From contig JBFXLE010000001.1 of the NCBI GenBank assembly GCA_050173015.1, positions 279,077-343,076 on the forward strand: 64,000 nucleotides of DNA, given 5' to 3'. The position numbers and the translations under genes were made by a program. The stretch is from Calditrichaceae bacterium (GTDB taxonomy: Bacteria > Calditrichota > Calditrichia > Calditrichales > JBFXGD01). Every line of letters begins with the position of its first letter. Position 1 is the stretch's first letter. Below are positions 1 to 64,000 of the stretch, in pieces. Below the pieces are notes generated by a model. The model was not told the origin of the DNA. It did no database searches and was given only the letters and a program-made list of their open reading frames with translations.

Positions 1-2
1 TG

Positions 3-602
3 CCATTGACCGGCAAAGATTTCAAAACAGGCCAGACACTGATGAAAACAATCCTGGCCCCCGGACTTAAAGCAAGAATGCTGGGCGTTGACGGCTGGTT
101 TTCCACAAATATTCTTGGAAACCGTGATGGTGAAGTTCTGGATGATCCTGAATCATTCAAAACAAAAGAAGAGAGCAAACTTTCTGTTCTCGATCAGATA
201 CTTCAGCCAAAGCTTTATCCGGAACTTTATAAAGACTTATATCATAAAGTTCGTATAAATTACTATCCTCCGCGCAAAGATAACAAAGAAGGCTGGGATA
301 ATATAGATATTTTCGGCTGGCTTGGTTACCCAATGCAGATCAAAATCGATTTTCTCTGCCGTGACAGTATTCTGGCGGCTCCAATAGTGCTGGATCTCGT
401 ATTGTTCCTGGATCTTGCAAAACGCGCCGGATTTAAGGGTATTCAGGAATGGCTGTCATTCTACTTCAAGAGTCCGATTCACGCGCCAAATCTGTATCCG
501 GAGCATGATTTGTTTATACAGATGATGAAACTAAAAAACACCTTGCGTGTAATGGCAGGCGAAGAACAGATCACCCACCTGGGACTTGATTATTACAAAT
601 AA
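3..602 (+). CDS. ino1: myo-inositol-1-phosphate synthase, C-terminal part (5' end outside window)
   Basis: GKDFKTGQT, NILGNRDG, DNKEGWD and CRDSILAAP motifs typical of MIPS; frame open from the window start. Confidence 0.9.
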   Translation, partial: PLTGKDFKTGQTLMKTILAPGLKARMLGVDGWFSTNILGNRDGEVLDDPESFKTKEESKLSVLDQILQPKLYPELYKDLYHKVRINYYPPRKDNKEGWDNIDIFGWLGYPMQIKIDFLCRDSILAAPIVLDLVLFLDLAKRAGFKGIQEWLSFYFKSPIHAPNLYPEHDLFIQMMKLKNTLRVMAGEEQITHLGLDYYK

Positions 603-636
603 TTATCAAATGTTCTGAAGCTTTCGCAAAATAATA

Positions 637-688
637 AAACGGTACAGAGGTTAATTGATAATCAAAAAATCTTTGTACCGTTTCTTTT
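637..688 (+). terminator. probable intrinsic terminator after ino1
   Basis: AAACGGTACAGAGGTT ... AATCTTTGTACCGTTT inverted repeat followed by a T-rich run. Confidence 0.6.
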
Positions 689-869
689 CATGTATTTAAA
701 TTTTTTTTATGTTTTTTAAAGAATTCAGATTATTATTACAATATGAGTTCGGGCCGGCTTCTCCACCTGATTCAGTAGAAGATTAAGGGCAAGATTTCCG
801 CGGTAAAATGAATCTGTCAGAATATTAATAGGATATTAATGATGGTAAGTTTCAAAAAGAAACAGGCAA

Positions 870-2219
870 ATGGACCTTGCCCGAAATACTAAAGCGAGCA
901 CCCTTAAGGATGTGTTAAAAACATCCTTACCGGCGGTGGTCGATCTTTCTGCGCAGACAATTACCTGGCTGATTGAAGCAATTTTTATCGGACAGTTATC
1001 GGCGCTTGCTCTGGCCGGAGTCGGGATTGCTCAGCAATTTATTGTGCTGACATTTAGTGTGCTTCTGACATTTGTCGTTGGCAGTTCGATCATCATTGTT
1101 CGTTATCTTGGGGCGGGTGATCATTGGAATGCCAACCATATATTGGGGCAGGCTCTGTTTATAGCGGTGATTCTTTCTATTTTGATCGCTCTTTTCTGGT
1201 ATTTTATCGTACCTGTCTTATTTGTCCTGATAAAAGAAGAAGGCGCAATTGCCCGGAATTACGGGATCGTATATATCAGGACAGTGTCTTACTTTGCTCC
1301 TTTGATAATTACCAACTTTATAGCGATCGGTATTCTGCGGGGCGTGGGTGATACTATGCTCACCATGACCATTAGTCTCATCATCGCGGTAATAAACATT
1401 TCTCTTGACGCGGTGCTGATTTTCGGTCTGTTTGGTTTCCCAAGATTAGAAACATTAGGCGCTGCTCTGGCAGTAGGTATCGCGCACAGTATAGGATTCA
1501 TCATTACGCTTACATACCTTAGAAATCGAAAATCGAGTTTGTTTTTAGCCGTGATGGAAGTTACCAAACCAAAACTCAGCACGTTTAAGAGATTATTTAA
1601 AATTGGTATTCCAACAACAGTCGAACAGTTTGTGTGGTCAATCGGTCAGATTATTCTCAGTTTTTTTGCAGCCCGGATAAGCGTGACCGCATTAGCGACA
1701 CATCAGGTTTTTGTTCGTATTCAATCGGTTTTGAGTATGGTGAACTGGGGATTTAGCGTCGCGGGAATGACTCTTGTCGGAAAAAACATCGGCGCGAAGA
1801 ATATGGCTGAAGCACGGAAAAGCGGCAGTATCACCGCGCTCGTTTCGATGGTATTTGTAATTATCATCGCTTTTGTAATTTATCCTTTTTCCGATGATAT
1901 TGTCGCGATATTTACCACAGATCAAAATGTCATCAACCTGGGGCAAAAGCTGATTCTCGTATTTCTGATTCTTCAGGTTCCAAAGGCATTGAATACGGTA
2001 TATTCAGGAAATCTGCGTGGCGCGGCCGATCTCAACTGGTTAATGTGGCTGGCGATCGGATCGGTGATTGTTAACGAAATCACCGGGGCATATGTGCTGG
2101 CTTTTGTGTTTGGTCTGCAGTTGATGGGACTCTGGATTATTCAGATCATTGATGAAATGGGAAGACTGGTTCTTAATTACTGGCGTTTTAACAGAGGAAA
2201 CTGGAAAAAAATCAGATAA
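870..2219 (+). CDS. MATE family efflux transporter
   Basis: 449 aa, about 12 hydrophobic segments in two repeats; LRGVGDT, FGLFGFPRL..LGAALA and LRGAAD motifs. Confidence 0.9.
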   Translation: MDLARNTKASTLKDVLKTSLPAVVDLSAQTITWLIEAIFIGQLSALALAGVGIAQQFIVLTFSVLLTFVVGSSIIIVRYLGAGDHWNANHILGQALFIAVILSILIALFWYFIVPVLFVLIKEEGAIARNYGIVYIRTVSYFAPLIITNFIAIGILRGVGDTMLTMTISLIIAVINISLDAVLIFGLFGFPRLETLGAALAVGIAHSIGFIITLTYLRNRKSSLFLAVMEVTKPKLSTFKRLFKIGIPTTVEQFVWSIGQIILSFFAARISVTALATHQVFVRIQSVLSMVNWGFSVAGMTLVGKNIGAKNMAEARKSGSITALVSMVFVIIIAFVIYPFSDDIVAIFTTDQNVINLGQKLILVFLILQVPKALNTVYSGNLRGAADLNWLMWLAIGSVIVNEITGAYVLAFVFGLQLMGLWIIQIIDEMGRLVLNYWRFNRGNWKKIR

Positions 2220-2220
2220 T

Positions 2221-2856
2221 ATGAAAAATTTAATCGAAACCACACGTTTTATTTCTTTTGAAGGAATAGATTTCTCTGGAAAGACGACTCAGATAGAACT
2301 TCTGGAAAAATATCTTAATAAAAAGGGGTTTCAGGTTTATATATTGCGTGAACCGGGCGGTACGGTTATTTCGGAAAAAATAAGAGATTTGCTTCTGGAT
2401 ATTAAACACGATAATATGGATTCGCGCGCGGAAATGTTCTTATACAGCGCCGCCCGGGTTCAGCTGTTGACCGAAAAAATTATTCCCTTGCTAAAAAATG
2501 GATATTATGTCCTTGCGGACAGGTATGTCGACTCAACAACTGCATATCAGGGTTATGGACGGGAGATCGAAATCAGCATCATAAAAAAAATCAACCAGGC
2601 TGCAACTTTTGATATCCTGCCGGGTATAACATTCTACCTTGAGATTGATCCCTTATCCGCATCGAAGCGCCGGATTAACAGCGGGCGATCAGAGGACAGG
2701 CTGGAATCCGCCGGAATAGAATTTTACCAAAGGGTGTTTGAAGGGTATAAAAAAATAGCAGCAGACGAGCCGGAACGGATTAAAGTTCTCGACGCCACAC
2801 TTCCAGTCAATCTTCTGCATGAACAAATCATAAAAAAAATTACTTTACAGAAGTAG
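2221..2856 (+). CDS. tmk: thymidylate (dTMP) kinase
   Basis: FISFEGIDFSGKTTQ P-loop, REPGGT, ADRY..ST.AYQG; ATG at 2221 directly after the MATE stop is more plausible than 2149. Confidence 0.95.
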   Translation: MKNLIETTRFISFEGIDFSGKTTQIELLEKYLNKKGFQVYILREPGGTVISEKIRDLLLDIKHDNMDSRAEMFLYSAARVQLLTEKIIPLLKNGYYVLADRYVDSTTAYQGYGREIEISIIKKINQAATFDILPGITFYLEIDPLSASKRRINSGRSEDRLESAGIEFYQRVFEGYKKIAADEPERIKVLDATLPVNLLHEQIIKKITLQK

Positions 2857-2866
2857 GTATAAAAAG

Positions 2867-4546
2867 ATGAAACGTGGTTTTAAAATATTGCTCATTGGAT
2901 GGATGGCAACGGTTCTATTGGGCGGTGCATGGTTTGTCAACTCGGTGCACGCTGATGAACAGGATTACTACTACCGGTTGAAAAAAAGCTGGCAGTACAT
3001 GCAGCGTGTTTATGAGCAGCTAAACATGCATTATGTGGAAGAAATTGATCCGTACCCTTTAATTAAATCCGGTATTGACGGGATGCTTGAGAAACTGGAT
3101 CCGTACACCGTGTTTATTGAAGAAGACGGAGACCGCCGGTTACAAATCATTACGACGGGTAAATACGGTGGGCTTGGTATGGAAATAAGTATGCGTGATA
3201 AAAAAGTCACCGTGATCTCACCGATGGAAAATTCCCCGGCTAAACGCGCCGGAATACTTGCCGGAGATATTATCGAGAAAATTGATGATCTGGAACTTAG
3301 AGGGCTGAGTATTGATGAAGTATCGAGAAAGCTGAGAGGTGAAGTCGGAACTGAAATAAAACTTGTTCTCAAACGACCGGGTTTTGATACACCTATTGAG
3401 CTGACTTTAAAACGGGAAGAAATAGTGATTGAGGATGTCGGTTATGCCGGTTTTGTAGAACCCGGGGTAGCGTATGTTAGCCTGAACGGATTTACGGAAA
3501 AAGCGGCGGTAGAATTGAGAAACGCGATCCTGGACCTTCAGAAACAGGGCCCGATCAGGTCGTTCATCCTGGATTTGAGAGGAAATCCCGGTGGATTGCT
3601 CGAATCGGCTGTGGATGTGGTCAATCTTTTTGTTGATAAGGATGAGCTTGTTGTTTCAACTAAAGGTTTCAGGGAAGGGGAAGTAAAATTTTATACGGAT
3701 AAAAAACCGTTGTTACCAGATGTACCCCTGGCAGTTCTTGTGGATGAAGGTAGCGCCAGCGCGTCGGAAATTGTAGCGGGCGCGCTACAGGATCTTGACC
3801 GGGCTGTTATCGTCGGACAACCCACGTTTGGTAAGGGGCTGGTACAAAAAGTGTACACAATTGATAAAGAAAGCGACGCCAAAATAAAAATAACAACGGC
3901 AAAATATTACATTCCGAGCGGCCGGTGCATACAGAAAAAAGATTATTCGGAAGATAATGATGTGATTTTTCCCCATAAAAAAACGGGGACTGAAGAACAC
4001 CCGTCTCATATCTATTACACCCGCAATAAACGGGAAGTTTTGGATCAGGGTGGCATCTATCCTGACATGGAAGTGGAAGGTGATTCAATAAATTATGTGT
4101 TTATCGAATTGATCCGTCAGAATATGTTCTTTGACTACGCCGTTCAGTATCATCTTGAACATCCGCAATGGCAGGGGGAGTTTAAAATAGATGATAAAAT
4201 ATGCCAGCAATTTCACGATTTCCTGAAAGCAAAGAATTTTCAGTATGATATGGAAGGAACTCAGGAACTGCAGAAACTTGAAAAGATAGCGTCTAAAAAA
4301 GAGTTTTCGGAAGATATTCTGCGATTGATCGGGCAATTAAAAGAAAAACTGGAAAATGAAAAAGATCGGGATTTTCAGGATAACCGTCCAGTTATCAGAA
4401 GATATCTAAAAATGGAGTTGGCAGAAAAATATTTCGGTAAAAAAACGCGTGATCAATATTCCATTGAGTTCGATCCCCAGGTAAAAGAAGCGCGGATATT
4501 GATCAAGGACCAACAGCGCTATGTAAAAATTCTAGCCAATAAATAG
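2867..4546 (+). CDS. ctpA: S41 C-terminal processing peptidase (PDZ + protease)
   Basis: signal peptide, LDPYT, GGLG PDZ, DLRGNPGGLL, SASASEIVAGALQD, TFGKGLVQ. Confidence 0.92.
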   Translation: MKRGFKILLIGWMATVLLGGAWFVNSVHADEQDYYYRLKKSWQYMQRVYEQLNMHYVEEIDPYPLIKSGIDGMLEKLDPYTVFIEEDGDRRLQIITTGKYGGLGMEISMRDKKVTVISPMENSPAKRAGILAGDIIEKIDDLELRGLSIDEVSRKLRGEVGTEIKLVLKRPGFDTPIELTLKREEIVIEDVGYAGFVEPGVAYVSLNGFTEKAAVELRNAILDLQKQGPIRSFILDLRGNPGGLLESAVDVVNLFVDKDELVVSTKGFREGEVKFYTDKKPLLPDVPLAVLVDEGSASASEIVAGALQDLDRAVIVGQPTFGKGLVQKVYTIDKESDAKIKITTAKYYIPSGRCIQKKDYSEDNDVIFPHKKTGTEEHPSHIYYTRNKREVLDQGGIYPDMEVEGDSINYVFIELIRQNMFFDYAVQYHLEHPQWQGEFKIDDKICQQFHDFLKAKNFQYDMEGTQELQKLEKIASKKEFSEDILRLIGQLKEKLENEKDRDFQDNRPVIRRYLKMELAEKYFGKKTRDQYSIEFDPQVKEARILIKDQQRYVKILANK

Positions 4547-4593
4547 TTTCTAAATTAAAATTTTCAAAAGTTTTAATCATTAATTAAATTGTT

Positions 4594-4622
4594 GAGCCCT
4601 GGAGAGATACAGGGCTCTTTTT
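4594..4622 (+). terminator. intrinsic terminator
   Basis: GAGCCCTG-N8-CAGGGCTC followed by TTTTT. Confidence 0.8.
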
Positions 4623-4674
4623 ATTTTTAAAAAATCAAACAAAATTACATTGATATTGTGATAAATTTTAGAAT

Positions 4675-6072
4675 GTGAATTCAGATTATATGGATATCAG
4701 ACCTCTTTTTGAAAAAATCTACCTCACTGCCAGGGAACTTGATTATGATATATATGTAGTTGGCGGATTTGTCCGGGATAAATTATTGGGGAAGAAAGTT
4801 AAAGATATTGATTTTGTGGTTGTGGGTGACGCCATGAAGTTTGCGGATCACCTGAAAAGGACATTGCGTTTAAAGCGTATGGTCCGATATCCCCGGTTTG
4901 GGACTTTCATGGCCAGGTATTATGATTACATGCTTGAATTTGTCAACGCGCGTGAAGAATCGTACTCCGAAGATTCGAGGAAGCCGGTAACAAAGCAAGC
5001 GGACTTGTACTCCGATCTCAGCCGACGGGATTTTACCATAAACACCCTGGCAATGGATATCTCACCTGAAAAATACGGTTCGATTATCGATGTTTATAAA
5101 GGCCGGAAAGATCTCGAAAAAGGAATAATAAAAACTCCGCTTGATCCGATCCGGACCTTCAGTGACGATCCGCTTCGAATGATGCGAGCTGTCCGGTTTG
5201 CTACTCGCTTCAAATTTAAAATAGCCCCAAAAACCTACAGCGCGATTTCAGCAACTGCTGATCGGTTAAGCATTATATCCGAGGAGCGGATTACCGACGA
5301 ATTTAATAAGATATTAATGGGAGATAAACCGTCCATCGGGTTGAAAATGCTTGATGAAACAGGACTTCTAAATCAGTTTTTACCCGAGTTCAGCGTGACA
5401 AAGGGAGTCGAACAGAAAAAAGAACATCATCATAAGGATGTCTTCTATCATACTCTGGAGGTTATCGATAATGTTGCTGAAAAAACAGACCGGCTCGAAC
5501 TTAGGTTAGCGGCTTTGCTTCATGATATCGGTAAGCCAAGAACTAAAAAATTTATCGAGGGTACGGGATGGACCTTTCACGGGCATGAAGTTGTGGGGGA
5601 GCGGATGACCAGCGCGATCCTGCACAGATTGAAATATTCAAAAGAAATGATCAAAAAAGTCAAATCTTTGGTGCGATTGCATCTTCGACCGATGGCGCTT
5701 GTGAATGAAGAAGTCACCGATTCGGCGATCAGGCGTTTGATTTTTCTTGCCGGAGATCAAATAGATGATCTAATGGATTTATGCCGCGCGGATATCACAT
5801 CAAAAAATCCTGTAAGAGTGAAGCGTTATCTGAAAAATTATGAGATGGTGGTCGAAAAAATGAAGGAGGTTGAACAGCGTGATCATCTCCGGAATTTCCA
5901 GCCTCCTGTTGACGGAAAAGAAATAATGGAATTGTTCGATCTAAAACCGGGACCAATGGTAGGCAGAGTCAAGAAATTTGTGGAAGAGGCCATATTGAAT
6001 GGTGATGTCGCCAATGAGCATGACGCTTGTCTTCAACTAATCATCAGTCATAAAAAGGAATTACTGAAATAA
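4675..6072 (+). CDS. cca: CCA tRNA nucleotidyltransferase with HD domain (start may be ATG 4690)
   Basis: VGGFVRD, DIDF, RRDFTIN, DDPLRMMRAVRF, HDIGK. Confidence 0.9.
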   Translation: MNSDYMDIRPLFEKIYLTARELDYDIYVVGGFVRDKLLGKKVKDIDFVVVGDAMKFADHLKRTLRLKRMVRYPRFGTFMARYYDYMLEFVNAREESYSEDSRKPVTKQADLYSDLSRRDFTINTLAMDISPEKYGSIIDVYKGRKDLEKGIIKTPLDPIRTFSDDPLRMMRAVRFATRFKFKIAPKTYSAISATADRLSIISEERITDEFNKILMGDKPSIGLKMLDETGLLNQFLPEFSVTKGVEQKKEHHHKDVFYHTLEVIDNVAEKTDRLELRLAALLHDIGKPRTKKFIEGTGWTFHGHEVVGERMTSAILHRLKYSKEMIKKVKSLVRLHLRPMALVNEEVTDSAIRRLIFLAGDQIDDLMDLCRADITSKNPVRVKRYLKNYEMVVEKMKEVEQRDHLRNFQPPVDGKEIMELFDLKPGPMVGRVKKFVEEAILNGDVANEHDACLQLIISHKKELLK

Positions 6073-6482
6073 TGAGAGTCCTGTTCTGGTATATGGATCA
6101 GTTTGGGTATTATCCCGCTATAAAAAACTTGGAAAATACCACGTCCGTTGATGATGGCGCGGAATTTAAAAATACCATCGTCGCTTTTATTCACGGTGAA
6201 AAGATTGACGAGGATAATGTTTCAAAAACGGAAACTAAATTAGTTAAGAATATCAAATGGCTTGCCGGGAAGCTGGAGTGTAAAAATATTGTACTCCATT
6301 CATTCGCGCATCTGGGAGAATCCAAATGTGACCCGCAATTTCTTAAAGATCTGTTTGATCGAGTTGAATCAAGGCTGGATAACACAGGCTATATTGTTTC
6401 TCAGACTCCGTATGGATACTTTCTTGATATTAAAATAGATGCTCCCGGAAAATCTCTGGCAAGAGTTTACAAAGAATTCTAA
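6072..6482 (+). CDS. stand-alone archaeal-type threonyl-tRNA synthetase editing domain protein
   Basis: MRVL start, LHSFAHL, TPYGYF and GKSLARV match the archaeal ThrRS N-terminal editing domain pattern (PFAHL, PFGYY, GHPLA); TAATG overlap with cca. Confidence 0.8.
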   Translation: MRVLFWYMDQFGYYPAIKNLENTTSVDDGAEFKNTIVAFIHGEKIDEDNVSKTETKLVKNIKWLAGKLECKNIVLHSFAHLGESKCDPQFLKDLFDRVESRLDNTGYIVSQTPYGYFLDIKIDAPGKSLARVYKEF

Positions 6483-6590
6483 ATTCAGTTATGATCGGCT
6501 GTGGATTACTCCTTTCCTGATGTGTGTACTTATAAAAAATAATAAAATTTGAATATTTCGCATACATATTTGTAAAATAAGAAAAGAATC

Positions 6591-6616
6591 GCAACTTTTT
6601 CCTGTCTATCTCGTCT
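6591..6616 (+). promoter_or_regulatory. ECF sigma factor-type promoter upstream of the efflux operon
   Basis: GCAAC-N16-CGTCT (AAC/CGT geometry of ECF promoters) 33 nt before the ATG, followed by AAAGGAG RBS. Confidence 0.55.
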
Positions 6617-6648
6617 CTTTACTTACCTCAATTAAAGGAGAATTAACC

Positions 6649-7380
6649 ATGTCGGAAGTAAAAGCAAATTACGATTCAGTGATCAAATTAACCACATGGA
6701 CAAAAATCACGAAGATATTTACCGAACCGGCTGTGGTTTTTGAAAATCTACGGGTGTATCCGGATTGGATTATTCCGGTGCTTCTCACCCTCCTGGTTGG
6801 GTTGTCTACCGTTTATTTAACCGTGGACATTCAGAAAAAAACACAACAGGAATTTATTCTGAACTCGGAACAAATTCCCGAGGAACAAAAAGATGAAATT
6901 CTGGAAGGTTTGGAGGATCAGTCCTTCGCGCGCACGGTTGTCGTGCCGGCCGCCGGACTGGTTTTCTGGGTGTTTGCTTCATACGCGGTTGCGGCTCTGG
7001 CATTTATGGCTTTTGGAAATTTTATATACGGAGGCAAGGCGACTTTTGTACAAAATTTCGCGTTGTATTCATGGGCGGGATTAATTGGTGTGCTGGAGGG
7101 GTTAATCAAGTTACCGCTGTTTATCAGTAAAGGCACTTTCGAAGTATATACAAGTCTTGCGATATTGTTGGATCCGGGAGAGTCAAAAACATTAATGTTT
7201 AAAATATTTAATGCCGTGGATATCTTTTCAATTTGGAAGATCATTGTATGGTCGATAGGATTCAGCGTGATTTATAAATTCAGTAAAGGCAAATCTTATA
7301 CGGCAATTATAATATTATTCCTTATATATACAGTAATTTCAATCAGTATTAGTCAGATGTTTGGTGGTTTTGGTAATTAA
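6649..7380 (+). CDS. Yip1 family membrane protein (YknW-like)
   Basis: IFTEPAVVFENL, about 5 TM segments, DIFSIW; first gene of a MacAB-type operon. Confidence 0.75.
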   Translation: MSEVKANYDSVIKLTTWTKITKIFTEPAVVFENLRVYPDWIIPVLLTLLVGLSTVYLTVDIQKKTQQEFILNSEQIPEEQKDEILEGLEDQSFARTVVVPAAGLVFWVFASYAVAALAFMAFGNFIYGGKATFVQNFALYSWAGLIGVLEGLIKLPLFISKGTFEVYTSLAILLDPGESKTLMFKIFNAVDIFSIWKIIVWSIGFSVIYKFSKGKSYTAIIILFLIYTVISISISQMFGGFGN

Positions 7381-7396
7381 TCAGAGGAGAACGTAA

Positions 7397-8794
7397 ATGA
7401 AGGTTAGCTATAAGGTGCTTAACAAATTATCGGCTTTAACAATGGTGCTTCTATTTGCCGGTCTGTCCACCGCTCAGGAAAACAAGGCACCGGAAATGTT
7501 AACCCTCGATGAGTGCATTCAGATTGCTCTGGGAAACAATTCGAGTCTTAAGACTTCTGAGTATTCTAATGACGCGTCAAAACTGGATGAACTCGGAAGT
7601 TATCGGGGAATTCTGCCAAATGTGGATATCAGCGCGTCAAAGGGCGAATATGAAACCGGACCCTCGGTTTATCTGAGTGATGAACCGATTGGCGTTGATC
7701 CGGCAACCGGTGAAGTAATCTATGAACAGAGAGTAAGAAGAACCGCGAAATCAATACGAAAAACAAATAACGCCGGACTCTCGGTGGATCAGATGGTGTT
7801 TGACGGAGGCAACTGGTGGAATCAGATTCGTCAGGCTAAAGCGAATAAGCGATCATCTGATTTCGGTCTGGAATCAGACCGGAACAATGTGATTTTATCT
7901 GTCCAGGAGGCCTATTTTGATCTGCTGAAACAGGTACGATTGCTGGAGGCTTATGAGCTGGCCGTGCAGCGGAGCGAGGGACAGTTAAACCGAACACAAA
8001 AAATGTTTGAATTGGGTGCTACCGCCAGGCTGGATGTTTATCGTTCTCAGGTCAATCTTGGTAATGACAAAATCTCTTTGCTGACTCAGGGTAATGCTGT
8101 CAGATCCGCAAAAAATAAACTCAATTTAGCGATGGGGCGTGATCCTCTGGAGCCGATCAAGGTTCAGGCGACTTTAGATGTTCCGGAGTCTTTGCCTACG
8201 CCTGAAGATTTAATAGAAACAGCATTTGGCAATCAGCCGCTGCTTAAAAAGAATGAAGCGGACATTAAATCACAGGATTTGGCGGTTTCTCTCGCGAAGG
8301 GGAGTTTATCACCAAATATTTCACTATATTTGAACTATGACCGCAGAAATGAAGAGCTCGACCGGGTTTGGTCAGGTTTTGATCAGAACTATACACTTTC
8401 GTATGGAGTGTATCTCTCATTTAATTTGTTTAATGGATTCTCTGATTATGTAACTATTCAGAAGGCAAAAATCGCTAAGCGTACCGCTGAAGAGAATTAC
8501 GAAGAATATAAGAGAAATCTGAAATCAACCATCTATCAATACTACGATAATTACAAGTCTTATCTTTCTATCATTGAAATAAACCGTCAGAATCTTGAAG
8601 CGGCAAAAGAGGAATTAAGACTTGCTGAAGAGCGTTATCAAATCGGCGCGGGTACAACTCTTGATGTCAGGGAAGCACAGGTTAATCTAATGATTGCAGA
8701 ACAAACACTTATTGAATCACAGTATAATTCTCTAATCAGCCTGGCTCAGATCGATAACCAACTTGGCCTTACGTATGAAAAAATAAGCAATTAA
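7397..8794 (+). CDS. TolC family outer-membrane efflux protein
   Basis: signal peptide, LTLDECIQIAL, two OEP repeats (AYFDLL; ERYQIGAGT.LDV). Confidence 0.9.
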   Translation: MKVSYKVLNKLSALTMVLLFAGLSTAQENKAPEMLTLDECIQIALGNNSSLKTSEYSNDASKLDELGSYRGILPNVDISASKGEYETGPSVYLSDEPIGVDPATGEVIYEQRVRRTAKSIRKTNNAGLSVDQMVFDGGNWWNQIRQAKANKRSSDFGLESDRNNVILSVQEAYFDLLKQVRLLEAYELAVQRSEGQLNRTQKMFELGATARLDVYRSQVNLGNDKISLLTQGNAVRSAKNKLNLAMGRDPLEPIKVQATLDVPESLPTPEDLIETAFGNQPLLKKNEADIKSQDLAVSLAKGSLSPNISLYLNYDRRNEELDRVWSGFDQNYTLSYGVYLSFNLFNGFSDYVTIQKAKIAKRTAEENYEEYKRNLKSTIYQYYDNYKSYLSIIEINRQNLEAAKEELRLAEERYQIGAGTTLDVREAQVNLMIAEQTLIESQYNSLISLAQIDNQLGLTYEKISN

Positions 8795-8838
8795 CCGATC
8801 TGTATCTTCGTTTTGCAATGAACGATTTGGAGTGAACA

Positions 8839-10038
8839 ATGAAAAAATATTTGATTATCGGCGGGATTATAATTGTAGTCGGAGCGCTGGTCGCCGCCAA
8901 TCTTCTTAAGAAAGAAAAAGGCGTAGAAGTCACAACAGAGAAGATCTCAAAGGGGACCATCTTACAAAAAGTTACGGGATCCGGACAGATTAAGCCGGCA
9001 GTTGACGTAAAAATAAGCGCCAATGTCGCGGGCAAAATTCTCGAATTGAACGCTAAAGAAGGTGAACGGGTTAAAAAAGGACAATTACTGGTTCAGCTGG
9101 ATCGTGTCCAGTATGAGGCGGCCGTTGAACGCGCTGAATCGGTCCTGATGTCCGCGCAGGCGAATGAAAAAATTGCCAATAGCGAATTGGTACGCGCGAA
9201 AGAACTTAACGCGCAAAGGCTTTCATCTCAGGCTGAATTTGAATCGGCGGAGGCAAAATATGAAGCCGCCGTAAGTACAAGACTTCAGGCGGAAGCTTCC
9301 CTGAAAGAAGCCAGAGAATCACTGAGCAAAACAAGTCTTTATGCTTCCATGGACGGTGTGGTGACCAGAATGAATAAAGAGGTGGGTGAAATGGCCATCG
9401 GCGCCCAGTTTCAGGAAGATGTAATCCTTGTGGTTTCTAATTTATCAGTAATGGAATCGGTTATAGAAGTCGATGAAAATGAGATAATTAATGTATCAAT
9501 GAATGATACATGTGATGTTGAGGTTGATGCCTTTCCGGATACACTGTTCAAGGGATTTGTTTCCGAAATCGCGAATTCAGCGGTTACCAAGGGTCTTGGC
9601 ACTCAGGAACAGGTCACCAATTTTGAAGTGACGGTAACTATCCTGAACGCGGATAAAAGATTCCGACCGGGTATGAGTACAACAGTTGACATATACACGG
9701 ACAGAGAAGATAACATCATAAAAGTTCCCATCCAGGCGGTGACTGTCAGAGAAAAAGATCGTCTGGAAAAGAAAGCGGATGTTGAAGACAGAGAAGAATC
9801 TGAAGAAGATTCGGATGATAAATCCAAAAAAGAAATGGTCGAGGCTGTATTTATTGTTCAGGATTCCAGGGCGGTTGCAAAAGCCGTCAGGCTTGGAATC
9901 AGCGATGATACTCATTATGCCATTTTAGCGGGGCTTGACGAAGACGATGATGTGATCACGGGACCCTTCAAATTCCTAAACAAAACATTGAGTACGGGTG
10001 ACCTGGTGGAAATAAAATCAAAGAAAAAGGGCAAATAG
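8839..10038 (+). CDS. efflux periplasmic adaptor subunit (MacA/HlyD-like)
   Basis: N-terminal TM, lipoyl halves ([27 protein letters not shown]), alpha hairpin, FRPGMS. Confidence 0.9.
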
Positions 10039-10039
10039 T

Positions 10040-10717
10040 ATGTTGATCAATATGGTAAATCTGGTCAAATCTTATCAACTTGGTGAAATAGAGGTTGTTG
10101 CCCTGAGCGGTGTCAATGTTAAGATTGACAAAAATGAATATGTATCGATTATGGGGCCGAGCGGGTCAGGAAAATCGACACTCATGAACATCATCGGGTG
10201 TCTGGATGTATCAACGAGCGGTGACTATATCCTCAATGGGACGAATGTGAGCACTCTTACGGACGACCGGCTGGCGGAAATCCGCAACAAGGAAATCGGT
10301 TTTGTATTTCAGACCTTTAATCTGTTGCCTCGGGCGAACGCATTGCATAATGTTGAGTTGCCTCTGATATATAATGGTACTCCGAGAACAAAACGGCAGG
10401 AGACAGCCGTTAAGACACTTAATGAAGTTGGACTCGGTGACCGTATGCATCACAAACCGAGCGAACTTTCCGGTGGTCAAAGGCAGAGGGTAGCAATTGC
10501 CCGCGCGTTGGTTAACAAGCCGTCCCTGATTCTGGCTGATGAACCGACAGGAAATCTTGATTCGAAAACGGGTTTGGAAATCATGGAAATTTTTGACCAG
10601 CTTCACGCGGCAGGGAATACGATTATACTTGTTACTCATGAAGAAGAAATCGCGAGACACAGTAAGAGAATCATCCGTTTACTGGATGGCAAGGTAATCT
10701 CGGATGAAACTAACTAG
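10040..10717 (+). CDS. ABC transporter ATP-binding protein (MacB/LolD-type)
   Basis: [38 protein letters not shown]. Confidence 0.95.
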
Positions 10718-10761
10718 TAGAGACCTTCAGAACCGAAAGATATTATCAGGCAGATAATTTT

Positions 10762-11988
10762 ATGTATACATTAGCGCGATTTAATGAATATTTGCTTATG
10801 AGCTGGACCGCTCTAAAAAGCCATAAGTTACGTTCATTTCTGACTACTCTCGGTATTCTTATTGGTGTGACCACAATTATTACTATCTGGACGACAATCG
10901 AAGGATTAAATGACTATGTCAACGGGGAATTGTCCAATATCGGTTCTTCAACTGTTTATATCGAGAAATGGCCCTGGGTTATTCAGGGGGATTTCTGGCG
11001 CTACCGTAACCGTAAAAATGTAACATACGACGAGTACGAAGGGGTCAAAAAATACAGTACATTGGCAGATTATGTATCCCCTGAAGTTTTTTCCGCGAAA
11101 ACAGTCAGTTACAGAACTGAAAGGTACGAAGGTATTTTTGTCATCGGATCGACAAATGACTACATGGTGACATCAAATGTCTATCCGGAAGTAGGAAGAT
11201 TTTTAACTGAATTGGATGTGCGGAACAATATACCGGTATGCGTTTTGGGGAGTGAGCTGGCCGATAAATTATTCAAGGACGAAAACCCGATTGGAAGACG
11301 CATTACGATCGATTCGGATAAATATAAGGTGGTTGGAATTTTAGAAAAAAAGGGCAGTTTCTTTGGTCAGAGTATGGACAGCTATGTCATTGTTCCGATC
11401 GGAACATTCAGAAGGGTGTTCGGAGGTCACAGGGGATTGCGTATCACGGTGATGACCGATAATCCGGAAAGACTGGATGATCTTAAGGAAGAATTACGCG
11501 GGGTCATGCGCCGTGTGAGAAAAATTCCACCGGCAGATGAAGATAATTTTTCGATCAATCAGATGGATATGCTGACCAATCTTTATAAGCAGCTGACAAG
11601 TACCCTGTTTGGTATTGTTTTTGTTGTGGCGTTAATATCACTTTTGGTTGGCGGAATCGGAATTATGAATATCATGCTTGTCAGTGTAACGGAACGAACG
11701 CGTGAAATTGGTATCCGGAAAGCCGTTGGCGCCAAGAGAAAGAATATTCTTGGTCAGTTTCTTTTTGAAGCTGTCGCCATCTCATCTATTGGCGGTATCA
11801 TAGGGCTTGTTTTTGGATTCATCGGAGGGTCACTGGTGCTGTCGCAAATGAATCTTACTTCCGGAGTCAGTTTAAGCGCCATACTGATAGGATTTGGGTT
11901 TTCAGTGATTGTCGGTGTAACTTCCGGGTTTTATCCGGCGTATAAAGCATCAAAACTAAATCCGATTGATTCTCTGAGATATGAATAA
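10762..11988 (+). CDS. ABC transporter permease (MacB/FtsX-type)
   Basis: LRSFLTTLGILIG, GGIGIMNIMLVSVTERTREIGIRKAVGA, PIDSLRYE. Confidence 0.93.
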   Translation: MYTLARFNEYLLMSWTALKSHKLRSFLTTLGILIGVTTIITIWTTIEGLNDYVNGELSNIGSSTVYIEKWPWVIQGDFWRYRNRKNVTYDEYEGVKKYSTLADYVSPEVFSAKTVSYRTERYEGIFVIGSTNDYMVTSNVYPEVGRFLTELDVRNNIPVCVLGSELADKLFKDENPIGRRITIDSDKYKVVGILEKKGSFFGQSMDSYVIVPIGTFRRVFGGHRGLRITVMTDNPERLDDLKEELRGVMRRVRKIPPADEDNFSINQMDMLTNLYKQLTSTLFGIVFVVALISLLVGGIGIMNIMLVSVTERTREIGIRKAVGAKRKNILGQFLFEAVAISSIGGIIGLVFGFIGGSLVLSQMNLTSGVSLSAILIGFGFSVIVGVTSGFYPAYKASKLNPIDSLRYE

Positions 11989-12008
11989 ATTAATCTTGCA
12001 GGCAGATA

Positions 12009-13241
12009 ATGGTTATAAATGAAAATTTACGCATAGCGCTGACACAGCTCAGATCAAGCAAAATGAGAGCAATTTTGACCACGCTTGGTATCACTATCGG
12101 TATCGGCACGGTTATTTTTATTGTATCTATTTTAGAGGGGTACAATCTTTCTATAACCCAGGAACTTAATATGCTGGGAGCGAATACATTTCAGGTACAA
12201 AAACAGGACGTTTTCGGGGGGATTCAGGTTGGACACGGACGAAAAGAAAAATTCCGTAAAGATTTAAATAAAGAGCTGGCGGAGGCGATCAGAGAAAATT
12301 GCGATCTCGTGGAATCGGCCGGCGCGGAAGTCTGGCAGTTTGGTTTGGCCATTCATTATAAAGACAAAAAAACAAATCCCAATTTGCGTGTTGCCGGAGG
12401 GGAGCCTGAGTTCTTTCCAAATAACGGATATTATATCCAGGACGGCCGGGCACTAACCCGTGAGGATGTGGCTGCCAGCAGCCGCCTTATCGTGCTCGGT
12501 ATGGACGCAATAGATGTTTTGTTTCCATTCGAGGACCCGGTGGGTAAAATTGTAAAAGTTAATGGTACAAAATTTCAGGTGATTGGCATTCTGGAGAAAC
12601 TGGGGAATTCAACTTTCGGGGAGAGCCGTGATAATACTATGGTCATTCCCATTACTACATTTGAAAATTTATGGGGCAAAGAAAGATCGGTCAATATAAC
12701 CGTCAGCGTTAAAGATCCGCTGCTTTTCGAAGAAGCGCAGAGCCAGGTAATCGGAGTAATGCGCAAAGAAAGAAAAGTACCGCCGGGTGAAGAGAATGAC
12801 TTTGCCGTGTTTTCAAATGAAACACTGGTTGATTCCTTCCAAAATATTGCTTCCAAAATTAAGATTGTAGCCATATTACTTGGAATGGTCTCGCTTTTAG
12901 TGGGCAGTATCGGAGTGATGAATATTATGCTCGTAACCGTAACGGAACGTACGCGCGAAATCGGCATCAGAAAAGCGGTTGGGGCAAAAAAAATCACAAT
13001 ACTGGCTCAATTTCTAAACGAATCCATTGTTTTATCTATTATCGGCGGAATTATTGGCATGGCATTCGGATTTGGTCTCGCGGGCGGACTTAGCGCTATT
13101 CTGAAAATTCCTTTCGCCGTCCCCTTGTGGGTGGTTGTAAGTTCAATCGCCGTCACGACTTTTGTAGGACTGGTCGCGGGAATTTACCCGGCCGCGCGGG
13201 CCGCGAGTATGGATCCAATCAATGCTCTCAGATATGAATAA
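12009..13241 (+). CDS. ABC transporter permease (MacB/FtsX-type), second paralog
   Basis: IGVMNIMLVTVTERTREIGIRKAVGA, PINALRYE. Confidence 0.93.
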   Translation: MVINENLRIALTQLRSSKMRAILTTLGITIGIGTVIFIVSILEGYNLSITQELNMLGANTFQVQKQDVFGGIQVGHGRKEKFRKDLNKELAEAIRENCDLVESAGAEVWQFGLAIHYKDKKTNPNLRVAGGEPEFFPNNGYYIQDGRALTREDVAASSRLIVLGMDAIDVLFPFEDPVGKIVKVNGTKFQVIGILEKLGNSTFGESRDNTMVIPITTFENLWGKERSVNITVSVKDPLLFEEAQSQVIGVMRKERKVPPGEENDFAVFSNETLVDSFQNIASKIKIVAILLGMVSLLVGSIGVMNIMLVTVTERTREIGIRKAVGAKKITILAQFLNESIVLSIIGGIIGMAFGFGLAGGLSAILKIPFAVPLWVVVSSIAVTTFVGLVAGIYPAARAASMDPINALRYE

Positions 13242-13268
13242 TCCGTTTTACGAGTCCAGAATATAAGG

Positions 13269-14669
13269 TCACTGCCCGGATTTTATATTAAACATATTTT
13301 GAACACCGTATCCCGCCAAACTGACCATCAATCCCGGGAAGAACGGCTCAAGTCCGAATGGATAATCGGGCTGGCCATCTAATGTATTCACTTGGCCGAG
13401 TACAAAAAAAACAAGAGCCACCGCAAAACTCAGACTCATGACAAGCATAGTCGCGTTGGAACTTATTCGCCAACGCGGAAAATAAGCCGTTACCAAAGGT
13501 AAAAGCAACGGTGGAATAAACAGGCTCCCCAGATTGTACCAGATTTCAATGACCGATGGCATCAAAAATATCAGAATTAAGGAAATAACCGCGGTTATAA
13601 TCAAGCCGATTCTTGTATAAAGTGTGACTCTTTCATCACTGTTATCATCATTCCATTTCCAGATAATATCCCTTCCAAATGTAAGAGCGGACAGAAACGT
13701 ATAACTGTCAACGGTTGACATGATAATCGCAAGCAGCCCCATAAAGAATATGCCCTGAAAAACAGGCGGCAGCAGATGCTGCGCGAGCATGGGATAAGCG
13801 GTCAGCGGATCAATTCCCGGTAAAAGAACAAACGCGTATAAGCCTGTCAGCATCGTCAGCATATCAAAAATAAACCAGAAACCGATGGAAATAAAAATTC
13901 CTTTTTTCGCGGTACCCGGTGTTCTTGCCGCGGCGCATCTTTGATGAAATCCCGGATCAATGAATGTCCAGCTTGCAATCAGAAACCAGACAATAAGACT
14001 TTGAACCGACAGACCCCCCGTCACGTTTTTATGTGGGGCGTCCAGGTGAGAAACCAATTTTTCTAAAGGCATTCCATCGGTGAATGCATAAAAGGCCAGC
14101 AGCAAAAAGCCGGTGAACATTAGAATGAACTGAAGTTTGTCGGTCTGAACGACCGACCGGAATCCACCCCAGTAAACATAAATGATAGAAAATAATGTGC
14201 CGGCGACGGTGCTTACAATAAAGGAAAGGTGAAACAAATGCTGGAGAAGCGCAGCTACCATTAAAATATACGGCGCCGGAGTAGTCATTATTACCAGAAA
14301 GAGGCTCCCCAATATTCCGGCAGGGCGGTTATATGTATTGTATAGCATATCCGGAATGGAATAATTATTGGCGCTTCTGATTTTAGGAGCCAGGAAAAAA
14401 GCAAATAATCCGGCAAAAATATAATATGGCAATCCAAAAACAATCCAGGCGGAAATCCCAAATGAATACACAAACTCACCCACACCCAAAATGCCGCCGT
14501 ACCAGGTGGTCACCAGTGTGGCGACGAACGCGGGGACGCTTAAAGAACGGCCACTTAGCAGAAACTCATCGGAATCGGCGTTCCTTCGATACGATTTGAA
14601 TCCGATGACCAGCAATAATAAAATATATATAATTACAGGAATCAGAATTGGGAGATTAAGTTCATTCAT
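13269..14669 (-). CDS. sodium:solute symporter (SSS) family protein, probably thiamine or precursor uptake
   Basis: FLLSGRSL, WGGFRSVVQTDKLQF, QRCAAARTP, AIIMSTVDS; last gene of the TPP-riboswitch operon. Confidence 0.85.
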   Translation of the reverse strand: MNELNLPILIPVIIYILLLLVIGFKSYRRNADSDEFLLSGRSLSVPAFVATLVTTWYGGILGVGEFVYSFGISAWIVFGLPYYIFAGLFAFFLAPKIRSANNYSIPDMLYNTYNRPAGILGSLFLVIMTTPAPYILMVAALLQHLFHLSFIVSTVAGTLFSIIYVYWGGFRSVVQTDKLQFILMFTGFLLLAFYAFTDGMPLEKLVSHLDAPHKNVTGGLSVQSLIVWFLIASWTFIDPGFHQRCAAARTPGTAKKGIFISIGFWFIFDMLTMLTGLYAFVLLPGIDPLTAYPMLAQHLLPPVFQGIFFMGLLAIIMSTVDSYTFLSALTFGRDIIWKWNDDNSDERVTLYTRIGLIITAVISLILIFLMPSVIEIWYNLGSLFIPPLLLPLVTAYFPRWRISSNATMLVMSLSFAVALVFFVLGQVNTLDGQPDYPFGLEPFFPGLMVSLAGYGVQNMFNIKSGQ

Positions 14670-15297
14670 TATTCAGCATTTCATATAAAAACAGCTTGCC
14701 GGAATCGAAAGAAACATGCCCGACTTCTTTTTCATAAACATTACTGACACCGATAAATGAATCAGGAAAAGATTTCCCTTCCACCGGATATCTGAAGCCG
14801 TCTAACACCAGGTTTTTAATCGGATTTAAAGAAAACATAGAAACAATCATACCAATTCTACCCCGAAGCGAATGATTTCCAGGGGAAAGCAGGCTCATTC
14901 TTCCATAATTATCATAGATCACCAGAGGAACGCTGGTTTCGTATTCCTGAAAAAGAAGAATATTCGCGATAGTATGGTCAATCCGTTTACCGAAAGAAGA
15001 AAAAATCTTTATCAGAACAGGGGAAAGCGAAATGGCAAATTCAATCGATTTTTGCATATCTGTCGAATTCTGATCAGGTCTCAAAATAAATTCTGATTCA
15101 GAAAATGTGTTTTTGAGCTCATCGGAAATGGAATCCATATCGCCGACGATATAATCGGGATGAATATCGAGCTCACGGCATAAAAGCGCTCCCCCGTCGG
15201 CGGCAATGATCACCGAAGCATCCTTCAGATTATCACGTGACCAATCCGTGGTGAGGCTTTCGCCGTTAGCGATGATTGCAATGATTTTTCCTGCCAA
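14662..15297 (-). CDS. thiN: thiamine diphosphokinase
   Basis: AADGGA, GDMDSI, DQNSTD, GKRIDH, GFRYP, GVSN. Confidence 0.92.
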   Translation of the reverse strand: MAGKIIAIIANGESLTTDWSRDNLKDASVIIAADGGALLCRELDIHPDYIVGDMDSISDELKNTFSESEFILRPDQNSTDMQKSIEFAISLSPVLIKIFSSFGKRIDHTIANILLFQEYETSVPLVIYDNYGRMSLLSPGNHSLRGRIGMIVSMFSLNPIKNLVLDGFRYPVEGKSFPDSFIGVSNVYEKEVGHVSFDSGKLFLYEMLNNE

Positions 15298-15316
15298 TTG
15301 ACTGTTCCTGTTTTAG

Positions 15317-17851
15317 TTATAATTCAACCTGTATCGTCGTATAATAATTTCGGCCGGCGGCGGGATAATAATAATTAACATCGGACCAGCTATCATAATA
15401 CCCCGCTGTCTCGTATTCTTCGTCAAACAGATTATTAATCTTTAATGTCAGGCGAAATCCCGGGAAGCGCGATGATTTCGGAAACCGGTAAGAAAACATG
15501 GCATTCGCTGTGGTAAACGGATCTATTCTCCGTGATTCATTCTCTGTGTTATCCAGAAATTGTTTGCCCACATGCTGAATGGATAAGGATGATGTTAAAT
15601 TTCGAATATCGGCCGAAATTTTAATATTACCGATTAATTCAGGAAATCCGGCAATAGTTTTATCTTTAAAATCAACCGGAGTTGTTTCACCTGTTTCCCA
15701 GTCATATTCATTTTGTGTGAAATTCCCAAAATAATTCTGGCTAAACGCCAAATTACCTCCCATGGTAAAGTATTTACCGAGAGCCGCGTTCGCGGAAAAT
15801 TCAATTCCCCTGTGAATCGTGCTTTCCGCGTTACCCTTTATCGGGAATCCGTCTTTATCGACTCCGCCAAGCGGAATAATTTCATTACGGAAATCCATCC
15901 AGTAAATATTTATAGCAGCTGACAGGACCGATGACCGGTAGCCGATACCAAACTCATAATCCAGCAATTCCTCGGGGTCAATATAAGGATCATCCCATTC
16001 TACTTTTGTCACATTCCCGTTGACCCGGACAGTGTCACTTTTCGCGAATAATGGCGCTACTCCAAGGTCATCGGGACCGGCAAAGGCATCGTAAAGATCG
16101 TCATCCGAAGGCTCGCGTTGCGAGTAGGATACATTACCGTATAAATGAATCTTGTCATTAATCAGATAGGTGACGCCGATCCTCGGGCTCAAAAAATGGT
16201 AATCAAGCGAATAGGTGTTAATTTTATCGCCCTGAAACAGCGCGGTAGGCTGCTGTTCAAAATTCTGATTTTTATATTCATAAAGAAGATTACTCATAAT
16301 ATTTATTTTGGGTGAATAGTGGTAAAGATAATTATAGAAAGCGGAAAGATTTACCCTGTCACCTCTATATTCGTAATATTTACGGTCCGGATCATATTCA
16401 GACGGGATATTTTTAGCCCAGATTACTTTTCCGAAATGATGACTGTCAAATGTATAGCCGGACACTCCCATTGTAAGATCACCGGAATCGAGTTTCCAGT
16501 CGGTTTTGCTGATGAGGCCGTATTGATTTTTTTGCACCCATTTCTGCCTTACCAGGTCTGTAGAATTGACCGTATAGTATCCTTCATCTCTGACCAATTT
16601 GCCGTTATGGGATTCGTAATAGTCCAGCGAATCCGCGCCAAATAGAGCCGGATCTGCTGTCAGATAAGGCGTCATGCCAAAAGCGGATAAATCTTTATTA
16701 ACCTTATAATTTTCATAATATCCCTCACCCCGTATATAATAGGCTATGTTTTTCCATTCAAGTCTTTCTGAAAGCCGCCATTCATTACTAATTTCATAGT
16801 GAGGTTGGTTAAAGTCATCCACATCATTCTTGTACGCGGATGCTTTATATTTTCGATCATTTTTGAGAATAGCTTCGGGCACTCCGTCCCAATCCGGATG
16901 GGTTCTTTCCGGCCCGCCGTAAATATTGATTTTTGTAACCATGTTTTCATCATAGCGGGCGGCGCCGATAAAATAGGCCCACAAATCAGAAGCAGAATTA
17001 TCTCTGAATCCGTCGGAAGTAATTTTGGAGAACCGGCCGTAAAAGGAATAGGTCTCAGCCACAATACCCGATTTATATTCAGCCGAGAACTTACGTGTGT
17101 TATAGCTTCCGTAACCATATTGGGCGGAAATGTTGCGTTCTCCGGTAAATTGAGATGTATTGATGTTGATGGAGCCGCCGAATGTTGATGATCCGTAAAC
17201 GCTGCTTCCAACACCGCGCTGTACCTGTATATCCTGAATACTTTCAGCCAGATCGGGCATATCGACCCAGTAAACCTGATGGTCTTCAGGATCGTTCAGG
17301 GGGATATCATTAATCATTACGCCGATTCTTTTCTGGTCAAATCCTCTTATCTTTATAAATGAATACCCGAGAGCATCACCGGTAAGTGAATACGAAAAAG
17401 TATTGGGAAGTTCACTCAGCATCATCGGAATGTCGCTTGCGGTATAATTGTCTTCGATTTCGGCTCTCGTCACATTGCTGAAAGTGACAGGTGTTTCGCG
17501 TTCCCTGGCTCGGGTTCCGGAAATGACAATGGTTTGTCCATCGAGAATTTCAGGTTGCAAATTAAAAATTATTCCGTTTAACGGTTTGTCTGAGATATTG
17601 AGCCGTTTTTTTGCCGGGGTATAACCCAGGTAAGACGCGGATAGCATGTACGCGCCTTTTTCAGGGAGCGTCAGGTTAAAATATCCGGAATCATCGCTGG
17701 AGGCGCCAATGGACATCCCTTCCACCAGAATATTGGCGCCAATCAAGGGTTCTCCGGTTTGGGCATCCTGAATATAGCCGGTAATTTGGACAGGTTGACT
17801 GTAAAGATAAGTAAAACTAAGTAGTAGAATGATAATCCTGGTGAATTTCAC
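15317..17851 (-). CDS. TonB-dependent receptor, probably for thiamine
   Basis: signal peptide, CarboxypepD-like N-domain, plug (IRGFDQKRI..INDIPLND.ED, QRGVGSS), NNLFDEEY C-terminus; GTG start with AAGGAGG; downstream of TPP riboswitch. Confidence 0.9.
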   Translation of the reverse strand: MKFTRIIILLLSFTYLYSQPVQITGYIQDAQTGEPLIGANILVEGMSIGASSDDSGYFNLTLPEKGAYMLSASYLGYTPAKKRLNISDKPLNGIIFNLQPEILDGQTIVISGTRARERETPVTFSNVTRAEIEDNYTASDIPMMLSELPNTFSYSLTGDALGYSFIKIRGFDQKRIGVMINDIPLNDPEDHQVYWVDMPDLAESIQDIQVQRGVGSSVYGSSTFGGSININTSQFTGERNISAQYGYGSYNTRKFSAEYKSGIVAETYSFYGRFSKITSDGFRDNSASDLWAYFIGAARYDENMVTKINIYGGPERTHPDWDGVPEAILKNDRKYKASAYKNDVDDFNQPHYEISNEWRLSERLEWKNIAYYIRGEGYYENYKVNKDLSAFGMTPYLTADPALFGADSLDYYESHNGKLVRDEGYYTVNSTDLVRQKWVQKNQYGLISKTDWKLDSGDLTMGVSGYTFDSHHFGKVIWAKNIPSEYDPDRKYYEYRGDRVNLSAFYNYLYHYSPKINIMSNLLYEYKNQNFEQQPTALFQGDKINTYSLDYHFLSPRIGVTYLINDKIHLYGNVSYSQREPSDDDLYDAFAGPDDLGVAPLFAKSDTVRVNGNVTKVEWDDPYIDPEELLDYEFGIGYRSSVLSAAINIYWMDFRNEIIPLGGVDKDGFPIKGNAESTIHRGIEFSANAALGKYFTMGGNLAFSQNYFGNFTQNEYDWETGETTPVDFKDKTIAGFPELIGNIKISADIRNLTSSLSIQHVGKQFLDNTENESRRIDPFTTANAMFSYRFPKSSRFPGFRLTLKINNLFDEEYETAGYYDSWSDVNYYYPAAGRNYYTTIQVEL

Positions 17852-17855
17852 TCGA

Positions 17856-17890
17856 ACCTCCTTAACAAGAATGAAATTTTTTAAAGAGGT
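17856..17890 (-). promoter_or_regulatory. anti-SD/SD sequestering hairpin (riboswitch expression platform)
   Basis: minus strand ACCTCTTTAA pairs with TTAAGGAGGT (9 Watson-Crick pairs + 1 G-U) and covers the RBS. Confidence 0.65.
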
Positions 17891-17943
17891 CCGTTCCTGA
17901 TTTGAAGGAATTAAATGGATTAGAAAGAAGAAAAACTATCTCT

Positions 17944-18023
17944 CGTTTTCCTTCGCCGGTATTATCCGGATCAGGTTCAAAGGGTTTGTTCTCAGTCCCC
18001 AGTTTTAGGGAACACCCCCAACG
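17944..18023 (-). ncRNA. TPP (THI-box) riboswitch
   Basis: minus strand CGTTGGGGGTG..CTGAGA..ACCCTTTGAACCTGATCCGGATAATACCGGCGAAGGAAAACG contains all conserved TPP aptamer blocks. Confidence 0.95.
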
Positions 18024-18031
18024 GACGCGAT

Positions 18032-18060
18032 AATATATTACTCTTTTAATGGAATGTCAA
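18032..18060 (-). promoter_or_regulatory. sigma70-type promoter of the thiamine operon
   Basis: TTGACA-N17-TATATT ending 8 nt before the riboswitch. Confidence 0.75.
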
Positions 18061-18098
18061 ATACCAAGGGTGGTTTCTGACCTACGGTATTTGGAGAA

Positions 18099-18545
18099 TT
18101 ATTCAGAATTTTTTAATTGATCTTTCATCGCCCGAATTTCTTTCAGACGCGCTTCAATTTCTTTTTCAAGATGATCAATCTGATTTTCCAGTTCAATCTT
18201 TCCTTTTTTCACCGGCTCATGTCTGGTTTGTTCAGACAGATCATTGACGGCATTCTGAAGAAGGTCAATCTGATTCCGGATATTTTTAATGTCATCAAGC
18301 AGGACCTGTAATGTCTCATGAGATTTAAGCCCGTCAATATTGTTCTCCATCAAAAAGGGATATACTGTCTCTCCCAGGAGCGCCATTTTTTTCTCAAGAG
18401 CAACCTTATATTGGTGCAGCTCGAATTTGATCTTCGCTAATTTGCTTAATTCTTCAGCTATGTCACGTAAATTGCTGGCATTTTTGCGAACCGTGTCATA
18501 GCTATCTTCAATTGATTTTTTTAACTTATCGATAAAATCGGTCAT
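18099..18545 (-). CDS. hypothetical coiled-coil protein
   Basis: 148 aa charged, helical heptad-rich ORF with GGAG RBS. Confidence 0.7.
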   Translation of the reverse strand: MTDFIDKLKKSIEDSYDTVRKNASNLRDIAEELSKLAKIKFELHQYKVALEKKMALLGETVYPFLMENNIDGLKSHETLQVLLDDIKNIRNQIDLLQNAVNDLSEQTRHEPVKKGKIELENQIDHLEKEIEARLKEIRAMKDQLKNSE

Positions 18546-18756
18546 ATTTTCTCCACTTATCTAAAATTAAAATGATTTACCGGATATAAATGAATGCTAA
18601 AGACTGTTATATAGCATCAAACAAAAATTCACGCTTTTGATTGATCATAGAATAAAGAAAATTTTTATCTTGTTCAATTAATAATTAATATTAGTTATAC
18701 TTTATATATGATTCGCCCGTTCAAAAAGTAATTCTTATAACACGGAGATTCCATCA

Positions 18757-20532
18757 ATGCAGTCCATAAAATCTGTTTTGGTTGTTGAGGATGATGAAGC
18801 TATACGTTTAGCTATGTCGCGTATTCTTGACTTGACAGGTGAATATGAAGTTATTTTGGCTGAAGACGGTAAAGTCGCGTTAAAAAAAATGGAAAATTTT
18901 GTTCCTGATATGGTCATATCAGATATCAGTATGCCGGAGATGGATGGTATCGAGTTATGCAGGAAAATACGGGGGAATGAGATCACCAGGACTCTGCCAT
19001 TTGTTTTCCTGACCGCTAAAAAGGAATTATTAGTAGAAGGAATGAAAGCCGGCGGCGATGATTTCATCAACAAACCGTTTAAGGTTGATGAAGTACTTGC
19101 AAAAATTGAAGCTATTTTTAGAAGGGTCGAAAATTCCAGACAGCAGGCCAATGAAATTAAGGGAAATCTCTCGGAGTACGCTTTTGAAGATATACTTGAA
19201 TTGTGCCATCGTGAGAGTATCAGCGGTGAACTTACACTTCAAAAAAGCGGGGAAACGGGGATTATAAAACTCGAACGAGGCGATATAACAAATATTCAAT
19301 ATAAGGGGCTGGCAGATGATGAAGCCCTGGATATTCTGAGGGGGTGGGGAACTGGTATCTTTGTCATCAGGACCGGCGGGATGAAGCTGAAGTCGGGTTT
19401 TAAATTGTATAAACCGGATGAACACGATTTAACCGAACCCGTTCAAATTGCCAGGAACACATGGTGGATAGGATACCGGAATCCTGATACGCTGCTTCAG
19501 ATGAATGTATATCTGCGGCAATTTCCGAGCGGTGAAAAAAAAATCAATTATCTGATCGATCCCGGCGCGCCGGTTGATTTTCCTGTTATCTCAGAAAAAA
19601 TTTCGAAATTGGTAGGGAGTATTTCTCATATACATTTATACAGTCTGAATAATCCGGATCCGGATGTGTGTATGAACAGCATGTTTATAAGAAAAGCAAA
19701 CAGAAAGGCGATTTGTCTGACAACTGAGGATAACTGGCGGTTGATCTCACATTATGAAATTAATCCGCAGAGCGTTAAGCTTACAAATACGTTTAAGGAC
19801 TGGAAAATGTCTTTAACAACCGGGCATGACATACAATTTATACCGGCTCCGTTTGCGCCCGGGAAAGGGGCCTTTCTTATTTATGACTTAAACTCCCGCG
19901 TGCTTTTTACGGGGGATTTGTTTGGAGGAATCAGTGACGCGGGAAGAATAAATACACTGTACGCGGGAGACGAAGACTGGGAGGGAATCAGGGCATTCCA
20001 CCAGTTTCACATGCCGGGTCGCAGAGCGATATCCCAAGTTCTGGATGAGATAAAGACGCTCAATCCTGCGCCTCTTATGATCGCGCCGCAGCATGGTAAT
20101 ATTATTAGAGGTTCGCTGCTAAATGAATTCCTGGAACGTCTCTACTATCTTGATGTCGGCGTGGATCTGATTGGCAAAGAGAGCAAATCACCGATTGCGG
20201 AATTATGTATGGAAGCATCAAACGAGTTAATTGAAGAAGCGCTCTCGTTTATGACCAAAGAACGGATTATATCCAAGCTGAATTCAAATGCAAAATTGAA
20301 TTCCATCTGCACATTTAGGGATGGATTGATCGAAAAAATACACAACAGCCCTGATCTTGTTTTTGGAGAATTAAGTATGAGTCTCATTGAAAACGAACCC
20401 ATCACGACAATGAATCACTTAAAATCACTTGCATTGAAAATTGCGTTTGCCAAAGGCCTGCAGGCTCCGTCTCTGGATTGGGAAGGTACGGAAACCACAC
20501 TAAAAAAATTACCTGATCATTTTTTTGATTAA
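18757..20532 (+). CDS. response regulator: REC + DUF4388/PATAN-like + ODP-like MBL-fold domain (degenerate metal site)
   Basis: VEDD / SDISMPEMDG / LTAK / KPF receiver; KGNLSE..EDILEL..SGEL..GDI DUF4388-like; LIDPG, PDPDVC, TGDLFGG, FHQ.HMP, IAPQHG MBL/ODP-like. Confidence 0.8.
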   Translation: MQSIKSVLVVEDDEAIRLAMSRILDLTGEYEVILAEDGKVALKKMENFVPDMVISDISMPEMDGIELCRKIRGNEITRTLPFVFLTAKKELLVEGMKAGGDDFINKPFKVDEVLAKIEAIFRRVENSRQQANEIKGNLSEYAFEDILELCHRESISGELTLQKSGETGIIKLERGDITNIQYKGLADDEALDILRGWGTGIFVIRTGGMKLKSGFKLYKPDEHDLTEPVQIARNTWWIGYRNPDTLLQMNVYLRQFPSGEKKINYLIDPGAPVDFPVISEKISKLVGSISHIHLYSLNNPDPDVCMNSMFIRKANRKAICLTTEDNWRLISHYEINPQSVKLTNTFKDWKMSLTTGHDIQFIPAPFAPGKGAFLIYDLNSRVLFTGDLFGGISDAGRINTLYAGDEDWEGIRAFHQFHMPGRRAISQVLDEIKTLNPAPLMIAPQHGNIIRGSLLNEFLERLYYLDVGVDLIGKESKSPIAELCMEASNELIEEALSFMTKERIISKLNSNAKLNSICTFRDGLIEKIHNSPDLVFGELSMSLIENEPITTMNHLKSLALKIAFAKGLQAPSLDWEGTETTLKKLPDHFFD

Positions 20533-20547
20533 TATGGGAGAACTGAT

Positions 20548-21612
20548 TTGCGAATCGCGTTAATCACCTCCTGGCCTATGGATGAAAGAATCGGCAGCGG
20601 AGTGGTGAGGATGTTTCGGGGGCTGAATGAGGGATTTAAATCCAACGGACATCAAAGTATCATTGTTCACCCTGATTATGATGAATCAGATCCGCTAAAG
20701 CTGGCGAATCGCAGACTTGCATATAACCGGCGGCTGAAAGATAAAAAGTTTTCAGATTTTGATCTGATCATCGCCAGCGATTTTGACGGTTTTACATTGT
20801 CGGGTGAGGTACTGAACAGATTTGTCGTTATCAGCGCCGGATTAATGACCGAGTTAGTGGAATTTGAGGAAGGCAGTCAAAAAAAGATTATCAGGCATCT
20901 GTCCTGTCGGGAAAAACAAAACCTGATGCAGGCGCAAAAAATCATAACACCTTCCAAATACTGCGCCGATGCGGTAAACAGGTTGTACGGCATTTCTAAA
21001 GAAAAAATATATCAGGTTCCGCTTGGTATAAATTTTAATGAATGGGATCATTATCTTAATAATTTCAAAGTAGTGGCGAAGGAAGGCATCAATATTTTAT
21101 GTGTAGCGCGTCAATACCGGCGTAAGGGAATCAATGATCTTCTCCTGGCGTTCTCTATGGTACGGAGAACGGTAACGAATGCTTCTTTGTCGATTGTAGG
21201 CGGCGGCCCGGATGAGGAACGAAACAAACAAATCGTTCAGGAACTCGGGCTTAATGATTCGGTCAAATTTTACGGTGATGTACTCAACAGGGCAGTGATG
21301 GCGTCATTTTATAAAAAAGCTGATATCTTTTGTCTTCCCAGTTATCATGAAACCTTCGGACTAGTTTTTCTGGAAGCAATGGCCGCCGGGTTACCGGTTG
21401 TCGCCTACTCATCAACCGCTATTCCGGAATTAATTGCTTCCGAAGAAGGGATTCTTTGTGAAAAAGGAAATATTAACGCGTTAGCCTATCGTTTGATTGA
21501 TCTTTGTAAAAATGTAACAAAAAGGGAACAATTAGGCGCGGGCGGCATCAAAAAAGCGCAGTTCTATAAATGGGATACCACATCAGCAAAAATTGCCGAA
21601 ATATGCGGGTAA
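20548..21612 (+). CDS. glycosyltransferase family 4 (GT-B), candidate pteridine glycosyltransferase
   Basis: ARQYRRKG, ADIFCLPSYHETFGLVFLEAMAAGLPVV (EX7E); TTG start with GGGAG RBS; substrate inferred from context only. Confidence 0.85.
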   Translation: MRIALITSWPMDERIGSGVVRMFRGLNEGFKSNGHQSIIVHPDYDESDPLKLANRRLAYNRRLKDKKFSDFDLIIASDFDGFTLSGEVLNRFVVISAGLMTELVEFEEGSQKKIIRHLSCREKQNLMQAQKIITPSKYCADAVNRLYGISKEKIYQVPLGINFNEWDHYLNNFKVVAKEGINILCVARQYRRKGINDLLLAFSMVRRTVTNASLSIVGGGPDEERNKQIVQELGLNDSVKFYGDVLNRAVMASFYKKADIFCLPSYHETFGLVFLEAMAAGLPVVAYSSTAIPELIASEEGILCEKGNINALAYRLIDLCKNVTKREQLGAGGIKKAQFYKWDTTSAKIAEICG

Positions 21613-21651
21613 AGATCGGCCCGGATTAAAGGAAGGGGATATATAATCTTA

Positions 21652-22077
21652 ATGGAACAAAATTTAACGATAAGTAAAAAGTTTGAATTTTCAGCCAGTC
21701 ACCGTTATTGGAGAGAAGACTGGTCGGAGGAAGAAAATATCCGTCACTTTGGTCTTTGCACAAGCCCATATGGTCATGGCCACAATTATGAACTTCATGT
21801 GACCATCAGCGGAAAAATTGATCAGAGAACCGGCATGCTCATCAATTTAACGGATTTGAAAAAAACGGTCAAAACAATCATTGAGCAATTTGATCACAAG
21901 TTTTTAAATTTGGATACTCCTTATTTTAAGGATATAATCCCGACGACCGAAAATATTGCCCTGGTGCTTTTTCGCTTAATTGATGAAAAAATTTCTGGAC
22001 GCGATAATATCAGGCTCGAACGGATCAGATTATATGAACGTCACGATCTTTACGCGGATGTCCGGAGGAGCATATAA
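21652..22077 (+). CDS. 6-pyruvoyl-tetrahydropterin synthase family protein (PTPS-II-like), copy 1
   Basis: FSASHRYW, CTSPYGHGHNY (CX5HGH), FDHKFLN, PTTENIA, LYE. Confidence 0.88.
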   Translation: MEQNLTISKKFEFSASHRYWREDWSEEENIRHFGLCTSPYGHGHNYELHVTISGKIDQRTGMLINLTDLKKTVKTIIEQFDHKFLNLDTPYFKDIIPTTENIALVLFRLIDEKISGRDNIRLERIRLYERHDLYADVRRSI

Positions 22078-22496
22078 TGACTCCGGAAGTAAGTTTGAGC
22101 CGTTCATATATATTTAGCGCCGCGCATCGTCTTCACTCATCTGTTTTATCAGAATCTGAAAATATTGATGTTTATGATAAATGTAATAACTTTAACGGTC
22201 ACGGACATGATTATACATTAGAAGTGACTGTCGCGGGTAAACCGAATCCCAATACGGGTATGATAATTCCTTTACCATTATTGGATGATTCCGTAAATTC
22301 GCTGTTAAAACAAATGGATCACCGGCATCTTGATATGGAGGTCGGATATTTTAATACTCATATATCCACCGGGGAAATTATTATTCAGTATTTATGGAAA
22401 GAACTGGAGAGAAGAATCCCTGACGGAAAGCTGTATCACTTAAAGCTGTGGGAAACCAATAATAATTATTTCGAAATCGGAAAGGAGAATATATAA
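22077..22496 (+). CDS. 6-pyruvoyl-tetrahydropterin synthase family protein (PTPS-II-like), copy 2
   Basis: [25 protein letters not shown] (CX5HGH, animal-PTPS-like), DHRHLD, WETNNN. Confidence 0.88.
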
Positions 22497-23065
22497 TGGA
22501 AGGAATGGAAGGGGCGGTAAAAACAATTCTGCAGGATATCGGAGAAGATCCGTCCCGTCAAGGATTGGACAGAACACCGTTCCGCGTGGCAAAAATGTAC
22601 CGTGAAGTGACAAAAGGGTACAAGATGGATCCTGAAAAACTGATTAACGGCGCTATCTATGATGTTAAATACGATGAGATGGTTGTAGTGGCGAATATTG
22701 AATATTATAGTTTGTGTGAGCATCATCTCCTTCCTTTTTTCGGTGTGGCCCATGTGGGCTACATTCCTAATGGTAAGGTTGTGGGACTGAGTAAAATTCC
22801 ACGGCTTGTTGAGATGTTTGCAAGGCGGCTGCAAGTCCAGGAAAATATGACCCAGCAAATAGCGGATACGATCAATCATTATCTTAATCCGCAAGGAGTT
22901 GGGGTGGTCGTGGAAGGTCAGCACATGTGCATGATGATGCGCGGTGTGCAGAAAGATCAGGCCAAAATGATCACATCGGCAATGATTGGCGATTTTAAAG
23001 ATGATGAAAAGACCAGATCGGAATTCTTACATTTAATCAGGAGTGAACGTGTTACCGGTTTCTAA
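22496..23065 (+). CDS. folE: GTP cyclohydrolase I
   Basis: [48 protein letters not shown]. Confidence 0.97.
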
Positions 23066-23759
23066 ATTAGCGATTGTAACCGGCGCCAGCCGGGGTATTG
23101 GCGCGACCATCTCAAGAGTTCTTGCCGAGCATGGCATGGGTGTGTTAATGCTGGCACGATCCGAGCAGGGATTGAGCGATGTTTCAAACTATATCCAGGC
23201 CGAAGGCGGATACCCGTTCGTGCTGCCGGTTGATCTGAGTCTGGCCTCTGATGTTGAAAAAGTGGTACGATTTGTGGATCAATTTGAAGGAGATTTGACA
23301 ACTGTGGTACATAATGCCGGCATCGCCCGGGTAGGCAAAATTGAGAACCTGTCCCTTGCTGACTGGCGGCGGGTGCTTGATATGAATCTGACCGCGCCGT
23401 TTATGCTGACTCAAAAGCTTATCCCAAAAATGAAATCGGGGGGGCAATTTATTTTTGTGAATTCTGTCGCCGGAAAAACAGCTTTTCCTGAATGGGCGGC
23501 CTACAGCGCGTCAAAATTCGGTCTGAGAGCTTTTGCCGACACTTTGCGTCAGGAAGTGAGATCAAAAGGCATCCGTGTAACCACCATTTTCCCATCCGCG
23601 GTCGATACAAAACTCCATGAAGATCTTCCCTATGACTGGGACAGGTCGAAGATGCTGAAATCGGTGGATGTGGCGAATGCGGTTGTATATTGCATTAAAC
23701 AGCCGGCTTCAATGAATATCAATGAAATTGATATGGAAAATATGGCGGGAATATTCTGA
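23043..23759 (+). CDS. SDR oxidoreductase, candidate sepiapterin reductase
   Basis: [29 protein letters not shown]; overlaps the folE 3' end; specificity inferred from context and recalled similarity to bacterial sepiapterin reductases. Confidence 0.8.
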
Positions 23760-23768
23760 GATTCTGAT

Positions 23769-23807
23769 AAAAAAAAGCCCGGCGCGATTATGCGGCCGGG
23801 CTTTTTT
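23769..23807. terminator. bidirectional intrinsic terminator
   Basis: A8-GCCCGGC...GCCGGGC-T6 between convergent SDR and trpB2. Confidence 0.85.
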
Positions 23808-23809
23808 AT

Positions 23810-25174
23810 TTATGGTACCTTCGGAAGGTCCTTAATGGCATTCAGAGCCCGTTCAATCTCCTCTTCCGGGAGGACATGATCGATCAACTGTTTATCAAAA
23901 TACCGGTCGTATGATGCCATATCAAAGTGCCCGTGTCCGCTGAGATTAAACAGAATGGTTTTCTCTTTTCCCTCTTCACGCGCTTTTATCGCTTCGTCAA
24001 TGGCCGCTTTGACCGCGTGAGATGATTCGGGCGCGGGAATAATACCTTCCGTGCGTGAAAATGTAATCGCCGCGTCAAATACTTCCAGCTGTTGATATGC
24101 GCGGGCGCGTATGATGCCCTCATGATGAAGCTGACTCACTAACGGTGCCATCCCGTGATAGCGTAATCCACCCGCATGAATAGCCGGAGGAACAAAATCG
24201 TGTCCCAATGTATGCATCGCCACCAGTGGCGTTAATTGGGCGGTGTCTCCAAAATCGTACGCGTAAGGTCCGCGGGTAAGGGTCGGGCAGGAAGAGGGCT
24301 CAACGGCGATGATATCAATATTTTTACCGTTTATTTTATCACGGACAAAAGGAAACGACAGACCGGCAAAATTACTTCCGCCTCCCACACAACCAATGAC
24401 GACATCGGGATAATCATTAACCATCGCCATTTGTTTTAAGGCTTCTTCACCAATAATGGTTTGATGCATCAAGACATGATTCAAAACGCTTCCGAGTGAA
24501 TAGTTGGTATCCTCACGGGTGGCTGCTTCCTCAACCGCTTCGCTGATAGCGATTCCAAGACTTCCCGGTGAATCGGGATTCTTTTCAAGGATCTGTCTGC
24601 CGGAATTGGTTTCAGTACTGGGACTGGGAACGACCGTCGCCCCCCATACATGCATCATGGATCTTCTAAACGGTTTTTGCTCGTAACTTACTTTTACCAT
24701 AAACACTTTGCATTCAAGACCGAAATAATTACAGGCGAGAGCAAGCGCGCTGCCCCATTGGCCGGCTCCTGTTTCGGTGGACAAGCGTTTGATGCCCGCT
24801 TGTTTATTGTAATAAGCCTGAGCGATGGCCGTATTTGGTTTGTGACTTCCGGCAGGACTGACACCTTCGTATTTATAATAAATGCGGGCAGGTGTTTTAA
24901 GTGTTTTTTCCAGGCTTTTTGCTCTTATTAACGGTGACGGTCTCCATTGAAGATAAATATTTAAGATTTCTTCCGGTATCGGGATAAACTGATTTGTGGA
25001 AACTTCCTGTTCGATCAATGACATCGGAAATAGAGGCGCTAAATCCTGCGGGCCGATCGGTTGTCTGGTACCCGGATGTAAAGGTGGTTTAGGCGGTGAC
25101 GGCAAATCCGCGCAGATATTGTACCATTCCCGTGGTATATCATCTTCTTTTAGTATTATTTTGATTTTTCCCAT
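23810..25174 (-). CDS. trpB2: TrpB-like PLP enzyme (tryptophan synthase beta, type 2)
   Basis: [54 protein letters not shown]. Confidence 0.95.
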
Positions 25175-25483
25175 AAACTATTCCCCCCTTTATTTGTTAT
25201 GATTATTTTCATCCATTGAGTTCGAATATTATAATAGTTGAGCTAATTCAGGATAACGCTGTCTGGTATTAAAAAATTCGGGACAGAGTGATGGCCCATA
25301 TCAGAAATGCTTTACTATAAAACCGCAAGCAATATCGTGAAAGCGCTGCCTTATTAATAATATTCAATTATACCAAGAGGAAATGATGTTTTATCGCACA
25401 AATTTAATAAAAAAATGGAGTGATTTTATCATAGGATTAAAGGACGCGGTTAGCTCCGGAAACCGGTATTGATCCGCTGCAGA

Positions 25484-26398
25484 TTATCTTTCATTTTGTC
25501 TTAACCATTCCAATACCGCGAGAAAATGATCATCAACCGCGTCTTTGTGGGTTAACATGCTGATATGGTCGTAATCATGCCGGTTTCCGTTGGATTTTGA
25601 AAGTATGAGTTCTTTAGAGACGTGTTTTCCCGATTCATTTATAAAATCCCGGACATCTTTGGGATGCCCCAGACACCGGTCATTAAGACCGGAAAGATAT
25701 AAGGTCGGCGGTAAGGAAAAATTTGAAAGCGTCTCTCCGTAGTCAAAATGGTCATCCGTATCACGCCATGACGATCGTTTTACCCACAATTTGCTTTGAC
25801 GGTGCGATTTGGCTGACTCATTATCCGATCCGATTCCATACTTTTTCGCCGGAAGATAACCATAGAATTTTACGAGCAAGCCGCAAAAGCCCTTCCAGAT
25901 TAAATCTATTTTAAAAAGTCGATGTAAGTTCCACACCCGCACATTACGCTTTACCCCAAAATATGCCATTGAACGGACTAACCGGCGGTGACGATTAAAC
26001 CTGGCCAGATATGAAGAGAGCAATACCCCTCCCCAGGAGTGAGCTATCCAGTGCTGGGATACTTCACCGCGAATCCGCACAATCTGGTTGATAAAGGCGG
26101 GGATGTCTTCAGTGATGTTCTCGGTTTGCCCATAAGTCGATTTTTGACTGACCCGCGGTTTGCTTAAACCATGGCCGCGAAGATCCGCGATATATACGTC
26201 ATATCCTTCATTTGCCAGAAAAGAAGCCAGTCCCCTGCCGGAATCACTGTAAAAAATTCGTCCGTTTTCAATGGCGCCGTGGAGCATAAAAACCGGTATG
26301 CCATCAGGATTTTTATAAATTCTTTTTAAATGAAGCGTGTCGGTTTGAGTAACGCGTATAAAGTAGGATTCCTGACTCAGTGGATTTTGACTCATCAT
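25484..26398 (-). CDS. alpha/beta fold hydrolase
   Basis: LHGAIENG, ADLRGHGLS, AHSWGG nucleophile elbow, catalytic D (NDRCL) and H (YDHISM). Confidence 0.85.
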   Translation of the reverse strand: MMSQNPLSQESYFIRVTQTDTLHLKRIYKNPDGIPVFMLHGAIENGRIFYSDSGRGLASFLANEGYDVYIADLRGHGLSKPRVSQKSTYGQTENITEDIPAFINQIVRIRGEVSQHWIAHSWGGVLLSSYLARFNRHRRLVRSMAYFGVKRNVRVWNLHRLFKIDLIWKGFCGLLVKFYGYLPAKKYGIGSDNESAKSHRQSKLWVKRSSWRDTDDHFDYGETLSNFSLPPTLYLSGLNDRCLGHPKDVRDFINESGKHVSKELILSKSNGNRHDYDHISMLTHKDAVDDHFLAVLEWLRQNER

Positions 26399-26441
26399 AA
26401 AGGGATCTGCATTTTAACTGGGTATTCATTGAAAGAAATGG

Positions 26442-26475
26442 AAAACCCCTCTCATCCGGAAACGGGAGGGGTTTT
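26442..26475 (-). terminator. probable intrinsic terminator after pepF copy 1
   Basis: AAAACCCCTC...GAGGGGTTTT inverted repeat. Confidence 0.7.
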
Positions 26476-26491
26476 GAATATAATAAAATAA

Positions 26492-28372
26492 TTATTGTTT
26501 ATCGAGAATATTCTCGATTTCATCCATAATCCGGTTCATTTTCTGCATGGCAAGGTCGAACGGTTCGGAAGTAGTCATATCAATTCCGACTTTTTTCAAA
26601 ATTGGAATCGCGTAGTCGGAAGAACCCGCGCTAAGAAATTCAAGATAACGGTCTCTCATTTCGGGACCGCCGGTCAACATTTTCTCCGCGAGCGCGCTTG
26701 AGGCGCAGAATGATGTGGCGTATTGAAAAACGTAAAAATTATAATAAAAATGGGGGATATACGCCCATTCAATTCCATAAAGATCGTCAATGACGGTAAC
26801 ACCCTGATCATGACCGTAATACTGTTTTAAAAGATCAAGATAGACTTTGCTCAGGGCTTCGCCGGTCAATGTTTCGCCTTTTTCAGCCATATCATGAATT
26901 TTTAGTTCAAACTCCGCGAACATGGTTTGGCGGAACAGTGTGGTTCTAAAACCTTCCAGATAGCTTCCGAGAAGAGATAGTCTTTTTTCAGGATCCTTAA
27001 TCTGCTGCAATTCATAATCGATCAGCAAAGCTTCATTGGAGGTTGACGCGACTTCCGCCAGAAAGGTCGGATATTGAGAATCGACATACGGCTGTTTTTT
27101 GTTTGAATAATAACTATGCATGGTGTGGCCAAGTTCGTGCGCCAGGGTGCTTACGTCATCATATTTCCCGTTATAGTTCATCAGGATGTATGGGTGGACA
27201 TCGTAAGACACGCCTTCGGAATACGCGCCCGATCGTTTTCCGGTGGTCGGATACATATCAATCCAGCGGTTATTGAAAGCGATATCAAGTGTGGCGAGAT
27301 AGGGGCTTCCAAGGGGCTTGAGGGCTTCCATGATCGCCTTTTGGGCTTCTTCAACGGTAAATTTCATATCCACTTCTTTAACCAGTGAAGGATACATATC
27401 ATAATATCTCAGCTCATCCACACCGAGCATACGTTTTCTCAACTTCAGATAACGGTGCAGGGTGGGAAGGTGTTTATGAGTACTCTCAATAAGACCGGTA
27501 TAGACAGTAACCGGGATGTTATCGGAATCCAGCGCGCTTTCCAGGGATGAAGTGTAATTGCGCGCGTTTTTGTAGAACATATCTTTTTTGATCTGCGAAT
27601 AAAGTTGGGTACCAAAGGTGCGGTTATATTTATTAAGAGAACCAAAAAATGTTTCAAAAACTTTTTTCCGGTCTTCACGAACATTGCTGGCCCGGTTGAG
27701 TGAATATCCCGCCGCGTCAAGATATACTTCTTCTCCGTTCGCTAAATTGATAGTCGGATACGGGAAATCCGCGTTGCTGAAAATGCTGTAAATATCATCC
27801 GGAGATCCGGCCATAATTCCGGCATCGGCGATGAGTTTTTCTTCGCCGGGACTCAAAGTATGCGGTTTAAGACGCTGGATATCGCTGATGTACTGCCTGA
27901 AAGTTTTTAGCTTTGGTTCGGATTTGAAAAAACCGTCAAGTTTTTTTTGTTCAATAGATAGGATTTCGGGCCGGATAAAAGAACTGGCTGTTTGAAAGTC
28001 CGTGCCCAGCTGGCTGATTTCCTGCTTCATGGCGAGCGCTCCGGATTCTCTGGTATCCTGATCGGAGAGCATCATCGCATAGGCGTAAAGACGCGCGAAC
28101 TCTTTGTCAACGCTAAAATAATAATCCAAACCCTTGTACAGGTCGCTCGCTGAAGTTCCAAGTTTCCCCTTGAGTTCAGAGAATTTATTCAGCGATGAGG
28201 CCAGGGCGTTTTTCTGAGCCGTCCAATCCTCATTTGATTTATAGAGATCCTGCAGATTCCATTTCATGTTTTCAGGAATCTGGTCTCTCGTAAGGTCTTT
28301 TTCTACGGCCTGCAAATCCGCGGCAGCCAGAAAAAACGTGATCATAAGAAACACTCCAATCAATTTATTCAT
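26492..28372 (-). CDS. pepF: oligoendopeptidase F (M3B) with signal peptide
   Basis: KWNLQDLY, GKRSGAYS, HPYILMNY, HELGH, AEVAST, IPHFYYNFY. Confidence 0.93.
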   Translation of the reverse strand: MNKLIGVFLMITFFLAAADLQAVEKDLTRDQIPENMKWNLQDLYKSNEDWTAQKNALASSLNKFSELKGKLGTSASDLYKGLDYYFSVDKEFARLYAYAMMLSDQDTRESGALAMKQEISQLGTDFQTASSFIRPEILSIEQKKLDGFFKSEPKLKTFRQYISDIQRLKPHTLSPGEEKLIADAGIMAGSPDDIYSIFSNADFPYPTINLANGEEVYLDAAGYSLNRASNVREDRKKVFETFFGSLNKYNRTFGTQLYSQIKKDMFYKNARNYTSSLESALDSDNIPVTVYTGLIESTHKHLPTLHRYLKLRKRMLGVDELRYYDMYPSLVKEVDMKFTVEEAQKAIMEALKPLGSPYLATLDIAFNNRWIDMYPTTGKRSGAYSEGVSYDVHPYILMNYNGKYDDVSTLAHELGHTMHSYYSNKKQPYVDSQYPTFLAEVASTSNEALLIDYELQQIKDPEKRLSLLGSYLEGFRTTLFRQTMFAEFELKIHDMAEKGETLTGEALSKVYLDLLKQYYGHDQGVTVIDDLYGIEWAYIPHFYYNFYVFQYATSFCASSALAEKMLTGGPEMRDRYLEFLSAGSSDYAIPILKKVGIDMTTSEPFDLAMQKMNRIMDEIENILDKQ

Positions 28373-28432
28373 AAAACTCTCCCACTTTAATAAAGTAATA
28401 TACCGTTTGCAAAGAACAACCAGAATATTAAT

Positions 28433-28467
28433 AAAAAATGGCTGAAGATAAAGTTATCTCCAGCCAT
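28433..28467 (-). terminator. intrinsic terminator after pepF copy 2
   Basis: minus strand ATGGCTGGAGATAA...TTATCTTCAGCCAT followed by TTTTT. Confidence 0.75.
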
Positions 28468-28481
28468 AAATTCAGCTCGAA

Positions 28482-30383
28482 TTATTCATTCAAAAGCGAT
28501 TCAACCTGATCCAGCAACGCATCCATCAATTTTATGGTTCTTACCACCGGATCGGCGGTGCTCATATCCACACCGGCTTTTTTAAGTGTTTCCATCGGGT
28601 ACTCACTGCGGCCGCTGCTAAGAAAATTAATAAACCGGTCGCGCGCGGTATCGCCTTCTTCCATAATTTTGGACACAAGCGCTGAGGAGGCTACGAAACT
28701 GGTGCTGTACTGAAATACATAGTAGTTATAATAGAAATGCGGAATTCTGCTCCACAAGGCCTTATTCTCCTGATCCATGACAAAATCGGGACCATAATAT
28801 TTCTGATAAATTTCACCAAATAAATCATCCAGCTTATCCGCCGTCAGGGCCTCTCCGTTTTCAACCATTTCATGGCTGCGCAATTCAAATTCCGCGAATA
28901 CGGCCTGGCGGAAAAATGTTCTGCTGAATTTATCGAGATATGAATTTAACAAAGCTAATTTTTCTTCCTTCGTCGGAGCGTTATCGATCAGGTATTGCTG
29001 CAAAAGCGCTTCATTTGCCGTAGAAGCCACTTCCGCGAGAAAGATCGGATAGTCACCGTAAACATAAGGCTGATTATTGATGGTGTAATAGGTATGAAGC
29101 GCGTGTCCCATTTCGTGCGCCAGTGTAAACACATCGTAAAGTGTGCCATTATAGTTCATCAACACATAGGGATGGACGCCATAGGTACCGGATGAATATG
29201 CCCCAGAACGTTTTCCCTTGTTCTCATAAACATCGACCCAGCCTTCATTAAATCCTTTTTCCAGGCTGGCGATATAATTACTTCCCATCGGCTGCAATCC
29301 GTCAATAACCAGTTTAATCGCCTGATCCCATGTATATTCGCTGGTGGCGCTTTCAAATAGCGGGGCTCTAAGATCATAATCATGCACACCGTCTTCCAGT
29401 TTTAATATTTTTTTACGAAGCGCGACATAACGATGCAGCGGCTCGAGATTTTCATTAAGAGTCTTGATCAGTGTATGATAAACTTCAACCGGGACGGCGT
29501 TTCGGTCAAGCGCGGCTTCGACGGTTGATTTGTAATTGCGTGCGCGGGCGTTAAAAATATGACTTTTTACCGTGGATGAATAACTGGCGGCAAGCATATT
29601 GCGATGCTGAATATAAGGAACATATAGGCCTTTGTATGAATCCTCGCGGAGACGGCGGTCGGATGTCTGCTGATATTTTCCGTATAATCCGTTGGTCAGC
29701 TGAATATCGTTGTTGTTTTCATCTTTAATCACGGGAAATACGATATCCGCGTTATTCCAGACTGAGAAAATTTCCCCGGCGGCGCCTCTGACTTCACCGG
29801 AAAGCGCCATCAACCGTTCTTCCTTTTCAGACAAAGTATGAGCTCTGGTCCGGGTCATATCTTCGATATAATGTTTGTAGAGGGTAAGCCCTTTTTCATT
29901 CTTGAAGAATTCATTTAATTTTTTTTCAGGAATTGCCAGCAGCTCCGGTTCAAAAAAGGAAACGGTTTCGCTGTATTCAACATAAAGACCTCTGATTCTG
30001 TCATAAAGTTCCTGATATTTGGCAACCGATTTATCCTGGTCGTTTTTCATGTGGGCATAGGCGTAAAGTTTTCCGATGGAAACTTCCAGTGTGTGCATTT
30101 TGCTGATAAATTCAACCAACGTCTTTCCGGAAACGCCAAGCTTTCCTTTGTACGCCCCTAATTCCGGAGCGGCTTCTTTTACACGGATGAACTCATTTTC
30201 CCAATCCTGGTCGCTTGAAAATATATCTTCTAATTTCCATTTAAATTCATCAGAGATTTCGGATCTGGTTTTTTGTTTGGTCTCCATTGGCTCCTTTCCG
30301 ATGGTTTGTTGGTGTAGAATGAATATTGTAAAAAGTAAGAATAAAATGATTTTGAAACGATAATGAGCGTCTTTCAGTTTCAT
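28482..30383 (-). CDS. pepF: oligoendopeptidase F (M3B), second paralog
   Basis: KWKLEDIF, GKRSGAYS, HEMGH, AEVAST, IPHFYYNYY; AGGAGG RBS. Confidence 0.93.
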   Translation of the reverse strand: MKLKDAHYRFKIILFLLFTIFILHQQTIGKEPMETKQKTRSEISDEFKWKLEDIFSSDQDWENEFIRVKEAAPELGAYKGKLGVSGKTLVEFISKMHTLEVSIGKLYAYAHMKNDQDKSVAKYQELYDRIRGLYVEYSETVSFFEPELLAIPEKKLNEFFKNEKGLTLYKHYIEDMTRTRAHTLSEKEERLMALSGEVRGAAGEIFSVWNNADIVFPVIKDENNNDIQLTNGLYGKYQQTSDRRLREDSYKGLYVPYIQHRNMLAASYSSTVKSHIFNARARNYKSTVEAALDRNAVPVEVYHTLIKTLNENLEPLHRYVALRKKILKLEDGVHDYDLRAPLFESATSEYTWDQAIKLVIDGLQPMGSNYIASLEKGFNEGWVDVYENKGKRSGAYSSGTYGVHPYVLMNYNGTLYDVFTLAHEMGHALHTYYTINNQPYVYGDYPIFLAEVASTANEALLQQYLIDNAPTKEEKLALLNSYLDKFSRTFFRQAVFAEFELRSHEMVENGEALTADKLDDLFGEIYQKYYGPDFVMDQENKALWSRIPHFYYNYYVFQYSTSFVASSALVSKIMEEGDTARDRFINFLSSGRSEYPMETLKKAGVDMSTADPVVRTIKLMDALLDQVESLLNE

Positions 30384-30609
30384 TGTGCCTCCTAAGGATT
30401 TAATTTCAATGGAAGATAAAGAAGATACGAAAGAGCGTACGAAAAAAATAGAAAATTGTTATTTTTTATCTCGCTTTTTGTATCATTCTTATTATAAAAA
30501 AGATAGTGCAAATAATTTATATTCCAATATAATTTTTAGTCAGGCAGTGATTTGTAAATAATTCCCAATAAGGATATATTACCGCCATACATAAATCAGT
30601 GAATTCAAC

Positions 30610-31557
30610 ATGAACAATAAAAAATATCTTTCAGAACAGATAAAAATCATTTCACGGCAGCTTGGCTTTCATAAAACCGGTATTGCTCAGGCCAAAATTC
30701 TCCCTAATTCAGCTCATCTCATGGATTGGATTTCCGAAGGGCGGCATGGCAGTATGAACTGGATGGAAAACTATCTTGAGAAACGCCTGGATGTCACCGC
30801 GCTTTATCCGGAAGCCAGATCTGTGATTTCTGTTGCACATAACTATTTTACCCCTCATAAACATTCCCGCGATAAATCCGCGGGTAAAATCAGCCGCTAC
30901 GCCTGGGGAAAAGATTACCATAAGATTATCAAGAAAAAATTAAAAGAACTTCTGCGGGAAATAAAAAAACTGGACGATTCAATCGATGGACGCTTGTTTG
31001 TCGATACCGCGCCGATTCAGGATAAACTATGGGCGGAAGCCGCCGGAATCGGCTGGCAGGGAAAAAACACCAATATTTTGACCCGGGAAATGGGGTCATG
31101 GATTTTTTTGGGTGAGCTGGTCATCGACAAGGAATTGGAATATGACCGCCCTGTCGCCGATCATTGCGGAAGCTGTACAGCCTGCCTCGACGCCTGCCCG
31201 ACAGAGGCGCTCGAGCCATACAAAATAGACGCGCGGAAATGTATATCCTATCTTACAATTGAGCATTGGGATAAACCGATTCCCGGTGAATTCGCGGGTA
31301 AACTGGAGAACTGGATATTCGGCTGCGATATCTGCCAGGATGTTTGTCCCTGGAATTCATTTGCTGAAGAAACGGAAGAGGAAGGATATCAACCGGGTGA
31401 AGGCAATATTCAGCCGACGTTAAAGGAAATGGGTCTTTTGACGGAAGATGATTTTAAGAGAAGATTTAAAAAATCTCCGGTAAGCAGGGCAAAACACAAT
31501 AATTTTTTAAGAAATGTGCGTACGGTAATGAAAAATTCATCCGGTGAAAGCAGATGA
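30610..31557 (+). CDS. queG: epoxyqueuosine reductase
   Basis: ISRYAWGKDYH, VDTAP, GWQGKN, CGSCTACLDACPT, KCISYLTIE, GCDICQDVCPWN. Confidence 0.95.
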   Translation: MNNKKYLSEQIKIISRQLGFHKTGIAQAKILPNSAHLMDWISEGRHGSMNWMENYLEKRLDVTALYPEARSVISVAHNYFTPHKHSRDKSAGKISRYAWGKDYHKIIKKKLKELLREIKKLDDSIDGRLFVDTAPIQDKLWAEAAGIGWQGKNTNILTREMGSWIFLGELVIDKELEYDRPVADHCGSCTACLDACPTEALEPYKIDARKCISYLTIEHWDKPIPGEFAGKLENWIFGCDICQDVCPWNSFAEETEEEGYQPGEGNIQPTLKEMGLLTEDDFKRRFKKSPVSRAKHNNFLRNVRTVMKNSSGESR

Positions 31558-31569
31558 TCACCGGATGAA
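31536..31569. terminator. hairpin between convergent queG and iorB
   Basis: perfect 12-bp inverted repeat TTCATCCGGTGA-N10-TCACCGGATGAA overlapping the queG stop. Confidence 0.55.
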
Positions 31570-31583
31570 CCAAATGATTAAAA

Positions 31584-32150
31584 TTACGAATCTCGCCCCG
31601 TTCGGAAAGCTTTCAGATTGGTTTCAACCACTTTTTCACCCTTTCTTTTAAACAAATCTCTTATTTGTGCTTCCATTGTTTCCGTTTTTAAAGGAAGATA
31701 ATGTGAAGCGGCTCCGGCGATAACCATATTTGTGGCTCGTGATGAACCGGCTGCGCGCGCGAGTTCAAGGGTATCCATAATTTTGGCGTTCGGGATGAGA
31801 CGGATTTGTCCGAGGAGTTCCTTTAGGTCCGGGTAATCGGAAATATTGAGTTCGGGATTGGATGAGGTAATCAAATGCGCTCCATCAGCCAGATAATGTA
31901 CATACCGGAGGCTTTCAAGAGGTTCCATGCTCAGTAAAAGGGAAGCCGTTCCCGTAGGAATCAGATCACTGTGAATGGGTTCATCGGATATTCTCAGATT
32001 TGTATATACCGCCCCTCCGCGCTGTGACATTCCATGCACTTCAGATTGTTTGACAAAGAGTCCTTCTTTCATGGCGCTTGAAGCGATAATGGCGGAAATG
32101 GATAACACCCCCTGTCCGCCCACACCGGCAAGAATGACGTCGTATTTCAT
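31584..32150 (-). CDS. iorB: indolepyruvate ferredoxin oxidoreductase beta subunit
   Basis: AGVGGQG, SEVHGMSQRGG, EPLESLRY. Confidence 0.92.
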   Translation of the reverse strand: MKYDVILAGVGGQGVLSISAIIASSAMKEGLFVKQSEVHGMSQRGGAVYTNLRISDEPIHSDLIPTGTASLLLSMEPLESLRYVHYLADGAHLITSSNPELNISDYPDLKELLGQIRLIPNAKIMDTLELARAAGSSRATNMVIAGAASHYLPLKTETMEAQIRDLFKRKGEKVVETNLKAFRTGRDS

Positions 32151-33754
32151 ACGGTTACCTCCGTTTTCCTTTTTTTCTTGGCCGTTTCAATACATTCTCT
32201 GACCGCGATGATGACAGATACCCCTTTGTGTTCAATCTCTTTGCGGATAAGCCCGGTGTTTTCTTCGGTAAAGCGGCGGTGAGCGTTGACAATATGCAGA
32301 TGAGATTTGTCCAGTCCAAGACCAAGGACGACATCCTTTAGGCGTGAAGACGGAAGAATGGTCGGCTGGCCGCCGGTCATGCCGGTGGTTTCATTGTCAA
32401 GTATGATTAGTGTCATATTGGCCTTTGTAGCGATGGCGTCGATGAGCGGAGTGACACCGGAGTGCAGAAAGGTACTGTCGCCGATAACCGCCACTACAGG
32501 ATGGAATCCGGCGTCCGATGCTCCTTTCGCCATGCCGATGGACGCGCCCATATTTACTGTGGATTCAATAGCGGAATAAGGAGGCAGCGCTCCGAGGGTA
32601 TAACAACCGATGTCGGATGTGACCATGGAATTGGGGGATCCCTTAATCGCGGCCTTTATGGCATCAAAACTATCCGCGTGAGGGCAGCCCGCGCATAATT
32701 GCGGCGGCCGGTTGGCCGGTTTGTCGCCAGGGACGGAAAGGCCTTTTTTGATGCTTAAACCAAGGACAGGACGGACATTATCAGGCGTCAGTTCGCCCTC
32801 AGCCGGGACGTCACCGGATTCTTTCCCGATAATTTCAACAGCGGTAGGCAGAATGCCGCGGAGGAATCGTTCAAGAAACGGATAACCCTCTTCCAGCACA
32901 ATGACTTTTTTTACATGACCGGCCAGAGTCCGGATCTTTTCGTATGGCATGGGATAGGCGCTGACATGCAGGTGGGATGGCTTTTCAGCCAGTTCGCCGG
33001 CGTTTTCCAGATAATAATTTTTAGCGAGACCGGTGGTAATGATACCGGTTTCTTTAAAGTATTCATTGAGGAACAAAGGATTGTGATCCGATTTTTCCGT
33101 GTATTCCCGCATATCATTTTGTTTGTTCAAAAGATCATGCCACTGATTACGGGCGTTGGACGGCAGAAGAATCCATGATGAGGGGTTCGGCGCTTTATCG
33201 AGTTTGTTTTCATCTCGGGGATCGGATAGTTTTACGACCGCACGGCTGTGAGCAAGGCGTGTGACCAGGCGAATCATCACCGGAATCTGAAATTTTTCCG
33301 AAAGATCGAACGCTTCGCGGGTCATGTCATACGCTTCCTGCTGATTGGCGGGTTCGAGACAAATAATCCGGGCGAAATCCGCGAAATAGCGGCTATCCTG
33401 TTCATTCTGCGAGCTGTGCATGCCCGGGTCATCGGCGACAATCAGCACCAGTCCGCCATGGATGGATACGATCGCTGAGTTCATAAACGGATCGGCCGCT
33501 ACATTCAGGCCGACGTGTTTCATGGCCACCAGGCTTCTTTTTCCGGCGAAAGACACACCGAGCGCCGCTTCATAAGCGGTTTTCTCATTGGCGCACCAGT
33601 CGGCAATCAGTTTTGTATGCTTTTTGGAATATTGTCTTAAAAATTCCATAATTTCTGTGGAGGGTGTTCCCGGGTACGCGTATCCTGCAGTCATTCCGGC
33701 ATGGATCGCGCCCATAGCAACGGCTTCATCTCCCAGTAAAACCATTTCTGGCAT
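32147..33754 (-). CDS. iorA: indolepyruvate ferredoxin oxidoreductase alpha subunit (no C-terminal ferredoxin)
   Basis: LLGDEAVA, YPGTPSTEI, MKHVGLNVAAD, SSQNEQD, RPPQLCAGCPH, DIGCY, GDSTF.HSG; ATG 33754 has AAGGAG RBS. Confidence 0.92.
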   Translation of the reverse strand: MPEMVLLGDEAVAMGAIHAGMTAGYAYPGTPSTEIMEFLRQYSKKHTKLIADWCANEKTAYEAALGVSFAGKRSLVAMKHVGLNVAADPFMNSAIVSIHGGLVLIVADDPGMHSSQNEQDSRYFADFARIICLEPANQQEAYDMTREAFDLSEKFQIPVMIRLVTRLAHSRAVVKLSDPRDENKLDKAPNPSSWILLPSNARNQWHDLLNKQNDMREYTEKSDHNPLFLNEYFKETGIITTGLAKNYYLENAGELAEKPSHLHVSAYPMPYEKIRTLAGHVKKVIVLEEGYPFLERFLRGILPTAVEIIGKESGDVPAEGELTPDNVRPVLGLSIKKGLSVPGDKPANRPPQLCAGCPHADSFDAIKAAIKGSPNSMVTSDIGCYTLGALPPYSAIESTVNMGASIGMAKGASDAGFHPVVAVIGDSTFLHSGVTPLIDAIATKANMTLIILDNETTGMTGGQPTILPSSRLKDVVLGLGLDKSHLHIVNAHRRFTEENTGLIRKEIEHKGVSVIIAVRECIETAKKKRKTEVTV

Positions 33755-34008
33755 GGCAATCTCCTTATTTAATTGCAAGATAGAAGTTTAATCAACCAAT
33801 ACCCTAAAATCAAACACCCTTTTAATTTCTTTTGCTCTAATTTTATAGTTGATTTTGAGAGTTTCCCGGGAACGGATTTCCGCGAATGATATTAGTGTTA
33901 ATTATACTTTTTTTTGCTTTATGGTGGCATCAGTATGATTTTAGGGATTATATTGATTTTCTGATTTTGAACCGTAAATACAAATCGTTATACAGATATG
34001 GAGGACTC

Positions 34009-36021
34009 ATGCGCAATATTTTTGTAACAGCAGGTTTAATGCTGATGTTAATGAGCGGCCTGACGGCATCGGATAAAAAGCCGATCACCTTTGAAGATTT
34101 TTTTGGGATGCAGCGCCTCGGGACGGTCGCCGTCAGTCCGGACGGGAAAATGGCGGCTTACACACTGACGACGCCCAATATCGAAAATAATAATTCTAAG
34201 ACAGATATTTGGCTGATTGATTTAAAATCAAATCAAAGCAGTCAATTTACCAATGATGAGAAATCCAGCTCAGGTCCGGTCTGGTCACCGGATGGAAAAA
34301 TCCTTTATTTCAGCAGAGCGGGTCAAATCTGGAAAAAATCGGTGAGCGGCGTGGAAGATGTTCAGGTTACCGATTTTCCCATGGGCGCGGGTGGAATGAT
34401 TCTCAGCAACGATGGAAGTAAAATGCTCTTTGCCTCTGACGTTTATCCGGAATGTGAGACCATAGACTGTAATAAGCAAAAAATGGAAGAAGCGGAAAAC
34501 AGTAAAGTAAAAGCGCGGGTTATCGACCAGTTGATGTACCGTCACTGGAACCGCTGGCTGGAGGGTAAACGCAGTCATGTTTTCATCGCGGGATCGGACG
34601 GTAAAAATATCAGGGATATAACTCCGGGTGATTACGATACGCCTCCCCTTGATCTTGGCGGAAATCAGGATTATGTATTTTCACCGGATGGAAAAGAAAT
34701 ATGTTTTGTCCGGAATATGGATAAAATTGTCGCCGCCAGCACGAATAATGATTTGTTTCTTGTCCCCTCCGCCGGAGGAGAAATCGTAAAATTAACGGAT
34801 AATCCGGCCAATGATAACAATCCGCAGTATTCACCTGATGGCCGTTATCTTGCTTACAGAGCCATGAGCAGGCCCGGATTTGAAGCTGATAAATACCGCC
34901 TGATGCTTTACGACCGAAAAAACAAAACTACACGCGAACTTCTGAAAGACTTCAATCTCTCGGTCGGGTCGATCATCTGGCATCCCAAAGGGGATAAAAT
35001 TTATTTTACGGCTGACGAACAGGACGCGGTCAGTCTGTACAAAACGGATCTGAAGAACGGGGAGACGGAAGCGGTTTTGAAAGGACATTTTATCACCTCG
35101 GTTCAGTTCATTTCGAATGATGAAGTCCTTTTTAAAAAACAGGCGGCCAATATGCCGTATGAGCTGTTTAAAATGAGTCTGAAGGATAAAAAACCGGTTC
35201 AGATCAGCCAAATTAACACGGAACGGCTTGCGGGACTGGAACTGCCCGAATATGAGTCGTTCTGGTTTGAAGGCGCGAAAGGGGATAAGGTACAGGGTTT
35301 TATCCTGAAACCGCCGTTTTTTGATCCGGCCAAAAAATACCCGGCTATTCAGTTGATACACGGCGGGCCGCAGGGCGCGTGGACAGATGATTTTCATTTC
35401 CGCTGGAATTATCAGATGTTTGCCGCTCCGGGTTATGTGGTGTATATGATCAATTTCCACGGCAGCCACGGTTATGGACAGGATTTTACCGACGCGGTGT
35501 CAAAAGACTGGGGCGGCGCGCCGTATGAAGACCTTGTAAAAGGGACAGAATATGTACTCGCCAATTATTCCTTTATTGATAAAGATCGTCTTGGCGCCGC
35601 GGGAGCGTCCTATGGCGGATTTATGATTAACTGGATTGCGGGTCATGACAACCCTTTTAAATGTCTCGTATCCCATGACGGTGTGTATGAACAGGTGAGT
35701 ATGTACGGAGCGACGGAGGAACTTTGGTTTCCTGAATGGGAATTTAACGGAATGCCCTGGGAAGAAGGATCGTTGTACCGAAAATGGTCACCGGCCTCTC
35801 ACGCGCAGAATTTTAAAACCCCGGTGCTTGTCATCCACGGTGAGCATGATTACCGGGTTCCGTACACACAGGGTTTGCAGATGTTTACGGCTTTGCAGAG
35901 GCAGGGGGTAAAATCGAAGCTGCTTTTCTTTCCCGATGAAGATCATTTTGTGCAGAAACCACAGAATGCCCGGCTTTGGTGGAAAACCGTTCATGAATGG
36001 TTTGCGGAGTTTTTAAAATAA
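34009..36021 (+). CDS. S9 family prolyl oligopeptidase / dipeptidyl peptidase (secreted, PD40 propeller)
   Basis: SPDG repeats, IHGGPQG, GASYGG, DYRVP, EDH; ATG 34009 follows GGAGG and begins a signal peptide. Confidence 0.92.
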   Translation: MRNIFVTAGLMLMLMSGLTASDKKPITFEDFFGMQRLGTVAVSPDGKMAAYTLTTPNIENNNSKTDIWLIDLKSNQSSQFTNDEKSSSGPVWSPDGKILYFSRAGQIWKKSVSGVEDVQVTDFPMGAGGMILSNDGSKMLFASDVYPECETIDCNKQKMEEAENSKVKARVIDQLMYRHWNRWLEGKRSHVFIAGSDGKNIRDITPGDYDTPPLDLGGNQDYVFSPDGKEICFVRNMDKIVAASTNNDLFLVPSAGGEIVKLTDNPANDNNPQYSPDGRYLAYRAMSRPGFEADKYRLMLYDRKNKTTRELLKDFNLSVGSIIWHPKGDKIYFTADEQDAVSLYKTDLKNGETEAVLKGHFITSVQFISNDEVLFKKQAANMPYELFKMSLKDKKPVQISQINTERLAGLELPEYESFWFEGAKGDKVQGFILKPPFFDPAKKYPAIQLIHGGPQGAWTDDFHFRWNYQMFAAPGYVVYMINFHGSHGYGQDFTDAVSKDWGGAPYEDLVKGTEYVLANYSFIDKDRLGAAGASYGGFMINWIAGHDNPFKCLVSHDGVYEQVSMYGATEELWFPEWEFNGMPWEEGSLYRKWSPASHAQNFKTPVLVIHGEHDYRVPYTQGLQMFTALQRQGVKSKLLFFPDEDHFVQKPQNARLWWKTVHEWFAEFLK

Positions 36022-36041
36022 ATGACGGAAATTGTAACAGC

Positions 36042-36082
36042 ATCATCCGGTGAAATTCAATTTTGCCGGATGATTGTTTTTT
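36042..36082 (+). terminator. intrinsic terminator after the S9 peptidase
   Basis: ATCATCCGGTGAAA...TTTGCCGGATGAT followed by TGTTTTTT. Confidence 0.7.
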
Positions 36083-36137
36083 AATCCGTGCATTAAAATG
36101 TAAATAATGGCTTAATCTATTGAAGATTGAATTTATT

Positions 36138-36635
36138 TTATTTTGACCATGCCCTTAAACGTTTTATACACTCAGAAGTTGGAAGCCGCTTATTTTTAGA
36201 CATTAATAATGATAGTTTTTGATGCGCTTGTTTTGTAGTAATTATTTTATTTTGCACAAGTTGATCAAAAATCCATAAAATCCCATGTACGATTAGCTCA
36301 CGCTGACTTGCAAAATTCCGTAAGTGCTTATCTCCTGTAAGAATAGCGGATTGTGTTTTTTGAGCTAATAAAAACACAGAACAATCAGCAACTGATAGCG
36401 ATTTAACCTGACTATTTAAGTAAATAATTTCAGCCATTTCTTCTTCACTAGAATTTTTTACAACTAATAATTCTTTTTCAATTATGGGTGTGACTATTTC
36501 TATTTGTTCGTCATTAATTTCACTGAGTACAAAATCAGTGGTATAAAAACTTATTTGCAGTTGAAATAACTCGTTGAACATGTCAATATTCAATAAATCT
36601 ATTATAATATTCGCATCCTGAATGGCTAAAAACAT
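36138..36635 (-). CDS. PIN-domain protein (putative ribonuclease toxin)
   Basis: IQDANIIIDL, FVLSEI, LSVADCS, LTGDKHLR acidic PIN pattern; VHGILW C-terminal motif. Confidence 0.8.
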   Translation of the reverse strand: MFLAIQDANIIIDLLNIDMFNELFQLQISFYTTDFVLSEINDEQIEIVTPIIEKELLVVKNSSEEEMAEIIYLNSQVKSLSVADCSVFLLAQKTQSAILTGDKHLRNFASQRELIVHGILWIFDQLVQNKIITTKQAHQKLSLLMSKNKRLPTSECIKRLRAWSK

Positions 36636-36639
36636 CCGC

Positions 36640-37686
36640 CTAAATCACCTGAAAATTATTTTGCAGATCTGCTAAACGCAGATTTAAGAGTGATGCAGCT
36701 TTGTTTAGAGTTATTATTTCTTCTGACGCGGCGTGATAAACGAGACTGGTAAATCGACTAGTGGTTTCCAGGCCTCTATATTCTCCTGGTTCCTGTTTTA
36801 AATAATTCCACTTAGCCATTGATATTCTAAATTGTCTGAAGTGCCGTTCGTTTATTAAATCGAGTGCAAATAATCTTGCCATAATTGCTTGCATAGAAAT
36901 ACCGTAATGTTCTTTTATTGCTTTTAACTCTTCCATAGAAATACGTTTTCTATTCTTACCCAATTCCCGAATTAATTCATTTTTCGGAAGTAATAGCGCT
37001 CCAGCAAAGCTATGACATAATTTTTCGGTCATTTTATCATTTATTTGAGAAGCAAATTCAAGTGCCAGGTGAGCGAATTCATGTAAAACGGTAAATCGTT
37101 TACGGACAATATCTACGTTCTTATTTAGAACAATTATCGGAATGTTACCAACCCATGCCGGAAGCCCATCAAATACGCTATTGTCTTCGGTCTCAAATAT
37201 TTTGATTCCCCGGTTCTCTAATATTTCTACGACGTTATGAATGGGATCAGCGCCTAAATCCCAACTCTCCCGTAATTGATCAGCGGCATTTTCAATATCT
37301 TGTTGATTTTGAATAATAATATTCTCAAGTGGATTTTTAAATTCAATATCAGCACTTAACAACAGTTCTATCTCGGTATATCTTTCCAAAAAATCTAGGG
37401 TTTTTTCTTTAACAGAATTTTGTGCCTTACTGCCCATTTTTGCCCGTTTACGAAACTCAATTTTGTTTAATTCAATATTCTTTTCTCTAAAAAAGTAATC
37501 AACCTTCAATTCAAGCGCGGATGCGATCTTAATTAAAATTTCGCTGCCTGGAAACATTAAGCCATGTTCGTATTTATTAAGAGCTTGTTTAGAGACAAAA
37601 TTATCCATTTTATCAGCTAACGCCTGTAGAGATAATCCTCTCATAAGACGAGCGCTCTTTAATCTCTGTGAAAATATATTTTTCAT
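36640..37686 (-). CDS. XRE-family HTH + ImmA/IrrE metallopeptidase domain protein
   Basis: RLKSARLMRGLSLQALA..SKQALNKYE HTH; RKRFTVLHEFAH (HEXXH), EKLCHSFAGALLLP; ATG at 37686 with GAAGGGG RBS. Confidence 0.88.
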   Translation of the reverse strand: MKNIFSQRLKSARLMRGLSLQALADKMDNFVSKQALNKYEHGLMFPGSEILIKIASALELKVDYFFREKNIELNKIEFRKRAKMGSKAQNSVKEKTLDFLERYTEIELLLSADIEFKNPLENIIIQNQQDIENAADQLRESWDLGADPIHNVVEILENRGIKIFETEDNSVFDGLPAWVGNIPIIVLNKNVDIVRKRFTVLHEFAHLALEFASQINDKMTEKLCHSFAGALLLPKNELIRELGKNRKRISMEELKAIKEHYGISMQAIMARLFALDLINERHFRQFRISMAKWNYLKQEPGEYRGLETTSRFTSLVYHAASEEIITLNKAASLLNLRLADLQNNFQVI

Positions 37687-37701
37687 CAATTAATCCCCTT
37701 C

Positions 37702-37742
37702 TTGTTGACAAATGTATATAAAATTGATGTGTTTGTCAACAA
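37702..37742 (-). promoter_or_regulatory. palindromic operator overlapping a sigma70 promoter of the XRE-ImmA/PIN cassette
   Basis: perfect 11-bp IR TTGTTGACAAA-N19-TTTGTCAACAA; minus strand contains TTGACA-N17-TACATT. Confidence 0.75.
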
Positions 37743-37983
37743 CCGGTTTAAAAAATTATTCGTTAAAATATTTGTTATTCTTCATATACTAAAGTAATAT
37801 TCTAACATGCTGTATACGGATTATCTATCCGGAATATTAATTCAGAAAGAAACAATACAGCGAATAATCCGGTTGTCATGTTTTGTTTAGTGGAAGCCCG
37901 GATTGTTTGAATGCTAAATCAAGTTTATTTAATAGATGTCGATCTGTATCCTCAGAAAACAGAAATAAAAACCGGAAGAGTGA

Positions 37984-40900
37984 ATGAAAAATTATTGGTT
38001 CATTATTTTAATATTTCTGACTGGCGGCCTGTTGGACGCCGGTAATCAGATCGAGCGGCAAAATCCCGAAAAAAATAATCTGAGAAGAAATTCCACGCTC
38101 CAATCCAATGAATCCAAAGTCGACGCGGTAACAGGCGCGGTCCGGTATTTTTACAAAGAGAATTTTCTTCCGGTATCAACAAATCCGCAAAACGCCGCCC
38201 GTGAATATCTTCAGGCAAAAGCCGGCGCACTCGGTATTGATCCGGACCTAAAATCCTTACAATGGCTCAAAACAAACAGATCTCCCGGCGGAACACATGT
38301 CATTTATCGCCAGCGGTTGGCCGGTATTCCCGTCTTTCAGTCCGAAATCGTCGTGACGATCAATAAATCAAACCAAGTATCTTTTCTTTCCAGTGAATAC
38401 AGACCGCGAATTTCGCTAAGAAACAAGATCGCATTCATAACTCAAAAACATGCGATTGATTTAGCCAGAGAATATCTGCAGGTGACCGGAACATTACTTG
38501 GTCCGGAATCGGCGACGCTGATGATCTTTGATAGCGCGGACCGCGGCGCGGAACTGTCATGGAGAGTAAGTCTTCCGGTGACGGAACCGTTTGGGGATTG
38601 GGATGTGTTCGTCAACGCCCATGACGGCCGGATTATCCATGTAAAAAACAGGGTGATGTACGGAAGCGCGGCTGATGGCCAGGGAATGATCTGGGATCCC
38701 GATCCGATCACAACGGCCAATATTGGTTATGGAGGGAATTTCGCGGATAATCTGGATTCAACCAATGCAGATCTCGATAACCAGAGAATACAGGTTGTTT
38801 TGAGAGATTTAACCTATGAGAACGGGGTGTATAAATTAAAAGGACCGTATGCGGTTTTAAAAGATTTTGAGAATCCCGCGGATGTGTTTCCGGAGCTTCC
38901 GGATTCTTCCGCCTTTAATTTTACCCGGAATCAACAGGCCTTCGAAGCGGTGATGGCTTATTATCATATTGACGCCTCCACCAGGCGGTTAGTCGAACTT
39001 GGATTTGAAATACCTGAACAGGATAGTTTTAAAGTGGATCCGCACGGGTTAAACGGTGATGATAATTCACATTATATTCCGTCGCAAAATTATGTCGCCT
39101 TTGGTGAAGGCGGTATTGACGACGCCGAAGACGCGGATGTGATCTGGCATGAACACGCGCATTCTTTTCAGACCAATTTTGGTCCATCGGATATGAGCTA
39201 CTCCGGCGAGACCATGTCGCTTCAGGAAGGCTCATCCGACTACTGGGCGTCATCCCATTCACGGACGGTTAATGATTATGATTGGGGAATGGTGTTTAAC
39301 TGGGATAGCGGGAACGGTCAGATTTGGAGGGGACGACGTTGTGATACCGATCTGCGTTATCCCGAAGATTATGTTCCTGAACATGAAGGAGGGCAAATCT
39401 GGTCGTCGGCGCTGATGAAAATCTGGCGGGATCTGGGCAGTGATGTCACCGACGCGCTGTTTCTGCAGACGCATTTTCTATGGGGTATTTCTCCCGGGAT
39501 GCAGGACGCCGCGCAGGCGTTTATTCAGGCTGATCAGATGCTTTTCAACGGCGCTCACCTGCCTGTGATCCTGGATCATTTTGAATTTCACGGTCTGATA
39601 AACAGCGATGATTATTTTCCTGAAATCGTTCATACACCGCATTTGGATACGGAAGATGAAGCGGGACCGTATCTCATCACGGCGGAAATTACACAGAAAC
39701 TTTATGGTCTCGATTCCACCCGGATCCGGCTGATTTACGGCTACGGAGGATTGACGGACACTTTGGTCATGATACCGACCGGGAATATAAATGAATTCAG
39801 CGCTTCCATACCGGGTCTGTCTCAAAGCGCCGAAATACAATATTATATCGCGGCGGCGGATACGGCGGGATGGATTTCCTATAGTCCAGAAAACGCGCCG
39901 GATGATTTTTACTCCTTTCACACGGGAACAGATCTGACACCGCCGGTGATTGTTCATAAAGCATTATACAATCAGCCTACCTTAACCTGGCCCGCTGTGG
40001 TATCAGCCGAGGTAACGGATAACCTGGGTGTAGATTCTGTATTTTGTGATTATTATTTAAATGATTCAACAATTACCGGTCTGTTTCCATTACTGCCGGC
40101 CGGGGATAATTTATTTGAATCGCCTTTTCCCTTTGATACGACTGAAATTAATGTGGGTGACAGGATTTTCTACAGACTCACCGCGCGGGATCTTTCTGTT
40201 TCGAAAAATGAATCTTTTTCTCCGGATGCGGGCTATTATTCATTCGAACTGGTGGAAAGTAAGGGAATAATATTGTTGATCGATGATGATCCCGTTTCTC
40301 AGAAAGCGGTTTCAGCGAAGGGGGCGGTTGTCCGGGCGAAAGATTCGTTCGGTAAATCAGCGGATTCCATGAATGACTGGCTCCTGGCTTCAGGATATCT
40401 GGTTGAAAAAGCGGATGTTCAAACGGCGTTGGGAATTGATTTTTCCGCTTTTGATTTGATTGTCTCTTCAAGCGGAGCAAACGGGGATCCTCTGGCAAGT
40501 TCGGAGTACAGAAGCAAGCTGGAAGGATGGGTGCAGAATAGTGCTCATAAATTATTGATTGAAGGCGGTGAAGTGGGTTACGCGGTTCATAGTGAAAATA
40601 CGACACCGGTCTATCCGGCCTTCGCGGCGAATGTTCTGCATACGGTAGAGTGGATGAATGATCCGACAGACCCGCTTGTGCTTTCCGGAGGCTATAAAAA
40701 TCATCCCGTGGTCACACTCCCGGACGCGCTTCCCGATACCATAAGCATGACGTATGACGATCTCAACTCGGGATGGTATGATCAGGACGCCATGCGCCCG
40801 GCATCAGACGCTTATTTGATATATAAGGCGTGGTTTCAGAACTACGCGGGATTGATCATTTTTGATGATGATACGGACAGCACTTCCGCGCAGATCATCT

Positions 40901-41310
40901 ATATGGCTTTTAATCTCGCGGCGGTCGCCGATGGACAGATCGCGGCGAAGTTATTCGGGAACGCGGTTGAATATCTGTTGACCGATGGGGATATTCCGGT
41001 AGCGATCAATGATGAAGCGCCTCAGATTCCAGCAGCATACCAATTGGATCAAAACTATCCCAATCCCTTTAATCCGGTTACAACTATCCGGTATAAAATA
41101 CCCACAAAGACAAATGTCACGCTGGAGATATTTGATGTACTCGGCCGTAAAACCCGCACACTTGTGAATCAGAAACAGAACGCGGGCCAGTATGAAATTC
41201 AATGGAACGGTATTGATCATCTGGGACGGGAAAGCGCATCGGGTGTTTATTTTTACCGTTTATCGGCAGGGGACATCATACAGATCCGAAAAATGATTTT
41301 CCTGAAGTAA
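37984..41310 (+). CDS. secreted zinc metallopeptidase (M36/M4-like, FTP+PepSY propeptide) with FlgD/T9SS-type C-terminal domain
   Basis: signal peptide, YRQRLAGIPV FTP, VFVNAHDGRI PepSY, HEHAH + QEGSSDY zinc motif, QNYPNPFNP..SGVYFYRL C-terminus. Confidence 0.85.
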   Translation: MKNYWFIILIFLTGGLLDAGNQIERQNPEKNNLRRNSTLQSNESKVDAVTGAVRYFYKENFLPVSTNPQNAAREYLQAKAGALGIDPDLKSLQWLKTNRSPGGTHVIYRQRLAGIPVFQSEIVVTINKSNQVSFLSSEYRPRISLRNKIAFITQKHAIDLAREYLQVTGTLLGPESATLMIFDSADRGAELSWRVSLPVTEPFGDWDVFVNAHDGRIIHVKNRVMYGSAADGQGMIWDPDPITTANIGYGGNFADNLDSTNADLDNQRIQVVLRDLTYENGVYKLKGPYAVLKDFENPADVFPELPDSSAFNFTRNQQAFEAVMAYYHIDASTRRLVELGFEIPEQDSFKVDPHGLNGDDNSHYIPSQNYVAFGEGGIDDAEDADVIWHEHAHSFQTNFGPSDMSYSGETMSLQEGSSDYWASSHSRTVNDYDWGMVFNWDSGNGQIWRGRRCDTDLRYPEDYVPEHEGGQIWSSALMKIWRDLGSDVTDALFLQTHFLWGISPGMQDAAQAFIQADQMLFNGAHLPVILDHFEFHGLINSDDYFPEIVHTPHLDTEDEAGPYLITAEITQKLYGLDSTRIRLIYGYGGLTDTLVMIPTGNINEFSASIPGLSQSAEIQYYIAAADTAGWISYSPENAPDDFYSFHTGTDLTPPVIVHKALYNQPTLTWPAVVSAEVTDNLGVDSVFCDYYLNDSTITGLFPLLPAGDNLFESPFPFDTTEINVGDRIFYRLTARDLSVSKNESFSPDAGYYSFELVESKGIILLIDDDPVSQKAVSAKGAVVRAKDSFGKSADSMNDWLLASGYLVEKADVQTALGIDFSAFDLIVSSSGANGDPLASSEYRSKLEGWVQNSAHKLLIEGGEVGYAVHSENTTPVYPAFAANVLHTVEWMNDPTDPLVLSGGYKNHPVVTLPDALPDTISMTYDDLNSGWYDQDAMRPASDAYLIYKAWFQNYAGLIIFDDDTDSTSAQIIYMAFNLAAVADGQIAAKLFGNAVEYLLTDGDIPVAINDEAPQIPAAYQLDQNYPNPFNPVTTIRYKIPTKTNVTLEIFDVLGRKTRTLVNQKQNAGQYEIQWNGIDHLGRESASGVYFYRLSAGDIIQIRKMIFLK

Positions 41311-41324
41311 CGGCGAACTTAAAC

Positions 41325-41358
41325 AAAAAAGCCGGGCAAATTCTCACCCGGCTTTTTT
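41325..41358. terminator. bidirectional intrinsic terminator
   Basis: AAAAAAGCCGGG-N10-CCCGGCTTTTTT. Confidence 0.85.
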
Positions 41359-41373
41359 ATATTCAGAAAATGT

Positions 41374-43923
41374 TTAATCCAGCCATTTAATCAGCCGTGT
41401 TTCGTGCGCGTGGAACAGATCCTGATGTTCCGGAATGACACGGCAGTTAAAACGGTACGAGCCGTCCTTTTTCGCCGTGACTCTCGCGCGATACTCATAA
41501 ATTGAATCTTCAAGTTTCCCGATCAGTCCCATTGGGTGAATTTCCATATCCTGATATGGAGAAATGGCATCCTGTCTCGCGAGAATCAATTCGACCCTTA
41601 ATTCATGAGCTTTCAGGCCGCTTAAATTGACCCTGGCGCTGATTTCCCTGGTTTCATCCGCGCTGAAAACCCGCCGGTCTTCGATGGCGCTGCCATTATT
41701 CAAACGGATATCGATTTCTTTCCAATGTCTTTTTAACCGGTTGTTCCAGCGGGTAAACCGGAACAGGGAAGCGAAATCATTTTCGGTGTACATAATTGAA
41801 CGCTTCATCGCCGGCGCGTAAAATTTCTTCAGATAGTTCCATACCATGGTGTGTGTGCTGAATTTGCTAAGTGTGGAGCGCAGTGATTCCTTGGCCATTT
41901 GGACCCATGCCACCGGAATACCTTCTTTGTTCCGTTGATAATACATCGGAATAATCTGGTTTTCGAGTGTGTCATAGAATGACAGCCCATCCTCCAGATC
42001 CTGCTGCGCGTGATCCGTGAAAGATGCTTCCCTGCCAATGCTCCATCCGTTTTTACCATTGAAACCTTCAGGCCACCATCCGTCCAGAACCGAGAAATTT
42101 ATCCCGCCGTTGATCGGAACTTTTTGGCCGCTGGTTCCGCTTGCCTCCAAAGGCCTGCGGGGTGTGTTCAGCCACACATCGACTCCGGATATCAGAGACC
42201 TTGAAATATTGATATTATATCCTTCAATAAAAACGATTTTTCCTCTAAAGCCTTCCTGTCTGGCATAATCATTAATCACTTTAATCAGATCTTTCCCGGC
42301 GTCATTCTGAGGATGGGCTTTACCGGAGAACAAAATCTGTACAGGACGATCCTGATTATTGACAATCTTTTTCAATCTTTCAAGATCCTGGAACATAAGG
42401 GTTGCCCGTTTGTAGGGCGCGAACCGTCTCGCGAATCCTATGGTCAGAATATCGTCGGCAAGTACTTCCCCGGTGGCCGGGTAATTGTGATTTGTCCCCG
42501 CGAGGCGATTAATCTGCTCCTGATATAACCTTTTCAGATGCTCAGACATGGTTGACTTCATTTTGAGCATGGTTTTCCAGAAAACCTCATCCGGAATATC
42601 AAAAATCCGGTCCCAATATGTCTCTTCATGGATATGATCTCTCCAGTCAGCGCCCATATATTCATCAAACAACCGGATCATTTCACGATTAAGCCATGAT
42701 TCAGTATGGATACCGTTGGTGACATAACCGATAGGAATTTCAGGAACGGGTAAGCCGGGATACACTTTTTGCCACATTTCTCTGGAAACTTCACTGTGAA
42801 GCTTGCTGACGCCGTTCGCCATAGATGATAAATTCAGGGCGAGAACCGTCAGCGAAAAATGCTCATGCTGATGTTCATTAAGATGTCTTCCAAGATCAAA
42901 GAAATAGTCATCGGACATTTCAAGCGCCGGCCAGAAATTTTTGAAGTACCTTTTCATCATATCCATTTCAAAAGCTTCATTACCCGCCGGAATTGGCGTA
43001 TGAGTTGTAAACAGCGTCGTTCCGCGTACAAACTCAAGAGCCGGTTTAAAATCCATTCCTTCATTCATCAGTTCGTAAAGACGCTCGAGACCCAAAAACG
43101 CGGAGTGTCCCTCATTCATATGGAATACGGTGGGATTCAGTCCCATTTTCCGCAGGGCGCGCAGTCCCCCGATACCCAGAATAATTTCCTGTTTTATACG
43201 CGTATCACGGGTTCCGCCATATAATGAATGTATGATATCCTTATCTTCATCAGAGTTCATGCCGATGGTGGTGTCCAACAGGTAGAGAGAATTTCGGCCG
43301 ACCTTTGCCTCCCAGATTTTCAGGTAAATTTCACGATCCAGCAGCGGTACACTGACAATCAGCGGATTCCCGTCTTCGCCGCGCACAAGTGAAACCGGAA
43401 GAAGTTCGGGATTTATCTCATGATACACTTCCTGCTGCTTACCATTTTCGTCGATAAGCTGTGTAAAATATGCGTGTTTGTACATGAGCCCGACGGCTAC
43501 AAAAGGAAGTCCCAGGTTGCTTGCGGCTTTGCAATGATCTCCGGCGAGAATTCCCAGACCGCCGGCATAATTGGGCAGAGATTCATGGACGCCGTATTCG
43601 GCTGAAAAATAGGCGATAAGCTGATCTTTCAGATTGGGATAATTATTGATAAAACGGGTGTCTTTTCTTTCCATATATGTATTGAATCGATTAAAAACAT
43701 GATTCAACCGGTTAACAAAATCTTGATCATTGCTGAATGCTTCCAGTTTTTCCGGTGAGGCTTTCGCGAGAAATGCTACCGGATTACGATCTACCGATCT
43801 CCACAAATCAAGGTCGATTTCCTTGAACAAATCACGGGCATCCGGATTCCAGCTGAACCATAAATTGTACGCAAGCGTTTCCAGCGATTTTAGAGATTCC
43901 GGGAGATTAAACTTATTAGCCAT
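41374..43923 (-). CDS. glgP: alpha-glucan (glycogen) phosphorylase
   Basis: NLWFSW, YAGGLGILAGDH, HMNEGH, FARRFAPYKRA, EASGTSGQK PLP motif; ATG 43923 preferred. Confidence 0.95.
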   Translation of the reverse strand: MANKFNLPESLKSLETLAYNLWFSWNPDARDLFKEIDLDLWRSVDRNPVAFLAKASPEKLEAFSNDQDFVNRLNHVFNRFNTYMERKDTRFINNYPNLKDQLIAYFSAEYGVHESLPNYAGGLGILAGDHCKAASNLGLPFVAVGLMYKHAYFTQLIDENGKQQEVYHEINPELLPVSLVRGEDGNPLIVSVPLLDREIYLKIWEAKVGRNSLYLLDTTIGMNSDEDKDIIHSLYGGTRDTRIKQEIILGIGGLRALRKMGLNPTVFHMNEGHSAFLGLERLYELMNEGMDFKPALEFVRGTTLFTTHTPIPAGNEAFEMDMMKRYFKNFWPALEMSDDYFFDLGRHLNEHQHEHFSLTVLALNLSSMANGVSKLHSEVSREMWQKVYPGLPVPEIPIGYVTNGIHTESWLNREMIRLFDEYMGADWRDHIHEETYWDRIFDIPDEVFWKTMLKMKSTMSEHLKRLYQEQINRLAGTNHNYPATGEVLADDILTIGFARRFAPYKRATLMFQDLERLKKIVNNQDRPVQILFSGKAHPQNDAGKDLIKVINDYARQEGFRGKIVFIEGYNINISRSLISGVDVWLNTPRRPLEASGTSGQKVPINGGINFSVLDGWWPEGFNGKNGWSIGREASFTDHAQQDLEDGLSFYDTLENQIIPMYYQRNKEGIPVAWVQMAKESLRSTLSKFSTHTMVWNYLKKFYAPAMKRSIMYTENDFASLFRFTRWNNRLKRHWKEIDIRLNNGSAIEDRRVFSADETREISARVNLSGLKAHELRVELILARQDAISPYQDMEIHPMGLIGKLEDSIYEYRARVTAKKDGSYRFNCRVIPEHQDLFHAHETRLIKWLD

Positions 43924-44294
43924 GCCTGACCTTTCCAAATTCATCCATAGACTACACTCTAAATAGAGTTACGTATTTAATGGCGTAAAAATTAGTAAAT
44001 CCGTTTAGTAAGTGCAAATAATTATTAAAATGGGTTAAAAGTGATCAGATAAAAAATGTTAAATCATTGATTTATATTGTGAATTTATGTTATTTTATCA
44101 AACAAATATTTTATCTTAACGTGATGACATAATTGTGCGGAAACTAATACGCAACAAGGATTTGTTGTCCGAATTTCTGACGATCTGTCATGGATTAATA
44201 TAACCGCCATCGAACAAAAGCGATGTGATCATACCATCTTATAAAGACAATTTTAAATAAAGTATTGATTCATACTGACAAATTAGAACCGTTA

Positions 44295-44323
44295 TTGACA
44301 GAAAACAGTAAATTTTCTGTCAA
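44295..44323. promoter_or_regulatory. perfect palindrome upstream of lon (candidate activator or repressor site)
   Basis: TTGACAGAAAA-N7-TTTTCTGTCAA; related TGAC-N5-GTCA at 44178-44190. Confidence 0.55.
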
Positions 44324-44408
44324 ATGGGCAGATCGGTGATTTTAGCGTTTTATTTGAATAAATTCATAAATTATTAAATAACAATATGTTGAGATCATAA
44401 TATATTTT

Positions 44409-44423
44409 TGGCAAAGAATTTGC
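44409..44423 (+). promoter_or_regulatory. sigma54 (-24/-12) promoter of lon
   Basis: TGGCAAAGAATTTGC = TGGC-N7-TTGC, 45 nt before the GTG start. Confidence 0.7.
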
Positions 44424-44467
44424 GGTAAAGGCATGAGCAAAAAAATAATAAATGAGGAGACTAAATA

Positions 44468-46792
44468 GTGAGTGCTGAGAATAAATCTGTGGTGCCGGAA
44501 CGAATGCCGATTATGCCTCTGCGTAATACGGTGGTTTTTCCTCATCAGGTGATCCCGCTGGCGGTTGGACGCGAAAAATCTCTCAATCTGCTGAAGGGAT
44601 TGGATGAAGGTACAAAAGTTATAGGACTTGTAGCCCAGCGTGACGGTCGTATAGAAGAGCCGGGATTTGAAGATCTTTTTCATTGGGGCACCGCCGCGAT
44701 GATATTAAAAAAATTCAAGATGCCTGACGGGAGCGAACAGTTAATCGTTCAGGGTATGTATCGGATTAAGCTTACCGAGTTTAAACAATCGGATCCCTAT
44801 TTTGAAGGCGAAGTGGTTCGTGAAGATGATAAGACGGAAAGTTCTGTCGAAATTGACGCTCTGGCAAATAATTTAAAAAATGTGTTTCAGCAAATAGTTG
44901 ATCATACACCCTATCTGACGAATGAACACCGTGTGATGGTTCTGAACACGGAAGATCCGTCAAAACTTGCCGATGTGATAACTTCCCAGATAAATTTTAC
45001 GGTGGCGGAAAAACAGCAGGTCCTGGAGCAGCTGAATTTAAAAGAACGCCTGACCAAGGTTAACTATCTTCTGAACAAAGAGCTTCAGGTGCTTGAGCTT
45101 GGTTCTAAGATTCAGAATGAAGTCCAGGGTGAGTTAAACAGGACCCAGCGTCAGTACTACCTTCGTGAGCAGCTGAAGGCGATTAAAAAAGAGCTCGGTG
45201 AATTTGAAGATGAAAGTACCGATATTGAAGATCTGCGTGAACGGCTGCAAAATCTAAAAATGCCCGCTGAAGTAAGAGATGTAGCTGAAAAAGAATTAAA
45301 CCGGCTCGCCCGGATGTCTCCCATGGCAAGCGAATATACGGTGGCACGAACATATCTTGACTGGTTGATGGAAATGCCATGGAGTAAGAGTACCCGGGAC
45401 AGGTTGGATATAAAAAAGGCAGAAGAAATACTGAATGAAGATCATTTTGGCCTGGAAAAAGTTAAAAAACGCATCCTGGAGTACCTGGCGGTTCGGCAAT
45501 TAAAAACCAATATGAAAGGCCCGATACTCTGTTTTGTGGGGCCTCCGGGTGTCGGCAAGACAAGTTTGGGGCGTTCAATCGCCAGGGCTTTAAATCGTAA
45601 ATTTTCAAGAATGTCTCTGGGTGGTGTCAGGGATGAAGCGGAAATTCGCGGTCACAGACGTACTTATGTAGGAGCGCTTCCGGGGAGGATTGTTCAGGAA
45701 ATAAAAAAAGTCGGCTCAAACAATCCATTGATCATGCTGGATGAAATAGATAAACTGGGGATGGATTTCCGGGGCGATCCTTCGTCGGCGTTGCTGGAAG
45801 TTCTGGATCCGGAACAAAACTTTTCTTTCGCGGATCATTATCTGGAGGTGCCGTTTGATCTCTCAAAGGTGATGTTTATCGCCACAGCCAATGTCATTGA
45901 TCCCATTCCTCCCGCATTGAGAGACAGGATGGAAATAATTGAATTAAACGGATACATTGAAGAAGAAAAATTACATATCGCTGAACGGTATCTTGTTCCA
46001 AAACAGCTTGAAAATCATGGATTGACGAATGAGCAGGTATCCTTCACCAGAAACGCGGTGCAGACAATAACGAGTAAATATACGCGTGAAGCCGGTGTCC
46101 GTAATCTTGAGCGTGAAATCGCATCGGTAATGCGTGGAGTCGCCAAGGAGATCGTTGAAAAAAGGACGGCAAACAAACGCATCACTGCCAGTGCCGTGAG
46201 TAAATATCTGGGCCCGGAAAGATACTATTCCGATGTTTCGGAACGGGTTTCACGTCCAGGTGTGGCAACCGGCCTGGCCTGGACGCCTGTGGGCGGTGAT
46301 ATTCTTTTCATAGAAGCTACACAAATGAAAGGAAAAGGAGGTTTGTCCCTAACGGGAAAGCTTGGTGAAGTGATGAAGGAATCGGCATCGGCCGCGCTGA
46401 GTTATTTGCGTTCAAACGCGAAGAAATTTGAAATCGATGAAGATTTCTATGAGAAATATGATACCCATATTCATGTGCCGGCGGGCGCGATTCCAAAAGA
46501 CGGGCCAAGCGCGGGCATCACTATTTTTTCCGCCTTGTATTCGCTTTATACCAATCGTCAGTTGAAGGATAATCTTGCCATGACCGGTGAGATAACGCTT
46601 CGCGGGCTGGTTCTTCCGGTAGGCGGAATCAGGGAGAAAGTGATAGCGGCCAAAAGAGCCGGTATTAATACGGTAATTTTACCTGAAAAGAATAAAAAGG
46701 ATCTGGAAGAAATTCCAAAACAAAATATACAGAATATGAGTTTTCATTTTGTTAAAGAGGTCGATGAATTGTTGGATCTTGCCTTTAAATAA
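44468..46792 (+). CDS. lon: ATP-dependent Lon protease
   Basis: [48 protein letters not shown]. Confidence 0.97.
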
Positions 46793-46812
46793 TGGTAAGA
46801 AAAAATATTCAG

Positions 46813-46849
46813 GCGCGGCGGATTAAATTCTCGCCGCGTTTTCTTTTTT
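46813..46849 (+). terminator. intrinsic terminator after lon
   Basis: GCGCGGCG...CGCCGCGT followed by TTTCTTTTTT. Confidence 0.8.
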
Positions 46850-46894
46850 ACAGATCTAAAAATCCATTTCCGACTAAAAAATCGGAATTCCTTC

Positions 46895-46923
46895 TTGCCA
46901 TTTGGACGATCAAGTCCTATTAT
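46895..46923 (+). promoter_or_regulatory. sigma70-type promoter
   Basis: TTGCCA-N17-TATTAT upstream of the TPR gene. Confidence 0.55.
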
Positions 46924-46970
46924 AGACGGCTACGTAAATAAGAATAGTATTCATCAAAAACGGATAAGAA

Positions 46971-47828
46971 ATGGCGGAAACAAAAGATATAATCGAACAG
47001 GCGAGAATCAAGTATGAATCAGAGGATCTATCGGAAGCGTCAAAGTTGTACCTGTCGGCTTTAAATCAGTCAGAGTCTGATATTGAAAGGGCTGTTATCT
47101 GGGCGGAACTGAGCTGGACATTTTACAGGATGAAATCATACGATCGAGCGATTGAGGCCGGAGAAAATGTAATCGCATACGATCCGGAATACCAGTCAAG
47201 AGAGGATATTTACCGGATATTAGGTTATTCCCATAATATGCTCAATCATACCCGGGACGCGATAAAATATCTCGAAAAATCATTATTGATAGACCGTGAG
47301 TCGGAAAAACAGCGTTTTGCGGTATATGAGCTTGCCAAATTATACTTTACAAATCAGGCTTACAAAGAGGCTTCAGCTCTTTTTGATGAAGTGGAAGCTC
47401 ATTTTTTCGCGGATCAGAAAGAATACTGGCTTTCCACCCTGTTTTTCCAGGGATTTATTTTATATTACCAAAATAAACCGGATGAGAGCAGGGAAATATT
47501 TGAAAAGTTACTTACCAACGCGGAAAATGACGCGAGAAAAGCATCCGCCATGTTCGGGCTGGCTTTTATCACCTTTGGGCGTCAGGACTACCTTAAAACC
47601 ATCAATTTATGTGAAGCGATTATAGAGCAGGATAATAATTTCTTTGACAAAGAGACCATCGGATTTTTAACGGCGGCCTCTTTTTATCATCTCGGCAGGC
47701 GGGATGTCTTTGAAAAATATTATGAACAGTTGACGCTTGCTTATCCTTCGGGCCGCTATCAGGATGAACTGAACGCATTGAAAAACAGTAAAGACACGGG
47801 TGCTGAAAATACAGAACATGATTTTTAA
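46971..47828 (+). CDS. tetratricopeptide repeat protein
   Basis: repeated 34-aa-type helical pairs (YRILGYSH..AIKYLEKSL; YELAKLYF..YKEA). Confidence 0.8.
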   Translation: MAETKDIIEQARIKYESEDLSEASKLYLSALNQSESDIERAVIWAELSWTFYRMKSYDRAIEAGENVIAYDPEYQSREDIYRILGYSHNMLNHTRDAIKYLEKSLLIDRESEKQRFAVYELAKLYFTNQAYKEASALFDEVEAHFFADQKEYWLSTLFFQGFILYYQNKPDESREIFEKLLTNAENDARKASAMFGLAFITFGRQDYLKTINLCEAIIEQDNNFFDKETIGFLTAASFYHLGRRDVFEKYYEQLTLAYPSGRYQDELNALKNSKDTGAENTEHDF

Positions 47829-47944
47829 TATCGCTGGTTAATTCATGAAACGACCGGGAACTACGGTCGGACAGATGAGTATAAATTCAATTTAATTATA
47901 GTTTAGATCATATTTCAGGACAGCATTGAATCTATAAGACCAAG

Positions 47945-50900
47945 ATGAAACAACTGAAAAATAAAATCTACACACATCCCGCATTTCAAAATATAAATGA
48001 TCTTCTGGCTACAGGGAAAAAGATCCATCTGGATGGAGTGGCCGGTTCGTTTCGCGCGTTTATCGCCGGCTATATTTTTGAAAAACTCGAAAAGCCGCTG
48101 CTGTATATCGCGGGTGATCTGGACTCTGCCGAGCGTATGCGTGATGATGTGGAACTTTTGCTGGGGCGTGAGCGGGTGGCATTTTTACCTGCCATAGGTT
48201 TCGAACCCTATGATCATCAGGAGCCGAATCCGAGTCTTGTCAGTATGCGCATGGAATCAATGCAGAAGTTCATCGAGCATGATCATTGGATCGCGGTGGC
48301 GACAATCGAAGGTATCATCGAAAAATTTCCGCTTCCGGAGATGTTTTTAGATAATCAGCTTTATTTAAAAACGGGGAATACACTGGAATTTGATTCTTTT
48401 CTTGTCAAATTGCAAAAAATCGGTTTTAAAAGAGAAGACCTCGTGGAGCAGGTTGGTGATTTTAGTGTCAGGGGCGGTATTATTGATTTGTTCGCCTGGA
48501 ATTGTGATGAGCCGATCCGTATTGAATTGTTTGGTCAGGAGATCGAGTCCATTCGCCGGTTTGACGTTATCACCCAGCGTTCAACGGAAGCTCTGACGGA
48601 TATAACGATCCTGCCGAATATGCTTGAAGGCAATCACACCGCATTTTTGAGCGACATCATTCCGGAATCCGCGCTTCTTTTTTGCGAAGACAGCCAGCGA
48701 TTGACCGCTTCGGTGCAGGATTATTTTGAGCGGGCCCGGATAGAATATGATAAAAACACACTTGCCGGGATTGATGAGGAAGATCCGGAAACTCTTTTTT
48801 TCTCGCCTGATAAACTCAAAGCGCTGTTGAACCAATCTCAAATGATCGAGACCGATCTGATAAAAACAGATGACACTGTTGATCTTGATTTTAAGACCCG
48901 CGCTCACCAGGATTTTAATGGGAGCATCAAATTATTTCTTGAATATCTCAAAAAGAGATCGGGTAAGGATCATAATAGCCTGATCTATATTCAGTCTGCC
49001 AATCAGGATCAGTCTGATCGTCTTTCAGAAATTCTCGAAGATGAACATATCGCTTTCAACGGGAAATTAGATGTTGGAACGCTGCATAACGGATTCAGTA
49101 TTCCTGATTTAAGCACGGAGATTTTGACAGATCATGAAATTTTCCAAAGATTTAAGCGCAGAAAAACATACCGGCGTTTTAAAAGCGGAGCTTACCTGCG
49201 TCAGCTTACCAGCCTGAATCTATATGATTATGTGGTGCATATTGATTATGGGATCGGACAGTACCTGGGGATGAGCACTCTTGAGTTTGGTCAAATCAGA
49301 AAAGAATGTATAAAGATCGGTTATCTGGAAGATGATTATCTGTTCGTGACGGTAGACCGGCTTAACCGTGTCCAAAAATTTAGTTCAGAAGAAAGCGGTG
49401 TCCCAAAATTAACAAAGCTGGGTTCAGGTGAATGGGAACGTACCAAGAAGAAGACAAAAGAATCACTTAAAAAAGTGGCGGCCGAACTGATACAGATCTA
49501 TGCCGGTAGAAAAGCGCAGCCTGGATTCTCATTCATATCCGATAATCACTGGCAAAAAGAGCTGGAAGCGTCGTTTAAATTTGAAGAAACAGATGATCAG
49601 CTCAAAGCGATAGAAGAAGTAAAATCTGATATGGAAAATGATCAACCCATGGATCGTTTGCTATGTGGTGACGTTGGATTTGGCAAGACGGAAGTCGCTT
49701 TGCGCGCCGCGTTTAAAGCGGTGATGGCGGGAAAACAGGTCGCGATTCTTGTGCCGACAACCATACTCGCGTTTCAGCATTATGAGACATTTAGGGAACG
49801 GATTGCCGAATTTCCGGTAAAAGTCGAAATGTTGAGCAGGTTCAAATCAGCGAAGGAGCAAAAATTAATACTTGGAGAGCTGACTGCGGGGAAAATAGAT
49901 ATCGTGATCGGAACACACCGACTGCTCTCGGCCGATATTAAATTTAAAGATTTAGGGCTTCTGGTTATCGATGAGGAGCAAAGGTTTGGTGTCCGTCATA
50001 AAGAAATTTTGAAAAAATACCGTCTGACCGTTGATGTGCTTTCCATGACCGCGACACCAATTCCAAGAACGCTTCACATGGCATTAATGGGGGCGCGTGA
50101 TTTTTCAAATATTGAAACACCTCCCAGAAACCGGATGCCGGTTCATACGGAAATAATTCCATGGGATGATGATAAGCTCTACCATATTATATCACGCGAG
50201 ATTTCCAGAGGCGGGCAAATTTATTTTGTTCATAATCGGGTTGAAACCATCGAAGCGGTTAAGAATATGCTGGCTCAAATCGTACCGCAGGCCAGTATTG
50301 AAATCGGGCATGGACAGCTGCCGGAAAAGCGTCTTGAAAAAGTCATGTTTGATTTTATGCATCAGAAATTTGACATACTTATCGCTTCGATGATAATAGA
50401 AAACGGTCTGGATATCCCAAATGTGAATACGATTATAATCAACAGGGCGGATAAATTCGGTTTAGCGCAGCTTTATCAGCTTAGAGGTCGTGTGGGACGT
50501 TCTGATCAGCAGGCTTATGCCTATTTGGTAGTACCGCCAATGGATAAGCTGACAGAACTCGCCAGAAAGAGGCTTCGTACGATTCAGGATTTCACGGATT
50601 TGGGATCGGGGTACAAGGTGGCTTTACGAGATCTGGAGATTCGGGGAGCGGGAAATCTCCTCGGAAAGCAACAAAGCGGTTTTGTTCAGACGGTCGGCTT
50701 TGATTTATACTGTAAAATCCTGGATGAAGCGGTAAATGATCTTAAAAAAGGTTTAAATGGAGATAATCAGGCCGAAAAATTAGCTGGAAACCACAAAAAA
50801 AACACGGATCCCAAAATCGATGTGGATTTTGATTTACTGATTCCCGCTGACTACATTCCAAATGAATTAGAGCGGATATCTATTTACCATCGTTTGGTGA

Positions 50901-51256
50901 ATTTTACATCGGTAGAACAAATTGGAAAGCTAAAAGATGAACTTCGTGACCGTTTCGGAGTTTTCCCCGCGGAAGTCGGGCATTTTTTATCGGCAATTGA
51001 AATCAAGGTGCTTACCGGTCAAATTTACGCGAAAAGAGTAATCATTTCTAAAAACAATCTAAAAATATTCTTTTCTGAAGAGGCCCAGGATGATGATGAT
51101 TTTTATGAACGGGTTATTCCCGATTTGATGAACCAGACCATAGCCGGGATCCGGTTCCTAAACCAAAAAGATCTTGGCGTAGAATTGAACTTAAAAAGCA
51201 CGGATCGCGATGAACAGTTCATGTTGGCCAAAAAAATATTGCAGGAAATCATATAA
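47945..51256 (+). CDS. mfd: transcription-repair coupling factor
   Basis: VRGGIID, VVHIDYGIG, GDVGFGKTEV, DEEQRFG, TATPIPRT, QLRGRVGR, RDLEIRGAG. Confidence 0.97.
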   Translation: MKQLKNKIYTHPAFQNINDLLATGKKIHLDGVAGSFRAFIAGYIFEKLEKPLLYIAGDLDSAERMRDDVELLLGRERVAFLPAIGFEPYDHQEPNPSLVSMRMESMQKFIEHDHWIAVATIEGIIEKFPLPEMFLDNQLYLKTGNTLEFDSFLVKLQKIGFKREDLVEQVGDFSVRGGIIDLFAWNCDEPIRIELFGQEIESIRRFDVITQRSTEALTDITILPNMLEGNHTAFLSDIIPESALLFCEDSQRLTASVQDYFERARIEYDKNTLAGIDEEDPETLFFSPDKLKALLNQSQMIETDLIKTDDTVDLDFKTRAHQDFNGSIKLFLEYLKKRSGKDHNSLIYIQSANQDQSDRLSEILEDEHIAFNGKLDVGTLHNGFSIPDLSTEILTDHEIFQRFKRRKTYRRFKSGAYLRQLTSLNLYDYVVHIDYGIGQYLGMSTLEFGQIRKECIKIGYLEDDYLFVTVDRLNRVQKFSSEESGVPKLTKLGSGEWERTKKKTKESLKKVAAELIQIYAGRKAQPGFSFISDNHWQKELEASFKFEETDDQLKAIEEVKSDMENDQPMDRLLCGDVGFGKTEVALRAAFKAVMAGKQVAILVPTTILAFQHYETFRERIAEFPVKVEMLSRFKSAKEQKLILGELTAGKIDIVIGTHRLLSADIKFKDLGLLVIDEEQRFGVRHKEILKKYRLTVDVLSMTATPIPRTLHMALMGARDFSNIETPPRNRMPVHTEIIPWDDDKLYHIISREISRGGQIYFVHNRVETIEAVKNMLAQIVPQASIEIGHGQLPEKRLEKVMFDFMHQKFDILIASMIIENGLDIPNVNTIIINRADKFGLAQLYQLRGRVGRSDQQAYAYLVVPPMDKLTELARKRLRTIQDFTDLGSGYKVALRDLEIRGAGNLLGKQQSGFVQTVGFDLYCKILDEAVNDLKKGLNGDNQAEKLAGNHKKNTDPKIDVDFDLLIPADYIPNELERISIYHRLVNFTSVEQIGKLKDELRDRFGVFPAEVGHFLSAIEIKVLTGQIYAKRVIISKNNLKIFFSEEAQDDDDFYERVIPDLMNQTIAGIRFLNQKDLGVELNLKSTDRDEQFMLAKKILQEII

Positions 51257-51302
51257 AATAGGTAAATTACATATTTTTAGTATATGGTAACAGGAGGATT
51301 TC

Positions 51303-53015
51303 ATGTTGAAGAGATTAATGAGCATAGTGATGGTGGGAATATTCGCTTTATTAGCGGCCAGTTGTAGCTTATCGGATGATACGGTCGCCAAAGTTGGTAA
51401 TTACGCTATAAGTAAAGTGGAATTTGAGGAGCAACTGAAGCGGAAATTTCCGGAAAAAGAATCCTATATTGATGTTCCAAAAGAAGAAAAAATGAAAATC
51501 CTTGATCAGATGTTAATGCAAAAGCTAAAGCTGACAGATGCATATGATTCCAAGTTACAGGAAGATGGGGCAATAATCACTAATTTTGAAAGTCACAAAG
51601 AAAATTTATATGCCAAAAAATATTTTGAAAAAATTGTCGTCGATAAGCTTGTAACAGAAGAGGAGCTTCGCGCCTCTTTTGATTTACAAAAAGACCGAAT
51701 CAATGTCAGCCATATTCTAATCAGTTACAAGGGAATATCAAGGAGCCCGGCGACGAGAACAATGGACGAAGCGATCGCATTGTCCAAAGAAATAGTTGAA
51801 AAAGCGAGGGCGGGAGAAGATTTTGCAGAGTTGGCCCAAAAATATTCAGATGACCGGACTGTAGGAAAAAATAAGGGTAGTCTTGGTTTTTTGACACCCG
51901 GCAAAATGGTTCCGGAGTTTGAGAAGGCAGCATATAAATTAAACGCTGGCGAGATATCTGATCCTGTTCTCACGATATATGGTTACCATATCATTAAACT
52001 TGATGATAAAAAACCAAATGATGCTTTCAAATTTGCGCAATATGATAGAGAAAAAGAAAATCTCAAAAAAATATTTTTCCAGGCCTATAGGGATACGGCA
52101 AGGATTATGTGGGATGCCCATATTGCAGCCGTAAAGAAAAAAACTTCATTCAGAATAGCTGATGGAAATATTGAGACCTTAGTGAATTCATCCATCGAGA
52201 AAAGCGGTAAAAGCGGGGGATTGAAGATCGAGGATTATACCGATCAGGAGAAAACTATGGTACTGGCGGAATGGTCAGGAAAAACATTGACCTTGAACGA
52301 CTTGTTTCAGGCATACAGTAGTACGATTATGAGGATGAAAAGTACCCTGATGAGCGTGGAAGGATTGCGAGGAGTGACAGAGAATTACGCCGTGCGAAAA
52401 ATGTTGCTTGCTGATGCCATCAAAATTGGCGTAAATAAAGATCCTGATGTAGTCGGGATACTGAATCAAATGCTGGAACAACCAATGATTACTGCCATAG
52501 AAAAAAAACAAGTCATGGATAAGGTAAAAATTGAAGATGAAGATTTACTAAAATACTATGAAGAGAATAAAAATGAATTCATCCTACCGGAAGAGTTAGA
52601 AATCTGGGAATTATTTCTCAAAGATGAGGCAAAAGCTAAAAAGGTATCTAAGCTGGCAAAAAGCGGACAAAATTTTGAAAAATTGGTTGAGAAGTATTCC
52701 GAAGATCCGGGAATTAAGAAGAAGAACGGTTATCTCGGTTTCAGAACCATCAATTCAAGAGAAAATGTTGCAACTACCGCATTTAAGCTGGGACCAAACA
52801 AAATATCTGACCCGTTTCGGTTCAGGAATGGCTGGGTTGTTATCAAGACAGGAAAACTAAATCCAGAAACAATCAGAAGTTTTGAGTCAGCAAAACAGTT
52901 AGTCACATCAAAAGTCCGCGGTCTGAAGATCAGAGAGCGGAGAGCCCAGTGGGAAAATGAATTAAAAGAAAAATATTCCGTTAAAATTAATCAAGATTTA
53001 CTGGAAAAAATATGA
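51303..53015 (+). CDS. lipoprotein peptidyl-prolyl isomerase (parvulin, PrsA-like, two PPIC domains)
   Basis: lipobox-like LAASC, VSHILI, GEDFAELAQKYSDD, MVPEFEKAAY, YGYHII. Confidence 0.85.
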   Translation: MLKRLMSIVMVGIFALLAASCSLSDDTVAKVGNYAISKVEFEEQLKRKFPEKESYIDVPKEEKMKILDQMLMQKLKLTDAYDSKLQEDGAIITNFESHKENLYAKKYFEKIVVDKLVTEEELRASFDLQKDRINVSHILISYKGISRSPATRTMDEAIALSKEIVEKARAGEDFAELAQKYSDDRTVGKNKGSLGFLTPGKMVPEFEKAAYKLNAGEISDPVLTIYGYHIIKLDDKKPNDAFKFAQYDREKENLKKIFFQAYRDTARIMWDAHIAAVKKKTSFRIADGNIETLVNSSIEKSGKSGGLKIEDYTDQEKTMVLAEWSGKTLTLNDLFQAYSSTIMRMKSTLMSVEGLRGVTENYAVRKMLLADAIKIGVNKDPDVVGILNQMLEQPMITAIEKKQVMDKVKIEDEDLLKYYEENKNEFILPEELEIWELFLKDEAKAKKVSKLAKSGQNFEKLVEKYSEDPGIKKKNGYLGFRTINSRENVATTAFKLGPNKISDPFRFRNGWVVIKTGKLNPETIRSFESAKQLVTSKVRGLKIRERRAQWENELKEKYSVKINQDLLEKI

Positions 53016-53872
53016 TGCTTTCGAATGTCACTTCCAAAATCAGGATCCGCTCACTTGGTTTTATGTTTGCTGTTCTGATTATTGGATCTGTAGGCTGCGA
53101 GCAAAATACAGACATTCCTGAAGATTTGGTTGCGCAGGTAAATGATCAATTCCTGTTGAAGGAACAGCTTCAATACAGCGTGCCGGAGGGATTGGATGAT
53201 AAAATGGCGCTTGCTCTGCAGAAAAATCTGATCACCCAATGGGTGGAGAATGAAATTTTTTATCAAACTGCCGTAAAAGAAGGGGTGGCTTATACATCTG
53301 CTGAAAAGTACATGATTGATCAGTATATGAAAGCCTTGCTTGTTCAACGCTATCTGGACCAGAGGCTGAATAAGAATTATAAAATCTCACAAAAAGAGAT
53401 GGATGATTACTACCGCGATCACTCTAAAGAGCTTGTGAGGAAAGAAGACGAAGTCCACCTGATCCATTTACTTCTGGAACAGAAGGATAATGCGATTTTT
53501 AAGGAGATCGGGGAATCCTCTAATTTGATGAGTTTGATTAAAAAATATTATTTTGATGAAAAATCTACCAGTGAGCGACCGAATGGTGATTTAGGATACG
53601 TTCCGGTTTCCGATTTGCCGGATGAGTTTGTAAAAGTGATCTCACGAATGCGTACCGGAGCGATCTCAAATCCTATCCGAACTGATCAGGGGTATCATTT
53701 TTTTCAACTGGTTGATTTTCAAAAAAAAGGAAGCACGATCGATCTTGAATTGGTGAAGAATGAAATTATGATGCGAATCAAAAAGGAGAGAAGGGGCGAA
53801 GAGCTCGAAAGACTCAAAAAGGAACTAAAAGAAAATTTTCAGGTTCAGACATATCTGAGCAAAATTCAATAG
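53012..53872 (+). CDS. lipoprotein peptidyl-prolyl isomerase (parvulin-like)
   Basis: SVGC lipobox, VAQVND, GDLGYV, ISNPIRTDQGYH. Confidence 0.8.
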   Translation: MMLSNVTSKIRIRSLGFMFAVLIIGSVGCEQNTDIPEDLVAQVNDQFLLKEQLQYSVPEGLDDKMALALQKNLITQWVENEIFYQTAVKEGVAYTSAEKYMIDQYMKALLVQRYLDQRLNKNYKISQKEMDDYYRDHSKELVRKEDEVHLIHLLLEQKDNAIFKEIGESSNLMSLIKKYYFDEKSTSERPNGDLGYVPVSDLPDEFVKVISRMRTGAISNPIRTDQGYHFFQLVDFQKKGSTIDLELVKNEIMMRIKKERRGEELERLKKELKENFQVQTYLSKIQ

Positions 53873-53887
53873 AAAAGGTTATCGTAA

Positions 53888-55174
53888 ATGAAAAATAAGA
53901 TCATATTCTCAGTTTTTTCTGTACTTTTAATGATTATTCCATTGCGCGGCCAGCAGTTGGTGGAAGGTGTCGCCGCTGTAGTCGGCAAGGAAATTATTCT
54001 GCGTTCAGAAATTGAACAATATGTGCAGAATTATATCATTCAGAATCGCATTGATATTCAGAAACAACCTGAATTGTTGGAAAAGCTGAGGAAGGAGACC
54101 CTTTCTTCGCTCATTGATCAACAAATTCTCATTGTTAAAGCTGATGAAGATACAATTACTGTTGAAGATGACGTTCTGGATCAGCAGGTAGAGAACCGAA
54201 TCCGTTACATGGTCGAACAGGTCGGATCCGAGGAAAAACTGGAACAGGTTTTTGGCAGTCCGATGAAAAAAATCAAAAAAGACACCCGCAGAGTCATCAA
54301 GGATCAGATGTTGGTTGAGGAAGTACGTCGGAGAAAATTCGCTGATATAAAAGTATCCAGACGCGAAGTGGAAGAATTCTATAAACTGTATTCTGATAGT
54401 TTGCCGGTACTGGATGAAACGGTAGATATAAGTCACATTCTGATGTTGGTAAAAGCTTCTGAAGTCGCGCGTAAGTCTGCTTATGACAGGATCAGCGAAA
54501 TATATAAGCAGGTTCGGGATGGATCCGATTTTTCAAAACTAGCCGCTAAATATTCCGAAGATCCCGCATCCGCTAAACGTGGTGGGGACTTAGGTATGAT
54601 CGGCCGCGGTGATTTTGTAAAAGAATTTGAAGCCGCCGCATTCGCGCTTAATGATGGGGAAATTTCCGAGATTGTGCAGACCCAGTTTGGTTTCCATATC
54701 ATCCAAATGATCGAACGAAGAGGTGAAAAAGTCCGTACCCGTCATATTTTGATCCGAGTAGTGCCAAATAGTGATGATGACGAGAGAACTAAAAAAGAGC
54801 TAGCCGATATAAGACAGCGCGCCATGGAAGGGGAAGATTTTGGTGAATTGGCACTGCAGTACTCTGACGACGAGAATGTTAAAAAAGACCGTGGTCACCT
54901 TGGTATCTTTGAAGTCAGTAAGTTAGTGGTGCCCGAGTTTAGAAATCAAATAGAACATCTTAAAATTGGTGAAATCAGCCAACCGTTCAAAACGGAGTTC
55001 GGGTACCATATTGTGAAATTGGAGAATAGACAGGAAAAAAGAAGCCTGACCATGGAGAATGACTGGCAAAAAATTCAGACGATGGCATTAAATTATAAAA
55101 GAGATAATGAATATGGGATATGGCTACAGGCTCTCCGGAATGAAATTCCTATCGAAATACGGCCAGGTTCCTGA
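53888..55174 (+). CDS. surA: SurA-like periplasmic chaperone / PPIase
   Basis: VAAVVGKEIILRSE SurA N-domain, two parvulin domains (ISHIL, GGDLG, FGFHII; RHIL, FGYHIV). Confidence 0.85.
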   Translation: MKNKIIFSVFSVLLMIIPLRGQQLVEGVAAVVGKEIILRSEIEQYVQNYIIQNRIDIQKQPELLEKLRKETLSSLIDQQILIVKADEDTITVEDDVLDQQVENRIRYMVEQVGSEEKLEQVFGSPMKKIKKDTRRVIKDQMLVEEVRRRKFADIKVSRREVEEFYKLYSDSLPVLDETVDISHILMLVKASEVARKSAYDRISEIYKQVRDGSDFSKLAAKYSEDPASAKRGGDLGMIGRGDFVKEFEAAAFALNDGEISEIVQTQFGFHIIQMIERRGEKVRTRHILIRVVPNSDDDERTKKELADIRQRAMEGEDFGELALQYSDDENVKKDRGHLGIFEVSKLVVPEFRNQIEHLKIGEISQPFKTEFGYHIVKLENRQEKRSLTMENDWQKIQTMALNYKRDNEYGIWLQALRNEIPIEIRPGS

Positions 55175-55209
55175 TAATTGTTTTATGAAAAAAATGGCAG
55201 AATATATTG

Positions 55210-56562
55210 ATGAAAGATCTGTTGCTGTATGAACCAAACTCCGAAAGAGAAGCTAAGATAGTTAGCCAGATCGATAATCATATCGTCTTCGAAAAAGCTA
55301 AATCTCTTGACCAGTTAATTACTTCAATTGAAAAATTTATATTTAAAATCGTTATACTGGATCTTGATTCACTGAGGATATCCGCGATAGTGGATATCCT
55401 TCAGAGAATCAGATTAAATCTCCCTGAAGCATTTGTAATAGGAATAACCGCCCTAAAAACAGCTCAACTGGTTAATAAAATCTCATTTCACAGGATTTTT
55501 GTAATGGATTACAGTGATGATGTGCTGTACCACATTGGTATACTGGTGAAATACTTTAACGAGCAGGAAATTCTTGTAAGAGAAAACGGCAACAGTGAAA
55601 GGAAATACAAATATATCGGTGACAGTCCGGCGATCAAAAGGATACTTCAACAACTGGATGTGGTGAAAAATTCGGATATGCATTTATTGCTCACGGGTGA
55701 AACCGGAAGCGGGAAGACGGAGCTGGCAAGATATATACATCAGGAATCCAGACGAAGAAACCTTCCGTTTATGCATATTAATTGCGCCGCAATTCCTGAA
55801 AACCTGCTTGAAACGGAATTATTCGGTTACGAAGCCGGTGCCTTCACGGGCGCGGCGACGAACAAAATCGGAAAATTTCAGGCAGCGGGAGGAGGTACCA
55901 TTTGTCTTGATGAAATTGGCGAAATCCCGCTTCATTTACAAGCCAAGCTATTGAAAGTTCTGGATGAAAAATCATTTTATCCTGTAGGGGGAATTCAACC
56001 CGTAAAAATGAATGCCAGAATTATTGCCGCGACGAATAAAGACCTGTTCAGGGCTGTTCAGGTGAAAAAATTCAGGGAAGATCTGTATTACCGTCTGAAT
56101 ACTTTTGAGATACATGTGCCCGCGCTTAGGGAGAGGAAAGAAGATATTCGGATTCTTTTTGATTATCTGGTGGAAAGATACGTAACCGCAAATGATCTTG
56201 CTTTCCCGGAGATAGATGAAGGCGTGCATCAGTTGTTAAATCAATACGAGTGGTATGGAAATATACGAGAATTACAAAATGTTGTGGAATCAAGTATGTG
56301 TTATCATCCGGAAAAACTGACCATTTCACATCTGCCTGACTTCCTTGTTTCATCACCTGAAGTCAAACTCGTTAAGGCGGCTCTTGAGCTAAAGCCTCTC
56401 GATGAAATAAAATCTCAATACGCGAAACATGTTTATGAAAAATCCGGAAATAATATGACACGCGCAGCGCGTGTTCTCGGAGTGGATGTGAAGACCATGC
56501 GAAAATTGTTACTCAAATCTGCCGAGAACAGCGACGAACTTGAAGAGCTGTCGTCTGATTAA
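55210..56562 (+). CDS. sigma54-dependent transcriptional activator (atypical REC-like N-terminus, AAA+, Fis HTH)
   Basis: GETGSGKT, INCAAIP, GAFTGA, LDEIGE, FREDLYYRLN, WYGNIREL, NMTRAARVLG. Confidence 0.92.
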   Translation: MKDLLLYEPNSEREAKIVSQIDNHIVFEKAKSLDQLITSIEKFIFKIVILDLDSLRISAIVDILQRIRLNLPEAFVIGITALKTAQLVNKISFHRIFVMDYSDDVLYHIGILVKYFNEQEILVRENGNSERKYKYIGDSPAIKRILQQLDVVKNSDMHLLLTGETGSGKTELARYIHQESRRRNLPFMHINCAAIPENLLETELFGYEAGAFTGAATNKIGKFQAAGGGTICLDEIGEIPLHLQAKLLKVLDEKSFYPVGGIQPVKMNARIIAATNKDLFRAVQVKKFREDLYYRLNTFEIHVPALRERKEDIRILFDYLVERYVTANDLAFPEIDEGVHQLLNQYEWYGNIRELQNVVESSMCYHPEKLTISHLPDFLVSSPEVKLVKAALELKPLDEIKSQYAKHVYEKSGNNMTRAARVLGVDVKTMRKLLLKSAENSDELEELSSD

Positions 56563-56656
56563 TACTAAAAATAAATTTTTATTTCTAAATGAATTGATTA
56601 AATTTGATCTAAAGTGTATCGCATTCCAATGACAGATCAACTCTCCAAAAGCGCGC

Positions 56657-58276
56657 ATGAAAGAATTTTTTTTAAATATCTTTAATCGGCAGAAGAATTT
56701 CCATCCATGGATGGAAATAGATGTTTTTGGGGAATGCCGGAGATTACTCGCTGAAACAAAACTTCCCTCGCCCGGAGCTGAATTTCATGACAAATTTTTA
56801 GAAACGCTCATCCGCCTGGTTAAATCCGGGAAATGGCCGCGCTATATACTTTATCATTCGAGATCGGATGCTGATCAATGGCAATATGCTGCCTGTTCGA
56901 AAAAGGTTAAGTTAAATGTAACGGATCATTTAATGAATCTTTCCGATCAGCACCCTTATGTGATCCTTGATTCACTGCACCCGTTAATTCAAAAGCTGCA
57001 TTCCAACGGAATTACATCAGATATTAAATCCGGATTGTTGTTTCAGTTGTTTGATAATTATGACTACCTGGTAATGAGTGGAGAACACTCAAAAAAAAGT
57101 TATAAGTCACTGGATTTTGTTAAATCACTTGTTCTTGCTCTCAAAGAAAAATCAGAACTTATAGAAACTGTAAATTCCCTTAAAATAAAGATAACGGATG
57201 TAGAGAAAAGATTAATTTTAACAGAATCAGAGCTGGATCGCACGGATAAAGCTCTTAAAAAACGCGCTTTTGAAATTCACAATATTTTGGAAATCAGCAA
57301 TGAACTCTATCCTATTTTAAATCTTAAACAATTGATTAATTCAGCATTGCTGATCATAGTGGGACAGATAACCTGTCAAAAGTCATTTGCGCTCCTTTAT
57401 GATCCCGTCCACAGAAATTACTCTCGTCCTTTCAGCAAGGGAATCAGTAACAATGAATTTGATGGCTTATCCATAGATATTGATTATCCCTTAATAAAAC
57501 ATTTTTTACAAGAACAAAAGCCGGTTTTTGTCGATAATATAGAAGATATGGATCTGTCAACAAAATTCGCCCAATTTCTTGACAAAAATCAAATAAAGAT
57601 CGTCGCGCCGATCATATATTCTCAGCGTGTAAGAGGTCTCATAGGTTGTGGAGCAAAGCTTCACGGGAAAGAATTTGAACGAACAGACCTGGAAATGTTC
57701 AACATTCTTGTGAATATCATTTCGATTTCTGTGGGAAATGCCCAAACTTATGAAGAAGTCAAAAACTTATCGCTGACTGATGCCATGACAAATTTACATA
57801 ATTATCGATATTTTGAAGAACGCTTAAAAGAAGAGATTAATCGGGCCCGCAGAAATAACGGTTCAGTTTCATTGATTATGCTGGATATTGATCATTTTAA
57901 AAATTATAACGACACACTCGGACATCAGGCCGGAGATGAGGCATTGAGGACACTGAGTTGGGTGTTGAAAAATTCGGTCCGCGAAGAGGATGTTGTTAAT
58001 CGGTATGGCGGCGAAGAATTTAGTATAATTCTACCCGGAATTGATAAAAATGTGATCAAAATTCTTGGGGAAAGAATAAGGCAAAAAGTGGAAAAAACGG
58101 TGTTTTTCAAAGAGAACATCCAACCAGGCGGACAATTCACAGTCAGTCTCGGTGCTGCTTCATTTCCTGATGATGCGGCAGACTTCGAAGATCTTGTGTA
58201 TAAGTCGGATCAGGCGCTATACCGTTCAAAAAATTCCGGGCGAAATTGTTTTACCCTTTACAATCCGGGAAATTGA
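56657..58276 (+). CDS. coiled-coil-GAF-GGDEF diguanylate cyclase
   Basis: TDAMTNLHN, DIDHFK.YND..GH..GD, REED I-site 5 aa before GGEEF. Confidence 0.92.
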   Translation: MKEFFLNIFNRQKNFHPWMEIDVFGECRRLLAETKLPSPGAEFHDKFLETLIRLVKSGKWPRYILYHSRSDADQWQYAACSKKVKLNVTDHLMNLSDQHPYVILDSLHPLIQKLHSNGITSDIKSGLLFQLFDNYDYLVMSGEHSKKSYKSLDFVKSLVLALKEKSELIETVNSLKIKITDVEKRLILTESELDRTDKALKKRAFEIHNILEISNELYPILNLKQLINSALLIIVGQITCQKSFALLYDPVHRNYSRPFSKGISNNEFDGLSIDIDYPLIKHFLQEQKPVFVDNIEDMDLSTKFAQFLDKNQIKIVAPIIYSQRVRGLIGCGAKLHGKEFERTDLEMFNILVNIISISVGNAQTYEEVKNLSLTDAMTNLHNYRYFEERLKEEINRARRNNGSVSLIMLDIDHFKNYNDTLGHQAGDEALRTLSWVLKNSVREEDVVNRYGGEEFSIILPGIDKNVIKILGERIRQKVEKTVFFKENIQPGGQFTVSLGAASFPDDAADFEDLVYKSDQALYRSKNSGRNCFTLYNPGN

Positions 58277-58399
58277 TGTTATAATATTGTTTGATAATAT
58301 TTATTTCTTGCAAATAATGGCTTGAATTGAGTAATATTTATATTAAAAATAACCTGAAGAAGAACCGCTCTTTTTGAATTTCACTCTGGGGGATTACCG

Positions 58400-59548
58400 A
58401 TGTCGGATATTGGATTTAACGACAATGTAAATGTAACCGGAAGAAAATTTCATGTTCAGACCGCCAGCAGAAGCGCTAAAGGTGTAGTTCAATGTGAAGT
58501 ATTTGAAGCCGGAAGGCTGATTACAACACATGAAGTGGAATTCGAACGGCGAAAATATGGGGATGAACACTCTCTCGAAGAACGTGTTAAAACCATGGTG
58601 GAGGCGCTTCACCGTGACACATTGCACGAAATCGAATTAATGTTCATGATCGCTGAAAAGGTGAAAAAATTACGTCACGCCCCTTCGAATGTGAAAATGG
58701 GCTTGATGTTTTTGCGAAATAATCTGGTTCAGGATGCCATCGAACAGTTTGAACTTGGGATTTCAATCGATCAGAAATCGGTTGACGCGTTAAATAATCT
58801 TGGCCTTGCCTATATTAAACTCGGCAAAAACGCAAAAGCCATCCAAATTCTGAATAAAGCCCTTGAACTTGGCCCTCCGTACGCGGATATATATCATAAC
58901 CTCGGTCTTGTATATCTTAATGAAAAGCAGCATTATAAAGCTCTTGGTTATTTTCAGGAAGCCCTGCGTATCAATCCCAACTACCTGGAAGCTCATTATA
59001 ATCTGGCCATTCTTTATCTGGACAGTATATTATATGATAAAAAAGATGATCTGCTCCCACCCCCGTCAATAAGATATGAAAGGTCTCAGCAACAGCTTAA
59101 AAAAATTGAATCCAATGGAAATGAACAGTTTAAGCAAATGATGCCCAAGATTCAAAAAATGCTGAGCAGCAAGGAAATCGATCAGGTGATCAATTTCCTT
59201 AGCGCAAATCGCAACAGGGTATTCCCGAATGAGATACTGAGCCTGATCGGAATCGATTTTTACCTCAAATTCATGTACGGCGGGAAGGGACTTAATAATG
59301 ATATTATAAAGAAATTCGAAAATAAACTGTACAAAGCAATTGATGATAATTCTGACTATGCGGATCTTTGGAATAATCTTGGAATCGTACACTTAATACA
59401 ATGCCGCAATTTGTTCCTGCAGGCGTTGACTGAGTTTGACCGGTCCCTGGAGATAAATCCTACTTTTGACAAGGCTTTAAAAAATAAAAAACTGGTTGAA
59501 AATGACGGAAAAGAATTTTTGATACTTTTAAGGGCGATTCTAAAATAA
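58400..59548 (+). CDS. TPR protein with uncharacterised N-terminal domain
   Basis: canonical TPRs (ALNNLGLAY, IYHNLGLVY, AHYNLA, LWNNLG); N-terminal GFNDNV..FHVQT segment. Confidence 0.85.
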   Translation: MSDIGFNDNVNVTGRKFHVQTASRSAKGVVQCEVFEAGRLITTHEVEFERRKYGDEHSLEERVKTMVEALHRDTLHEIELMFMIAEKVKKLRHAPSNVKMGLMFLRNNLVQDAIEQFELGISIDQKSVDALNNLGLAYIKLGKNAKAIQILNKALELGPPYADIYHNLGLVYLNEKQHYKALGYFQEALRINPNYLEAHYNLAILYLDSILYDKKDDLLPPPSIRYERSQQQLKKIESNGNEQFKQMMPKIQKMLSSKEIDQVINFLSANRNRVFPNEILSLIGIDFYLKFMYGGKGLNNDIIKKFENKLYKAIDDNSDYADLWNNLGIVHLIQCRNLFLQALTEFDRSLEINPTFDKALKNKKLVENDGKEFLILLRAILK

Positions 59549-59552
59549 AATT

Positions 59553-61289
59553 ATGATACTATTTTATCAATTAAGCAAGTCAAGCCAATCCAGATGGTAT
59601 TTTTTCTCAAAATTTTTATTCCTTGCGTTAATCGCAGTGATCTGGATAAAGAGCATCAATACACTGGATCAGGCGTCCCACCGGCTGATGCTCATTGCCG
59701 TACTGCTTTCACTGGCCTCCCTCGTTTTTTGGGGAGTCGTATTTTATGGCAAGGAATTTCATCAGATAACCGCCTATTGGTTGGGCATTATTGATGTTGC
59801 AATCTTGTTTGGCTTCGTCTACCCGGTCAACTATCTGCAGGGATTGTTTTATGTGCTCCCCGCCCTTTTGATTGTTACATCTGTTTTCCTATTACCGAGG
59901 AAGCAAAGTCAGTTTATTGCCTTATCTCTTCTTCTTGCTCTTACTGTATCAACTCTTGTTTTCACTTTGCTGGGTCTGTTTATAAGTCCGTTAGAAACTT
60001 ATTTATCACTTCTTTTGCTGAATGGATTGATATATTTCGCTTCATATACAATGGTCGAGACGGTGGCCTCTATGCAAAATCAGCAGAAAAAACTGGAAGA
60101 ACAAAAACTCTATTTTCAGAATAAATGTAATATTTTGCAGCGTGAACATCTTTTAGCCCGGCAGAGGATGGAAAATCTTAGCAAGGATGTCAGGAAAAAA
60201 GACATTGAGATAAAAAATATCGTAACATTAAGCGGACAATATACCTTCGGATCAGATTTTCGAAAAGCGTTAAAATCATTTCTGCTGACTATCATAGGTC
60301 AGATTGGCAGTGAGCATGCCGCTGTTCTTACCAAAGAGAAAAAAGAACATAATTTTTATAAAATTATTGCTGAAAAAGGGTTGAGAAGCATAGAATACAC
60401 GGGCTTGAGAATATATCTCGATAGTAACTTTATCAAGCTGCTGGATTCGACACGCGAACCGATGTTAATTAAACAGATTCCGCGTGAAGGGCTTTATGAT
60501 GATGAGATTCGGCTTTTGAATTTATTCAGCGAAGATCTCATCTGCCCTTTGATAATCAAGAAAAGGCTGGTTGGACTGTTAATCGTCGGTAATAAACTTT
60601 CAGGGGCAGGATTTACCAAGGAAGATATAAATCTTGTTTCAATAATTTCGAATCAGGCCGCTTTTTTAATGGAGCAGTCACAAATATCAGAGGACTTTCA
60701 GGAATTTTATGCTAAAACCATAAGATCCATGCTCAGAGCCCTGGAGTCAAAATACGTTTTCGCCCGGGGACATGTGATAAGAACAGCAAATTATGTGAAT
60801 ATACTTTCGCGAAAATTAGGAATGAATAGTGAACAGGTCAAAGAAATGACTTATGGTACACTGTTGCATGATGTTGGAAAAATTGCGGTACGGGATGAAT
60901 ATTTGCTGAACGATCAGATATTCACGGATGATGAAAACGCGATTAAGAAGAAAATTCTGGAACATACCCTAAAGGGAGCCGCCATTCTTAACTCGGCCGG
61001 ATTCAATGAAACGGTTGTTGACCTCGCCTTACATCATCATGAATTTTATAACGGTCACGGATTTCCACATCGAATCGGGGAGAATGATCTATCAGCCGGG
61101 GCGAGAATATTAGCTGTTTGTAATACATATGATGCGATGACATCCGACCGGCCGCACAGAAAAGCCCTGCCCGATCAGACCGCGCGCGAGTATTTGCAGT
61201 TTAATGCAAATAAACAGTACGATCCCGAAATTGTTAAACTTTTCTTCAATGAGCTCGAAAATAATAAGGAAATGCAAAGATATCATTAA
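59553..61289 (+). CDS. membrane-bound coiled-coil-GAF-HD-GYP-type phosphodiesterase (variant motifs)
   Basis: about 6 TM segments, GHVIR, LHDVGK, HHHEFYNGHGFP, CNTYDAMTSDRP. Confidence 0.85.
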   Translation: MILFYQLSKSSQSRWYFFSKFLFLALIAVIWIKSINTLDQASHRLMLIAVLLSLASLVFWGVVFYGKEFHQITAYWLGIIDVAILFGFVYPVNYLQGLFYVLPALLIVTSVFLLPRKQSQFIALSLLLALTVSTLVFTLLGLFISPLETYLSLLLLNGLIYFASYTMVETVASMQNQQKKLEEQKLYFQNKCNILQREHLLARQRMENLSKDVRKKDIEIKNIVTLSGQYTFGSDFRKALKSFLLTIIGQIGSEHAAVLTKEKKEHNFYKIIAEKGLRSIEYTGLRIYLDSNFIKLLDSTREPMLIKQIPREGLYDDEIRLLNLFSEDLICPLIIKKRLVGLLIVGNKLSGAGFTKEDINLVSIISNQAAFLMEQSQISEDFQEFYAKTIRSMLRALESKYVFARGHVIRTANYVNILSRKLGMNSEQVKEMTYGTLLHDVGKIAVRDEYLLNDQIFTDDENAIKKKILEHTLKGAAILNSAGFNETVVDLALHHHEFYNGHGFPHRIGENDLSAGARILAVCNTYDAMTSDRPHRKALPDQTAREYLQFNANKQYDPEIVKLFFNELENNKEMQRYH

Positions 61290-61426
61290 AATGGTTTGAT
61301 ATTTTTGTATTTAACGGAATGTGCGTTTAATCACCAACAATTGTTCGGGGAAAGGTCATATTATTCTAAATTTTGTACAAAAATTAAATATAATCTTTAA
61401 TAAAAAGTGTACGAGTATAAAATATT

Positions 61427-61472
61427 CATGGTGTATCCTCTTTGTTAAAACAAGCTAACAAACAGCACCATG
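61427..61472 (+). promoter_or_regulatory. stem-loop in the 5' leader of the secreted-protein operon
   Basis: CATGGTG..TTTGTTA-N8-TAACAAA..CACCATG, about 17 nt before the AAGGAG RBS. Confidence 0.4.
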
Positions 61473-61502
61473 TTCAAATTACCCATATAAAGGAGTATTT
61501 AT

Positions 61503-62006
61503 ATGGATAGGCTAAAATTGACACTTTTGTGCGTGTTTTTTTCCTCGGTCGCGCTCTTCGCACAAAATCCAAATAATCTTAATCTGCAACTTTCCAAACA
61601 TTCTGAATTTTCGGGTGAATGGGATTTGTTGATTGATCTTGACCTGAATCAGCAAATCGAGAGCGCTGTTTTGTTTGAATTTCCTCAGTGGATTACTGCG
61701 GTTCCCTCATCTGTTCAACTTAATGATAAGACTTTATGGTTGCAAAATTCCGCGGTTACCCCGGAAAGTGATACCGTAGTAACATGGGAAATTGGCTCAG
61801 ATGGTCTCAGGCTGCATTTTAAGGATGGTTTGATTATATCAGGTGACCGTATGAATATCAAATGTCTTTTGAATTTAAAAAAAATCCAGAACGGATCCCG
61901 GCAGGTTACTGTGAAGAAAATGGCAAAGCAGGGAGAAAGTTTTGTCCCTGCCGATGAAATAATGACTTCAGTTACCTTCCCTAATTTCCCGGAAAATAAC
62001 AATTAG
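61503..62006 (+). CDS. hypothetical secreted protein (beta-rich)
   Basis: AAGGAG RBS, signal peptide ending ALFA-Q. Confidence 0.75.
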   Translation: MDRLKLTLLCVFFSSVALFAQNPNNLNLQLSKHSEFSGEWDLLIDLDLNQQIESAVLFEFPQWITAVPSSVQLNDKTLWLQNSAVTPESDTVVTWEIGSDGLRLHFKDGLIISGDRMNIKCLLNLKKIQNGSRQVTVKKMAKQGESFVPADEIMTSVTFPNFPENNN

Positions 62007-62020
62007 ACAGGAAAGCTACT

Positions 62021-64000
62021 ATGTTTAAACGAGTTGGCTTTACTCTATTAATTATAAGCTCATTGTTTAATTACCTGTATGCCGATCAGGGTGGAATTGA
62101 CGGTTCAGGCTATATGTGGACGAATTCCAGGACAGTGACATCTCCCTCGGTAACATACGACTGGATAGATGTTCAGGATGGTACGGCTGTCTTTACAGGA
62201 GTTTTTGATGACGGGGTCTTCGCCGCTGTTTCTTTGCCCGCGGATTTTGATTTCTACTTCTATGGTAAAGTTATGCGAACCGCCTATATTTCCACGAACG
62301 GCTGGATTAGTTTTGTTGATCCTTCCGGCAATTCTTACCCTGTAAATACGACTATTCCGACCGGAGCCGGGCCGGATTCTTCCATCGCGGTGTTTTGGGA
62401 TGATCTATCCACAAACAATTCGAATAATGGCGTTTTTTATAAAACGGTCGGAACATCGCCAAACCGCAAATTTGTGGTTGAATGGTATATCACTTCACCA
62501 AATCCGATCGGATTTGAAGTTGTTTTATTTGAACATAGTAATATCATCAAATTTCAGTATAAAACCATCGAAGGCACCTGGGGTGGTGGGCAGTCTGCCA
62601 CTATAGGTATTAAAGCCGACAATGCCACGGGTCTGGAATATAGTTTTGATACCGCCGGTTCAGTGGCGAATTTTGACGCGATTCTCTTTCATAATGAACT
62701 CACAGACGGGGCCGATGCGGAAATTTTGCCAAAAACGGTTAAGGCAAGCCAACTGCAAACATTTGAATACACCATATCGAATATTGACCCGACCGGGATC
62801 GCCGGTTTGGGTAAACTTGACAGGTTCGCGGTAGATAATCCCTTCGCGCCCGGATCTTCTCCAACGGTAACCGGAATTACAATTAATAATTATGATGCCT
62901 TTATTCAGAACTCGGCGGATAAGCCCGCGAATCAGGGATACGCGACCTGGCAGTACGCTGGTGATTCCATTGTCGTACAGACTTCGGATTTTGATGTTGT
63001 CGATACGCTCATAATCACGTTTATGCAGACCATGCCCTCCGGTACAAGTACCGCGAATACCTATGTAAGTACATACAACGCCGTGAGGGACGCTTCAATA
63101 ACAAAGACATCCACAGAAGCGGCCGCCGGTGATACGGATGTGGAAGTAACGCCGGGAGACCTGGCCTATATCACGATTCGTGACGCTTCCGGTGGCGGTG
63201 GAAACATCGTGACAACGGCGAGTGTGACCACAGACGGGAGTTTAACCTATTACGCGGCCGGTTATGACGCCGACGGCAATTATATAGCGGATCAGTTGGC
63301 GGACTGGACGACGACGGGCAGTCTTGACGCCGCCGGCAGTCTTGGAGCATCGAGTTTTACGTTTAATCCGACGACGGCGCCCACTTCGGGAACGATCGAA
63401 GCGACGTTTGGAGCGTTTAGTGACGCGACGGGCGTGATCACGGTAAGTGAAGGGGCTTTGGCGAGCATCACCATTCGTGACGCTTCCGGTGGCGGTGGCA
63501 ATGAGGTGACAACGGCAAGTTTGACCACAGACGGCAGTGTGACCTATTACGCGGCGGGCTATGACGCCGACGGTAATTATATAGCGGATCAGCTGGCGGA
63601 CTGGACGACGACGGCTACTCTGGACGCGGCCAGCAGCGCGGGTACGACAAGTTTTACGTTTGATCCATCGACGGCATCCACTTCGGGAACGATCGAAGCG
63701 ACATTCGGAGCGTTTAGTGACGCGACGGGATTGATTACGGTAAGTGAAGGGGCTTTGGCGAGCATCACGATTCGTGACGCTTCCGGTGGCGGTGGAAACA
63801 TCGTGACAACGGCGAGTGTGACCACAGACGGGAGTTTAACCTATTACGCGGCCGGTTATGACGCCGACGGCAATTATATAGCGGATCAGTTGGCGGACTG
63901 GACGACGACGGGCAGTCTTGACGCCGCCGGCAGTCTTGGAGCATCGAGTTTTACGTTTAATCCGACGACGGCGCCCACTTCGGGAACGATCGAAGCGACG
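62021..64000 (+). CDS. large secreted or surface protein: nidogen(NIDO)-like N-domain followed by 99-aa Ig-like tandem repeats (3' end outside window)
   Basis: hand translation from ATG 62021 is open to the window end: MFKRVGFTLLIISSLFNYLYA signal, FYFYG..YISTNGWISF..IAVFWDDL..FVVEW, then ITIRDASGGGG repeats; absent from the ORF track because there is no stop. Confidence 0.88.
   Translation, partial: MFKRVGFTLLIISSLFNYLYADQGGIDGSGYMWTNSRTVTSPSVTYDWIDVQDGTAVFTGVFDDGVFAAVSLPADFDFYFYGKVMRTAYISTNGWISFVDPSGNSYPVNTTIPTGAGPDSSIAVFWDDLSTNNSNNGVFYKTVGTSPNRKFVVEWYITSPNPIGFEVVLFEHSNIIKFQYKTIEGTWGGGQSATIGIKADNATGLEYSFDTAGSVANFDAILFHNELTDGADAEILPKTVKASQLQTFEYTISNIDPTGIAGLGKLDRFAVDNPFAPGSSPTVTGITINNYDAFIQNSADKPANQGYATWQYAGDSIVVQTSDFDVVDTLIITFMQTMPSGTSTANTYVSTYNAVRDASITKTSTEAAAGDTDVEVTPGDLAYITIRDASGGGGNIVTTASVTTDGSLTYYAAGYDADGNYIADQLADWTTTGSLDAAGSLGASSFTFNPTTAPTSGTIEATFGAFSDATGVITVSEGALASITIRDASGGGGNEVTTASLTTDGSVTYYAAGYDADGNYIADQLADWTTTATLDAASSAGTTSFTFDPSTASTSGTIEATFGAFSDATGLITVSEGALASITIRDASGGGGNIVTTASVTTDGSLTYYAAGYDADGNYIADQLADWTTTGSLDAAGSLGASSFTFNPTTAPTSGTIEAT
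63170..64000 (+). repeat. 297-bp tandem coding repeat, 2.8 copies visible
   Basis: units start at 63170, 63467 and 63764; unit 3 is identical to unit 1 over the 237 nt visible, unit 2 is diverged. Confidence 0.95.

Follow-up and report, generated by a model that had tools for sequence, protein, structure and literature searches.

The window, by which we mean the whole stretch of 64,000 nucleotides that was analysed, comes from a member of the Calditrichota and contains the five ORFs named in the original prediction, all on the plus strand and at the positions given there. These are a GT4 (GT-B fold) glycosyltransferase gene (20548..21612), two genes for proteins of the PTPS family that we assign as PTPS-II subunit A (PTPSa, 21652..22077) and subunit B (PTPSb, 22077..22496), a GTP cyclohydrolase I gene (folE, 22496..23065), and a gene for a classical SDR that is a putative sepiapterin (pyruvoyl-tetrahydropterin) reductase (23043..23759). 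The TAATG overlaps at 22077 and 22496 are both present, as is the overlap between folE and the SDR gene (22496-23065 and 23043-23759); at the GT4-PTPSa junction there is a 39 nt gap and no overlap. Translation of the SDR probably starts at the second GTG (23049), because an AGGAG sequence overlaps the first GTG. The order PTPSa-PTPSb-folE was found in 41 of 42 Calditrichota loci, and the remaining locus ends at a contig end.

The terminator proposed to close the cluster corresponds to a stable intrinsic hairpin flanked by A- and T-runs at 23771..23807 (no strand assigned), with a folding energy of -24.3 kcal/mol (z -4.22) that was equalled by 0 of 200 shuffled sequences. It is probably a bidirectional terminator, common to the operon and to a convergent trpB-like gene on the minus strand (23810-25174; TrpB-like PRK12391). 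This hairpin was absent from the output of a simple consensus terminator scan. At the other end of the cluster, a plus-strand gene assigned from Pfam as encoding a response regulator-DUF4388-ODP (MBL-fold) protein (18757..20532) ends 15 nt before GT4, and because of this short gap the transcript probably consists of six genes, with the response regulator gene first. This gene is located 5′ of the cluster in 21 of the 42 Calditrichota loci, some of which are cut short; the di-iron motifs of its product are partly degenerate, and the motifs differ widely among relatives. No pterin connection was seen for this protein.

Both PTPS proteins have the predicted CX5HGH motif, with Cys36, His42 and His44 in each, and neither has a CX3HGH or an EX2HGH motif. 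The CxxxxxHGH motif is given as the definition of PTPS-II in the accessible text of PMC5041015. The best PDB matches of the window proteins were human and rat PTPS (E 3e-32), with CPH4 synthase at E 2e-7, and both proteins scored less than the QueD TIGR03367 cut-off of 89.25 bits (70.8 and 50.6). In a tree, PTPSa was placed with cyanobacterial N-domains and Methylomirabilota-type A proteins (support 97/91) and PTPSb with cyanobacterial C-domains (support 85/87), and QueD was separate; the PTPSa clade also includes one long-branch Bdellovibrio row. The PDB matches, tree and cut-off thus agree with the prediction that both proteins are PTPS-II and not QueD, and by sequence comparison the two appear to correspond to the two domains of the cyanobacterial PTPS-II, split here into separate genes. 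The neighbourhood of PTPS-II genes, with folE and an SR-type SDR, is also present here. Assignment to QueD/PTPS-I was rejected on the absence of CxxxHGH and the failure of either protein to reach the TIGR03367 cut-off, and assignment to PTPS-III (folB bypass) on the absence of a Glu at the ExxHGH place and the presence of folB and folK in the genome. As for the expectation that automated annotation would mislabel these genes as queD/folate, the names are ambiguous rather than wrong, and both proteins fall below the QueD cut-off. The JGI label for relatives is 'PTPS/CPH4 synthase'. The separate queuosine genes that were to be looked for exist as a queD-queE-queF operon elsewhere in the genome, in which the true QueD copy, beside queE and queF, scored 98.3 bits and passes the TIGR03367 cut-off; folB, folK and folP are likewise present elsewhere.

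The conservation of catalytic residues was counted in the PTPS-II pairs of 42 Calditrichota genomes (A, n=42; B, n=41). Subunit A has Asp81-His82 in 42/42, Glu129 in 39/42 and the Cys in 37/42 (absent in 5), and subunit B has the Cys, three His and two Glu in 41/41, with His82 in 24/41 (absent in 17) and Asp81 in 28/41. Subunit A likewise lacks the Cys and retains Asp-His at loci L062, L065 and L071. This complementary decay of A and B across the 42 genomes points to a heteromer, and we regard it as probable that PTPSa and PTPSb together form a heteromeric PTPS-II, in which subunit A would contribute Asp81-His82 to the catalytic triad and subunit B would carry the catalytic Cys36/Zn site. In the window genome both subunits retain all catalytic residues, and so a heteromer is not forced in this genome. 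The cyanobacterial fusions are the reverse of Calditrichota, with the triad His absent from the N-domain and present in the C-domain. The predicted complex of 3 A and 3 B subunits scored 0.81 compared to 0.67 for the control, and this result was not used for the heteromer reading.

FolE scored 256.7 bits on TIGR00063 (cut-off 181.6) and was the single tblastn match in the genome; being the only folE found, it presumably must also feed folate and queuosine synthesis. The prediction had linked the SDR to folE and PTPS-II and to sepiapterin-reductase-type SDRs, and this was supported: the SDR gene follows folE in 32 of the 42 Calditrichota genomes with the PTPS pair, and the protein resembles SDRs of the sepiapterin reductase type. 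The SDR was not found in the other 10, including two well-covered genomes (G010 and G014) that have GT4 and loci uncut by a contig end, and that gave no SDR match. Among 17 sequences, Asn115, Ser141, Tyr154 and Lys158 are invariant and R39, which we take as a sign of NADPH preference, is nearly invariant. The best NCBIfam match was PRK07454, at 207.9 bits under a cut-off of 234, and members of this family, among which we presume Synechocystis sll0330 to be, adjoin folE in 10 of 14 cyanobacterial loci. In the accessible text of PMC4836186, the activity of sll0330, annotated as SR, is not confirmed. When the window SDR alone was used, Chlorobium SR 2BD0 ranked 25 of 97, and with a profile of the cluster SDRs it ranked 3 of 135 (209 bits), the top match being clavaldehyde dehydrogenase (213 bits). 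It is quite likely that the SDR reduces two side-chain carbonyls with NADPH to give a BH4 stereoisomer, either erythro or threo.

The GT4 protein matches Pfam PF00534/PF13439, and its model (pLDDT 95.8) has a GT-B fold and a GT4 donor motif. The suggestion that it is a pteridine glycosyltransferase of the cyanobacterial/Chlorobium family was contradicted by profile and tree, both of which place it outside that family. A full-length profile alignment of GT4 had 19% identity. On a BGluT profile that was checked against 5ZE7/9V0L, GT4 scored 35.6 bits, as opposed to 576-649 for full-length BGluT members; the BGluT members scored 42-62 bits on the GT4 profile, on which unrelated GT4s reach 198. 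GT4 and BGluT formed separate clades (support 100 and 97), and there was no BGluT-type match in the window genome at 1e-35. A structure search with the GT4 model gave MshA (Z 38.4, rmsd 2.5, 338 aligned), sucrose-phosphate synthase, GlgM and BshA as the closest folds, and PsBGluT 9V0L at rank 49 (Z 30.0, rmsd 2.8, 308 aligned), although such fold similarity does not show the acceptor. No pterin glycosyltransferase was present among the Foldseek matches listed or the best 60 PDB sequence matches of GT4. Among 923 candidates, none was a longer, fused protein containing the N-terminal part of GT4, which is weak evidence.

In agreement with the predicted synteny in relatives, GT4 is immediately 5′ of PTPSa in 16 of the 17 Calditrichota genomes that have GT4, and of the 19 members of the clade from metagenomes, 5, belonging to two further subclades, directly precede a PTPS-II gene; the metagenome locus L065 has the full five-gene order GT4-PTPS-PTPS-folE-SDR. 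The loci with GT4 before PTPS-II fall in three separate GT4 subclades with about 30% identity, and GT4 and the SDR occur together in 14 of the 17 GT4-bearing Calditrichota genomes as well as in L065. It is this repeated position before PTPS-II that makes GT4 a candidate new pterin glycosyltransferase with a clade of its own. The clade spans Calditrichota, Methylomirabilota, Chloroflexota, Nitrospinota and others; with 8-10 candidates scored per genome, members were present in 1 of the 201 genomes sampled from the phylum of G079 and in 0 of 251 from the phylum of G078, and clade-level scores were obtained in 0 of 7 single genomes searched. A cyanobacterial genome (G219) has a clade member with no PTPS gene nearby and also a BGluT-type start, the frame of which is open for only 108 residues. 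GT4 as a replacement of BGluT in cyanobacteria is not supported, since the starts of both are present in this genome.

Because GT4 is outside the BGluT/CtPGT family, the glycosylated pterin of the original prediction is argued for by gene context only, and from this repeated linkage we consider it somewhat probable that GT4 glycosylates the pterin side chain. If instead the cluster were an ordinary BH4 operon and GT4 a co-transcribed neighbour with another acceptor (a small polyol, lipid or envelope precursor), like the MshA/BshA/PimB-like GT4s, this would fit the lack of orthology to BGluT/CtPGT and the closest folds, as well as the absence of a GT4 match in 25 of the 42 pair-bearing Calditrichota genomes and of a PTPS gene near GT4 in 14 of the 19 metagenome clade members, several of which are on short contigs. 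We regard that explanation as unlikely though serious, since it does not account for the position of GT4 before PTPS-II in three subclades of such low identity, and GT4 has no other Pfam-named neighbour that recurs in more than one subclade. Only two sister loci are flanked by a GGDEF gene and a POT transporter.

On balance, we favour the reading that the operon makes a biopterin-type tetrahydropterin, the product being probably glycosylated in the GT4-bearing lineages. The core of FolE, PTPS-II and SDR is a known pathway type. FolE, by its family membership, would convert GTP to dihydroneopterin triphosphate, and the PTPS-II proteins, as the heteromer suggested by their residues, would produce 6-pyruvoyl-tetrahydropterin, with B giving the Zn/Cys/Glu site and A giving the Asp-His of the intersubunit triad. 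The SDR with NADPH would then reduce both side-chain carbonyls to a BH4 stereoisomer, and GT4 would use an NDP-sugar as donor to glycosylate the pterin side chain, with configuration retained. The product could also be a glycosylated pterin other than a BH4 glycoside, if the SDR reduced one carbonyl or gave another isomer, or if GT4 acted on neopterin, 6-hydroxymethylpterin or lactoyl-pterin (as for cyanopterin and solfapterin). Non-biopterin glycosides are known (accessible text of PMC3546692), the identity of the SDR is only moderately resolved, and the SDR was not found in some pair-bearing genomes, two of them with GT4 and loci uncut by a contig end; however, the co-occurrence of GT4 and SDR and the hydroxylase and PCD of the window genome (below) fit a BH4-like product, and we consider such a pterin rather improbable. 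Finally, that the PTPS proteins are independent homohexamers or queuosine/folate enzymes (QueD/PTPS-III) of a folate/queuosine operon, as the single folE found and the full set of catalytic residues in both window proteins would allow, is very improbable in light of their motifs and sub-threshold QueD scores, the true queD-queE-queF and folB-folK genes elsewhere, and the complementary decay of the pair in relatives.

The enzyme classes encoded here are those of the BH4-alpha-glucoside pathway of Synechococcus sp. PCC 7942, namely GTP cyclohydrolase I, two-domain PTPS-II, sepiapterin reductase and BGluT (structures PDB 5ZE7/5ZER, and 9V0L from Pseudanabaena). PTPSa and PTPSb match the N- and C-domains, respectively, of the cyanobacterial PTPS-II, the GT-B/GT4 fold is common to both systems, and the nearest family of the SDR is PRK07454, which in cyanobacteria is linked to folE. 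Unlike in Synechococcus, PTPS-II is divided between two genes, the A side retaining the Asp-His; GT4 falls outside the clade of BGluT, a single operon contains all the genes, and no BchH was found in the host. The L-threo-BH4/tepidopterin pathway of Chlorobium tepidum (SR 2BD0, CtPGT) has an SDR-type SR and yields a pterin glycoside in a non-cyanobacterium, as is proposed for the cluster described here. Kong and colleagues are said to have described, in 2006, the Chlorobium PTPS-II as single-domain. PMC5683033 likens CtPGT to AviGT4, and the N-terminus printed there is, in a comparison made only by eye, unlike that of GT4; a short CtPGT motif was absent from the window genome.

The PTPS-II subfamily of COG0720 shares the motif and the folE/SDR neighbourhood with this cluster, and a tandem two-gene PTPS-II heteromer was not seen in the accessible text of PMC5041015 and PMC5445326, where the word 'glycosyl' is absent from the former and used only for another family in the latter. 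Mammalian PTPS (rat 1B66, human 3I2B) are the closest solved sequences and share the Zn His triad, Cys, Asp-His and two Glu, but the mammalian enzyme is a homohexamer with six equal sites (accessible text of PMC7546909), whereas there are two subunit types here. Our literature searches listed no work that treats the operon in either Calditrichota or Methylomirabilota, although supplements could bear on whether the GT4 link is unreported. In the accessible parts of the respective papers, PMC13259868 presents biopterin as rare among bacteria and PMC3546692 treats the function of pterin glycosides as unknown. Nearly all known producers of pterin glycosides are phototrophs, and the compact operon described here is in a probable non-phototroph; with it one can ask whether a GT4 clade that is widespread and unannotated constitutes a new family of pterin glycosyltransferases, whether the catalytic residues of PTPS-II can be divided between the two subunits of a working enzyme, and what role a BH4-type pterin has in bacteria without known client enzymes.

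The description of the host as non-phototrophic is consistent with a search of the genome for BchH, and because none was found chlorophyll-based phototrophy is unlikely. The description 'peptide-fermenting' is too narrow: the genome also has ORFs bearing motifs of heme-copper oxidase and of cytochrome bd. The role of the pterin, predicted to be unknown, is so only in part, as the genome has an intact aromatic amino acid hydroxylase (PRK14056, 695 bits, iron-ligand motifs intact) and a PCD over its cut-off. In this genome, free BH4 would probably serve this long-form hydroxylase, with recycling by PCD; neither an NO synthase nor a fatty-acid-hydroxylase/AGMO-type domain was found in it (97.5% complete). 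No hydroxylase was found in 30 of the 42 operon-bearing genomes, and 0 of 22 in family f3 have one. Because none was found in most GT4-bearing relatives, the glycoside may be the end product there, where it would, speculatively, form a soluble and stable pool with a redox or antioxidant function, like that proposed for other pterin glycosides. A more tentative possibility is that the GT4 clade is a second, independently evolved pterin glycosyltransferase family, which with the heteromeric split PTPS-II makes a new tetrahydropterin glycoside in non-phototrophs, and that in family f3 this glycoside serves an undiscovered pterin-dependent function. As a point against the favoured reading, a short hydroxylase occurs in eight genomes of families f6 and f8 in the absence of the PTPS-II pair. 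PCD, which does not track the operon, is common in the phylum (48 of 78 genomes).

Translation of the window yielded the five predicted ORFs on the forward strand, GT4 (20548-21612), PTPSa (21652-22077), PTPSb (22077-22496), folE (22496-23065) and SDR (23043-23759), with the TAATG overlaps at 22077 and 22496, the folE/SDR overlap and a CX5HGH motif in PTPSa and PTPSb alike. The predicted terminator corresponds to the hairpin 23771-23807, which folds strongly (-24.3 kcal/mol, z -4.2), was not picked up by a consensus terminator scan of the window and forms the boundary between the operon and a convergent trpB-like gene. Only 15 nt separate the GT4 start from the end of an upstream response regulator-DUF4388-ODP gene, and the transcript therefore probably comprises six genes. 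The nearest named relative is a Calditrichaceae MAG, with 91-97% protein identity. The same type of pathway is known in Synechococcus and Chlorobium (PMC5683033; also excerpts of PMC3546692 and PMC4133829), and a search of openly readable main texts found no account of such an operon. New here are a split, putatively heteromeric PTPS-II, a GT4 clade unrelated to known pteridine glycosyltransferases as a candidate pterin enzyme, and hosts that are non-phototrophic, as the original note had it for the window's organism; BchH was not found in its genome.

Both PTPS proteins were assigned to PTPS-II and not to QueD, in agreement with the original prediction: they carry CX5HGH, they score under the cut-off of the QueD model, and QueD lies apart from them in the tree. 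The published PTPS-II signature is CxxxxxHGH (excerpt of PMC5041015). PTPSa matched human/rat PTPS at E 3e-32, versus 2e-7 for CPH4 synthase. A third PTPS-family protein of the genome, with CX3HGH, scores over the QueD cut-off and is the separate queD, encoded together with queE and queF in an operon (queD-queE-queF) located on a different contig. Since folB, folK and folP are present elsewhere in the genome, a PTPS-III bypass is not needed. A tblastn search of the genome, confined to FolE, found the window folE as the sole copy, and on that basis it must supply folate and queuosine as well. The B subunit of Methylomirabilota-type clusters (metagenome loci L065, 7393-7866, and L071, 3558-3989) has CX3HGH, the QueD spacing, yet clusters with PTPS-II B, so annotation by motif alone would miscall it. 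In an Ignavibacteria-like locus labelled Bacillota (L026, 1622-2997), two SDRs in tandem come after PTPS-II-folE.

A tree of 39 PTPS domains placed PTPSa in a clade (support 97/91, one long-branch Bdellovibrio row included) that holds the N-domains of the two-domain PTPS-II of cyanobacteria as well as the A subunits (first gene) of Methylomirabilota-type clusters; PTPSb clustered more weakly with the C-domains (85/87). By this tree, the pair represents a split two-domain PTPS-II. PTPSa was found in 42 of 78 phylum genomes, namely all of families f1-f5 and none of the 36 of families f6-f8, and PTPSb adjoins it in 41 of the 42 loci, the remaining one being interrupted by a contig end. The loss of catalytic residues is complementary: PTPSa kept Asp81-His82 in 42/42, with Cys36 missing from 5 sequences and Glu129 from 3, whereas PTPSb retained in 41/41 the Cys, the two glutamates and the histidines of the Zn site (three), with His82 replaced by Tyr or Phe in 17/41 and Asp81 altered in 13/41 (8 of these to Glu). 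The A subunits of metagenome loci L062, L065 and L071 likewise have Asp-His and no Cys. The PTPS catalytic triad reportedly is intersubunit (Buergisser, 1995). In A and B, we take Cys36, Asp81 and His82 as its residues. Each PTPS active site sits between three monomers (excerpt of PMC7546909). Given the complementary decay and an intersubunit triad, the simplest reading would be an A+B heteromer in which Asp-His of A activates the Cys/Zn site of B. Against this heteromer, the genomes tallied are related by descent and are not independent cases, PTPSa and PTPSb of the window genome are both intact, and the His pattern of the cyanobacterial fusions is the reverse of that in Calditrichota.

The SDR is plausibly a sepiapterin reductase. 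Of the 42 PTPS-pair genomes, 32 have it after folE (no match in the other 10, some owing to contig ends), and its catalytic residues are kept. Its best NCBIfam model was PRK07454 (207.9 bits, under the cut-off of 234), a cyanobacterial family whose genes neighbour folE in 10 of 14 loci. The Chlorobium sepiapterin reductase 2BD0 ranked 3 of 135 with a profile from 17 cluster SDRs and 25 of 97 with the window SDR as single query. Activity of a Synechocystis protein annotated as sepiapterin reductase was not confirmed (excerpt of PMC4836186).

The proposal that the GT4 is a pteridine glycosyltransferase of the cyanobacterial/Chlorobium type was not supported. A BGluT profile was built from 18 of 27 full-length homologues, the reference set being cyanobacterial homologues taken from genomes, one confirmed against 5ZE7 and 9V0L. 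The window GT4 scored 35.6 bits on it, versus 576-649 for full-length members, and BGluTs scored 42-62 on the GT4 profile, below unrelated GT4s. A 59-row tree placed BGluT and its nearest relatives in one clade (100) and the window GT4 family in another (97), and a structure model (pLDDT 95.8) matched MshA best (Z 38.4), with PsBGluT 49th (Z 30.0). By sequence, the window GT4 thus falls outside the known pteridine glycosyltransferases. Its family has invariant N-terminal residues of its own (Arg56, Asn60, Asp78, Asp80, Gly81 and Glu107) and named members in Chloroflexota, Nitrospinota, Gemmataceae and Methylomirabilota. Eight phylum genomes, none with the window's GT4 clade, carry GT4s (L244-L249) nearest PDB 7FG9/8X3Q, the sister group of BGluT.

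The predicted synteny of the GT4 held up in relatives: of the 78 phylum genomes, 17 have it, each together with the PTPS pair, and it lies immediately 5′ of PTPSa in 16, the two being on separate contigs in the exception (G010). Among 80 metagenome loci listed, 19 have the GT4 clade, and in 5 of these a PTPS gene lies immediately 3′: L065 has the full order GT4-A-B-folE-SDR, L071 (Methylomirabilota, from the name of a cluster member) the same order as far as folE, L062 and L068 end inside A after GT4, and L072 has a CX5HGH PTPS-II after GT4. The other 14 are short contigs or have unrelated neighbours. In the GT4 tree, the linkage occurs in three separate subclades, Calditrichota included. The GT4 is absent from 25 of 42 Calditrichota operons, and two GT4-bearing genomes gave no SDR match. 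On balance, gene context somewhat favours a pterin as the acceptor.

The role of the pterin had been called unknown, which did not stand for the window genome. This genome encodes an aromatic amino acid hydroxylase of the long form (581 aa, with a large C-terminal extension; L034 1423-3168 on contig C5; 695 bits on PRK14056) with intact iron-ligand motifs, a PCD, and ORFs with motifs that we take to mark heme-copper oxidase and cytochrome bd, so free BH4 would have an ordinary client; NO synthase and an AGMO-type domain were not found there. No hydroxylase was found in 30 of 42 pair-bearing genomes; none of the 22 genomes of family f3 had one, nor did G006, which is a single contig. The long form occurs in 12 phylum genomes, all with the PTPS-II pair, and in only 2 of 17 GT4 genomes; eight other phylum genomes have a short hydroxylase and no PTPS pair. 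Therefore, the glycoside, if made, would mostly be in genomes without a known client, a pattern confounded by kinship.

The response regulator-DUF4388-ODP fusion (18757-20532) precedes the pterin genes in 21 of 42 loci. Its di-iron motifs look intact in a few relatives, while most show strong degeneration; it is possibly an oxygen or iron sensor at the head of the operon. In two genomes, a secreted-looking 388-aa protein, unlike GT4, occupies the GT4 position between this gene and PTPSa (L191, L192; also L015, L016). A run on the reverse strand (13269-17851) of a TonB-dependent receptor, a thiamine pyrophosphokinase-like ORF and a sodium:solute symporter, named by eye from translations, probably serves thiamine uptake and is conserved upstream in L010 and L012. 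Also on the reverse strand, 26492-30383 holds a tandem pair of oligoendopeptidase F-like ORFs, likewise named by eye, with signal-peptide-like N-termini.
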